The notes under the pieces are model-generated. The model made no database searches, had not been told where the DNA came from, and saw nothing but the letters and a program-made list of their open reading frames with translations. From Carcharhinus amblyrhynchos (Eukaryota), in assembly GCA_965287045.1 (NCBI GenBank), contig OZ336877.1, positions 47,864,001 to 47,928,000 of the forward strand: a stretch of DNA of 64,000 nt, given 5' to 3'. Both the position numbers and the translations under genes were made by a program. Each line of letters opens with the position of its first letter. Within the stretch, counting starts at the first letter, position 1. Below are positions 1 to 64,000 of the stretch, one piece after another.

Positions 1-2747
1 AGGATAGGCAGGAGGGAAAAGGGGGGGGCGTAGCTCTGCTGATTAAGGATAGCATCACGGTGGTAGCAAGGGATGATATTGGAGCCAAGGAGCAGAGGGT
101 GGAATCGTTGTGGGTGGAGATTAGGAACAGCAAAGGGAGGAAGACGCTGGTGGGTGTCGTCTATAGGCCTCCAAATAATGATCTGGAGGTGGGGCGGGCT
201 GTTAACGCGCAAATAAGTGCGGCGTGCAGGAATGGGACGGCCATAGTTATGGGGGATTTCAATCTGCATATTGATTGGTCGACCCATGTTGGACGTGGGG
301 GGCTCGAGGAAGAGTTCTTGGAATGCTGCCGGGATAGTTTCCTCGAACAGTGTGTGTTGGAGCCGACGAGGGAGCGAGCTATCTTGGATCTGGTGCTATG
401 TAATGAAGCGGGTAGAATTAGGGACCTTGTGGTGAAGGATCCTCTTGGGGAGAGTGATCATTGTATGGTGGAGTTTCTGGTGCAGATGGAGGAGGAGAAA
501 GTGGGTTCCTGGACACGCGTCCTTTGTTTGAATAGAGGGGAGTACGGTAGGATGAGAGAAGAATTGGCGAATGTGGACTGGGGGAGCGCGTTGGAGGGTG
601 GGTCTGTTGAGGAGCAGTGGAGGATCTTTAAGGAGATCTTTCTTGGTGCTCAGCGGAAATTTATTCCGATGGTCAAAAAGGATAGTAGGAGGAGAGGTAA
701 TAAGCCGTGGATAACGAAGGAGGTGAAGGAAAGTGTTAAACTAAAAGCGGAGGAATTTAGAGTAGCTAAGAGTAGTGGGCGAGAAGAGGATTGGGAGAGG
801 TTTAAATGTCAACAAAGATTGACAAAGAAGTTGATAAAGAAGGGTAGGAGAAACTATGAAGCTGGGCTAGCGCTTAATATAAAAAAGGATAGCAAGAGTT
901 TTTATAAATATATAAAAAGGAAGAGGCTGGCTAGGGTGAATGTTGGTCCTTTAGAGGATGAGAAAGGGGACCTAGTGGTAGGGGATGGGGATATGGCTAA
1001 GGTATTGAATAACTTTTTTGTTTCTGTCTTCACGGAGGAGGACGTGAATAATTTGCCAGGTGTTAGCGATGGAAAGGTGGTAGGACTGGAGGGTCTTAAT
1101 GACATTACTGTTACTAGAAAGGTGGTACTCGACAGCCTGGAGGGGCTGATTGTGGACAAGTCCCCAGGACCGGATGGAATGCATCCGAGGGTTCTGAAAG
1201 AAATGGCGGCGGTGATAGTGGATGCCTTGGTGGTTATTTTCCAAACGTCGCTGGATTCCGGGGAAGTGCCGGATGATTGGAAAATGGCTAATGTTACGCC
1301 GTTGTTTAAGAAGGGTGCCAGGCAAAAGGCAGGGAATTATAGGCCGGTTAGTTTAACGTCTGTGGTAGGTAAAATGTTAGAATCTGTCATTAAGGAGGAA
1401 ATTGCGAGGCATCTTGAAGGGAATTGCTTGATAGAGCAGACGCAGCACGGTTTCATTAAAGGGAAGTCGTGTCTGACAAATTTACTGGAGTTCTACGAGG
1501 ATGTGTCTAGGGCGGTGGATAGAGGAGAGCCGGTGGATGTGGTCTTTCTAGATTTTCAGAAGGCGTTTGACAAAGTGCCTCACAAGAGGTTATTGCAGAA
1601 GGTCGAGGGACATGGAGTTGGGGGTAGGGTGTTAGCGTGGATAGAGGATTAGTTGTCAAATAGGAGGCAGAGAGTGGGGGTCAACGGGTGCTATTCGGAT
1701 TGGCGGATGGTGACTAGTGGAGTGCCCCAGGGGTCGGTGCTGGGGCCTCAGCTTTTTACCATTTATATAGATGATCTGGAGGAGGGAACCGAGTGTAGGG
1801 TGTCGAAATTTGCTGATGACACCAAGATTGGGGGAACGGCACATTGTGCGGAGGGTGTGGAGAGTCTGCAGAAGGATCTAGATAGGCTGGGCGAATGGGC
1901 CAGGAAATGGCAAATGGAATTTAATGTTGGCAAGTGTGAGGTGGTCCACTTTGGTAGGAAGAATGGTAGGAAGGACTATTACTTACGGGGCGAAAAACTG
2001 CAGCAGGCGACGGTGCAGAGGGACCTCGGGGTCCTTGTGCATGAGTCGCAAAAACCCAGCTTGCAGGTGCAGCAGGTGGTCAGGAAGGCGAATGGGATGC
2101 TGGCCTTCATAGCGAAGGGGATTGAATATAAAAGTAGGGAGGTCTTGCTGCAGCTGTATAGGGCATTGGTGAGGCCGCAGCTGGAGTACTGTGTGCAGTT
2201 TTGGGCGCTGCACCTGCGCAAAGATATTTTGGCCTTGGAGGGAGTGCAGAGGAGGTTTACTAGGCTGATACCGGAGTTGAGGGGGTTGAGCTATGAGGAG
2301 AGGCTGAATAAACTGGGCTTGTACTCGTTAGAGTTTAGAAGAATGAGGGGAGATCTCATTGAGACGTATAAGATGATGAATGGGATGGATAGGATAGAGG
2401 TGGAAAGACTCTTCCCGCTCAAAAAAGACAGTAGGACGAGGGGGCACAGCCTCAAGATAAAAGGGGGGCGGTTTAGAACGGAGTTGAGGAGGAACTTCTT
2501 CACTCAAAGGGTGGTGAATCTCTGGAATTCTCTGCCCGTTGAAGTGGTGGAGGCTGCCTCGCTAAATATTTTTAAGACGCGGGTTAATGGGTTTTTGATA
2601 GGAGAGGGGATTAAGGGTTATGGGGAGAGGGCGGGAAAGTGGAACTGAGCAGCGACAGATCAGCCATGATCTTATTGAATGGCGGGGCAGGCTCGAAGGG
2701 CTGGATGGCCTACTCCTGCTCTTATTTCTTATGTTCTTATGTTCTTA
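1..2747 (+). mobile_element. CR1-clade LINE ('family A'), near-intact ORF2 (APE endonuclease + RT) with 3' UTR and (TTCTTATG)n tail; 5' end lies outside the window
   Basis: ORFs 60-1652 and 1653-2648 are one frame broken only by TAG at 1650-1652 (TGG in the sister copy near 61747). Motifs: VYRPP, GDFN, SDH, KSPGPDG, NYRPVSLTS, DFQKAFD, GVPQGSVLGP, FADD, TRGH. Microsatellite tail at about 2725-2747. Confidence 0.95.
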
Positions 2748-3348
2748 TTATGAAGTGAACTTACTCCAAGTGATTATTTTAAATACTACTTTGCCCTGTG
2801 TATGAAGTTTGAGATATCATTGAAAAATTTAATGTCAGATAATCAAATCTAATTTAGTGTCAGTCTGAGATGGTGGCTCCATATCTTTACCAATGATCGA
2901 TCCCTATGTTTATTTCCAACTCATAGCCTTACTACAGGTTTCTAATCTCCAGTGGACGGGAAATTCCTGCAGCATATTCTGATATCAGTGAAGACATATA
3001 GGCTAGGATTTTACACTAGGCAGAAGGGTAATGTCAGCAGAAGCTGACGGCACATTCACTCTTGCCATGAGTCGTATAGTCTCACTGCAATTAGGTGGCC
3101 AATAACAGTTAAATGGTGGGACTGCCAGAAAGCAGGAGGCCTAGAGTAGGATGTCAGGTGGTGACGGGTGCAGACACTGAACTGGGAGCAGCTGCCATCT
3201 GATGGTTTGGAGGACCACTGGAGGGGCTGCATTACGAGGGCAGCATGCAGTGCAGGAGAAGGTCAATTAAAGTCTGCTGTGGACAGAGTGGCTACTGCCA
3301 ACCTTGACAGCCTGAGGTGCTCACCGTGACTCTTGACTGTACTTCACC

Positions 3349-3593
3349 CTGGAGTGAGTCACATGTAGGCCAGACCATGTAAGGATAGCTGATTTCCTTC
3401 TCTGAAGGACATTAGTGAACCAGGTGGGTTTTTCTGACAATCGACAATGGTTTCATGGTCAGCAGTAGATTCTTAATTTTTTAAAAATTGAATTTAAATT
3501 CTGTCATCTGATGTGGCGGGATTTGAACCCAGAATATTTGCTGAGTTTCTGAATTAATAATCTAGCGATAATGCCACTAGGCCATCACCTCCT
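3349..3593 (-). mobile_element. tRNA-headed SINE, 3'-truncated; same family as 32820-33183 and 42095-42403
   Basis: Minus strand starts GGAGGTGATGGCCTAGTGG (A box) and contains GGGTTCAAATCCC (B box). It aligns by eye to the two other copies. Confidence 0.8.
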
Positions 3594-4492
3594 CTAGGCC
3601 AGAGACACACAAACCACAAATTAGTAAAGTTGATTAATTTCACTGTACCTTTGTCAATTTTTAAAAACATTTGGAAGAACATTGTAAAGTGTCCAAAAAG
3701 GTGAAGGAAATGGATTGCTGAGGTGATGTCTGCTGGAAGTTCTGTAACATTGAGGCACTGATAAGCATGACTGCCATTAATGCTGAATTGCAGAGAGCTA
3801 ACTGTGTCTTTGTGGCATGTCTCAATCAAGTTCACTCATCAGACTGTATTTCCACATGAATTTCTGAACTGACGTGCTTAAGTAGATAACTCTGGGGCTG
3901 GACCACTGCCTAAAATAGTATTCACTGTAGGTTGGACTTACCCCCTATGCCTTCAGAACTCCCAGCTTGCCCTTTACTCATGTCCTCTGTGATGTCTCTG
4001 ACAAAATAACTCTGTGCAATTACTTCCACAACTCCTGTGGTGACTCTTTGATCTATTAACTCAGTGATACCAGCTGTGACCTGGAATCAGTTATTAACTT
4101 TCTAATTTCACACCATAGCTGTGGAATTTTTTTTCCTTCTTTGTCATGACTTTTTTCTATTAATCCATTTTAGAAGTTTAGAACCACAGATGGTAAAATA
4201 GTTCATTGTTTTCTACTTGGGTTTTCTTTTCACATAGACCTAATGAGACTGAATATGGTGACACTCAATGATCTCTTGCTCTCACTCTCTGATTATTGAG
4301 TGAATGTACATACTGGATTATTTTCTGACTTTCCATTTCCAGTGGGGAGCTTTGATAATCAGAAATTTGGGCACGCTTCACAAGAATTCCCCACCAGTGG
4401 GAATAAATGATTGGAAAACATGTGGAATGCATGCTTGAATTTCCAGTGGGCACAGCTGAGACACAAAGCTCACGGCTACAGTTTTACATGTT

Positions 4493-4748
4493 TTTATTCG
4501 TGTCACAAGTAGGCTTACATTGCAATGAAGTTACTGTGAAAATCCCCTCTTTGCCACACTCTGGCCTCTGTTCAGCTACACCAAGAAAGAATTTAGCATG
4601 GCCAATGCACCGAACCAGCATGTTTTTCGGACTGTGGGAGGAAACCGGAACACCCAGAGGAAACCCACGCAGACGCAGGGAGAACATGCAGACTACACTC
4701 CACGCCAATGAGGCTGCATTGCTAACCATTCTGCCACCGCACCGCCCC
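4493..4748 (-). mobile_element. V-SINE (HE1-like head and V domain) with an atypical 3' tail ending in AATAAA
   Basis: Shares GGTGGC..TGGTTAGCA head and GGGTTTCCTC..CCCACAGTCC..TTGGCCATGCTAAATT core with the HE1 copies; the 3' part differs. Confidence 0.75.
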
Positions 4749-4849
4749 AAGCAGCAAGTTGGAAATTACTGCATTCTTATATATTTGATAGCACATCTCC
4801 TGCAAGTTCTCCTCTTCATTTGCACACCATTACGTATGTCGGTCTCTTT

Positions 4850-5370
4850 CTCTTTCAACGCAATGCTCCCTGGCAACAACATCTGTAACATGGGGAGCTT
4901 TAGACACACCTCAAGCTCTGCCACCTTGCTACCATTTTGTATCACTCCCTGTTGTCAGGCTGATTCAGGTTGTTTACAACCTTGACATCGTCTTCAACCT
5001 AGAAGTAAGGTTCAAATCCATTAACCTCTTATTTGCCAAGACCACCTGCATCCGCCGGTAAACATGACTCATCTCCACTTTCAGTCATGTAGCAAAAGCT
5101 GCTGAAGCCCACATCCATGTCTGTCGCTTGACTATTTTAATATTGTCCTGGCTGATTCCCAATCTAATGACCTTCTTGAAATATCAGCTCAACCGTTGCT
5201 GCTTGTACCCTAAAATGCATCAACTCCCACTCATCACCTATGTCCCTGCTCCCCAACATTGGCTGGTGGTTCCCTCAGTGCTTCAAATTTAAAACCTGCA
5301 CCCATGGTTATTTCCCTTTGTATCCTTTTCCTCTCTGTCTCCTGTGTTCCTTTGACTCTGGCACATTAAG
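4850..5370 (+). mobile_element. Degenerate L2-clade LINE fragment (C-terminal part of ORF2)
   Basis: Decayed L2-like motifs (SRLDY.N.LLA; HITP.L..LHWL.V..RI.FK) at about 5120-5300. Confidence 0.55.
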
Positions 5371-5379
5371 CAACTATCT

Positions 5380-7190
5380 ACCTTCGCTCCACCATTGCCT
5401 GTTGAGCCTTCAGTTGCACTGACCACACATTCCAGAATTCCTTTCCATGTCTGAAATGGGATATCTGAAATAATGCCTTCAAAATACAGACCAGTATCAA
5501 GCAAGGCTGTGTGGTTGCCTTCATACTGTTTACGATCTAGCTGACAGTGGTGGTTCATCCCATTCAAAGATTAACTGCCCTTTGCTGTCTGTATTAAATA
5601 ACATCTAAATGGTTATCTCTTTAACCTCAGTCAACTCATTGTCAAAACTAAAATCACCATCATAAATATGTACGATCTGTAGTTTGTGGATGACTTGTGT
5701 ATCATTGCCTGTTCTGCAATGGGTTTGCAAGCCAACCTTGATCTTTCACATTTTGCATACAAGTAATTCCTTGAATGTTGCTACAACAAAGTTTGAATAT
5801 TAGCCCAAGCTTGGTCAACCAACTATTCCACATCTGGTATATTTTGTAGGAGACTTTGAAGTATATTGAACATTTTCCATACTTCAGATATCACCTGTTT
5901 CAAAAGGTCACCATTCATGAGGAGATGTAACATCAGACCTTCTACAAACAGCAGCAACAAGTGTTTGACATCTGTAGTGGGGCTTCTGACAACTGGAGAT
6001 GTTGGAGGACAGGGCAAAGGAACTGGGTGTCCCACGTGGGCTCCTTTCTGCGGAGAGCAGTGTCTTTGACAAGCTGAGGAGCAGAGCCAACAGCCAAAAG
6101 GTGAGGGAGGAAGCATCAAGGACTAATTCAGGGTTTGAGAGTGGCAGTGTGGCAGGATCCCAGGGTGGCTTGAAGCCCCTGAGGGTGATTAAGGAGCTAG
6201 GAAAGGAATTCAGTCAAACTGGCTGGCAGAACCCAAAGTCTAAGCAGCCTCACGAGACAGTGAGGGATAGAAAACAAGACTGTAGCCAGGAGCTGGACAG
6301 CAGTACAAGCCTGAATGTGCCTGGTGAGTGACTGTGTTGAGGAGCCGAGGCCCTGAATAGGACAGAGATCTGGAGAATGGCCAATGAATATTCTCTGTAG
6401 ATAGCTTTTCTTGGAATTATACTTTTCTTTGTAGTTGTTGCTTTGATGCTTTAGTGCCAGTGGAATAAATGATCATTGTTTATAACTTTATGCAGTCTGT
6501 GTGCTCAAATTGCACATAACTCAATAAAGACTTTCACAAATGAGCAAAAGTTCCAGTGTCCAGAGCAGTTGTCATGACCACATTGCTGTCCTGCAGCAAG
6601 ACTAGACTGTGTGTCAGTGACACATCAGAGCACGAGAGAAATTTCACCAGCAGTGTCTCTGCAGCTTCTTCTGGATTCAACAGGACATCAAACAAACACT
6701 CATGTCCTTCTTGAAACCAGCTCCAAAAACATTCAGGCAAAACTCTCACAAAATCAACTTTGATGGATGGCTGAGAAGTGTTTCCCCTGCCAGGTCTCCT
6801 TTTCTCAACAGTCAAATGGCCAATATTTCAGGGGAGGACAAAGAAAATATTTCCAAGGAAGTCTGTCACAGTCTGTCCAGGAGCATTTCATTGACCTTAT
6901 TGACTGGGTGGAGCTTGTTACCAGTTGTTCAGTGTGGTGATAACTTGTCCATCAAGCTGCATCACACTTTGAGCCACAATACCTTAATGATGAGGCAGAA
7001 CAATAGCAAGAAGGAAAAAGGGAGCAGGTCCTGCACTTTGACCCAATACCTCATGGGATGTCTTGTTCCATGTACCTGCCCAAAGATTTGTGGGCAGAGA
7101 ATTGGCCTCTGCATTCATAGGAAGGCCTGAGATAGAAGCTCATGACCCTGACTGGATGTCATCCTTGAATCAAGGTACAGTTGACAATTC
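5380..7190 (+). mobile_element. Degenerate RTE-clade LINE (RT to 3' end), interrupted by an LTR-like insert
   Basis: DL.F.DD-like RT motif near 5675-5695, RAVVMTTLLSC near 6560-6595, and C-terminal CPKICGQRIGLCIHRKA zinc knuckle in ORF 6702-7130. Confidence 0.65.
5973..6523 (+). mobile_element. Probable solo LTR inserted in the RTE
   Basis: Starts TGTAGT, ends ...ACTCA, AATAAA at 6464-6469. RTE coding sequence resumes on both sides. No clean TSD seen. Confidence 0.5.
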
Positions 7191-7199
7191 TCTGTGTAT

Positions 7200-7580
7200 T
7201 CTTCTTTCTTCTGACTCTGATCCCTTGACCAACTTCCTTCCTTCAGCCCAATGTTGCCTGCAGTGCCTTCATCTGCATTGGCCACATGTTCCATGTATAC
7301 AGCCTCCTCAAAACTTACCTCTTTATCCAAGTTTTTGTTTGCCCCATCTGGTATTGGCTTTGTTGTCCATTTCTTACATCCCTCCCCCAAATATTCACAC
7401 CGTCACTAAGACTGTCTATTTTCACCTCCATAACATGTTCCCCTCAATCTCTCCTCCTTTCCAGCTTGTCTGCTCCTGAGACCCTCATTCAGACCTTTCA
7501 TTCTTCTAGACTTGCAATCCTGGCTGACCTTCCACATTCCATTTTCCTTAAACTTTGCATTATCCAAAACTCTGTTGTCA
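7200..7580 (+). mobile_element. Degenerate L2 fragments
   Basis: TKT.YFHL.N, ETLI..F.SSRL and LCIIQNS motifs in ORFs 7063 and 7286. Confidence 0.55.
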
Positions 7581-8249
7581 TGTCTGAGGTAATAACTGCA
7601 TTTGAAAAGAGTAAATATCAAAAAAACTTTCAGAGGTCACAGTTTATCATTCTTCTGCTGAATGTAGTTGAAAGGATAATATAACAAGATGCATGGATGC
7701 TGAGATGTGCTCACAAAAGCACTCATACAAGATAAATGAAGGCATCTCATAATCTGTGAGGTCATCGAGAAAACAATTATCTTTTGATATGGACTGAGAC
7801 TCACAGCTTTCAATTATCTCAGTATCAGTCTTGGCTTGTTTAGCCCTATCTACAGTTCAGAATCCATTCAGTTATCATTTTCTTGATTGATGGATAAGCT
7901 GTTTTTCATAATGCGGATTTTGTTGTAATTGCCTGTTCTAGTGCACCATGCCGTTGGAAGTATATTTCATTTTTGAAAGAGGTGGAAGATAAAATACCTG
8001 ATGTGTGATGTTTGTTAAAACTTAGATAACCAGATGGTGGTGGACAGGATGTGGTACCCACTCCTCTCGATTCAGTTATAAGTTTTTATTTACAAATACT
8101 GTGCATCTGCAACATGCGAGCTCCAATTAATACTCACCACCTAGATACGACAACCATTTGATGTACAGTTGCCAGTGTTGGGGATGATCAGGTTACCATC
8201 TAAGTTTAATAAAAATAACACAGTATTCTCTGTTCTCTTGTGAAATTAG

Positions 8250-8423
8250 TGCTTTTGGCTGCCCCTATTCAGAGCTCAACCTGAAAAAAGAGTCAACAAT
8301 TCAAGACAGATTGGGAGGAGAGAAACAGATGACCCTAGTGCCGATTCCTCTAGTTTCACGAACTAAACGTCTTGAAAGTAATCACTCAAGTGGGAAGCCA
8401 GAGGAATGTGTTAATGAAACAAG
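8250..8423 (+). CDS. L3MBTL4: L3MBTL4-like exon, phase 2-2: (S)AFGCPYSELNLKKESTIQDRLGGEKQMTLVPIPLVSRTKRLESNHSSGKPEECVNET(R)
   Basis: Acceptor ttctcttgtgaaattag, donor AAG|gtaagt, 174 bp open. Matches the recalled human L3MBTL4 segment SAFGCPYSDMNLKKEATLHDRL (end of a CCHHC finger). Confidence 0.9.
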
Positions 8424-9237
8424 GTAAGTGCCTTTTTCAAACAGTCCCGAACAAATTGAAAGCCATTCTGGGCATTAAATTTTTGTATAAGTTTCTGTGA
8501 ACAGATGCAACGGCTTATTTTACGTGGCATAAATAACATAACTGAGATGTTCAATTTTGCATCTTTGTAAAGACATTAGTAATAAACATTGGGCTGTTAT
8601 GACCATTCTTCTGATGGATACATTTGAGTATTGTTATTGCAGTAGGGGTAATGCATCATTTGTAAATTTGTAAACTGCTACATAAATCAGCAGAAGCAGT
8701 TAGAGTTGTGTAGTACTGACGGAATGGGGTTTTTAGCAAGGGTACAGCTTCTTCACTTAAAAAATAAGTTGCACAATATAAATGTTGCTGGCAAGGACAG
8801 TATTTATTGTCCAGCTCTAGTTGAGAAGGTGCTGGGGTAATTTGTCTTCTTGAACCACTCCAATCCGTGTGGTGATAGTGTTTCTTCAGAGCTGTTAAAT
8901 ATGGAGTTCCAAGATTTTGTCCCAGTTACGATGAAAGAATGATGTTATATTTCTAAATCAGTATGATGTGAGACTTGGAGATGGTGGTATTCCCATTTAA
9001 CTGCTGCCCTTGTTCGTCTAGGTGATAACGGTCACAAGTTTAGAAATGCAAACCAAATAGCTTTGGCAAGTTATTGTCGATGTACACACTGCAATCCCAT
9101 TGCAGCAATGGTGAAGAAATGCTCAAGGTGGTGGACGGGTACTGGTCAAAGGGCTGCTATGTTTTGGATACTGTTTAACTTCTTGAGTGTTATTGGAGCT
9201 GCATGCGTTCAGCCAAATCTAATGCCTTCTCTCATTT

Positions 9238-10120
9238 TAGAACATAGAACACTGCAGCACAAACAGGCCCTTTGGCCCACGAGTTGCGCCGAACCCATCA
9301 ACACCTACCAATCTATAAGAACATAAGAACATAAGAAATAGGAGCAGGAGTAGGCCATCCAGCCCTTCGAGCCTGCCCCGCCATTCAATAAGATCATGGC
9401 TGATCTGTCGCTGCTCAGTTCCACTTTCCCGCCCTCTCCCCATAACCCTTAATCCCCTCTCCTATCAAAAACCCATCAACCCGCGTCTTAAAAATATTTA
9501 GCGAGGCAGCCTCCACCACTTCAACGGGCAGAGAATTCCAGAGATTCACCACCCTTTGAGTGAAGAAGTTCCTCCTCAACTCCGTTCTAAACCGCCCCCC
9601 TTTTATCTTGAGGCTGTGCCCCCTAGTCCTATTGTCTTTTTTGAGTGGGAAGAGTCTTTCCACCTCTATCCTATCCATCCCATTCATCATCTTATACGTC
9701 TCAATGAGATCTCCTCTCATTCTTCTAAACTCTAACGAGTACAAGCCCAGTTTATTCAGCCTCTCCTCATAGCTCAACCCCCTCAACTCCGGTATCAGCC
9801 TAGTAAACCTCCTCTGCACTCCCTCCAAGGCCAAAATATCTTTGCGCAGGTGCGGCGCCCAAAAATGCACACAGTACTCCAGTTGCGGCCTCACCAATGC
9901 CCTATACAGCTGCAGCAAGACCTCCCTACATAGACCTATCTATAACCCCCAATCCCATTAAACCCCATATACACATCCAGAAGTCTTTTAAAAGACCCCA
10001 GCGAGTTCGCCTCCATCACCACTGATGGCAGCCGATTCCATTCACTCACCAGCCTCTGAGTGAAAAACTTACCCCTAACATCACTTCTGTACTTTCCTCC
10101 CCGCACCTTTAATCTGTGTC
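9238..10120 (-). mobile_element. CR1 'family B' 3' end (9238-9315 plus 9930-10120), split by a family A copy
   Basis: The joined halves are colinear with the family B tail at 63040-63310. Encodes GKFFTQR..EWNRLP. Confidence 0.85.
9316..9929 (-). mobile_element. CR1 family A, 5'-truncated young copy
   Basis: ORF 9415-9918 is almost identical to the C-terminus of ORF 1653-2648. Same (TTCTTATG)n tail. Confidence 0.95.
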
Positions 10121-10269
10121 CTGACTTGTTTCCTGTAGATGGTTGAAGGCTTTGGGACTCACTAAAGGAACCCAGCCTCTGACTGCTTTTGTAGCCACAG
10201 GATTTACATGTCTGGCCCAGTATGGTTATGGTAATCTCCACGGTGTTGATGGTAATCAATGATGGCAAT

Positions 10270-10497
10270 TATTATCTATATAATATCAAAGTATGGGTGC
10301 AAAAAGAACCACAGAGTAAGGAGCTTCATAACTTAAACATTGGGGAACTCTTTTCCAGGCGCACCGTCCCACAGTTAGATACTGGACTGCTTTACCAGGT
10401 TCCACCCTGGGAGGAGCTAAGCACCACCTTGGGTCACATGACCCATACTCTTAAAGGGACACTGCACACCCCAAACCCCTAACTTACATATTTCACA
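10270..10497 (-). mobile_element. Short solo LTR with 5-bp TSD
   Basis: GCAAT direct repeats at 10265-10269 and 10498-10502. Termini TATTAT...TTCACA (TG...CA with one change). It interrupts LINE family C. Confidence 0.7.
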
Positions 10498-12499
10498 GCA
10501 ATTTCATTGAATGTCAAGAGGAATTGGTTGGATACTCTCTTGTTGGAGATGGTCATTACTTGGTACACATGTTACCTTCCACTTATTAGTCCAAGCTTGG
10601 ATGTTGTTCAGATCTTGCTGACTGTGAACATGGACTACTCCATTAACTGAGGAGTTGTGAATAGAACTGTACACTGCACAGTCATCAGCAAACATCTCCA
10701 CTTCTGACCCCACATTGGAAGGAGGTTCATTGATCTAGCAGCCGGTTAATTAGGTGGCTCTGGGGCACTATTCTGAGGAACTCTGCAGAAATATCCTGGA
10801 GCTGAAATGATTGCCCTCCAACTATCACAACAATGTGAAAATCACCAATAACTTGAATTTTATTAGGGCTGCTTGACAACAAACTCCTGCTGCCTTGATA
10901 CCAAGGGCCATATTATTACTTGACCTCTGGAACTGAGCACTTTTGTCTTTTTTGAGCTCTGAAGCTGAGAGGGACCCAAACTGAACACCAGTGAACAAGT
11001 GCAGTGTCAATGGCATCTTTCATTGCTTTGCTGATGATTGATCGAAGGCGTATGGAGCAGTAATAAGCTAGGTTGAATTTGACCTGCTTTGTGTGGGCAG
11101 GATGCACCTCAGTAGTTCTCTTCTTTGTTGCATTGATGCCAGTGGAAAAGCCGTATTGGAAGAGCTTGACTAGTTATGGAGCCCTTGTCTCCAGCACTGC
11201 AGCTGACATCATGTTGTGATCCATAGTCTTTGCTATATTCAGTGCACTCAGCCATTTCTTGGTATCACATGCAGTGGATAAAATAATTGAACTGGCTGAA
11301 GATCTGTATTGATGGAGATGTCTTTTGCACTCTCATGCTGAAGCCCATCATCACTAAGGGTGAAGATATTTGCAGAGTCACCTACTCCTTATGTTAGTTC
11401 TTTAATTGCTCACTACTGTTCAGGACCATGGCAAAGCTTTGATCTGATCCATTGGCTGTGGGATCACATATCTCTGCATATAGAATGCTACTCCTGATGC
11501 TTCGCATGTCGGAAGTCCTGTGATTTACTTTCATCAGTTTGGCACCTCATTTTTAGGCACTATTGTTGCTGCTCCTGTTATGGTCTTTGACTCACTTCAC
11601 TTGAACTAGGGTTGGTGTCCCCCATCTTTATGGCAATGGTAGAATGAAGAACATGCTGAACCATGAGATTATAGATTGTGATTGAGTACAATGCTGCTTT
11701 TGCTGATCGTATTCTGTGCCCAGTTTTCATTTGCGAGATCTGTTTGAAATGTATCCAGTTAAACAGAGTGGTAATGCACCACGAGTTTATGGAGAGTGTC
11801 TTGCGTATGCAATTCACAATCGTGCTTGGCGATTGCACAGTTTCAGTGACTGGGATTGATTTTATGCACATGATTTGTATTACGTAACTATTCTCCACTC
11901 ACTGCATTTTGCTTGTAAAGTAACGCTGCTTTCATTGGGAGATTCCTTGCTTTGTATTGGCCATGACTTCAGTCTGCTGCAGATTAAGTAGATTGTTATT
12001 GAGTAAACGGACTATTTGCTGTGTGATCCGTATAAGCCCCACCTTGCCTCCAACTCATTGGCTGGCACAGTGGTGCTGATGGGCACTTTGAAAATTTGTT
12101 GCACAAAGTATGACAACAGGAGGTTTTGGACAGGAAGTGCATGCAGATAGAAGGTTTTTGTGATATTATATCGTTTCCTGATACTCTAGAACCAGGTGAA
12201 CATAATAACAAGGGGGCTTGTACATTGCATTGTGATAGCTTTGGGCAGCCATTACTGGGACTGCTTGATTTTTGTTTCATGGTTTCTTAATCTATGTTAT
12301 TGGAGAAATCACCAAGTTGTTTACAATATCATTTCCTGTAAGTATTGCTGCTGTGCTTGTTATAATTTTAGTTTAAAAACAAAAAGCATATTCAAGTGCG
12401 CCTATAGTGACTATATGCTCTCAGTGAGAGCATAGATTTTGGGGATTGGTCTAAAACAGCATGGTGACAGATTACTGATTTGTTTCTGTGAACGGGGTT

Positions 12500-12825
12500 G
12501 CACACTGAAATTTATCCTGTAGTGCTAGACATTCTAATAAATACAAAATAGAATGATTCTGTCAAAGGGACAAGAATATGGGGGTTCCAAAGGAGGCAGG
12601 GTGAGATGTTGAGTTTTTCATTCAATACAATGTGTTATAATCTTGAATATGGTGGTAAAGATGATTCCATAATAAATTTCAGAAGGGAATTGATAAATAC
12701 TTGGATGAGAGAAATATAGCTGAGCTGTGAAGAAAGTGGAACTAATTTGATAACTATTTTACAAGAGCAGACACAGGCATGATGGACCAAATGACCACCT
12801 CCTGCCCTGTAAGGTTCTATGATTT
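12500..12825 (+). mobile_element. Degenerate CR1 3' end
   Basis: Tail GATGGACCAAATGACC..CTGTAAGGTTCTATGA; decayed FK.ELD.YL motif. Confidence 0.6.
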
Positions 12826-12875
12826 TGCAGGTACTGTTGGGAATTTCAATGTATTTCTTGTATCCACTGTTACAG

Positions 12876-13073
12876 AAAATGTCCCACTCCTGGCTGCGAT
12901 GGATCAGGTCACGTAACTGGGAAGTACACCGCACACCACCGAGTCTCAGGTTGCCCACTAGCTGAACAAAAGCAGATCAAAATCAAAATGGAGGCACAGG
13001 ATGAAGTGGGGTCACCAGAAAATAAATCAGTCTTTTCATTTGTTCAGCGCAAAAGGACAAAACAACAGGGCAG
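12876..13073 (+). CDS. L3MBTL4: L3MBTL4-like exon, phase 2-2, CCHHC (C2HC) zinc finger: (R)[65 protein letters not shown](R)
   Basis: Acceptor tatccactgttacag, donor CAG|gtgaga, 198 bp open. [15 protein letters not shown]....GCP is the MYT1/L3MBTL1 CCHHC motif. Phases match both neighbouring exons. Confidence 0.92.
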
Positions 13074-14094
13074 GTGAGAAAATAGGTCACAAGGTGTTGT
13101 TAACAGGAACCAATTTGTGTATTTTATTCATATCATATTTTTTGATCATTGATGAAGTTTGGGACAAAAACAAGTGGCGGTATTGCCTTTGGACTGGCAG
13201 AATGATGTGAGCATTATCAAAGAGAAATGGACCCAGGTAGGGTTTTCAATACAATATCCTTGTATAGATGAATCTTTTATGCTGCTGACACATTTATAAA
13301 TCGCTCCAGAGACCTTCCTAAGCTGTCATTCAGTTTATTTATCTGCATATTCTATCTTTAAACTTTAAAATAATCCTTCAGAGGCTTTGAAAATAATTAA
13401 AATCTTAATGTTAAACTACATTTTAATTCCACTTACATTTAGCCTTCTCAGAATAATTACAGCCACCTGAAATGCGTCAAGAAAATATGATATTGATGTG
13501 ATAGAAGCAGCTGTTCATCAACCTGAACTCATGAAAAAAACATGGTTTTAGAAATTAATTTAGATAGAAGCATAAGCAAGTGTAATTTCTGTAAACTAAA
13601 TCAATTTTGTTAATGATACATGCAGGCATTTTTGATATAAAAACCAGTCCTCATTCATTTAAACTTCAGATAGATTAGGAATTACTTTCTTCACTAAGTG
13701 CTTCTTGGGGCTTCTCCTGAAAAATGCACTTTCTTAGCCATTCTCAGCCACATCTCCCTGTTGGATTTTATATGACAGAGAATGTTTCCTATTCTTATTA
13801 CTGGTTGGCCAAGCTTTCTCCTGCAATTTTTGAAATTCCTTTGAGTTATCATGTTTATTCAGTTTTATTTATAACTTAATCATCAAAATTCACAACTTTT
13901 CTTTAAATTATCCATCCTCCAGCGTGGTCCATAGTGGCATTTCCCAAACAGACTGGTTAACTCAAGCCTTGGTCTCAATCATTGATTCTTTCCACCTTAC
14001 TTCCAAACTTATGAGGCTCAATGCTGTATTTCATTTGTAGGATTCCCTTTAGATGTGCAAAAACTGCTTAAGACGGTGTTAAGGATGTAGTGAG

Positions 14095-14470
14095 CAACAG
14101 TGACAACTTATAAATTCCTTTAATATATTAAAACATATCAAGGCATTTTATAGGATCATTACCAACTTAAAATAAAATGAAACACCAAGTCACAAAAGGC
14201 AATATGAGGGCAGATGACCAAAAAATAAGTCAAATTTTAAGGAGCATCTTAAAAGAGGAAGGATAAGAAGAGAGGTGGATAGAATTAAGGAAGGAATTCC
14301 AGAGGTCAGGACCAAAGCAGCTGAAGGCACGACCATCAGTGGTGAGGCGATTATGATTGGAGATGATCAAGAGGCCAAAATGACAAAGGACAAATATCTC
14401 ATAGGGTTATGGAACTGGAGGAAATTACAAGGATTGAGAGGGACAAGGCCATGGATGGATTTGAAAAAAG
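14095..14470 (-). mobile_element. Degenerate L2 3' region
   Basis: Minus strand encodes a GRAFSC.GP.LWNSLP..FK.LLK-like stretch followed by an L2-type tail. Confidence 0.55.
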
Positions 14471-14499
14471 GGAGATCATTTTTACATACGCTTGACCTT

Positions 14500-15090
14500 T
14501 CATGAAGCGATGCTGACTCTCCCTGATTAACTGCAATTTCTCAGGTGATCAGTCATCTTATCCTTGATTAATGACTCCAACAATTTCCACAGCTTGGACA
14601 TTAGGCTAACTGGTCAGTAATTCCCTGGTTTCACTCGTCCACTTTTCTTAAAGAGTGGAGTGACATGAGCCAATTTCCAGTCCAGGGGTATGACTCCTGA
14701 ATTTAGGGAACTTGGACAGATAATAGTTAGGGTACCGGCATTATGTTCTCCTGCCTCCTTTAACACGTGTGGATGGAAACCATCAGGTCCTGAAGATTTG
14801 TCACTCTTCAGTTCTATTAATTTCCCTATTGTTGACAATCCACTTAGCTAATTATATTTAGACCCTGCCATTGATCCTTGGGACTTCCAGCAAGCAATCC
14901 TCCCTTTTTACTCTGAATACTGAAGCAAAGTACTGGTTCAACAGGTCTACCATTTCTCCATGGTCATTGACAACATTCCCACCCTCAATCTTCAGTGGAC
15001 CAGTAGTGCTTTTAACCAGCTGATTCCCCTTTATACAACTACAAAATCTCCTTATTCTCATTTATGTCCCTTGCAAGTGGCTGATTAGGC
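14500..15090 (-). mobile_element. CR1 ORF2 internal fragment
   Basis: ORFs 14614-14838 (KSSGPDGFHPHVLKE, VTPLFKK, PGNY) and 14858-15061 (LNQYFASVF). Confidence 0.85.
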
Positions 15091-17391
15091 TTCCTGTCAT
15101 ATTTTCAGAAAAGGCCAATGGAGCTACCATTTCATTGTATCGAATTTAGGGACCAAGAGGAAGCCATCTTGAAAAAGAAACATGGTGCAAGGAATCCCAT
15201 GACAGGCACAGCATTAAACCAGACCATCCTCTCCTTAGAATTAATCCTTTTATTATATTGCAGGATAATTGTTGGACCAAGCATCCTGGGTCAATGTTAA
15301 CAGTGGAGCCCTGTTGTGATGGGGGCAGATACATGGTGATGGAAGAGGAGAGTGTTGAAATTGATGGTGTTTTGAATTTTAGCAAAACTACATCATGAGT
15401 AATCACTAATTGCAGATGTTGCCCTGTATCATTATGATACACTGTTCAAAATCACGTTTATTGATTTGGGATATTCTTCAAGCCTCTTAGCTATAGCAGA
15501 GCAAGTTTCAATAAAAAAAAATGCATCCTGATGGACCTAATTTTATTACTGCCAATTGCAGTCTCAATAATGTCTGAACTTTCCTGACAGCAGGTGGTAC
15601 CTTCAGGAAAAGTTTATAAAAAACATTTCATAGGCCTAGAGGTTCGCATGTGATAGTGGCCAGAAATGTGGGAAGTATAATTTTCTCTGCCCATATTCAC
15701 AGCCATATCCTCAATCTCTCCGTAACACACCTTCCCAGATTAGGCCTTCTCTGATCACTTCCACGTATCCCTGTCCACTCACATCCCCCATTTCCTTCCC
15801 AATCCCACTTCCTCCTGTGTCTGTTCTTAGGGGAAAAAAAACCTCTGGTGTCTTACAACAGCACTTCCAAATTCCCACGTATCTAGCTTTGTCCCTGCAT
15901 TCACCATGAAATTTCTACTGCTACTAATCCACTCCATCGCTTTTTCACATTCTCTTCCCCATTATAGCCAGGAATCTGTTTCATTCTGGTCATTCCTCTT
16001 ATATGAGCATCATTTACATTCCTTTACACTAAGGGGTGCAGACTTTGACAACTGATTAAACAATTCATTCAGATCTGGCTGAACAACATAGGGCACTCAC
16101 AGGTCCTGCTCTCATTTGTCTAAATAGCCCACTATTCCAGGACCATTCTGGAAAGAGAGAGAGAAAGATCTCCCCAAATCAAAAGGGCTCAGTGGAATAG
16201 GGAGAAGCAAACCTGTGTAGCAATTCAATATTTTGTAACAAAAGACCATGTACAGCCACTGTGCTGCCAAACCCACTTAATTTTCTTTTGAGAAAAACAC
16301 GTTTGCTTTGAAATTCTTTTGGCATAAAATTCAGTTAGATATCACAGGCTTTTAAAATGTGAAATATAATTCCACTTCAACTTGAACGTAATGAGCATAA
16401 AATAAACTGGAACTGTTGCATCGGCACTTCATCACAGTACATTGGAACAAGATTTAAGTGACCTACTTTCTGTGGTACATGTTCAAATAGCGCTAACTCA
16501 CTGCTGCATTCCAGCAGTGCTTATCATGAATGTAAATCTGAGGTTCTACTGTTTACGATGCATCATTGCAAAGATCAAAGAAATTAACATAGTCTAACAA
16601 TCCAGTACTTAGGCAATTGTTTAACCTGATTATTGCTTTAAACTATGTTTGAGACTTTATGATAAATTTTGTATGTATATATTTTATTTATTCTGTGCCT
16701 CCAATATTTACCAATATTTTAAAAAAAGACAAGGACAGGTTTTAGGAATTATGGAAATATTCCATAATTAGAATTTGCTTTCAACTCCAATTTTAATTCT
16801 GCATTGCAATTTGTCTGATCAGACATTTTATTGAGGACAAGTCAAGTTTTTTGGCCTCCTTGGTGGACCAGTTTGCTGACATTTATTATCTTGACATAAA
16901 CCAAAGAAAGGGATCACCTATGCGATACGCCACAGAAAATTAGGCATATTTGAAAACAAGCTATAACATGAGATTTAGTTTTCAGGGGAGAAATGTGCAT
17001 GTGTACGAGAAGTAGACATTTTGGGAAGGTTTAAGGAAGATCAGTTGCAAACAAGCCAACTTGTAAAAAGTCTGTCTTGCAGCGATAACATGTTGTGGCT
17101 GGGTAGGTGGATGGTTGCATAAAGAGACTCAGGGATGGACTGTCCCCATCCTCATGAGTGACCACCTAAGCCGATTGGCTGGTTTGAGCAGTCCAGTATT
17201 AAGAACCCCACCGATGCTTCCTCACAAGCAAATTCTATTTCCCTTCCTTTACAAGTTAGGATTGCCACTAGTTTCTCCCTTCCTTTCCATCACAGGTACC
17301 TGACAGTGGAGGAAAGGAAGGGCCTGAGTCCCCAAAGCAAAATCCTGCCCCATGACAGTATACTTTAACTTACCAGAATTCACCCTGGGGA

Positions 17392-17472
17392 TAGTAGGTA
17401 GGGATATGATCGGCACAACTTGTGGGCCGAAGGGCCTGTTTGTGCTGTAGTTTTTCTATGTTCTACGTTCTA
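17392..17472 (+). mobile_element. CR1 family B 3' tail only
   Basis: GGCACAACTTGTGGGCCGAAGGGCCTGTTTGTGCTGTAG..TTCTATGTTCTA, as at 63040-63110. Confidence 0.8.
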
Positions 17473-18369
17473 AGATGACAGTGGGTGCAGCAAGGCACAG
17501 CAAGAACCTTGAAGTTCCCTGCAGAGGATGACGGTCTTGTGGCAGTCCTGTCTCTGAAATCGTGACAGGCACTTGCTTTCTGGTATATGCCTCAGCTTAA
17601 GGCAGATAATATTCCACACTGCTAGGTGCTCTCCCCTTTAGATGCCCGACAACTACTTTGAGCACTGCAGCATTTTAGCAGAGCCAGGGTTTGTAGCCAA
17701 GCATTGCAAGACTTCCTGTTGACAGTGAAAACCTAGCTGGGTTCCTGCAAGTTCAGAAACTCAAGCTGATGAAATTAGGTTGAGGTTCTGGTAATATCAG
17801 AGACTTGCACGCAACAACATTGCTGGAAAAGCAATTCTGATTATTTTGTCTTAGCGTCCAAGTTTGCAGGCAGGGTGCAATGTACAACTCTTATAATATT
17901 GTGGACAAATATTCCTCTTTTCATATTATCTCACCAGGAAAAACATCAAGCTCTGTATGTTATCGAAAATTTAAATTGGGCTTATTAGATATATTGTTAA
18001 AAAGGAGTGATTGATTTTTGTAATTTCATACATATACTATCTCCAATATAAATCTAGTTACGTCAAATCTGGGTTGAAAGTTATTTATTCTTGTGAATTC
18101 TCCCTAACTTCTAACCTGCCACTGTGGGCTGCTGGAAGCAGTAGACTGGAAATAATTTAAAGTGGGCCAATTTGGCTAGTTCAGGAGAATGCTATTTTGT
18201 CATCTTCTTTGTGCTGGGTTGGATATCAAACAAAATGAAGCCTAGTTATTTATTGTGCAGCTGAAAGATTTTTTTTTAATAATGGTTCCACGTGGTTCAT
18301 TTCATTTTTCTTGACATGTTGGAAAAATGCTAGAACTTCAAACTTTTTAAAAATTGTTTTGTACCAATA

Positions 18370-19130
18370 ATTCATAGAATTTTATAGCACGGAAACAAAT
18401 TTTTGAGCCATCAGAATTAAGCCAATGTTTATCTCCATGGGTGTCACTTAATTTAATTCTACCTTTCTACCTGTTCCCCATCCCCTTTAATATTCCCCTT
18501 TTTCAAGCAAGTGTTACATTTAATTTAAAAGTTCTGCAGGACTCATTTATGGTTTGTGGCAGAGAACTCCACATTCTAACTGCCCCCTTTGTAAAAACAG
18601 TGGTATATGCTACTCAGTGTGGAAAAATGAGAAGTAATACATTTTGGAAATAAGAGTAGCAAAAAGAAATAGACCTTAAATGAAAACATTTTTACTGGAC
18701 GAGAGGAACAGGTGACCGTATGTGTGGATGCACAAGTCTTTAAAGGGTAAGTCTAAATGTATAAAGTCATAGAAAACAGAATCCTTTGTTTTGCACCGAG
18801 AATAACACAGAACTCAAGAACAAGATGGTGTTGACTGTGCAAAACTGTAAAACATCTCTAAACCTCTTGATTATTTTTGTGATTTTAATTTTATCCTATT
18901 GTTATGAACAGTCGCTACTTATCATAACCCTGAATAACCTTTAAGATCGCTGTCAGGTCTTCCATCATAGCTCTATTGAGAAAAGGTTTAGTTACTCATC
19001 CCTGGTAATATCCTGGTGAAAAGACATTGCACCTTTTCCAGCTGGTTTTATATCCTTCCTATAATAGTGTGCCCAAACTGTACACCATACTCCAACCGTG
19101 GTGTAACACAAATCCCATGCAAGTACAGCA
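18370..19130. mobile_element. Cluster of old CR1 fragments on both strands
   Basis: Decayed LEYGVQFGH motif on the minus strand at about 19070-19100, plus CR1 3'-like segments. Confidence 0.5.
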
Positions 19131-19656
19131 TGTTAACAGATGCTTCTGGCAGACATCACCACATAGTTCATCTTCTTGAAGATTAGTAGTGCAACTGACT
19201 TATCCCAACACTTTGTCATTTGAAAAGAAAAATATAAAAATGTATATAATTCTTCATCCTTTATTTCTAAAGCAAAATCTCAAACTGCTTCATGTGGAAT
19301 AAATTGCAGACCTGTTTTGTAAATAAGTGGAACAGCCATTTTGCACAAAGGAAGACAGATCAGAGGAACATGTCCACAGTTTATCTGCAATCATGCTGTC
19401 ATTTACCAAGGCTCTGTTCCCAGAACATTAATGAATTTTTCCTCGTGTGCATCTGACATTGCACAATTGCTTTAGGACTGCACTGAACTGTGATCCTAGG
19501 TACCTGGAACTTGCAAGCTTTTGAACTGGGAGTTAGGCTATCACCTGAAGCCCAGTGGGTCGAACTTATGGTCATCGTATTGTTCAATCAGATTATTGAT
19601 GCTACTGTGATTCAGCTTCATTATGCAGACTAAAATTTTATTCTGTTTTCTGTTAG

Positions 19657-19730
19657 GCTAGCTCGGCCAGCAAAATACTTGAAAATTAAAGAGGAAGCAA
19701 ATGATATTGACCTGCACAGTCTACTCAAAG
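19657..19730 (+). CDS. L3MBTL4: L3MBTL4-like exon, phase 2-1: (R)LARPAKYLKIKEEANDIDLHSLLK
   Basis: Acceptor ttctgttttctgttag with upstream branch-like gactaa, donor AAG|gtaata. Only one frame is open and it fits the upstream phase. Matches recalled human RLVQQAKCLKIKGKEDIDLDNLFR. Confidence 0.9.
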
Positions 19731-19790
19731 GTAATAACTTTTCTACAATTAATTTGCTTGTATATGTGTGTTATATATATCTATAAGTGT

Positions 19791-20188
19791 CGACGGTGGC
19801 TCAATAGGTAGTCCACTCTCTCCTCAGTCAGAAGGCTGTGGGTTCAAGTTCTACTTCAGGACTTAAGCACAAAGATCAAGGTTGACACTCGGATTCAGTA
19901 TCAAGGGAGTGCTGCTTAGAGGAGCCATCTTTCAGGTTAGATGTTAAGCAGAGTTTGCTTGCTCTGCATGGTGTTGAAAAAAAGCAGCGGCCAACGTCCT
20001 GGCCAATATTTGTCCCTCAGTCAGCATGACAAAAAACAGATAATCTATTCATTATCCCATGGCTATTTATGTAAGCTTGCTGCGTGCAAATTGGCTGGCA
20101 TGTTTCCTACAACAGGAACTACCCATCAAAAGTGCTTCACTGGCTGTAAAACACTTTAGGGGTGAAAGGCACTCTGTCAGTGCAAGTT
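19791..20188 (+). mobile_element. Deu-SINE (SacSINE1-like), near full length
   Basis: tRNA head (GGTGGCTCAATAGG; GGTTCAAGTTC), Deu core CTTGCTGCGTGCAAATTGGCTG..TCAAAAGTGCTTCACTGGCTGTAAA, L2-like tail GTGAAAGGCACT..TGCAAGT. Confidence 0.75.
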
Positions 20189-20274
20189 GTCTGAGCACAC
20201 TGGGTTCATGAATTTCCAGCAACTTGAAAAATATGACTGGGAAAATAAAACAGAGCAACAAGGTGACAGAGAGC

Positions 20275-20549
20275 ACGGTTTAAGGGTGAAAGGAGAAAAG
20301 TTTAAAGGGAATATTAGGGGGGGGCTTCACGCAGAGAGTGGTGGGAGCGTGGAATGAGCTGCGGATGAAGTGGTAAATGCGGGGTCAGTTTTAACATTTA
20401 AGAAAAACTTGGACGGGTTCATGGATGAGAGGGGTGTGGAGGAATATGGTTCAAGTGCAGGTCAGTGGGACTAGGCAAAAAATGGTTCAGCACAGACAAG
20501 AAGGGCCAAAAGGCCTGTTTCTGAGCTGTAAATTTTCTATGGTTCTATG
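20275..20549 (+). mobile_element. CR1 3' end (another family)
   Basis: FTQRVVGAWNEL and FKKNLDGFM motifs; (TTCTATGG)n tail. Confidence 0.85.
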
Positions 20550-20623
20550 GATAGTCATACATGGACCTGTCTTACAACTCTCAATTCCTTTCCTAATTGT
20601 ATAGTTGTACAGCTCACTTTTAA

Positions 20624-21022
20624 GGGGTGGAATTTTCCTGCAAAATGGCAAAGTGTCAGGTTCTGACTGAAAACAGGTGCATTTTTCCTCAGAAGCCAGG
20701 ATTTTACTCTAGATCTTCTGACACTTCGTCAAAACAAGCAGAGGGACGTGTTTTGTGCCATCATTGTGGCAGGGTGGGTCCTGATAGGGGCGGGGCACTC
20801 CAGTGTCAAAGTAACATTAAAGGCGCACCCCCCCGCCCCAGCAGATATCGGGACCCACAGCAGAGAAGTGGAACACCCTCAACCTTCAAACACAGAGGGC
20901 CAAGGGCCAACCATGCCCCGAACCACCCCCCCGACCACCACTGCGCGCGCGGAGGACTCCCTACTCTCAATGTCTGGTACCTCCCCACAGCCTTACACCT
21001 CAAGCCTGCAGTAAAAAATCCC
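20624..21022. mobile_element. GC-rich non-autonomous TIR element, possibly PIF/Harbinger-related
   Basis: Starts GGGGTGGAATTTTCC and ends AAAAAATCCC. Its 5' part resembles 35393-35560. Confidence 0.45.
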
Positions 21023-21266
21023 ATGATTCTCTTGAGATTGGGTGATAGCTCAGTGTAGTTGAGGATTTGGAAAAATCGACCATTTTACTGTCAGTTTAAA
21101 TGGTTATAGATCTGTTTTGACACTGGTGTTGCACAGGATTAATAATCAAAAATCAACTGATCTAAAGCAGTTCTCTGTAATGTAAGAGACTTTATAATGG
21201 TTTATTCGAGTCCGAGACCATGTCATGGTACGTGGTTTACTGTAGGATGAGGCAAAATATATTAGA

Positions 21267-21589
21267 TCATAGAACCCTACGGCGCAGAAACAGGCCCTTC
21301 GGCCCATCAAGCCTGCACCGAACACAATCCCACCCAGGCCCTATCCCCATATCTTTATATATCGTACCCACTAATCCCTCTAACTTCCGCTACCCTGGAC
21401 ACTAAGGGGCAATTTCTTAGCGTGGCCAATCAACCTAACCCGCACATCTTTGGACTGTGGGAGGAAACCCACGCAGACACGAGGAGAATGTGCAAACTCC
21501 ACACAGACAGTGACCCAAGCCGAGAATCGAACCCAGGACTCTGGAGCTGTGAAGCAACAGTGCTAACCACTGTGCTATCGAGCTGCCCC
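21267..21589 (-). mobile_element. HE1-type V-SINE
   Basis: tRNA head (AGCACAGTGGTTAGCACTG; GGTTCGATTC), V domain, CR1-like tail. Confidence 0.9.
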
Positions 21590-21892
21590 AGGCAGCTCCT
21601 CAACAATTTTCTGCTCCATTCTCAGTGAGCAAGAACTCAAACAAGCATCGTTCCAAAGATCAAACATTTCTGTGAACAATATGTTTCTGTAAACTAAAGG
21701 CAGGTTGCTTGAGACATAGGAGTTGGGACAACATTCATTTCTGAGTGAAAAAAAACCTTGATCTCTCTGATGTAGTTTCCTTTTGAACCAGGGTATTTTC
21801 TTTTGACTTTCTCACCATTCTTACTGTATTTGGTGATATTTGTTTACATCAGCTGAGCCTTGCTTGTCAATTGAAGAACACTAAAAAAAATC

Positions 21893-22022
21893 GGACGGAA
21901 TTTTCCGGCCATTCACGCCCCGCCTCTGCTGCAAGTGAGGATAGAGAAATTGGCGCTCAGCCAATTCCACTGTCGCAGAATCAGAAAGTCCTGCCGACGT
22001 GGATGGCCGGAAAATTCCACCC
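21893..22022. mobile_element. MITE with 25-bp TIR and 3-bp TSD ATC
   Basis: Left GGACGGAATTTTCCGGCCATTCACG versus reverse complement of the right end GGGTGGAATTTTCCGGCCATCCACG. ATC at 21890-21892 and 22023-22025. Confidence 0.8.
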
Positions 22023-22979
22023 ATCCTCTGTATTGAGTTAATCATTTTGGTTAGATAAACCGACAGTCCTCATATACACTCACGTTAAGAAGTTTAGAAT
22101 TGAACACAAATGAAGTGCAGCATCACAAAGTAAGGATGCGAAAGTCACTTGCCCCTCTTGGTTTCTTCATCTTCACATCCCGTTGGACCCCCATTGCAGA
22201 ATCTAATTGTTTCTGTAAAGGTTTGCCCCCAGTAATCTTTCCAAGAGTGTCGTGTAAAAAAGTTTTCTGGTGTCAAACCAAATTTGTTTTAAGCCATAAC
22301 CCTTTGTTCTCCATTTACAATTTAACAAAATAATTTTCAGACATTGCCTAGTTCCATTCTGGTCATTATATGCTATATCCCCATAAGATCACTGTTCAGA
22401 GCTGTAAAGCTTTCGGTTAAGAAATGTGTGCCCCACTGTAACTTGCTGGTGAGGGAGCTTGGGAAGTCAGCTGGTTCCTATGCCGAGCTGGCTGGCACAC
22501 AAGACTGGGAGGAGTGGCTATTCTTGGGTGGGGAGGTCTGAAATACACAGGCAACAGGCCTCAGTTTCTTTGTCAACCCAGGAAGAGTGTTTGTCTTTCC
22601 CTGGCCACAGAAAAGTTAAAACCTAAAATTGGTTTTGAGATCTGAAACTGGCATTTAATCTGAATTTGTGTATTTTTTAAATCAGCATCCCCTTCAGAAA
22701 ATCACTCAAATGCTTAAACTAAGCAGTGCAATTCCATTGTAGTTTGAAGTGGTAGAAATTTGGATGTATAATGCTGATTTTCACTGAATATATGAATTTC
22801 CACCCACCCCCACCACCCCCACCCTCAATCTTTCCCAACTTTCTTCAAATTTATGATCCCTGGCAATCTGGCATTGACAATTAGCATTGTGGCTCCACGC
22901 AGCTTGAATTGCGTTTCCTGGCAATAATAACTGGATGTAGTTTTCAAGGTGCATTCTAGCAAGAGTACTGTACATAAAT

Positions 22980-23112
22980 AAAAGCAAAATACTATGGATG
23001 CTGGAATATGAAACAAGAAAGTAAAATGCTAGAAAACCTCGGGAGGCCTGACAGCATCTGTGGATAGTAAAAGTAGAGTTAACAGTTTGACTTCGTGTGA
23101 CTCTTCTTCAGA
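22980..23112. repeat. Penelope-type terminal repeat remnant; related copies at 34310-34460, 37810-37990 and 60110-60240
   Basis: Shared motif AAATGCT.GAAA..CTC..CAGCATCTGTGGA.AG..AGAGTTAAC..CTCTTCTTCAGAG, often arranged as a palindrome. Confidence 0.6.
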
Positions 23113-23205
23113 GGGTAATGTACAGTTTGATTATAACCTTGACTTACTTTGACTATGTAACTCAATTGGCTTTGCTTTTTGCTACACTAATTGGTTGAAG
23201 ATAGT

Positions 23206-23329
23206 GGGTGGGATTTTACGGCCTCACTCGGGTAAGACCAGAAACTCCTTTCCCAGGTCAACCAAGATTTCCATTGTTGGACCCTCACCCGCACTGTTCC
23301 ATCGCGGGTGAGGTGGTAGAGTTCCGGCC
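23206..23329. mobile_element. MITE of the same TIR class
   Basis: GGGTGGGATTTTACGGCCTCAC ... GTGAGGTGGTAGAGTTCCGGCC imperfect TIR. Confidence 0.6.
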
Positions 23330-23334
23330 ATTGA

Positions 23335-24200
23335 TTGTGCTAAAGATTTCTTCACTGTCACCCTGAGCTAATTCAATACCTTCTGCACATTATGGACATT
23401 GCTGGTCTTTCCATCACCATGGAGCACTTTACATTTTTTTGCATTAAATTTGATCAGCCATTTTTCTGCCGATTTGTGTCTTTGCCAGTTTATTCTGTAA
23501 TCTCTGAATCTTCTGTCCCTCCTTGTTATTGTCAGCTGAAGATTTGGCCAACTTATATTGGGTTTCTGTTGCCATTAGAAATGATAGCACTTTCACAAGG
23601 ATTACTGGGGTACCTTACTCAGTATTACTTCTCATTTAATTTTTGAAATAGCACCTGTTGGTGTCTGTTTCTTCAACTAATTTCCTATCAATATCAAAGA
23701 TTTTTTAAAGCTTTTAATAGGATTTGAGCATCACTGACATGGCCAATGTTTTTTTTCTCATCCCTAAATTGTATTTGAGATTTACCTTGAATTTTCTCAA
23801 ATTTGAGCATATGTAATGGCCTTTCTTGTGGAATTTTGTTGCGTGCCTCTTGGAAATCTGATTACAACATTGTGTAAAGCTTGCTGCTTTCTATATAGGC
23901 TGTCACTCTCAAAAAAGTCAAGAAGCTGGGTCAGATAGGTTCTCCCTTTTCTGTCAACTGCTTTTTGCAACACTATTCTGCCTGATACATTATTCCATTA
24001 CTTTACAAAGGCTAATGAGTGTCTAATTGCTTTTTCTGGTTTTTGAAACCAGAATGCACTGTACCAGTTTCCCTTCGAAGCCACCGATACTTGCCCAGTA
24101 TCTGATGATACCCTCTTAATGATTGTCAGTGCCTCACAAATATTGTTTCTTCAGCATTTTGGGATGGTACCATCCATTCATGGGAATTTATTAGTTTAAA
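23335..24200 (-). mobile_element. Ancient CR1 RT remnant
   Basis: Faint minus-strand similarity to the DF..AF..V, GVP.GS and FADD regions. Confidence 0.4.
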
Positions 24201-25219
24201 TTGTGAACTTCATTACATAGGTGGTAATTGGGTAGAGCAGATCTTCTTCCTACCTGTTATAAAATCTGACGTCTTTTTTAAATTATTTCAATTTGTTGAG
24301 TTCTGTAACTGACAGAAAACCAATGCTACCAGGTTACCGCCCGTGCAATGTGAATTAAATTTGCCCACTTTTTTTTTCAGACATCCACCACAGTGATTTC
24401 AGTCATTCATTTCCCTGAGTCAGCCATCATTGAAATGTGCAGAGTAAATAGATATTTCTGGAAAGTTTCAAAAGTACAACTTTTCAGAAGTGTTTTCATT
24501 CAAAGTGTTCTGTTGAAATAGAAGGCTTACATTTTAGTCACTATTGGTGACACTTTAAACCTGCAGCTGCTTGTACTCTATAATGTCCCTTTCAAACTGT
24601 AATTACATGTTAGTTTTACGTGTTTGAATTAAACTGATATTTGAATGGTGACTGATGTTGTTAGTCAGTAAATTACTACTGTTTATCTGAAATAATGTTA
24701 AAAGCACATTGGAGCTCTTATGCACAGCATGATTATACTCTTGGGAATTATTAGACTAATATTCCCAGAAATAAGCTTTTGATCTTAATTCTACCTCAGG
24801 AAGACATACTAAGCAGAGACATTAACCTAGAAATTGCTAAGACAGATATTAGCTGATGAATACTTAGCCTTTTCTTATTAATCGTAACATCCCTACTCAA
24901 GTAGCAGTCAAAGCAATGTCACATAAACAAGTTAAACATTCATCCATTAATATTGCCTTGAGTTATTTCAAAACTTCCACTTCCGCTACAGGGGTAATAA
25001 TGGGGGAAATCACCCTAAGCTGCTCCTGTCTCGAATGGTTGCCAGCCAGTGAGTGGTAATATCAAAGCTCCAGTATCAGGTTTGCCTGCTGAGCCAGGAA
25101 GATGCATGGTGATGCAAGCATTTGGAAAGAAAAATGTGAGGAGAAAATAAATAGCAATAAAAGGAAAAAGGTCAAAGTGAAACACAGAAAGCAGAAACTT
25201 GACTCAAGTGGTTTTCTCA

Positions 25220-25570
25220 ATAATTTGCTTCTTCCCCTCCTGTAGCCTCTTGTAGCTCTGCAACCTCTGAAATCTCTGAACTGCTCCAATTCAGGTCTTT
25301 TTATGCATCGCTGATTTTAATTTGTCCACCATTGGTGGCAGCATTTTCATTTGCTTGGGCACTAAGTTCTGGAATTCCTTTCTTCAACCTCTTCAACTTT
25401 CTGTCTATCTTTTCTCCTTGAAGAGACAGCGTCAAATCTACTACTATGACCAAGCTTATGACCACCTGATCTGAAATCTTCTTATCTGACTTAGTGTTTT
25501 GTTTGCTAATGTCCCAAGTGCTTGTGATGTTTTACTGTATCAAAGATGCTACATAAATGCAATTTGTTCA
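25220..25570 (+). mobile_element. L2 3' end
   Basis: GG..F.CLGTKFWNSF-like motif and tail AAAGATGCTACATAAATGCAATTTGTT. Confidence 0.65.
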
Positions 25571-26033
25571 AGTTATTGTAAAGTATTAATCATGGTGAGA
25601 TTTATTCACATTTATCAGATGTCTAGTGATATGCTGCATATCTGAAATACTAGATGTGTGTCATTATTCCAGTCAATTTGTGAAGCTGTGGAATGTGAAA
25701 GAATTTGTTCTAGTTATCATAATGGCCAACTGATCTTACTTCTGCCCTGCCAGAGACGGATATACAGACTAACCATGTCAATACTTAATGTTGCCTGTAT
25801 GATAAAAGGCTTTTTTGTAATAGTTGCTACATAAAGCATGCATTTAGATGATTTCTAAAGAACTGCTATGAATGTCACACTTTTATTCTGTTTTTCTCGT
25901 GTCTGCTCTTTTTGTTTCATACGTTTCAATTTAACTCAGTTTTCTTGCATGCAGTGAAGTGGGGCAGAAGAACAGGACATTACAGCTTTCTAGCTAAACA
26001 TGTGTCTGTCTTGTAATAAAGACATGTTCCAGT

Positions 26034-26760
26034 TGTCACGACAAGGGAGGCGAGAGAAACTAAATCCCCAATTCCTTTCCTTTACCATCCATAATCAGTG
26101 TGCTGTTGGAGAGGAATATATATGTGGTTCTTAAGCCCTAAAGTGTAGTCAATTTAAAGATAACAGCAGTAAGCTTTTGTGGGTTTAAATGAAGAGGATT
26201 GTTTATTCACACACACCCTGAAAATCTAAATACTGTCATTCACACAACAAACACTTAAGAAAGCTACAGTTAAAGAAAATTGTATACTTTTCTACAAGTT
26301 GTAAAATTAAAAGAGTAGGTAATAGTTCATCTGTTGGGCTCATGTAGAAGTACAGTTGCCGCAGGTCCAATAAATAAAGAGGTCTTTCCAACACTTAAAT
26401 TGTTGTTCTGAAGGGTTTGAATAGGTGCAGTTGGATGTCAGGATTATTGCAATATTCCTTCAAAGAGGTGACCTTTTGAGCAGACCATGAAGCTGGTTTA
26501 TGTACTAGATGGTGTGCTTTCAATAGTGGTGGACTTATAAAAAAAAAGGAATCAGGCAGTTGTATAGCCTCCCAAGTTCTTGAAGGCAAAGTGATGATGC
26601 AGTCTGCTGTCTTTTTGCAGGCTGCCAAGGTCTATCTGGGTCTGCATGGAAAATGCGTTATCTTCATCCAGTTTTGCTCACATGACGAATGTTGATATCC
26701 ACCCAGAATGATTTGCTGAGAACCATTGTTGCACGATTGAGATAATTTTTTAACAATTAC
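26034..26760 (-). mobile_element. Possible solo LTR
   Basis: TGTCACG terminus, TTTATT (minus-strand AATAAA) near 26202, LTR-like composition. The other end and TSD are not resolved. Confidence 0.35.
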
Positions 26761-26819
26761 TCACGATGAAATTGGTTTCTGGTCAGCCCTCATCGTTAGG
26801 ATTCCAACTCAGAGACATT

Positions 26820-27018
26820 GGGCAGAATTTTCCATGCAAACCGCCGCATGTTTTGTGGTGGCAGAGGCACTGGCCAATGGCAGGATCTTCTGGCCCCACC
26901 ATTGTCAATGGGGTTTCCCATTGAATGCACCCTGCACTACCAGGAAACCCATGGCAGTGGTGTTCCATAAGCGGGACTAGAAGATCCCGCTGGTGTGAAC
27001 GGCCCCAAAATTCTGATC
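26820..27018. mobile_element. MITE with nested internal hairpin; homologous in inverted orientation to 32592-32795
   Basis: GGGCAGAATTTT...AAAATTCTGATC ends. Internal inverted repeat GCAGGATCTTCTGGCCCC / GGGACTAGAAGATCCCGC. Confidence 0.7.
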
Positions 27019-28341
27019 ATGTAGTCTGCACTGATGTTTTGGGCAAATCCCCAAACAATAGAATTGTGAATTCCACAGTTAGTATTTGTCCTGGTGTGGC
27101 CATTCTGGGGTGGATTAGGAACTTTCCAGAAGCTTGAGATAGTCTGTTGAAATTGCAGAGATCGCCTGATCTTTGGCAACCACCTTGACAGTTATCAGTT
27201 TCCATTCTAAATAAAAGGCAATTCCAGAAACTTCTATATGAACACTAAATCCATTCTTATAATTATGAATGTGACATGCCTTTACTGGTATTATGCCATT
27301 AATTGTGTCAAAATCTAATTAGGTTACACCATGATCCCATGCTTCCAACGGGCGCAGACACTGCTGTTTGAAGATAGGACAGCATTGCAGTGCTGATTTT
27401 CTGATCCCTCCCCCTGCAGCTCTCAGCTGGGTGCACAGGATTGTGGAATCATCTCTTAAGTGCCTTTATTATTACTTGACATGCAATTAGATAACATGCG
27501 CTATTGCGCAAGCTCAGTTTTTTGGATGATTTCTTCACAAATGAAGCTGCATGTGTTTACATTTGCATTTGAAATATTACACGTGATTCAGAGGAAAGTG
27601 GAATGTTTACTATATGCAATTTGCTTTTTATTTGTATGCACAAGTCTAACTGGACCATTTCACAGTGTGCACTACACTGCCACAATGACTTGCTTCGGAG
27701 TTCTGGCTGACTCTGCTGGTTATTCAGGAGCAAATGCAGCACTACCCAACATGTGACTATTAATTTCTATAATCTCCCCAAATGTTGAGCAGTCAGAACA
27801 GAATGCAGCATAACTGATCTAAATGTTGATGCTTGCACTGTTACAGTTATTTTATGCCATGATGTTAAAGCTATCATTCATGATGCACAAATTCAGCAGA
27901 AAATCTCTGGTTTATTAAGGAATTCAACTTAACTCCTTGTCCACCCACACAAATTCTATAGTTGGTAACATTTTTGCATTCCCACAAGAATTTTTCCGCA
28001 AAGCTATTATTAAAGTTATCAATGGAATATTTAGTTAAGATCCAGAGTGGAACACTAAATTAGCACAGGATGTTTAGGTAACATCTACTACAGAGCCAAG
28101 CGTTCCCAAAGTCTGGAGCATCATTTAAATACAAACAAGGAAAGGTTTTTTCTTTAAATGATAACATTGAAAAATGAGGGAGGAAAATCAGACGGATTAA
28201 TTCTTTTAATGATAAGGCTTAATAATCTCAATTTAATGAACTCAAATACTTTAGTTCAAATTAAAGCACTAATTATAAATACAGATTGCCACTACAAATT
28301 TAGCTTGAAGATCCTGAACTGATCACACAGCTACCAGCGCA

Positions 28342-28372
28342 GTTGCTATGGTAATGGTTCCCACCGTGGGAA
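28342..28372. promoter_or_regulatory. Candidate intronic enhancer motifs: RFX X-box next to two inverted CSL/RBPJ sites
   Basis: GTTGCTATGGTAAT (28342-28355) then palindrome TTCCCAC-C-GTGGGAA (28358-28372), in a stretch with no recognisable repeats. Motif match only. Confidence 0.35.
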
Positions 28373-31104
28373 AAGAGCCCGACTTCTGTAGTACTTGGTA
28401 TTTATATTTAATAATTACTGTGTTTTGCATTGTTAGTTTTCAAGGAAACAGTCATTAAAAACTAATATTTTTAAGAAAGGATGTATACACTAAGGAAAAG
28501 AACTATATTAGGATCTTTTCAATGTACAATCATTTTTGAGATGACAAAGATGTAGATTTTATCAGCATCAGACTTATTAACCATTTGACTGCTTTGCATT
28601 TTTTAAATAAGCTCAATGTTTCTTTGAAACAAGTAGGGCCACACATTGGCGGAAACGTTTGTACAGCAAATGCGTTGCTAGCTGTTTTCCAGACAGTCTG
28701 ATATCCACTAACTTCCCAGGATGCCTCTCATGATTTATTTACAGTGAGTTCAAGACCTATATTGTTCCTAATGTTAGGAGCTCACTGAACGATCGGAGCT
28801 GATGGAAACATCAAAGGGATCCGTACGCTTATCCTTAAGGGGTGGCATATGGTAGAAAAACAGTTTTTAACATTTAGAAAGGCTGTAAATGTTCATCTTA
28901 ACCTTTCCAAAAGTTGTGTGTTGCACATAAAGTATATAGCAAAATAAATGTGAAAGCAGGAAAGAAGGTTAAATAATTTTCAACTTGCTGCCTGTATGTA
29001 AAGTAGTCGTGGTAATTCAGTTGTCTTTTATACAATCTGCCTGATCTTCATTTACATTGGGATGGTGGGAAGAAGACAAAATGGCTATCGGAATTACAAC
29101 TATCCAAGATGCCAAAAAATAAGTTGCAGGAAGTGGTGACATCGATTGTGCTGATGTCCTCATGGCGCAAGTTGGTTGCAGGTTTCTTTGCACCAAATGG
29201 CAATGATCCAGAAATAGCTTTATGTTAGCCTACAACAAATTAATTGCAACTGTGCAAAACCCTGGAAACAGGGTAAGTGACGTAAAGGCAATGTGGTTCT
29301 GATGCCCACTAATCTCCTCGACGTACTTGTTCCATCTTGTGGCAATTCAACCATAAAATAATGTGATTCAAATTAAAAGAACAGCAGCAACAACACCATT
29401 TCTTCAGATATATGACCAGAAGACATAGGAGCAGAAGTAGGCCATTCAATCCATCAAGTCTGCTTTACCATTTAATGGGATCATAACTGATTAGATGTGA
29501 TAATTCTCAACTCCACTCTGGCATCTTTTATATAGGAAAAAAGACAAGGCACTATACAGTGCCATTCAAATATGTGACCAGTGCTGCCAATTTTCTTTTA
29601 AGCGAGGGTATATCAGGCTTCTTCTCAAATAATGCCTGATTCTTCTTAGCTCCATCCATTGTGTGCTTCTCTTCTCTGTGATAATGGCATGTAATGACAT
29701 CCCCAATATCATGTGTACACCTGGGATGCCCTGACCAGTGTCTGGTGGCAGACTCTGTGAGATGCAGTCAAAACCAAGTACAGTTGTTTGTGGACATCAA
29801 TGAAATTAAGAGTTTTAAAAATGTTTTGGGGCAACACAAATCAGTGTGTAAATGAGCTCATTTTAACCCAACAAGGAGGAGGTGTGCAGGGAGTTAAATA
29901 GAGACTGCAACCTGCACTCCAAGTTTAGTTTTAACTCCTAGGATTTGGAAAGTGTGTGAAGCCCTTGCAGCAAATTATTCAAACATTGAGCTCCGACTTG
30001 ATAGTCACAAGGAGTGTGTTTGGAAACTGGTGTCATCCTCAGCAGGAAATTCCTGGGATCTGAAGGGAGGATAGCCAAGAGAAGGGTGATAAGGAAAGTT
30101 GTTTTTTGGATTCCTTGGGTTTCCCACTTTCCAATTGCAGTCCCTCCTTGGTTGCTCCTTGCGGCCCCCATGCAGTTAGCAAACTGCTGGTGTCTGTTTT
30201 CTTGTTCCCCATTGGAGTTTGTAACTGGGTGATCTTCTATTCCAATCCACTGATGTCCATGTCATTCCCACCAGTTTCAGAAAGTGTCAATTCAGGAGTG
30301 CTGTAATAAAATTCTGACACAAAACTGTCCCCACTTTCAATATGAGTAATGCAAAAGGGTCAGGAGCTCAAGTGTCTTGCTTCCTGGATGCAAAGCAGAG
30401 AAAAAGTCAGACTTTCAATACTTGTCAGGTAATAAACAGTACAAATAAACAAAGGTGCAGAAAATTCAAGTCTATATAATGAACAATTAAATTGTTAAAT
30501 AAAATGGAGCAGTAAAAAGATTTGGACTGTAATGCACCAACCTTTAATCATCACTTTGTGTATCACTTTGTGATTACTGTAACAAATTAAGCCAAGATGT
30601 TTAATTAGATCCACAGAATGTAAGTTACATGTAAATAATACACTAACCTTCTCTGTAGAGCTTAAATGAAAATTCACAGAGAAAATGGTGTTCACTTTTA
30701 GATACTGTTTGCAAAATGTGGTGCTTTGGAAATAATTTAAGAGAGCACAGAAAGCACTCAAATCTTACATTGTGTAACCAATGAAGAGGCCAGCCATTTC
30801 TCAATAGGATCAAAAGGGAGGAGAGAAGCAAGGGAGTAGAAATGGCTGGAAAAAGCCAGGATAAAGAAAATATAATTACAAACCAAACTTCATTTTTTTA
30901 ATAGTTTCAATTAATTATTTTTCAGATGCTTCCTTCGGATCTTTAATTAAACCTCAAACATACTGCATAAATTGATTTTCAATGGATTAATGTGCGATGC
31001 CAAAAGCTTTTGAAAATTAGGGCTTTGTAGTACTGGAATGAATCCAGTTTTTTGATTGTGTACGGCAATGCTCAAGTATGTTTGGTTTGCAGCCAACTTT
31101 TGAA

Positions 31105-31450
31105 AATATTTCTTCTTGGCAATCTCTCAGCACTGAGGATAACTTGCATCCACTCCAATTTGATGGGCTCTGAGATGACTGATAAGTCCAGTGTACAATC
31201 TGCAAATCCTGCCGCATACAGGGCAGGTGGTGCTCGCAAGTTATGTTGGGTAGGTGGGTTGTTTGGAAGTTTGTGCACTTTCTCCAACACCTTGCATTTG
31301 CCTCTGCACATTCCCAATGGGGTCTTTTGATGTGTTCCATGTCTTCTTGAAGGAGTCTCCTCCATTTTCATTAGTCACAAGCTATCCTCTTCAGAGAATT
31401 TTGAGGACATTGCAAAAGCATCCCCTCTGTCCTCCTGGTGCGACCAAGTA
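31105..31450 (-). mobile_element. RTE LINE 3' end
   Basis: Minus strand encodes PGGQ followed by CPVCGRICRLYTGLISHLRAH zinc knuckle, then tail ATCCTCAGTGCTGAGAGATTGCCAAGAAGAA. Confidence 0.75.
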
Positions 31451-32142
31451 GGGTACGTAAGCAGATAATACCAAAAAAAATTACTTTATGTAACCATAAT
31501 ACTTTGGGAAATGTAATTTTATTCATGTATATCAGTCAGCTGAAAAACTCGATATGCATTTAATATGATTTATGAAAATCATGACAATTGATTGGTAATG
31601 ATTCGTAAGAGAACTGACAAAAAAATCAGCATGTCTGTCTGTACCCACAGACTTCTGCATTAATCTTGGTATTAGTCAGACTTATTTCTACTTTTATTTG
31701 GATATACTAATGGAGAAGAGGTTAGAAAAGGGCATGTAAGAAAGGTTCTTGTGCCAAACTTCCAAATTTAGTAATTGACAGATGCTTTTACTAAGTTGAG
31801 ATCAAGTGTAGTGTTGGATTGAGCCCAAGATGGGGTGCAATGCCTTATCTTGTCAGCTTGGATCTTGTTTGTCTGTCATGTGGGACCATGTGGGATTCAG
31901 TTTGAGTTTGGTTTTTGGAGTAAGCAAGGAAATGGATTTGGGTTTTCCCAGTCCACTCTGAGCATTGGCTCTGTAACTTTGAGAATGGAGCTAAAATGCT
32001 CCATTTTCCCATATTATTTAAATAATTGGTATTTTTACTTCCTCCCATTGTTAAAATTTAAATGCAATTCAGTTAGTTGTTAAAATGTTGTTGATTTTTG
32101 AACTGTTTCATAGTTTTCACTCTATCTAGTGTTGAAATTCTG

Positions 32143-32182
32143 AATCTCATAATATGTAATACAATCTCATAATATGTAATAC
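32143..32182 (+). repeat. Perfect 20-bp tandem duplication
   Basis: AATCTCATAATATGTAATAC twice. Confidence 0.9.
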
Positions 32183-32187
32183 TACCT

Positions 32188-32314
32188 GTGGATAGGTTTA
32201 TGGACGAAATGGGATTGGTTTAGATTAGTGGGTTAGTGTTTTTTTTTAAAAAGCTGGTCGGCGCAACATCGTGGGCCGAAGGGCCTGTTCTGCGCTGTAA
32301 TGTTCTATGTTCTA
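32188..32314 (+). mobile_element. CR1 3' tail (family B-like)
   Basis: GGTCGGCGCAACATCGTGGGCCGAAGGGCCTGTTCTGCGCTGTAATGTTCTATGTTCTA. Confidence 0.8.
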
Positions 32315-32591
32315 AGAGACGAATATTGCAGTCAGTGGCAAAGTGACACCATTCGTCATCAATTTCAAAGATAGCTGCTGAGAAGATGCAGCAATTTCTG
32401 CCACTTGAGTTTCAGCCATCTTCATGTTAATTTGAATCTGGCACCCACTCGAGGATCTCTAGACGTCCAACAGCAACGTTGTCATCAAGCAGGGTTAGCA
32501 GTGCATCACATTGGAAAAATCTCAATGCAAACTGGAAAGAACTGATTATCCTTCACAGTTTATAAATTTTACAGAGAGCAAAAGAAATATT

Positions 32592-32795
32592 GACTGGAAT
32601 TCTCCAGTCACGCTGGTGGGATTCTCTGGTTCCACTGGCGGCACATCCCCATCCGCAGGTTTCCACCAGTGTGGGATGAGATCGGTGGGAATTCCCATTG
32701 ACAGCAGTAGGACCAGAGAATCCCGCAGCTAGCAGGCAATGCACCATCCCCCGCTGGCGGGCAACACGTGGCTGGGAGGCTGGAGAATCTCACCC
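32592..32795. mobile_element. MITE, inverted homologue of 26820-27018
   Basis: GACTGGAATTCTCCAG...CTGGAGAATCTCACCC ends; shared internal blocks CCCATTGACA and GGGATTCTCTGGT. Confidence 0.7.
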
Positions 32796-32819
32796 CATTA
32801 ACTCTTGCAAATTTGAAGC

Positions 32820-33183
32820 TTTTTTTAAAATTCATTCGTGGGACATGGGCATCACTGGCTGGCCAACATTTGTTGCCCATCCCAAGTTGCCCAAGGGCAG
32901 TTCATAGTCAACCACATTGCTGAGAGTCTGGAGTCACATGTAGGCCGGACCAGGTATGGAGGGCAGATTTCCTTCCCTAAGGGGCATTAATGAATCAGAT
33001 GGATTTTTCTGACAATTGACAGTGGTTTTTATGGTCATCAGTAGGATCTGAATTTCAGATTTTTTTTATTGAATTGAAATTCCACCACCTGCTGTGGCAG
33101 GATTTGAGCCCAGGTCTCCAGAACATTAGCTGAGTTTCTAGATTACTAGTCTAGCGATAATACCACTAGGCCATTGCCTCCCC
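32820..33183 (-). mobile_element. tRNA-headed SINE, full length, with LINE family C-derived tail
   Basis: A box TGGCCTAGTGG, B-box-like GGGCTCAAATCC. Tail GGGCAAC..GGCCAGCCAGTGATGCCCATGTCCCACGAATGAAT matches LINE C 3' ends. Confidence 0.8.
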
Positions 33184-33539
33184 TTGATCTAACAAACATT
33201 TTAAAAAACAAACTGCTAATGCAATGGAAAAATTTGATATTACAGAAATATGAAATGTGTTTTCCAGGACCAATGAGGTTGTTCAGAAGTAATTATGACT
33301 TAGTACACCATTGGAAACCACATGCAACCTCATTAATATGGTGTTTTTTTTCAGTCACTTTTACCAGCATAAATGGGGGAGGTTCTTTTCCGTTCCGTAA
33401 TTTATAAAGATTGCTGTTTATTGGGAATTGAGTAGCACACTTTGTGGAGGAGCAGGAAATCACAATTGCAACTTGTGCACTTCTGTGTCTAACTGCACAG
33501 TGTCCAGATTACTGACAACCTGTCCTAGTCCCTCCATGC

Positions 33540-34045
33540 AAACACAGTAGTTAAGAAAGTCCCCCAGCACCTCTACGTTTTTAGGAAGCTAGGAAGCTTT
33601 AGGAAATGTGGCATGTCCACTACGGCCGTCACCAACTTTACAGATGCATGATAGGAAAGCATCTGTTCTGGATGTATGAAAACTTGCTATGGTTCCTGCT
33701 CTGACCAAGACCACAAAAAACTACAAAAAGTCATGAATGAAGCCCAGTCCATCACGCAAACCAGCCTGCCATCCATTTGATTCTGTCTGCACTTCACGCT
33801 GCCTCAGAAAAGCAGCCAGCATAATCAAGGACCCCATCACCCCGGACATATGCTCTTCCACCTTCTTCCGTTGGCAAAAAGATACAAAAGTCTGAGGTCA
33901 TGTGCCAACTGAGTCAGGACTCTGCTGCCATTAGACTTTTGAATGGACCTACCTCATATGAAGTAGATCTTTCTTTACACCCCAGCTGTGACTGTAACAC
34001 TACATTCTGCAGCTGCTCCTTTCCTTCTGGATGTACTGTATGATT
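33540..34045 (+). mobile_element. Rex1/Babar-type LINE 3' fragment
   Basis: Decayed KK..Q.LY.LRKLRK.GMS...YRC..ESI.SGC....YG motif. Confidence 0.65.
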
Positions 34046-34805
34046 TGTCAATAATCAGATTTTAAAAGTCAGATGTTCCTGCTAGTTTTGAAGGAGTAAT
34101 GATAGTGAATACTGACAGTTTTGTCATAAACCACAAAATCAGGGCAATTGAAAGAAAATGCAATTTAGTGTGAAAAATGCAAATGGGAGAAGCACAAGTA
34201 GAACATATGTTGGATCAAAAATGAAAATTCCCAGGGATTTCCTTGCAGCCGCAACCAGAGCAACTTAATGTATAATCTTATTAGCATAACTAAGTGCAAA
34301 TTGGAAAAAAAATGGAAAATGCTGAAAATACTCAGGTCAGGCATGATCTGTGGAGAGAGAAACAGTGAACATTAACATCTTTCTCCATAGATACCAGTGA
34401 ATCTTTCCAGCATTTTCAGCATTATTTCAAATTTCCATCATTCCTCAGTATTTTGCTTTTTATAGGTCCTATCTGATTCATTTTAGAATGCAACTTTTTC
34501 TGTAAATGATAATTGCAAGCCATAAGATTTTTAATTGTTGATTAATTCTGCAAAAAAAACTGAAAACATTGGAGCTACCAAACAGTTTAAGGCCACACTT
34601 GTCAACAAATGCAGAACATTTATATGACAGGTTTATTTGTTAGAGCCAAAGTTTTCCTCTAAAAATGACCCAAACAAGGGCAGGTCACATACACAAGAAA
34701 AGCAAAGAGCTGTGAAATGATTAGGTATAATGTAAGATACTTATTTAACAGAAATACTAGTAGTATTAGATGAAAGAGGACAAGATGAGAGAAATCAAAA
34801 CACAT

Positions 34806-35050
34806 GGGTAGCACAGTGTTTAGCGCTGCTGCCTCAGCTCCAGAGACCCGGGGTCAAATCTGGTCTTGGTCACTGCCTGTGTAGAGTTTGCACATTCTCC
34901 CTCTGTCTGAATGGGTTTCCTGTGGGTGCTTCAGTTTTTATCCAAAGACATGCAGGTTAGTTGGATTAGTCATGTTAAATTGTTCTTTCAGCGATGCTGT
35001 TTTGGAGAGTTGGTGCAGATGAGATGAGCCGAGAAACCTCCTCCTGCAAT
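34806..35050 (+). mobile_element. V-SINE, degenerate
   Basis: tRNA head and V domain GAGTTTGCACATTCTCC..GGGTTTCC. Confidence 0.75.
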
Positions 35051-35392
35051 GTGTGCAATTGCAGTCAGAAGGCCTCTCAAAAGTAGTTTTCTCCTGAGCT
35101 CCTGTTACATGTCTGATTGACAAATTCTGGGGACTATTATTAGCATAAAAGGAGCAGATGTCATTTATGATAAATTGTGGATTGTTGCCAGAGAAGTCAG
35201 AATGGTAATGTTGTATTAGCTACAGAGTTGAATTGTTTTTTTAAATATAGTGATTTCTTTGTAGCCTCTTTCCTAACATCAGTTGATTGTTCTGTAATTA
35301 GATATCTTTAGAGAATCAGCATTGGGCTTCTAATTTCACTACTGCTACTGTCATTCTGCTGACTGAATTCAGGTGTAATAAAAGAAACATAA

Positions 35393-36316
35393 CGGGGAAT
35401 CTTACTAAAAAAATTCCAAATCCATGGTGGGCATGAAAATGGGAGAGTTTCTCGCCGGTTTTTTAGGTGCGATCAAATCCAGTATCTTATCCAGTCAGTG
35501 CAGGAAAAGATGGGCTAAACCATTTCTCTCCTGTTGGGGAAGGGGGCAGAGCTTAAATCATCAGCAAGCCTACTGTAGCAGCACACTGCGCCATTGCACA
35601 TGGGCAGACCTCAGTGGCTGCAGCCTGACAGGTCTCTGCAGCTGCAGCCAGCGTTGACCCACAGTCAATTGCAAGCCCCACCCCACTAGGAAATATTGCC
35701 CCAGCATCCCTGCCGCCCAGACGGATCCCCGCCTCGTCTCTCCCCCACTGATCGTTTGCAGAGTGGTAATGGAGCCACCTGCTTCCCCCCACCCTCATCG
35801 ATCGCCTGCAGAGTGGCAGTGGGGCCCCCCTCCCCCGCATTGATCATCTACAGAGTACTCAGCACCCCCACCGACTGTGCCCTTTAGGCCCCACCCCCTC
35901 AAGCCCCACCCTGTTGGCATTGCCCAGTGCCTGTGGTCAGTTCCAGGAAGCCAGGCTGGCATTACTCAAGGGGCACCCCTTTTCCCCCGATCTCCCTGGG
36001 GGTTCTAAATAGCCTCCGATTCTAGCAGTGAGGTCATCATGACTGGTCCTATTTCAGGAAGGCTACAAAGGTAAGTGAGCCGGAACAATAGCATCCCAGG
36101 CTCATTAAATGAATGTAAATGCCATTTAAAATAAATTTAAATAATTTATTCAGCCTTGCGCTGGAAATGGGTGCAAGGCTGACTTTGCTGGATGCCTGGT
36201 GCCAGTAAGATAGCAGGAGGAGAGACTCGGGATGAACCTGATTTCTCGGTTCTTGCGCAATCTTACTGGCTCACCCCACCATCAACTGGAGGGAGGCCAA
36301 TGGTAAAATCGCCCCC
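35393..36316. mobile_element. About 920-bp GC-rich non-autonomous TIR element
   Basis: Left CGGGGAATCTTACT versus reverse complement of right end GGGGGCGATTTTACCA. Internal short repeats of type CCCCC..GATC..TGCAGAGTGG. Confidence 0.55.
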
Positions 36317-37104
36317 AACATCTTTAACAATGTATCAAATCATTTTACAGCCGATTAAGTACTTTTAAGTTGTAGTAGTCAGTGATACAATGTACGCAAT
36401 TTACTCAAATGGCAGAGCAGGCTCAAGATGCCAAATGGTTTATTCCTGCCTCTAATACATATGTTTGTATTTAATTTGGATGGATAAGATGAACTGAGCT
36501 GCGCAAGATGGCTTTTGTCAACCATAATTATGTTACAAACAGAGGATGGAATCGTGACTGGAGCTCCTTTTATTTTGTTGCTAATGGAAGTTTACTGAGC
36601 AGGCGTTCCGGATTGAAATTGCCAGAATGGGAAAGTGTAATGGGTTCAGAGTAAATCAGTAACCTCTTTAACACTACCCATGACTCTCAGAAGTTTTTTT
36701 CATGGACTTCAGTCTTGTCCTTTCACCCACTTATCTGTTATCTCTCTCTATCTTGCGCTGCTGCTATGAGTTTTTTGATGTGTTGAAATACTGTAATAAA
36801 GTTTTGTTGTGCAGCAGATATTGAAAATATAAGGTAGTGAGAAGTAGCAGTCAGCAAAGTCTAAAGTCATTGCAGACTTACTGATCAAGAAAACACAGCT
36901 ACAAGTGTGAACTGTTCAGCCTTTATGATCTGGCCTCCTAAAGTACAGTGTCGCACTGGAGGCAACTCTTCTGACTGACGATGAAGACCAACATTGTTCA
37001 ATCAATCCACTATTGCTCAGGTATCACTAGATTGTTCTACCCTGTGAGATTACTGATAATATAGAATCCAATTACACCCCTTGAGTGCCCAAGCAAGTCT
37101 TCTA

Positions 37105-37720
37105 CTTTTTGGCATTTATTGTTAAAGGAATAGAATATAATTATAAAGTAGTGAAGAGTTGTTTCTGTACAAATAATTAGCGAGACTGCACTTAGAATAT
37201 TGTGTGAAGTTTTGGTCCCCTTACTTGAGGATGTAGTTGCTTTGGAGGTGATTCAAAGGAGGTTCACTAGATTGATTCCAGAGATGAAGGGTTTGACTTA
37301 CAAAGAGAGACTGAACAGTTCAGGCCTATCTTCTCTGGAGTTTAGAAGAATGAAAGGAGATTATAATTGAAGTATTTAAGATGGTAAGGGGGGGTTGCTA
37401 AAGTAGACGTGGAGAGGATGTTTCCTCTTGTCAGGCAACTAGAGCAAGAGGTTATAGTTTTAGAATAAGGGGTGGCAAATCTACAACAGTTGAGGAGAAA
37501 TTACTTCTCTCAAAGGGTGTGAGTCAGTGGAATTCACTACTCCAGAACATGGTGGATGCCAGGACTTTGAGTAAATTTAAGGAAGAGGTGGACAGAATTT
37601 TAATTAATAAGAATTTGAAGGGAACATGCAAAAAAGTAGTTGAAGACGAGATGAGATCAGCCATGATCACATTAGATTCACAGGGTTAAATTGCCTATTG
37701 CTGCTCCTAGACCTTGTGTC
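37105..37720 (+). mobile_element. CR1 3' fragment, decayed
   Basis: LEYCV.FWSPYL and QRRFTRLIPEM motifs; AGATCAGCCATGATC tail. Confidence 0.85.
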
Positions 37721-37989
37721 CTTCTACAGAATCTGTCACAAAATACTAGAGTACAGATACAGTATAATCAAGAATGCCATATGTTGTTGTAAGGGGAATT
37801 TAACATCAAGGATGTCTGACAGCATCGGTAGGGAGAAAAAACAGAGTTTACTTTTCAAGTCCGCATCACTCTTCTTCAGAGTCGTATGGACTTGAAACAT
37901 AAACTTTTTTTTCTCCATAGATACTGCATTGTTCTAAGATATTCTGTTTTTATTTCAGATTTCCCGATTCACAGTATTTTGCTTTTATA

Positions 37990-38565
37990 AAAGTAAAGAT
38001 GTTATGCCTCAGTAAATAGGGCATTAGTAAGACCAGATCTTGAACACTGTGTGTAGTTTTGGTTTTCTTATTTAAGAATGTAAAAGTCTTGGAGGCAGTT
38101 CAGAGGAGCTTTACAAGATTGATACCTGAAATGAGCAGGTTGTCTTATGAGGATAATTTGTGTGGGCTGGGCTTGTTTCCCCTAGAGCTTAGAAGAGTGA
38201 CGGGTGACTTCATTAACGTACATAAGATCCTGAATGGTCTTGATAAGGTGGACACGGAAAGGACGTTTCCTCTTGTGGGTGAGTCCAGACCTAGTCCTAG
38301 TCCTGAACTAGGAGCCACTGTTTTAAAATTAGGGCTGAGCCTTATAGGACAGAAGAGTTTTTTCTGCGTTGTGTAATTTTGGAACTCTACCTCAGAAGGA
38401 GATGCAAGCAGGGTTATTGAATATTTTTAAAGCACAGGTGGATAGATTTGTGTTAGGCAAGGGAATCAAGGAATATGGAATTTGAAACACAAACAGATCA
38501 GCCATAATCTTATTAAATGGCAGAGCAGATTCAATGGGCTGAATTGTCTATTTCCTAATTTTTGT
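37990..38565 (+). mobile_element. CR1 3' fragment, decayed
   Basis: ORF 38059-38376 (LEAVQRSFTRLIPEM) and CR1 tail. Confidence 0.85.
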
Positions 38566-38793
38566 GTTTGTGAACGATCTTGCACAGTTTATCTGTTGCC
38601 AGTATTAATTTTCTCCCAAAGTGTGTATTTACTATCACCATGTCCATATGGTGCAATGCGAAGAACATGTTAATGAGGGCTGAGGCAGTCACAAAAATCA
38701 GTGTTATCATCTGCACAAGTGTTATAAATAACTAATGGGATAGTTTCTTGTCAAATGCTGTTAAAGTAAAATTTGTACACTCTGGTTTGTTTA

Positions 38794-40454
38794 ATAAGAA
38801 CATAAGAAATAGGAGCAGGAGTAGGCCATGTAGCCGTTCGAGCCTGCCCCACCATTCAGTAAGATCATGGCTGATCTGAAGTGGATCAGTTCCACTTTCC
38901 CGCTTTCTCCCCATAACCCTTAATTCCCCTGTCCATCAAAAACCTATCTACCCGTGACTTAAATATATTTAGCGAGGTAGCCTCCACCACTTCAACGGGC
39001 AGAGAATTCCAGAGATTCACCACTCTTTGAGTGAAGAAGTTCCTCCTCAACTCTGATCTAAACTGCACCCCCCCCCCCCCCAGCTTATCTTGAGGCTGTG
39101 TCTTCTAGTCCTGCTATCCTTTCTAAGCGGGAAGCATCTCTCTACCTCTACTCTATTCATCCCCTTCATTATCTTATACGTCTCTATAAGATCCCCCTCA
39201 TCCTTCTAAACTCCAATGAGTACAGACCTAGTCTATTTAGTCTCTCTTCATAGTCCAACCCCCTCATCTCCGGTATCAGCCTAGTGAACCTCCTCTGCAC
39301 TCCCTCCAAGGCCAATATATCCTTCTGCAAGTGCAGCGACCAAAACTGCACACAGTGCTCCAGCTGCGGCCTCACCAGTACCCTGTAGAGTTGCAGCAAG
39401 ACCTCCCTACTTTTATATTCTATCCCCCTCGCTATAAAGGCCAACATTCCATTCGCCTTCTTGATCACCTGCTGCACCTGCAGACTGGGTTTTTGCGACT
39501 CGTGCACAAGGACCCCCAGGTCACTTTGCACCGTAGCATGCTGCAGCTTTTTGCCTTTTAAATAATAATCCCTCCTACTATTATTTCTGCCAAAGTGGAA
39601 AACTTCACACTTGCTAACATTATACTCCATCTGCCAGCTCCTCGCCCATTCGCTCAGCCTGTCCAGATCTCTCTGCAGACTTTCCACACCCTCCACGCAA
39701 TTTGCTTTTCCACTCATCTTCATGTCATCAGCAAATTTCGTCACCCTACACTCAGCCCCTCCTCCAGATCATTATGTAAACGGTAAGTAGTTGAGGCCCC
39801 AGCACCAATCCCTGTGGCACTCCACTAGTCACCAACCGCCAACCAGAATAGCACCCATTGATACTAACTCTCTGCTTCCTATTAGACAGCCAATCCTCTA
39901 TCCATGCTAACACCTTACCCCCAACTCAGTGCACCCTAACCTTCTGAAGCAAACTTTTGTGAGGCACCTTATCAAACGCCTTTTGGAAATCTAAAAACAC
40001 CACATCCACAGGTTCCCCTCTGTCTACCGCACTAGTCACATCCTCATAGAAATCCAATAAATTCATCAAACACGACTTCCGTGCTGCATCTGCTCGATCA
40101 AACCATTCTTTTCTAGGTGCCTCGCTATTGCTTCTTTGATGACGGATTCTAGCATTTTTCCAACTACAGACGTTAAACTAACCGGCCTATAATTCCCTGC
40201 CTTTTGTCTGCTACCTTTTTTAAACAGCGGTGTAACATTAGCCATTTTCCAATCTTCCGGCACTTACCCAGAGTCCAGCGAGTTTTGATAAATAATTACT
40301 AAGGCATCCACTATCACCTGTGCCGTTTCTTTCAGAACCCTGGGATGCATTCCATCCGGTCCTGGGGACTTGTCCACCTTCAGTCCCATTAGTTTATCAA
40401 GCACTTCCTCTCTAGTGACAATAATCGCATTCAGGCCCTCAACTCCTAATAGTC
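38794..40454 (-). mobile_element. CR1 family A-related copy, 5'-truncated and frameshifted
   Basis: ORFs 40264, 40066, 39184 and 38886 are successive ORF2 pieces; family A tail. Confidence 0.92.
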
Positions 40455-41014
40455 GAGCTTCCATGCAAATGTGAAATCTCTCTCCCTTTCCCTTCAAACC
40501 TGTGTATGAAAGATCAAAACAATGAAACACATGATAAGTTAGGAAAGGGCATATTAAGTAATAGCACATCTAAGATTAGATTTCTGATATCAGGGCACAG
40601 CAAATAGAGCAGGAGTAGACCATACAGCTTTTGGAGTCTGCTCCCCTCAATGACCATGGCTGATTCTCAACTTCAGCTCCACTTTCCTGTATGATCCTAT
40701 GTCAAGCTGTTGCTTAACTAGTTTGTGGGACAGCGCTCCCAATTTTTGCAGAAGCCCCCAAGTGTTAGTAAGGAGGACTTTGCAGGGCCGACACGACTGG
40801 TTTTACTCTTGTCATTCACGCCACACAAATGCTAGTCGAGAGAGTAGACTTGGAATTCCATGACATTGACTCTGGATCTCATGAAATCTCGGCATCAGGT
40901 CAAATATTGTGGTATTCATACTATTTTGGTTTTATATGTGCTGAGGTGCTGTGTCCTCTTGCTGGAGAGTCTCAGACTAGGGGCACAGTCACAGGAAAAG
41001 GTGTTGGCTATTTA

Positions 41015-41277
41015 GGACTGTATATGATTGTGCCACCATCTCCGGTGAGTCTGTCTAGCTGATGGGACAGGACACACCCAGAGAGAGTGATGGTGGAGTC
41101 TGGAACATTGTCTGTAAGGTATGATTTGATGAGTATGACTGTGTCAGGCTGATGCTTGACTAATTTGTGGGACAGGTCTCCTAATTTTTGCAGAAGTCCC
41201 CAAATGTTACTTGGAGGACTTTGCAGGGTCAACACGACTGGTTTTACTGTCGTCATTCGCGCCACACAGATGCCAGA
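41015..41277 (-). mobile_element. LINE ORF2 N-terminal endonuclease fragment, partly duplicated at 40700-40836
   Basis: ORF 41008-41280: NIWGL..KLGDLSH..QPD.VIL..SYL..DR..GGT is the APE N-terminus. Confidence 0.75.
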
Positions 41278-42016
41278 CAATGACCATCACCAATAAGAGA
41301 CAATCAAACCACTCCCCCTTGACATTCAATAATGTTACCATCACTGAATTCCCCCATTGTCAACAGTTTTAGGGTTACCATTGACCAGAAACTCAACTGG
41401 ACTCACTCCTAAACACAGTGGCTACAAGAGCACGTCAGAGGCTAGGAATACTGTGGCAAGTAACTCACCTCCTGACTCCCAAAGCCTGTCCACCATCTAC
41501 AAGACATAAATCAGGAGTGTAGTGAATAGTCCCCACTTGCCTGGATGGGTGCAGCTCCAATATTCTTAAGAGTTTGTCACCATCCAGGATCAAGCAGCCC
41601 GCTTGATTGGCACCACATCTACAAACATCCACTCCCTTCACCACCGACGCTCAGTAGCAGCAATATGTACTATCTACAAGATGCACTGCAAAAATTCACC
41701 AAAGATCCTTGGACAGCACTTTCCAAATCCACAACCACTTCCATCTAGGAGGACAAGGGCAGTAGATACGTGGGAACATCAGCACCTGCAAATATTCCTT
41801 CAAGCCACTCATCACCCTGGCTTGGAAATATATTGCTGTTCCTTTGCAGCTGCTGGGTCACAATCTTGAAATTCCCATCTTAAGGGCTTTGTGGGTCAAC
41901 TCACAGCATGTGATCTTAAGTGGTTCAAGAAAGCACTCATCACCTTAAGGGCAACTACAGAAGAGCAATAAATGCTGGCCAGTAGCAGAGCCAATGTCTC
42001 ACGAATGAATAAAAAC
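41278..42016 (+). mobile_element. LINE family C 3' part
   Basis: NIHSLHHRRSVAAICTIYKMHC in ORF 41603; tail GGGCAAC..CAATAAATGCTGGCC..ACGAATGAATAAAAA. Confidence 0.8.
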
Positions 42017-42094
42017 ATTTTTGTCCAGGTCAACACCAGCGGTTCCTTCTCATTTCATTCTTTACAGACTTTTCTATAGCAGTTTGGTGCAACT

Positions 42095-42403
42095 GAATTG
42101 CTTGTTAGATCATTTGAAAGGACAATTAAGAATCAGTCACATTGCTGTGGGTCTGAAGTCACATGTAGGCCAGATCGGGTGAGATTTCCTTCCCTCAAGG
42201 GCATTAGTGAACTGTTGGGTTTTTGATGACAATCAACAATGATTTCAGGGTCCACTGTAGCTGAGCTTAGCCTTTCATTCCAGATTTTTAAGTTGAATTT
42301 AAACTCCATCAGCTGCCATGATGGATTTTGAACTTGCTTCCAAAACATTAGCATGGGCCTCTGGAATATTAGTTCAGTGACTTTACCACCATGCCACTGC
42401 CTC
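42095..42403 (-). mobile_element. tRNA-headed SINE, third copy
   Basis: Shares GTCACATGTAGGCCAGA..GATTTCCTTCCCT..CATTAGTGAAC with the 3349 and 32820 copies. Confidence 0.75.
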
Positions 42404-42679
42404 TTGCAGCTGCACTTGGAGCCCACTTAACATTCTTAATTGGATGATAAATCATCATGTACCCAATTTAGCCACTGCCTGCAATACAATCACTGAACTA
42501 GTTCTTGTGCCAGCCAGTGTGTGCTTTGTATCCACTTTTTGGCCTGACTCAGGGATTTGAAGCCTGAGGTAAAATTCAGCTCTTTGTGTCTGCTCATAGT
42601 GGAAAACATAAAAGCAATGCCAGATATATTGTGAAACAAGAGCCTGATGAGAGTCAGGAATTTAAAGTAATTTTGCCCA

Positions 42680-43420
42680 AAACATATGCTTAATGTCTCT
42701 GCCTTTTCTAATCCCCATTATAATTTATCCTGTCCCAGCTCAAGGGGATCCATACTTTTGCTGCTCTCTTCATTTGTTGAAGCTCTTAGGATTTGTATTT
42801 ATATTTCTCGCTTGTGTAATTTTGAACTATTTTCTTCCTCTTGATCAGCTTTTTTCCCATCCTTTGCTGCTTTCTAAAGCATTCCTAATCCTTGGGTTTA
42901 CTGTTCTTGGCAACATTATAAGCCTATTATTTTAATCTAATACTGTTCTTAATGTTGTTAGTTATCCATGGACTTTTCCCATGGCATTTCCTTTCTCCCT
43001 TGTTCTTGGAAGCCATTCCATGAACTCATCCTCCAAACTGCTATTGTTGCTTTGATTTTCATCCTAAATGAATTCGAAGTTCCCACGTGATTAATGCATT
43101 ATTCGTGCTACAAGCTCCTTTTATTCCTTAATTGATACTCTCTCCAATAAAATGAATACTGTTAGGGTTCTTATAAACCACTTGCACTAATCTTCCTGCT
43201 TCTTGTTATTTCTTATCATCACATATACCGATGCTGCTTCCTGCTCTTCTGAACCAAAATCCACTTTCTCTACTGTCGTGAGATTTTTAATTATCAAAGC
43301 TAACCACCACTGCCATCATCCCCCGTCCCTGCCAACTCCTCCACCTCCCGCCACCTCCCCACCAACCTTTTCCATTTTTTCTGCCTTTTTGAAACTTCAT
43401 AGTGTAATTTACTCCTGAGT
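42680..43420 (-). mobile_element. Decayed CR1 endonuclease region
   Basis: Minus-strand VVY..PNS motif near 43155-43180 and a GGGV-like motif near 43320. Confidence 0.5.
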
Positions 43421-43905
43421 TGTTAGAAACAAGAGTTAATCACACCCAAGGTGTGCTGTTTGCATGCAGTTTCCTGTGGTAAGATCATTATCATATCTAT
43501 TTACAGAGTTAGACTTTGCAGGAAGTCTGATGATGGTTGGAAAGGGACTGTTGTAGAGCCAGTGAAATTTAAAGAGACAATTAAAGGGAAGTGCCAAGCC
43601 ATGAAGACAGACAAAGACCTCTTTGAAAAAGCCTTTGATAAGATTGAAGTGGCAGAGGGACAAGGTGTGTCGGATGGTAATTAAGTGAAAAGAAAATCCA
43701 AGGTGCTGTTATGATCCTGCAAGTAAATTATGGTGCAGCTCAGCATCTGTTTGAAGGTGGTGGTGCTTGAGGTAGTTGCAAGGAAAATAGCTTCTTGGCT
43801 GCTCCAGGACACTGTTCCCATAGGTCACTATTGCAGTATGTCAGGAAGGAGACAGGCACACGTTTGCTGCCACAGGTGACTGGTCTTCGCGTTGTCAATG
43901 GCAGT

Positions 43906-44088
43906 CATGATGTGGAGATGCCAGCGTTGGACTGGGGTAAACACAGTAACAGGTTTATTTAGTAGTAAACATCACTAGCTTTCGGAACGCTGTTCCTTCA
44001 TCAGGTGATGAAGTTCTGAAAAGCTAGTGGCGTTTACTACCAAGTAAATCTGTTGGACTTAAACCTGGTCTTGTGAGACTTCTTACAG
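43906..44088. repeat. Penelope-type palindromic terminal repeat
   Basis: Inverted arms AACAGGTTTATTTAGTAGTAAAC..CACTAGCTTT / AAAGCTAGTG..GTTTACTACCAAGTAAATCTGTT. Confidence 0.75.
43970..44010 (-). ncRNA. Minimal type I hammerhead ribozyme motif
   Basis: Minus strand reads CAUCAC-CUGAUGA-A-GGAAC-AGC-GUUCC-GAA-AGCU-A-GUGAUG: 6-bp stem I, 5-bp stem II, both core boxes, palindromic loop-less stem III. Confidence 0.6.
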
Positions 44089-44089
44089 T

Positions 44090-44900
44090 TATTCTTTGCT
44101 GCGTAGTAGTAACAGGTGTTCTTGTTGCCAAAAGCGATATTGAACCTGCTTCTCTGATAATGAGGACTCTAGACAGACAATTCTGCAGGTGTGTTTTCCA
44201 GTATTTTGATGCCTGTAGTCCCTGAGACTACGTTGAACGACTTTCAAGCAACATCACTGAATGCTTGACATGTTTTTGTAAGGTATTCCTGAGTTAACAT
44301 CCAGCATTACAATTAGTCAGTGTAAGGAAATCTTTTCAATGAAAATGATTACTTGTGATTCAGGCTTGAGAGATGTTATCCAAACACAAGTTTACTCCTC
44401 AGATACCAACAGTACAATAACTATCACAATAGACTTCTAAAGCCTGGTTTCCTAAAAACATAAGATGATCAAGCTTAACTTGTGCAGATGTTGGTTGTGC
44501 GGTGGCCCATGAGCTCTGAGTTTAGAGGAGCTGTTCTCTGATTTTCTACAACCTACTTTGTGAATCATACCACCCGATGTCAGAGTGTATTTTGAAGTCC
44601 GGTATTTTCTTGCCAGAATTCTAGATTTGAACATTATAAAGTGCAGTCCTGGATCCAGACATATTCACAAGGATGTAGCCAATATGTCTGCTGTAGTTTC
44701 TAACTTTTTCTGACTAATCTCTGATGTCAACTCTAACCATGCACATTAAGGTGTGGTTACCTTTGGAACACAAAAAAATTCTAATAATCAAGCATCTACA
44801 TTTTGTTGTTGTGCCAATGGGTTTCCTATCGTGGCCTCAGTTGACAGTTATACCCTCTGCTTGCATACATTGTCTGCCAAACTGAGGTACGCAGAGCTGT
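44090..44900 (-). mobile_element. Probable decayed RTE RT fragment
   Basis: Faint minus-strand similarity to the RTE C-terminal region (I..LE....CL; EAGSIS). Confidence 0.4.
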
Positions 44901-44906
44901 GTCTGT

Positions 44907-46238
44907 AAACATAGAACATTACAGCGCAATACAGGCCCTTCACCCACAATGTTGTGCTGAGCTATGTCCAATCCAAGATCAAGCTATCCCATTCCCTGTA
45001 ATTCTGGTGTGCTCCATGTGCCTATCCAATAACTGCTTGAAAGTTCCTAAAGTGCCCAACTCCACTATCACAGTAGGCGGTTTATTCCACACCCCAATCA
45101 CACTCTGAGTGAAGAATCTACCTCGGATATAGCTCCTATATCTCCCACCATGAACCTTATAGTTATGCCCCCTAGTAACAGCTATATCCACTCAAGGAAA
45201 TAGTACCTGCATGTCCACTCTATCAATCCCTCTTATCGTCTTATAAACCTCTATTAAGTCACCTCGCACCCTCCTCCGCTCCAAAGAGAAAAGCCCCAGC
45301 TCCCTCAACCTTTCCTCATAAGACCTACCCTCCAAACCAGGCAGCATTCTGGTAAATCTCTTCTGCATTCTCTCCAATACTTCCACATCCTTCTTATAAT
45401 GAGGTGACCAGAACTGAACACAATATTCCAAATGTGGTCTCATCAACGTCTGGTATAGTTGCAGCATAACCCCACGGCTCTTAAACTCAAACCCCCTGTT
45501 AATAAACGCTTACACACTATAAGCCTTCTTCACGGCTCTATCCACTTGAGTGGCAATCTTCGGAGATCTGTGGATATGAACCCCCAAGATCTCTCTGTTC
45601 CTCCACATTCCTCAGAACCCTGCCATTGACCCTGTAATCTGCATTCAAGTTTATCCTACCAAAATGAATCACCTCACACTTATCAGGGTTAAACTCCATC
45701 TGCCACTTTTCGGCCCAGCTCTGCATCCTATCAATGTCTCTTTGCAGCCTGCAAGAGCCCTCCACCTCATCCACTACTCCACCAATCTTGGTGTCATCAG
45801 CAAATTTACTAACCCGCCCTTCAGCCCCCTCTTCCAAGTCATTGATAAAAATCACAAATAGCAGAGAACCCAGCACTGATCCCTGTGGTACACCACTGGT
45901 AACTGGCCTCCAGTCTGAAAATTTTCCTTCCACCACCATCCTCTCTCTTCTATGAGACAGCCTATTACTTATCCAATTGGCCAAATTTCCTTCTATCCCA
46001 CACATCCTTATCTTCTTCATGATCCTACCATGGGGAACCTTATCAAATGCCTTACTAAAATCCATGTATATGACATCAACTACTCTACCTTCGTCCACAC
46101 ACTTAGTTACCTCCTCAAAGGATTCAATCAAATTTGCGAGGCAGGACTTACCCCTCATGAAACCGTGCTGACTATCTCAGATTAAACTGCATCTTTCCAA
46201 ATGGTCATAAATCCTATCTCTCAGGATCCTTTCCATTA
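44907..46238 (-). mobile_element. CR1 LINE, 5'-truncated (another family)
   Basis: ORFs 45538-46158 (DFSKAFD, GVPQGS, FADD), 45192-45467 and 44979-45191; tail at 44907. Confidence 0.93.
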
Positions 46239-46422
46239 ACAAAGTAAAACAGTACAAAAGTATTGATGAGTTGGTGCAGAATGCTTACGGTGCAGGCTAA
46301 CGTGCTTGGTATCTCTCCATTCTTTCTCCCCCTCTTCGGGGGGAGAAAGTTGGGGGAACTTCTTTGAGACATCCATTGACAGCAGTATTGTTGGCAATAA
46401 AAGACACAAATTGGCACAAAGT

Positions 46423-46952
46423 ACCTGCGCAAAGATATTTTGGCCTTGGAGGGAGTGCAGAGGAGGTTTACTAGGCTGATACCGGAGTTGAGGGGGTTGA
46501 TCTATGAGGAGAGGCTGAATAAACTAGGCTTGTACTCGTTAGAGTTTAGAAGAATGAGGGGAGATCTCATTGAGACGTATAAGATGATGAATGGGATGGA
46601 TAGGATGGAGGTGGAGAGACTCTTCCCGCTCAAAAAAGACAGTAGGACTAGGGGGCACAGCCTCAAGATAAAGGGGGGGCGGTTTAGAACGGAGTTGAGG
46701 AGGAACTTCTTCACTCAAAGGGTGGTGAATCTCTGGAATTCTCTGCCCGTTGAAGTGGTGGAGGCTGCCTCGCTAAATATTTTTAAGACGCGGGTTGATG
46801 GGTTTTTGATAAGCGAGGGGATTAAGGGTTATAGGGAGAGGGCGGAAAGGTGGAACTGAGCCGCGACAGATCAGCCATGATCTTATTGAATGGCGGGGCA
46901 GGCTCGAAGGGCTAGATGGCCTACTCTTGCTCCTATTTCTTATGTTCTTATG
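46423..46952 (+). mobile_element. CR1 family A, 5'-truncated young copy
   Basis: ORF 46440-46859 is nearly identical to the family A C-terminus; same tail. Confidence 0.95.
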
Positions 46953-47014
46953 AATGCTGGGAGAAAAATAAGCAAAACAAAATACTAAAAACAAATAGAA
47001 ACTAAACTTTTTTC

Positions 47015-47185
47015 TCATTCATGGGATAAGGATGTCATTGGCTGGCTGGCATTTATTGCCCATTCCTAGTTGCCCTTGAGAAGGTGTTGGTGAGCTGCCA
47101 CCTTGAATTGCTGCAGTCCATGTGATGTGGGTTGACCCACAATAGGGAGAGAATTCCAGGATTTTGACCCAGCGGCTGTGAAGGA
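47015..47185 (-). mobile_element. LINE family C 3' end
   Basis: AAGSKSWNSLP..LQQFKVAAHQHLLKGN in ORF 47066-47266, plus tail. Confidence 0.8.
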
Positions 47186-48936
47186 ACTCCATTTATGTTT
47201 TATCGTCCTGTCCTTTAAATAAACTTCTATATGCCACTTGTAACTAATCCTACCTGGGATATCCATTTAAGACTGTCATAATTCAGAATGGATGGCCTTG
47301 GTCCATATTGTTGCATTTAAATGGAGCTTTTCCTTCCTGCCTTACACAAATTTTAGTGACCAGAAATTTGCCTGTGATGTGATGTGGCTGAAGATCCAAC
47401 GTATCTCTCCCCACTTTCTAATTAGCTAAACCGGATTGTAAAATAATTCACATTGAGTATTTTGCAGACCTTGATGTAAATTATTTAATCAAATTCAGTA
47501 ACAACAATCAAGAATCCTGTAGCAACAAGTCTAGTCTACTTAATCATTTATATCACAAAAGCTTTCTTTAAATTGTGGGAAGAACCTATCGATTGGAATG
47601 ATTTATATACAAGATTTAGCAGCACTGAAAATGTTCAGCTGTTCCCTTTTATGTGTCTATTTGAGACAGAATTGATCTAATTGAGCCACAGATTTCATAT
47701 TCTTTTGATCATTCCGGTTCCTGGCTTTTCAGCTCATTTATTTTAATTAGCATTCGCATGTAAGATGCAAAACAACTTGTTTCATTATTGATCTGTACTT
47801 AAAACCATCATTCATTAATGCATAGGAACATCTTTGCCTATTACCATTGTAATATTAACAACATTGCATTTCAGGTGTACTGCAGTATTTTCAGCATTTT
47901 CATTCCTCCAAATCCAGTTGGATCACAAGGAATGGAATAGCTATGAAACATAAGGTTGTTGCAGTCCAGTGTGTGTTGCAACCTTATATAATTGACTGAT
48001 TTAATTATCGTTGTTTATGTGCATTTTTATTAATCTAGCTGGAATTGGGTTTATCACAGAAAATTAAGCAATTTAACCAAAAGTTCAAATTAGATACTGC
48101 AGAAGAAAGAGATATTGATGCTTCTGACTTATTACAAGCAGATCGTTTCATGAGACACTTAGAATTCATGAGTTTGCCTTTACCAGATTCATGCTAATGA
48201 TAGCTTGGATTTTGACTTTACAGAAATCAAAAGAAGCATAGCATAGATGTGGCTTTGCTGTCAGAGACTCACTGCTGCTTTAAACTTGCATATGTATTTC
48301 TCTGGTTCGTGCGTACTTATTCTGTCTTCAGATCCATTATAATGGAAGGTGTTATTTTAGTAACCTTTTTTGCCTGTGTGAAAAGAGGGTGTGTTCTCTG
48401 GGACATTTAATGGCTTACACTTAGAACTAAACTACCAGTTTGCATTTATCAGGGAAATAAAGAACTTTTGACCCCAAGATAATTCTTGGTGTTTCAAAAA
48501 AAACTCTCCTCCATTTATTCAGTTTTCTTGTGTTCTGTTCAGAATATTCATCAATGTTTAGGTGAAAAATTTTAAATGACATAACATAGATAATATGTAC
48601 AGGCTATTAATGAGACCTCTCACTGAAGAAAGTGACTGCTCAATTGCTTTCCTTAAAACTTTTTAATTTGCACTTAATAATCTCAAACAGCAGAGAGAGC
48701 AGCAGAATACAGATCTCTCAGAGCAGTAAAGTTGAAGGTTCAGCAGATTGTATGTACTTCTTCACTAAAAATAATGGATTTCCTTAATTGTTTACTCTAT
48801 ATTGCCTGATGGTTATGCAACATTTACTCAACCAAGAGTCTGGCCATGTATTTAAAAGGAGTTTGAGCGGTGGAGACTTTACAAGCCTAAAATATGAAAG
48901 ACATCCTGCTTTGGGTGCAGATTGAAGTGAAGCTTT

Positions 48937-49051
48937 AGGCTGGGATTTTCTGGCCTGCCAGCAGTCTGCATTGTCACTTAAGCCATTAACAACTCTCCAA
49001 ATTTTCCATCCCACCTGTGAGGATGCCCATTGGAACTGAAAAATCCTGCCC
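48937..49051. mobile_element. MITE of the same TIR class
   Basis: AGGCTGGGATTTTC ... AAAAATCCTGCCC. Confidence 0.55.
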
Positions 49052-49135
49052 ATAGTTCACATTTCTGCTCCATCTTATTTGCATAATCACAAACATAAGA
49101 TTTATCATGAACCAACACAGTCTGGCAGCATTTTC

Positions 49136-49427
49136 TCATAGAATCCTACAGTGCAGAAGGAGGCCATTCGGCTCATCGGGTCTGCAATGACCACAATCCC
49201 AACCAGGCTCTATCCCTATGACCCCATGCATTTATTGTAGCTAGTCCCCCTGACACTGAGGGACAATTTAGCATGGCCGATCCATCTAACCCGCACATCT
49301 TTGGACTGAGAGAGGAAACTGGAGTACCTGGAGGAAACTCACACAGACACAGGGAGAATGTACAAACTCCACATAAACAGTGACCCAAGCTAGGAATCAA
49401 ACCCAGCTTCCTGCACTGTGCCACCCC
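49136..49427 (-). mobile_element. HE1-type V-SINE
   Basis: Colinear with 58750-59080. Confidence 0.88.
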
Positions 49428-49919
49428 ATTTTAGATGTAATGGTTTGCTGTAAAATGTAACTTTTTTCTCCTGGCTTAAAATAAGTCCTCCATATATCTA
49501 AGTGTGGTAACCATGTACATTTTTATTAATGTAGCTGGAATTGGGTTTATCACAGAAAATTAAGCAATTTAACCAGTGTGTCTAATGCACCAACTGTGAG
49601 TAATCTGATCTTAAATAACTGAAGAGACTTTAAAAGAAACCTATGCTGAACCATTGACTAGTTTCATTGCTGTATGTTAATCAGTTTCTCAGCAACTGTA
49701 ATCATTTTCATTTCAGTGCTTATAAAAAGTGCCACTACACCTAAACAAAACCACTTCATTTGAATAGCCTCCTGAAAGGGCCACAAATGAGATAATTGGT
49801 GGAAAATCACCAAATTCATTCACTCAATCAGGTGGCCTGGCCAGTTTTGAGAGTGGGCCTGTCTTCCAGCACAACATGTTTTCAATGGGAAAGAATGGAT
49901 CTGGGCCAAATAAATTAAA

Positions 49920-51010
49920 GTCAAAGGCTGGTAGGAACACGGTAGTTGATCAATGGGCCAGCTTCAAAGAAGAGATGATTCAGACACACTCAAAGTATAT
50001 TCCCTCATATGGAAATGGTAACACCAACAAATCCAGAACTCAATGGATGACAAAGGAAATAGAAATTAAGATAAAGAAGTAAAAGTGTGTTTATGATAGC
50101 TGTCAGGTAGAAAATACAATTGAAAATCAAGCTGAATACAGATGGTTCAGAGGGGAAGTGAATAAGCAGATAAGAAAAGCAAACAAGAAGTATGAAAAGA
50201 GACTGGAAGCTAGCATAAAAGAGAATCCCAAATTCTTCAAGAGGCATCTAAATAGTAAAAATGCAGCAAGAGGAGAAGTGGGCCTGTTTGGGGGTTTGCA
50301 CTGCTGCCTCACAGTGCCAGGGATCTGGGTTTGATTCCAGTCTTGGGTGACTGTGTGGAATGAAGACTGTGTGTCTGCACGAGGTTCCTTCAGGTGTTCT
50401 GGTTTCCTTCCATAGACCAGGTTAGGTGGATTTGTCATGCTAAGTTGCCCCTAAGTGTCCAAAGGTGTATAGATTAGGTAGGTTGATTAGCCATGGTAAA
50501 TGTGTGGAGCTACGGGGATAGGGCGGGCGCTGGGCCTGGGAAGATGCTGTTTGGCGAGTCGATGCAGACTTGATGAGCCAAACGTGTCCTCCTTCGGCAC
50601 TGCAGGGATTCTATGAAGGATGTGAAGGTGTGAGAAAGAGTGCAGAAAAAATTCATGATAATGGTTCGATTTGACAGAAGTATTCAGAATCATGAGGAGT
50701 CAGGACAGAGTAATTAGCGAGAACCTGTTCCTACTTGTGAAAGGATTGAGAAGGACACAGAGTTAAAATAATTAATAAAAGAAGTGGAATAAGGAGAAAT
50801 ATTTTCACAGAGCAAGTGGTTGAGGTTTGGAGTACATTGCGTGGGAGCGTGGTGAAGGCAGGTTTACCACACTCAAAGACTCCTCTGAAAAGGAAAGATG
50901 GGCAGAAGATGGGGGAAATGGTACCTTAAGTGAGTTGCTCATTCGAAGAGCCAGTGCAGACACAGTGTGTCAAATGGCCTCCTGTGGCATAACAATCCGT
51001 GATTCTCTCT
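49920..51010 (+). mobile_element. Decayed CR1 pieces with a V-SINE inserted at about 50297-50615
   Basis: QWASFKEEM..WMTKEI in ORF 49876; V-SINE core at 50380-50470; CR1 3' region at 50660-51010. Confidence 0.75.
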
Positions 51011-52094
51011 GTATTTCATTGATGAGAATTGGACACAATTGAGGGGTCAGAGATGTAAAGTCATCTTTTAAACATAATTTACTGGCACTCCAGATGTATC
51101 TTTTGTAGACAGAACAGTAATTATTGGGGTTAGCATTGATGGACTGCTGGCTACCCAGGCTGTATCAAAGACTCTTTCCTGACGTAAAAAAGAGGGATCC
51201 AGTTCAAAATTCTGGACCAGTTGCTGAGCTATCAATTTAATTAATTTTAATTTTAATTTGCTGTCAACCTTTTTTCAATATCTATTCAAACAGAATCAGA
51301 CACATACTACAGTTGTGTCATGTGGTGAATGCCTGATTTAAATAAAAGTTAGGATTTAATCTGCCATCAGTTGCTGATTAGGTGCAATGAATGCTTCAGC
51401 CTCCATGCCAGCCATGCTCTGAGGAACAGAGTATCGGGGCACCATGCAACATATTATCAAATCGAAGTTGTTCTGTTGCCAGAACATAATACAGTTCAAG
51501 TGTGACTTCCTCTGATTTGTACTATACTGTTTTGGTTACACAGTCCAGCATTGTTTGCTTTGTAGATTACTAATCTGCAATGATTGTTAAGAAGTGAGTC
51601 TGCTGATGGCAGTAGACCTCTTCTAATGTTTCCCCCTTAGCTATTTCAAGTTTATTCATGGACTATACATTTCACCATTATTGCCTTCTGATTGTAATAC
51701 TTGAGCCATAAAACGTCAAATTTCAGTGTTCTGTCCATCGGGTTTTATAATTTATATAATGTGACAGATAGCTGCACTTTAAATCTGTACACAGCAGGCT
51801 GCGTTGCGCTGATGCTTAGCAATTATTATTTTTATGCATTTTTACTTGCATTAAATTCTTTTCAGTAAAATTATTGAAAGTGGTCCCAAAATACCTCCAT
51901 TTTCAGGGCTCACAGGAAGATGGGGAGGGTATAACATCTGGGGCAATTGTACCAAGTGTTTGTCCTTTAATCTTTTTCATAAATTCTGTCAGGTTTTGGT
52001 GTTAGGTGCATAATATGTATTTCCCATGTTTGTGCTCTTAGCAGTTCTGGCCAGAAAAGATACCTGTCAACCAGCAGTAAAGAGGTGCTGACAG

Positions 52095-52530
52095 AAGAAG
52101 GCATTGCCCCCTTTGACCTGTTCTGCCATTCAATGAGATCATGGCTGATCTATGACCCAACTCTATATACGCACATTCTCTTACACCTTTGGTTATTGTT
52201 TATCTTGCAGTGTTAAATTAAAATTAATCATTAACCTAGCTTCAATTGCCATTTGTGGAGGCGAGTTCTCAATTTCGATCACTCCTCATGATAAGTGTTT
52301 CCTGATTCCACTCAGGAAAGGTCTGGCACTAATTTTTAGATTATGCCCCCAGTCGCAGTCTCTTTACCCCGCAGAAGTAGCTCTTCTCAAGCTACCCTCT
52401 CTGTATTCCTCAATGTCTTGAAACCTTTGATTAAATCACCCTTAATCTTCCAAACTTTAGGAAGTGCAATCCTAGTTTGTGTAACATCTCCTCATAATCT
52501 AACACTTGGAGTCCAGGCTAACCCTTAGGG
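52095..52530 (-). mobile_element. CR1 3' fragment, decayed
   Basis: GCCATTCAATGAGATCATGGCTGATCT tail; GHNLKI motif on the minus strand. Confidence 0.8.
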
Positions 52531-52910
52531 TTCATTCTATTAAGTGCTGCATTTGAACTTTAAAAGGCGAGACTTTTCCTTTTGCATTAAATATAGAGTG
52601 ATCAGTTGTAGAGGTCCAGCCTATCTAAACCATGGTTAATTTTCAGACTATTGTGCTGCAAGTGATCTCCATGGGGCCATTTCCTGAGGCGGGAGTCCCA
52701 ACTGCATATATTCTCCGCCAATTCGTGAAGATTGCCCTGAAGCAGAGAAAGTAAGATGGAGACAGGGACTGAACAAGCAGGTGTAATCGTTGATGCGATG
52801 CAATTAGTGTGTGAGTGAAGGGAGTTAGCATGCTTTGCGCTTTTGTGTGCTAGTTTTCAGCCTACGCTATTGGCAAGCAGCAATGTGAAAAAGAGAGTCC
52901 GGTGTGTCAG

Positions 52911-53776
52911 TGATTCATTCATTGTGATGGATTGTGTCCACCTGTTGAACAGGGACTTTAAGCTCCAAGCACCTATTGAAGCATATGGACTGTGGTGGGT
53001 CAGGGGTTTCCCAGCTTCAGTGGCCAGTGAGATACGATGGTTGCTCACAATGGAGACAGTCCATTGCATCTGTTCTCTGTGCCAATCGTGTTTGGCTTAT
53101 CACATGTAATTGCTGTCTTTACAGCACAACTGCAGCATGCTCTCGGGGGCACAAGCCTGGGCAAGTGCTCAGTTGTCCCTTTTCTTGGCAAAAACGCAGA
53201 CTGGATCCCTCGCGGCCCCAGGCTAAAACTTCAGAGGAACTTGAAGGATGTTGCTCACCCATTCCCCTTCCTCTCCCAGGCATTCAATATGTAACCCCAC
53301 CAGCAAGCGGACATGCTCTGGCACTAATGAACCAAACTTATAGTTCTAGATATCTCAGAGAATGGAAGGCTGACACAAAATCTGAACCAAAAGTTGGACT
53401 GATTTCTAAACATGTCATCCTTCTGGCAGCTCCTGTAACCAAGCTGGTGCCAAGTATTGTGATTTTTTTTTCTTTTAGACCCAAATGGGGAAGTTGACAG
53501 GGGACATTTAGGCAGCCAAGGGTCTCCATAGATTTCGCCCAGGCTTGTGCCCAGAGAGCAAGCTGTAGTTGTGCTGTAAAGACAGCAATTACACATGATA
53601 AGTCAAAAACGATTGGCCCAGAGAACAGATGCAATGGGCTGTCTCCAGTGTGAGCAATCATCGTATCTCACTGGCCACCGAAACAGGGAAACCCCTGGCC
53701 CACCACAGTCCACAATAGATGCTTGGAGCTTAAAGTCCCTGTTCAACAGGTGGACACAATCCATCACAATGAATCA
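52911..53776. repeat. Long inverted repeat, arms 52911-53162 and 53537-53776
   Basis: Arms are reverse complements over about 245 bp with scattered mismatches; ORFs 52857(-) and 53595(+) share AWSLKSLFNRWTQSITMN. Confidence 0.9.
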
Positions 53777-54204
53777 AAAGAAGTGAAAAGAGGATGCTAG
53801 CGCTTTGATTGACAAGCTGATACAGGATCATGTTCACGGAACTGAGGAATGAATTGCAACTGGTTGACAACATGCGCAAGATGCCCGTAGTTGACATGAT
53901 AGGCTGAATATTGATATAATATCCTTACAAGAGTCCAGGCTTGCTGAGAGAAATCACTGAAAGAAAAACAATCCGAGTTCATCTGGCAAGGGAAGAGTTC
54001 AGAGGAAACGCATAAACAAGATGTAAATGTCACTGTAAGGAACTCTCCATCCACATCCCCCTCTTCAAAAATGGTTCAGAATGTGTTCTCTCCACCTTCC
54101 TCTCAATGCAAACAGGGCCAGTTCACTCCATAAATATGTATGCTCCACCATTGCTATCAGCAGAATCCCCAGGTCACAACATCTTTACCTAATAACAAAA
54201 GAAC

Positions 54205-55831
54205 TAAGAGAATTAAAGCACGAGAACAGGCCCTTCAGCCACCCAGGCCTGCACTGACCATGCTGTCCCACTGAACTAAAACCCCCTACCCTTCTGGGGA
54301 CCATATTCCTCTATTCCCATCCTATTCATGTATTTGTTAAGATGGCCCTTAAAAGTCACTACTGTATCTGCTTCCACTATCTCCTCCCGGCAGCGAATTC
54401 CAGGCACCCACCACCCTCTGTGTAAAACATCTGCCTCGTACATCTCCTTTGCCCCTTGCACCTTAAATCTCTGCCCCCTAGTAATTGACTCTTCCACCCT
54501 GGAAAAAAGTTTCTGACTATCCACTCTCGTCCATGCCTCTTATACTCTTGTAGACTTCTATCAGGTCACCCCTCAACCTCCGTCGTTCCAGTGAGAACAA
54601 ACCAAGTTTCTCCAACCTCTCCTCATAGCTAATGTCCCCCATACCAGGCAGCATCCTGTTAACTCTTTTCTATACCCTCGCCAAAGCCTCCAGGTCCTTC
54701 TGGTAGTGTGGCGAACAGAATTGAACACTATGTCCCAAGTGCGGCCTAACTAATGTTCTATACAGCCAATGACTTGTGAATTTTTAAACTCAGTGTCCCG
54801 GCTGATAAAGGCAAGTATGCCATATGCCTTCTTGACTAGCTTCTCCACTTGCATTGCTGCTTTCAGTGACCTGTGGACCTGTACACTCAGATCCCTTTTC
54901 CTATCAATACTCTCAAGGGTTCTGCCATTTACTGTATATTTCCTATCTGTATTAGACCTTCCAAAATGCATTCCCTCACATCTGTCTGGATTAAACTCCA
55001 TCTGCCACCTCTCTGCCCAAGTCTCTATAGCCTGCTGTATCCTCTGATGGTCCTCATCGCTATCCACAAATCCACCAACCTTTGTGTCATCTGTAAACAT
55101 ACTACTCAAACCACTTACATTTTCCTCCAAAGCATTTACAGATTTTACAAACAACAAAGGTCCCGGCACTAATCCCTGAGGAACACCACTTGTCACAGCC
55201 CTCCATTCAGAAATGCACCCCTCCACTGCTACCCTCTGTCTTCTTTGACCGAGCCAGTTCTGTATCCACCTTGCCAGCTCACCTCTGATCCCATGTGACT
55301 TCACCTTCTGCACCAGTCTACAATGAAGGACCTTGTCAAAGGCCTTACTGAAGTCCGTGGAGACAATATCCACTGCCTACCCTTAGTCATCTTCGTCACT
55401 CCTTCGAAAAACTCAGTGAAGTTCATGAGACACGACCTCCCCCTCACAAAACTATGTTGCCTCTCACTAATACACCCACTTATTTCCAAGTGGGAATAAA
55501 TCCTGTCATGAAGAATTCTCTCCCATAATTTCCCTACCACTGATGTAAGGCTTACTGACCTGTAATTACCTGGATTATTCTTGCCACCCTTCTTAAACAA
55601 AGGAACAACAATAGCTATTCTCCAATCCTCAGGGACATCAGCTGTAGCCAGTGAGGATACAAAGATTTCTTTCAAGGCCCCAGCAATTTCCTCTCTTGCC
55701 TCTCTCAGTATTCTGGGATATATCCCATATACTCTGGGTACTTGTCTACCTTAATGTTTCTCAAGAACCCCAATGCCTCCTGCTTTTTGATCTTAACATG
55801 ATTCAAACTATCTACACATCCTTTCCCAGAC
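54205..55831 (-). mobile_element. CR1 LINE, 5'-truncated, inserted in the RTE
   Basis: ORFs 55301-55675, 54750-55373 (DFSKAFD, GVPQG) and 54276-54524. Confidence 0.92.
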
Positions 55832-56112
55832 TCTTCCTACTGGGAGATTTCAATGGAAATGTGGGTGTGGATTATGAGGCATGGCTGTCCACTCTTGAAC
55901 ATCGTGGTCTGGGAAAGATGAATGAAGACGGGCAGAGATTATTTAAGTTTTTCCATGACCAAGAGTTTTTTGTATGTGACATCTTTTTTAAAAAAGAAAA
56001 TGCCACAAAGTGTCCTTGAAACATTCAAGATCAGGAACATTGGCACCAGTTGGATTTGACCATCACCAGACATGACTCTCTGAACAGCATTCTTGACGCA
56101 CGCAGCAACCCT

Positions 56113-56282
56113 CCTTTATTCATTCATGGGATATAGGCGTCACCGACTGGACCATCATTTATTGCTCATCCCTAATTGCCCTTGAGAAGGTGATGGTGGG
56201 CTGCTTTCTTGAACCACTGCAGTCTATGTGGTGGAGGTATACCCACAGTGCTGTTAGGAAGAAAATTCCAGGATTTTGACCC
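56113..56282 (-). mobile_element. LINE family C 3' end
   Basis: Homologous to 47015-47185. Confidence 0.8.
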
Positions 56283-56293
56283 ACAGCGCTGAC

Positions 56294-57164
56294 TATTATG
56301 ATCCCAGCTGCTGTTATTATGGACAAGCCAGTGTAAAACCTTGCATGATAGGTTCTAAATTTTGTTTAGAAACCATGGAGGAAAGTTACTGAACAAATTC
56401 ACAGGAGACTGGTGATGAACATTTAATACAAAAAAAAAATTTATTAAAACAAAAAAATGAACTATATTGCACCAGACAAAAAAGTTTGGGAAGATCTCAA
56501 TACAATCACAAGAAGATGATTCAAATTTGCACTATTCCTTTACCCCAGCAATATCTTTACAGACACCAAACCAGTGAGGAGTTACTACTTGCTCGCACTT
56601 TAGACACAGTTAGTAATAGTTTTCATCCAGTGAATTCCTAAACATTCACTTGATGCTTCTCACCCCCATTGTACCTTTCCCCGAGACACAAAACCATAAT
56701 CTAAACTCATTGTTTCTTCAACTGTAGAGCAAACAAATGAATGCCCTAAACTCGGCCTTCCAGTAACACCTTTGCTAAACTGATCACTTCACTGAGTCCC
56801 ATAACTGATTATCTTTTTTTCAGAGAGCTTAAAAATCCCCATCTTCTCTCTCTGACCCACAGAATGAACTCTCCCTTTCTCCACTCCTGTCTTTTTCTGT
56901 GTGTGTGTCATTGGATCACAGTCGCTAGGTAACAGTAAGGCTTTTCTTTTTATCCCTTTCTTTCATACTGAACGTCCAATCCCTTTTAACCATGTCTTTA
57001 ACTTCAGCAGTTGTAAAACCTCATTAAAAATGTACATTAACAAATACCCAAAATCAAGGTTCACAAACAAAACCTAAATGAAAATGAAACCACATTTACC
57101 TTTCTTATGTACATAATATATACATAAAAATTCAACTCAAAATTACACATCGTCCACAACAACA
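56294..57164 (-). mobile_element. Probable solo LTR, about 870 bp
   Basis: TATTATG...ACAACA ends, flanked by CTGAC / GTGAC. It splits the RTE motif HSAD-DTNH. TTTATT near 56440. Confidence 0.55.
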
Positions 57165-57542
57165 GTGACACTAATCACTCCCTGCTATGGACCAGGACTA
57201 GGATTTTCATTCAAAGCAGAGATGTTACCCTCATATCAATTACAAAAATACTGCATGCCCAGATAAAAACAATAGTTGCCTTGACTATTCAACAGCTGCC
57301 CTCTGACATTTCCATGCTGAGTACAGAAGCGGAATGGAACATTCTTCAAGACATCATGTGTAACACCACAATTTCAACATATGAAAAGCAAATGCAGGAA
57401 AATGCTGACTGCTTCACGGATAACGTGATTGAAAAGGAACATGTCAGTGAGACCAAGCTGTTTGCAGTCATTAATTACAAATGAGATCCAAGCAAGAACT
57501 TGCTGAATGGACGAAGCCATTTGGAGTAAAGTCCAGCAGATT

Positions 57543-57846
57543 GGGTGGCACAGTGGTTAGCACTGCTGCCTCACAGCGCCAGGGTTCAATTCCAGCCTCA
57601 GGTCACTGGGTGGAGTTTGCACATTTCTCCCCATGTTTGCAGGGGTTTCCTCCGGGTGCTCCGGTTTCCCCCACAGTCCAAAAACGTGCGGGTTAGGTTG
57701 ATTGGTCATGCTAAATTAACCCTCGTGTCAGGGGGATTAGCAGAGTAAATATGTGCGGTTATAGGAATAGAGCCTGGGTGGGATTGTTATTAGTGCAGAC
57801 TCGATGGGTGGAATGGCCTCCTTTTGAACTGTGGGGATTCTATGAT
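57543..57846 (+). mobile_element. HE1-type V-SINE
   Basis: GGTGGCACAGTGGTTAGCACTGCTGCCTCACAGCGCCAGGG head, V domain, GGGATTCTATGA tail. Confidence 0.9.
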
Positions 57847-57924
57847 AAGGTTGCTGGCACAACCTTGCTAGAATATCCAGATGTCTTTCAACACAGAATG
57901 CAAAGGGTATGTGTGACTAGATGT

Positions 57925-58603
57925 GTGATTAAGAAGGTGAATGGAATGTTGGCCTTTATCGCGAGGGGGATAGCATATAAAAGCAGGGAGGTCTTGCTGC
58001 AATTGTACAAGGCACTGGTGAGGCCACAACTGGAGTACTGTGTGTAATTTTGGTCCCATTATTTGCGAAAGGATATATTGGCCTTGGAGGGAGTACAGAG
58101 AAGGTTCACCAGGTTGATACCGGAGATGAGGGGGTTAGCTTATGAGGAGAGATTGAGTATAGATTGGGCCTGTACTCATTGGAGTTTGGAAGGCTGAGGG
58201 GGGATCTTGTAGAGACATATAAGATAATGAAGGGGCTAGATAGGCGAGAGGTAGAGAGATTCTTTCCACTTAGAAAGGAAACCAGAACTAGAGGGCACAG
58301 CCTCAAAATAAGCTGGGGGGGGGGGGGGTTGCAGTTTAGAAAAGTGTTGAGGAGAAACTTCTTCTCTCAGACGGTAGTGACTCTCTGGAATTCTCTGCCC
58401 ATTGAAGTGGTGGAGGCTACCTCGTTGAATATGATTAAGTCACGGGTAGATAGATTTCTGATCAATAAGGGAATTAAGGGTTATGAGGAGCAGGCGGCTA
58501 AGTGGAACTGATCCACTTCAGATCAGCCATGATCTTATTGAATGGCGGGTCAGGCTCGAGGGGCTAGATGGCCTACTCCTGCTCCTATTTCTTATGTGCT
58601 CAT
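57925..58603 (+). mobile_element. CR1 family A-related 3' fragment
   Basis: ORF 58164-58511 and family A tail. Confidence 0.9.
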
Positions 58604-58749
58604 AGATCAAAAATGCAACAGAGCCGTCAGAAACAAGACAGCTCTGCTGAAAACAAAGGCAATGTTGATTATCATTGACTGCAGTAAGAGAGATAGGTGG
58701 AGCACCACCTTAAGTTACACTCTAAGGAGAACACTAACTTAGAATGACT

Positions 58750-59080
58750 TAGAATCTCTGCAGTACAGAAAGAGGCCATTTGGCCCATCGAGTCCGCACC
58801 GACCACAATCCCACCCAGGCCCTACCCCTACATCCCTACATATTTACCCACTAATCCCTCTAACCTATGCATCTCAGGACACTAAGGGCAATTTTAGCAT
58901 GGCCAATCAACCTAACCCGCACATCTTTGGATTGTGGGAGGAAACCAGAGTGCCCGGAGACCCACACAGACACGAGGAGAATGTGCAAACTCCACACAGA
59001 CAGTGACCCACGCCGGGAATCGAACCCAGGTCCCTGGAGCTGTGAAGCAGCAGTGCTAACCACTGTGCTACCGTTCCGCC
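58750..59080 (-). mobile_element. HE1-type V-SINE, full length
   Basis: A box and B box (GGTTCGATTCC), V domain, CR1-like tail. Confidence 0.92.
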
Positions 59081-60801
59081 TACCAGCCTAATGGCAAGGA
59101 AGTTCTAGATACTAGAGAAAACCTGTCTGTCATGGCAGAGAGGGATATTGAACCAACAGTGTTAGCAAATCTATTGACTCGCTTGTCATGGGCAAAGCTC
59201 CAGTTCTGATGCTATACTACCTGAGCTCGTCAAACATGGGAAACCAGCACTCCAGCATCCGCATAAATTTCTTTATGATGGAGTGAGGAAGCAGTGCCCC
59301 AGGATCTGCGCAAGCAAAGATTGTGCCCCTCTAGAAGGGTGACTACAGCAATTGCTACAATTATCAAAGCAGCTCCCTGCTGAGCATTGTGGAGAAGTAT
59401 TTGCCTGTGTTGTCCTTGTCAAAGAGTCCAAATCTGTCCCAAATCCCAGTGTGGTTCCAGAACTAGATGCTGCTCAGAGTGATCTGCTCTTTCCATGACA
59501 ACACGATAGGTAAGGTCAGCTAAGATTAGTTTGGTAGACCCTTCATTAGCACGTATAATGTGAGTAATGGCAGTTTTAGGCAGCTGTTTCAAGCATTTAA
59601 AAAACTACTTGAACCACTGAGTGGTCAGATGGCTTTGTACTGCAGGATGTTGTTCCTTGAAATTGGCCCTTGTTTCCAGTTTTCTCCTATAGGCAGGTAC
59701 TTCATAGCCCATTTCCATCTCCACAACTCTTTCATATGGCACAATGGTTCCCAACCTTTTATAAGTTCAGCACACCTCTGTGCTATTTCCTCTGAATTGC
59801 CCTCTAGCAAAATGCTTTCTTGGGACAATTTTTCAGCCTGCGTTTGCTGTCAGAACAATGACGAAGGTGGAAAATATGGAGAGAATTGGGAAATGTGAGT
59901 TTCTACGTTCTACTGTGCCTAAGGTCTGATTTCCCACCATAATAATGCTGAGCACTGAAAACTGCAGTTTTGGCTATCGCAAAACCTGGGCCATTGACTT
60001 GGAAAAATGTCAACAAAAATGTACAATATAAATGTAATCTGTATAAAGGGAGTCTTGATTTCTTTAAAAACACAATTCATAAATAATTTACACAGTTCGT
60101 ATAAGATTTATCATTTTGAAACAGTCATCAACATGGATGTTGACTATTTCTCTCCACAGATGCTGGCTGATTATCTTGAGTTTTTCCAGCTTTTTTTCTT
60201 CTTGTATCGGATTTCTTCTGTCAGCAATATTTTACTTTTGAGCTAATATTTTGAGTACTGTTACCTCAGGTAGAAAAATGAAGTATGAGAAAAAAGTGGT
60301 AACACAATTAATAAAGGAAGAAGAGAAAGCTGAGGTGCAGGACAGAAGTTTCAGCATAATGCTAATCTCATACCTAGGCATTAGCTAAACGTACCTATAG
60401 ATACAAGTTATTGGCATGGATTCAGTATTGTGATTTTTGGAACAGCATATGCCTTTTTTTTAACCTCTGTCTCTCTCGCTTCTCTCAGGGTTATTGTGCC
60501 CTTTTTGAGTTTTCACTTTTTATGTGGGTGCATGGTATCTTTGTCTTCAGTCCCATATCCTGTTGGTCATGTGCATGGGTCTGACCAACGTAAAAAATCT
60601 AAACCATGCACATGCAGCTCTTTCCCAGTCTGAAGTTCATCAGATCTTGGAGATGCTGACCACAGAGCTGAAGACAAAGATTAGTTTTCATTTAATGACA
60701 TGAATTTTTAATCATTTTGAATCTTTTCTCGTGGCTCACTTTGTGAGGTCTTCGTTGCACACCAATTAAGAACCACTGGCATAGCAGGTTTGAGATAATC
60801 A

Positions 60802-62847
60802 GCTGTGGATAACGAAGGAGGTAAAGGAGAGTATTAAATTAAAAGCGGATGCGTTCAGAGTAGCTAAGAGTAGTGGGCAAGAAGAGGATTGGGAGAGGTT
60901 TAAATGTCAACAAAGAATGACGAAGAAGTTGATAAAGAAGGGTAGGATAAACTATGAAGCTGGGCTAGCGCTAAATATAAAAAAGGATAGTAAGAGTTTT
61001 TATAAATATATAAAAAGGAAGAGGCTGACTAGGGTGAACGTTGGACCCTTAGCGGATGAGAGGGGGGCTTAGTGGTAGGGGATGGGGAAATGGCTGAGGC
61101 CTTGAATAACTTTTTTGTTTCGGTCTTCATGGAGGAGGACGTGAATAGTTTGCCGGATGTTAGCGATGGAAAGGTGGTAGGACTGGAGGGCCTGAATGAC
61201 ATTATTGTTACTAGAGAGGCAGTGCTTGACAGACTGGAGGGACTGATTGTGGACAAGTCCCCAGGACCGGATGGAATGCATCCAAGGGTTCTGAAAGAAA
61301 TGGCAGAGGTGATAGTGGATGCCTTGATGATTGTTTTCCAAACCTCGCTGGATTCCGGGTAAGTGCCGGAAGATTGGAAAACGGCTAATGTTACGCCGTT
61401 GTTTAAGAAGGGTGGCAGGCAAAAGGGGGGGAATTATAGGCCAGTTAGTTTAACGTCTGTTGTAGGTAAAATGTTAGAATCCGTGATCAAGGAGAAAATA
61501 GCGAGGCACCTTGAGGAGAATTGTTTGATAGAGCAGACGCAGCACGGTTTCATTAAGGGGAAGTCGTGTCTGACGAATTTATTGGAGTTCTATGAGGATG
61601 TGTCTAGGGTGGTGGATAGAGGAGAGCCGGTAGATGTGGTGTTTCTTGATTTTCAGAAGGTGTTTGATAAGGTGCCGCACAAGAGACTATTACAGAAGGT
61701 TAGGGGGCATGGAGTTGGGGGTAGGGTGTTAGCGTGGATAGGGGATTGGCTGTCAAATCGGAGGCAGAGAGTGGGGGTCAATGGGTGCTATTTGGATTGG
61801 CGGTTGGTGACTAGTGGAGTGCCCCAGGGGTCGGTGCTGGGGCCTCAGCTATTTACCATTTATATAGATGATCTGGAGGAGGGAACCGAGTGTATGGTGT
61901 CGAAATTTGCTGATGACACCAAGATTGGTGGAACGGCAAATTGTGCGGAGGGTGTGGAAAGTGTGCAGAAGGATCTAGACAGGCTGGGCGAATGGGCCAG
62001 GGACTGGCAAATGGAATTTAATGTTGGCGAGTGTGAAGTTGTCCACTTTGGTAGGAATAATGGTAGGACGGACTATTACTTACATGGCGAAAAACTGCAG
62101 CATGCAACGGTGCAGAGGGACCTCGGGGTCCTTGTGCATGAGTCACAAAAACCCAGCCTGCAGGTGCAGCAGGTGGTCAGGAAGGCAAATGGGATGCTGG
62201 CCTTTATAGCGAGGGGGATTGAATATAAAAGTAAGGAGGTCTTGCTGCAAATGTACAGGGCACTGGTGAGGCCGCAGCTGGAGTACTGTGTGCAGTTTTG
62301 GTCGCCGCACTTACGCAAAGATATTTTGGCCTTGGAGGGAGTGCAGAGGAGGTTTACTAGGCTGATACCGGAGTTGAGGGGGTTGAATTATGAGGAGAGG
62401 CTGAATAAACTAGGCTTGTACTCGTTAGAGTTTAGAAGAATGAGGGGAGATCTCATTGAGACATAGAAGATGATGAATGGGATGGATAGGATAGAGGTGG
62501 AGAGGCTCTTCCCACTCAGAAAGGACAGTAGGACTAGAGGGCACAGCCTCAAGGTAAGGGGGAGGGCAGTTTAGAATGGAGTTGAGGAGGAACTTCTTCA
62601 CTCAAAGGGTGGTGAATCTCTGAAATTCTCTGCCCGTTGAAGTGGTGGAGGCTGCCTCGCTAAATATTTTTAAGACGCGGGTTGATAGGTTTTTGATAGG
62701 CAAGAGGATTAAGGGTTATGGGGAGAGGGCGGGAAAGTGGAACTGAGCCACGACAGATCAGCCATGATCTTATTGAATGGCGGGGCAGGCTCGAAGGGCT
62801 AGATGGCCTACTCCTGCTCCCATTTCTTATGTTCTTATGTTCTTATT
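60802..62847 (+). mobile_element. CR1 family A, 2-kb 5'-truncated copy with stops
   Basis: ORFs 61072-61362 and 61363-62466 are highly similar to 60-2648; TAA at 61360, TAG at 62464; family A tail. Confidence 0.95.
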
Positions 62848-63039
62848 TATTTGACTACCATCCATTTCTATCAAATTCCCACATTTTTCAAAATGCTGCA
62901 AATTCATTTCCATACCAGTATTAAGTGTGATGACCAGAAAGAATCATTAGAAACTTAGCTCAAATAAAATATTTTAAAAATCCCTGTATTAGTAAACTTA
63001 TTGAGGGCACAGCCCATCTTCTTTTGGAGCTTAATATTT

Positions 63040-64000
63040 AGAGCATAGAATATAAAACATAGAAAAACTACAGCACAAACAGGCCCTTTGGCCCACAAGT
63101 TGTGTCGATCACATCTCTACCTACTAGACTTACCTATAACCCTCAATCCTATTAAGTCCCATGTACTCATCCAGAAGTCTCTTAAAAGACCCTATCGAAT
63201 TTGCCTCCACCACACTGACAGCAGCCGATTCCACTCACCCACCACCCTCTGAGTGAAAAACTTACCCCTGACATCTCCTCTGTACCTACTCCCCAGAAAC
63301 TTAAACCTGTGTCCTCTCGTAGCAACCGTTTCAGCCCTGGGAAAAAGCCTCTGAGAATCCACCCGATCTATACCCCTCAACATCTTATACACCTCTATCA
63401 GGTCACCTCTCATCCTTCATCTCTCCAAGGAGAAAAGACCAAGTTCCCTCAATCTATCCTCATATGGCATGCCACCCAATCCAGGCAACATCCTTGTAAA
63501 TCTCCTCTGCACCCTTTCAATGGCTTCCACATCCCTCCTGTAATGAGGTGACCAGAACTGAGCACAGTACTCCAAGTGGGGTCTGACTAGGGTCTTATAA
63601 AGCTGCAGTATTATCTCCCAACTCCTAAACTCAATCCCTCTATTGATGAAGGCCTGTACACCGTATGCCTTTTTAACCGCATCCTCTACCTGCGAGGCCG
63701 ATTTAAGCGTCCTGTGGACCCCAGACTCCAAGGTCCTTCTGATCCTCTACACTGCTAAGAGTCTTACCCTTGATATTATACTCCTTCATCCCATTTGACC
63801 TGCCAAAACGGACCACTACACATTTATCAGGGTTGAAGTCCATCTGCCACTTCTCCGCCCAGTCTTGCATCCTATCTATGTCACGCTGCAACTTCTGACA
63901 TCCCACCAAACTATTCACAACACCACCAACCTTTGTGTCGTCAGCAAACTTACCAACCCATCCCTCCACTTCCTCATCCAGGTCATTTATGAAAATTACA
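63040..64000 (-). mobile_element. CR1 family B, continues past the window end
   Basis: ORFs 63703 (FADD), 63417 and 63192; tail at 63040-63110. Confidence 0.93.

What the first reader, a model, noticed from the sequence alone, without database searches (positions are those of the whole stretch)
12876..13073. Extra L3MBTL1-type CCHHC zinc-finger exon inside an L3MBTL4 orthologue
Seen: an open 198-bp phase 2-2 exon encoding [30 protein letters not shown], between two exons that resemble L3MBTL4. Recalled: human L3MBTL4 runs directly from the first flanking segment (..EKVNSQP) into the second (RLVQQAK..), while human L3MBTL1 has [30 protein letters not shown] at this position. Inference: the ancestral L3MBTL1/4 gene had two tandem CCHHC fingers, this lineage kept both, and mammalian L3MBTL4 lost a symmetric exon. 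It could also be a cassette exon that switches finger number.
Basis: partly seen in the sequence, partly recalled or inferred. Interest (0 to 1): 0.7.

Follow-up and report, generated by a model that had tools for sequence, protein, structure and literature searches.

The report
Shark L3MBTL4 keeps ancestral second finger
This is a real, spliced-in exon of a shark chromatin-reader gene (most likely L3MBTL4) encoding the second of two zinc fingers also found in invertebrate relatives, which the other vertebrate copies examined have reduced to one finger, so it is likely an ancestral leftover and not a new switch.

Summary
Observation confirmed. 12876-13073 is a 198-nt AG/GT exon, phase 2-2, encoding an intact C2HC finger. 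Contigs of runs guessed to be RNA join it to both neighbours, and no skip junction was seen. Of 86 cartilaginous-fish records, 77 carry both fingers, and none with the upstream exon lacks this one. A tree built without the fingers, plus synteny, favours L3MBTL4. (1) Two fingers are far older than L3MBTL1/4: 72 of 72 invertebrate or unnamed hits have both. (2) Loss is not mammal-specific: ray-finned L3MBTL4 keeps the exon in frame but has lost its zinc ligands. (3) Annotated skipping hits the upstream exon (3 stingray isoforms), giving the L3MBTL1 layout. The genome's four paralogues split the fingers: this gene both, L3MBTL1 finger 2, the other two finger 1. Modest interest.

The parts
8250..8423 (+). 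Exon A, 174 nt, phase 2-2. Supplies the last Cys of finger 1 and the linker. The first half of finger 1 is on an exon upstream of the window, ending at G000:C8:47846685 in phase 2.
   Evidence: skipped in 3 annotated stingray isoforms
12876..13073 (+). Exon B (the finding), 198 nt, phase 2-2: finger 2, an acidic linker and a basic tail
12880..12954 (+). C2HC (CCHHC) finger 2 core, C-x4-C-x4-H-x7-H-x5-C, all five residues intact
13048..13073 (+). Basic tail of exon B, continuing into exon C. A nuclear-localisation or DNA-contact role is inferred, not tested.
   Evidence: sequence; basic tail also seen in the fingerless ray-finned exons
19657..19730 (+). Exon C, 74 nt, phase 2-1. The next exons (pre-SAM block and SAM) lie beyond the window at G000:C8:47.958 and 47.988 Mb.

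Best explanation
Exon 12876-13073 is a spliced-in, likely constitutive exon of a shark L3MBTL gene, most likely L3MBTL4, and it encodes the second of two C2HC zinc fingers that the gene likely inherited from a two-finger invertebrate-type ancestor. Shown: the exon, its two junctions, its conservation, and the finger content of the four paralogues in this genome. C8 has fingers 1 and 2; C16 (L3MBTL1) has finger 2 only; C7 (L3MBTL3) and C24 have finger 1 only. Inferred: after the vertebrate genome duplications each copy shed one finger by one of two routes. One route is loss of a frame-preserving phase 2-2 exon (exon A in L3MBTL1; exon B in a mormyrid duplicate and in the deer L3MBTL4 model). 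The other is substitution of the zinc ligands with the exon kept (ray-finned L3MBTL4, probably also C24). Inferred function: finger 2 binds zinc and most likely adds a weak nucleic-acid contact beside the methyl-lysine-reading MBT repeats and the SAM domain. It is not predicted to form a MYT1-type sequence-specific finger pair.
For: Junctions A>B and B>C in X4, B>C in X1/X2. 77 of 86 cartilaginous-fish records have both fingers, 3 skip exon A, 6 are fragments, and 0 have exon A without B. Tree on 437 columns of MBT, pre-SAM and SAM, finger blocks left out: C8 groups with the cartilaginous-fish L3MBTL4 set (99.9/100) and then with bony-vertebrate L3MBTL4 (78.5/89). C16 sits with marmoset and amberjack L3MBTL1 (99/100), and L1+L4 are sisters (94/87). 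With 22 taxa, 'C8 is the orthologue of bony L3MBTL1' is rejected, p-AU 0.002. C8 is followed by a TMEM200-family gene (48.05 Mb) and a protein-4.1 gene (48.43 Mb), as are C7 and C24; C16 has a 4.1 gene nearby, no TMEM200, and shares its contig with the MYT1-like locus. 72 of 72 invertebrate or unnamed hits among the 108 new proteins have two fingers. 64 of 74 ray-finned L3MBTL4 records keep an exon-B equivalent. 0 of 10 aligned keep all five finger residues, yet 6 of 6 tested align to exon B above shuffles (0, 0, 0, 1, 0 and 5 of 1000 shuffles reach the score).
Against: The placement 'C8 clade sister to all L3MBTL1' is not rejected (p-AU 0.127), and the L3MBTL4 node has only moderate support in the full tree. 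The neighbour names TMEM200C, EPB41L3 and ST18, and the human gene order, are recalled; the Atlas search did not tell the TMEM200 paralogues apart. Five UniRef chimaera models lack exons B and C together; they look like gene-model artefacts, but this was not tested. Contigs drop rare isoforms, so low-level skipping is not excluded. One search listed 120 of 412 hits and its ranking favours two-finger proteins; among 136 new representatives, 60 match finger 1 only, 9 finger 2 only, 8 both and 59 neither. The mammalian layout rests on one low-quality deer model and on papers that describe one finger. No L3MBTL4 of coelacanth, lungfish, amphibian, reptile or bird was obtained. The function of the finger was not tested.
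Confidence: 0.85

Rival explanations
1. Exon B is a regulated cassette exon that switches shark L3MBTL4 between one and two fingers.
For: It is symmetric (198 nt, phase 2-2), so skipping keeps the frame. A direct A>C layout exists in a mormyrid duplicate, a UniRef coho salmon model and the deer model.
Against: 0 of the 77 cartilaginous-fish records with exon A lack exon B. All three contigs that reach exon C come from exon B. The skipping that is annotated removes exon A (P0173, P0177, P0178).
Confidence: 0.07
2. The gene is L3MBTL1 or an L3MBTL1 duplicate, so the finger is simply in its expected place.
For: NCBI names the closest catshark and chimaera proteins 'L3MBTL1' (P0121, P0202). Finger 2 is 27-28 of 30 identical to L3MBTL1 fingers. 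A sister position to the whole L3MBTL1 clade is not rejected.
Against: The genome has a separate gene on C16 that groups with marmoset L3MBTL1 at 99/100 and has its layout (degenerate first half of finger 1 joined to finger 2). Direct orthology is rejected (p-AU 0.002). 11 of the 12 hits are named L3MBTL4. Exons A and C align with ray-finned L3MBTL4.
Confidence: 0.05
3. The exon was gained in the shark lineage, by gene conversion from L3MBTL1 or by shuffling from a MYT1-family gene.
For: High protein identity to the C16 finger and to MYT1 fingers.
Against: 19 of 30 finger codons differ synonymously from C16, so there was no recent conversion. The same finger sits at the same place in amphioxus, acorn worm, echinoderms, molluscs and chelicerates. 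Ray-finned orthologues keep a decayed copy.
Confidence: 0.02

Closest known systems
Mammalian L3MBTL4 (PMC2933619, passages read; deer model P0417)
   Same: Three MBT repeats, finger 1, exons A and C, SAM; same tree clade.
   Different: Described with one C2HC finger. The deer model has no exon B. The shark gene has two intact fingers.
L3MBTL1 (marmoset P0314, bamboo shark P0310, G000 C16 gene)
   Same: Exon B is homologous; in C16 it has the same length and phase; finger 27-28 of 30 identical.
   Different: Lacks exon A, so finger 1 is a broken half joined directly to finger 2. Separate clade.
Invertebrate L(3)mbt-like proteins (amphioxus P0221, acorn worm P0208, sea star P0241, abalone P0203)
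   Same: MBT x3, finger 1 (x8 spacing), finger 2 (x7 spacing), SAM; finger starts 61-89 residues apart, 81 in the chimaera orthologue.
   Different: Outgroup to the four vertebrate paralogues in the tree. Many other representatives match finger 1 only, and Drosophila L(3)mbt is described with one finger (PMC9535798, passages read).
MYT1 / MYT1L / ST18 CCHHC finger pairs (PDB 2mf8, 2cs8, 1pxe)
   Same: Same Pfam family and the same five Cys/His residues.
   Different: Paired MYT1L fingers start 44-53 residues apart. After the second His they read RS, in six of seven RSLSG or RSASG; finger 2 here reads HRVSG and finger 1 HSAFG.

Membership tests
zf-C2HC / CCHHC finger (PF01530) | C-x4-C-x4-H-x7-H-x5-C with a Pfam score over the cut-off | tested here: met
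   (57.5 bits, cut-off 32.3)
zf-C2HC / CCHHC finger (PF01530) | Binds zinc and folds | not testable with these tools
   Inferred from intact ligands; PMC10742566 (passages read) names the second His as metal ligand and the first as fold-stabilising
L3MBTL1/3/4 subfamily | Three MBT repeats, C2HC finger region, C-terminal SAM | tested here: met
   Collinear exons on G000:C8:47.66-47.99 Mb
L3MBTL4 orthologue | Groups with bony-vertebrate L3MBTL4 in a tree that leaves out the fingers | tested here: met
   78.5/89 with 38 taxa; aLRT 99.4 with 22 taxa in a fast search; one alternative not rejected, p-AU 0.127
L3MBTL4 orthologue | Gene order L3MBTL4 - TMEM200C - EPB41L3 (recalled) | tested here: inconclusive
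   TMEM200-family and protein-4.1 genes follow the gene; which paralogues they are was not established
L3MBTL1 orthologue | Groups with mammalian and teleost L3MBTL1 | tested here: not met
   C16 does and C8 does not; p-AU 0.002
L3MBTL1 orthologue | No exon A; finger 1 incomplete | tested here: not met
   Exon A present and spliced
Cassette (alternatively skipped) exon | Frame-preserving | tested here: met
   198 nt, phase 2-2
Cassette (alternatively skipped) exon | Skip junction in transcripts or annotated isoforms | tested here: not met
   None in 3 contigs or in 77 records; rare skipping cannot be seen in contigs
MYT1-type DNA-binding finger pair | Two fingers about 44-53 residues apart, with RS after the second His | tested here: not met
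   Spacing 61-89 and variable; different residues
MYT1-type DNA-binding finger pair | Binds AAAGTT-type DNA (PMC9307810, passages read) | not testable with these tools
   needs a binding assay

The most novel reading that the evidence does not exclude
The ancestral L(3)mbt protein was a two-finger reader that contacted DNA directly, and cartilaginous-fish L3MBTL4 is the last vertebrate copy to keep both fingers. Two adjacent symmetric exons act as a finger selector: dropping exon A leaves finger 2 (fixed in L3MBTL1, an isoform in stingrays), dropping exon B leaves finger 1 (mammalian L3MBTL4). The 'single zinc finger' of human L3MBTL1 and that of L3MBTL3/L3MBTL4 would then be different ancestral fingers with different partners, a clean case of domain-level subfunctionalisation among genome-duplication paralogues.
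Probability: 0.25. Interest if true: 0.55.

Novelty: new variant of a known kind. Interest (0 to 1): 0.3.

Why it matters
Papers describe human L3MBTL1, L3MBTL3 and L3MBTL4 as each having 'a zinc finger' (PMC9535798). The comparison here indicates that L3MBTL1 keeps ancestral finger 2 and the others finger 1, so results on one finger should not be carried over to the other. The shark gene is a natural two-finger form for testing what the fingers do, and the ray-finned exon shows a finger caught in decay. It also exposes naming errors in public annotation. It is ordinary domain loss after duplication, not a new mechanism.

Tried and rejected
The search with exon B alone returned MYT1/MYT1L-type proteins in the 120 rows listed; these served only to type the MYT1-family loci. 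No holder on record as RNA was listed, and RNA status of X1-X4 is a guess. The first read-laying was crowded by repeats and its joint table was cut, so junctions were read from contig pieces and loose ends. X3 had no cover on exon C, which is no evidence. The Atlas search did not name the TMEM200 paralogue and gave no hit for the bowfin finger region. The PDB holds no finger region of an L3MBTL protein among the hits. No relic of exon A was found in the 2.3-kb C16 intron (best + strand E 0.80; one - strand hit at E 0.008), and none of exon B in the 30-kb C7 interval (best E 1.1). The first finger counts used patterns that were too strict; the count was redone. No fold prediction was run, since it would not test zinc or DNA binding. 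Literature: no paper held both 'L3MBTL1' and 'CCHHC'; searches listed nothing on finger history or a fourth paralogue (titles and abstract starts seen only). The library lacks most subscription papers, and three primary or review papers were not held. The scan's earlier notes had nothing near this place or on L3MBTL.

Full report
Observation. Window 12876-13073 is a 198-nt exon between an AG acceptor and a GT donor, phase 2 at both ends, open throughout. It encodes a complete C2HC finger (PF01530, E 1.3e-15), a linker and a basic tail. Its neighbours are exon A (8250-8423, 174 nt, also phase 2-2) and exon C (19657-19730). The window is G000:C8:47864001-47928000 of a 2.9-Gb genome. It is a shark by protein similarity: exon A is 98% identical to a catshark protein.

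The gene. MBT exons lie upstream (C8:47.77-47.84 Mb) and the SAM exons downstream (47.96-47.99 Mb). Finger 1 is split: its first half ends in phase 2 at C8:47846685, outside the window, and exon A supplies its last Cys. The protein therefore has MBT x3, finger 1, finger 2 and SAM.

Splicing. No run on record as RNA holds the exon; four runs guessed to be RNA were laid. One 2290-nt contig of X4 covers exons A, B and C in adjacent record positions. In X1 and X2 (one study) the letters before exon C are the end of exon B. No A>C junction appeared, but contigs drop rare forms. Of 86 cartilaginous-fish records (up to 15 listed per cluster, many of them isoforms of one gene), 77 have both fingers, 3 skip exon A, 6 are fragments, and none has exon A without B. 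Five further UniRef chimaera models lack exons B and C together and have odd linkers; I take them for model artefacts, untested. The three exon-A skips (stingrays; P0173, P0177, P0178) join the first half of finger 1 directly to finger 2, which is the layout of L3MBTL1.

Orthology. The genome holds four L3MBTL1/3/4-type genes, on C7, C8, C16 and C24. In a maximum-likelihood tree of 38 sequences on 437 columns, with the finger blocks left out, C8 joins the cartilaginous-fish set (99.9/100) and then bony-vertebrate L3MBTL4 (78.5/89). C16 joins marmoset and amberjack L3MBTL1 (99/100), C7 joins L3MBTL3 (98.9/99), and C24 forms a fourth clade with gecko, rattlesnake and dragonet proteins (99.3/100). 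L1+L4 and L3+fourth are sister pairs. With 22 of the 38 rows, orthology of C8 to bony L3MBTL1 is rejected (p-AU 0.002); a sister position to the whole L3MBTL1 clade is not (0.127). C8, C7 and C24 are each followed by a TMEM200-family and a protein-4.1 gene; C16 has a 4.1 gene 0.4 Mb away and no TMEM200. The MYT1-family loci on C16 and C7 match MYT1 and MYT1L; the C8 locus matches neither closely. That this fits human 18p/8q, 6q, 1p and 20q is recalled, not tested.

Finger content of the paralogues. C8 has fingers 1 and 2. C16 has a first half of finger 1 with the second Cys replaced by Trp, no exon A, and an intact finger 2 on a 198-nt exon of the same phase; bamboo shark and marmoset L3MBTL1 show the same. 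C7 has finger 1 and no trace of exon B. C24 has finger 1 and a fingerless phase 2-2 exon at the position of exon B; its homology to exon B rests on position and phase only.

Age of the two-finger state. Among the 108 new proteins (120 of 412 hits listed; the ranking favours two fingers), 73 have two fingers: one chimaera protein, 59 named invertebrate proteins (amphioxus, hemichordates, echinoderms, molluscs, an annelid, a brachiopod, a nemertean, chelicerates) and 13 unnamed ones. The other 35 have one: 5 chimaera models, 3 cyclostome, 2 L3MBTL3 and 25 ray-finned L3MBTL4. Twenty-nine residues of the window's finger are identical in acorn worm P0208. The 'L3MBTL1-type' finger is therefore the ancestral finger 2. 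Many unnamed representatives keep only finger 1 (60 of 136), so loss is common.

Loss in bony vertebrates. Of 74 ray-finned L3MBTL4 records, 64 keep an in-frame exon-B equivalent, 8 (one mormyrid duplicate, two species) run from A to C, and 2 diverge after exon A (counted from the printed rows). In 10 aligned sequences the five finger positions read SYRHY, SYHHY, SHRQY, CYRHY, CCRHS, CYRPC, AYRNY, ACRCQ, AYRSH and VYR-N; none is intact. Sturgeons keep 16-17 of 30 residues, and 6 of 6 tested align above shuffles. The only mammalian L3MBTL4 finger region obtained, a low-quality deer model, runs from A to C. Human L3MBTL4 is described with one C2HC finger (PMC2933619 and PMC9535798, passages read). 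No lobe-finned fish, amphibian, reptile or bird L3MBTL4 was retrieved, so one early loss and two independent losses both remain open.

How it likely works. Shown: the exon is spliced in, and its finger is under purifying selection (19 synonymous against 2 non-synonymous codon differences to C16). Inferred: it binds zinc through three Cys and the second His, as summarised for MYT1L fingers (PMC10742566, passages read). MYT1L recognises GAAAGTT with a finger pair (PMC9307810, passages read), but those fingers start 44-53 residues apart and have RS after the second His, whereas L3MBTL fingers are 61-89 apart and differ there. I therefore favour a weak auxiliary nucleic-acid contact that adds to MBT reading of methyl-lysine (about 50%) over sequence-specific pair binding (about 25%) or a protein-binding role (about 25%). 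The basic tail may be why ray-finned fishes kept the exon after the finger decayed; this is a guess.

Verdict. A real and conserved exon, already present in public shark annotations. I did not find the reciprocal partition of the two fingers among four paralogues in searches, which cover open papers only; no supplements were read. New variant of a known kind, interest 0.3.

Noticed in passing
G000:C24:37.256-37.306 Mb (L020-L024): A fourth L3MBTL1/3/4-type paralogue, next to TMEM200-family and protein-4.1 genes. It groups with gecko, rattlesnake and dragonet proteins that NCBI calls L3MBTL3, hypothetical or L3MBTL4.
   Followed up: partly
window 8250-8423 (exon A); proteins P0173, P0177, P0178, P0443: Three stingray isoforms skip exon A, which breaks finger 1 and reproduces the fixed L3MBTL1 layout. 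An unnamed spider-like representative shows the same join.
   Followed up: partly
proteins P0121, P0202, P0273: Public names disagree with the tree: catshark and chimaera orthologues are named L3MBTL1, and sturgeon orthologues L3MBTL3.
   Followed up: yes
proteins P0304/P0506-P0512 versus P0297/P0517-P0521: In two mormyrid species one L3MBTL4 duplicate has no exon B in 8 of 8 records while the other keeps the decayed exon: a parallel to the mammalian layout.
   Followed up: partly
proteins P0276, P0278, P0291: The lamprey and hagfish proteins retrieved have finger 1 only; two of them have a fingerless stretch where exon B would lie. Other cyclostome paralogues were not sought.
   Followed up: no
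window 3-2645 (+), 61060-62463 (+), 9418-9939 (-) and others: Long reverse-transcriptase-like frames (549 and 331 codons with one stop between; 367 codons) in the introns, probably CR1-type LINEs (label recalled). The copy near 9.3-10.1 kb draws very high contig depth.
   Followed up: no
G000:C7:69262570 (L038): A further TMEM200-family frame of 230 codons that resembles the C8 copy and has no L3MBTL gene beside it.
   Followed up: no
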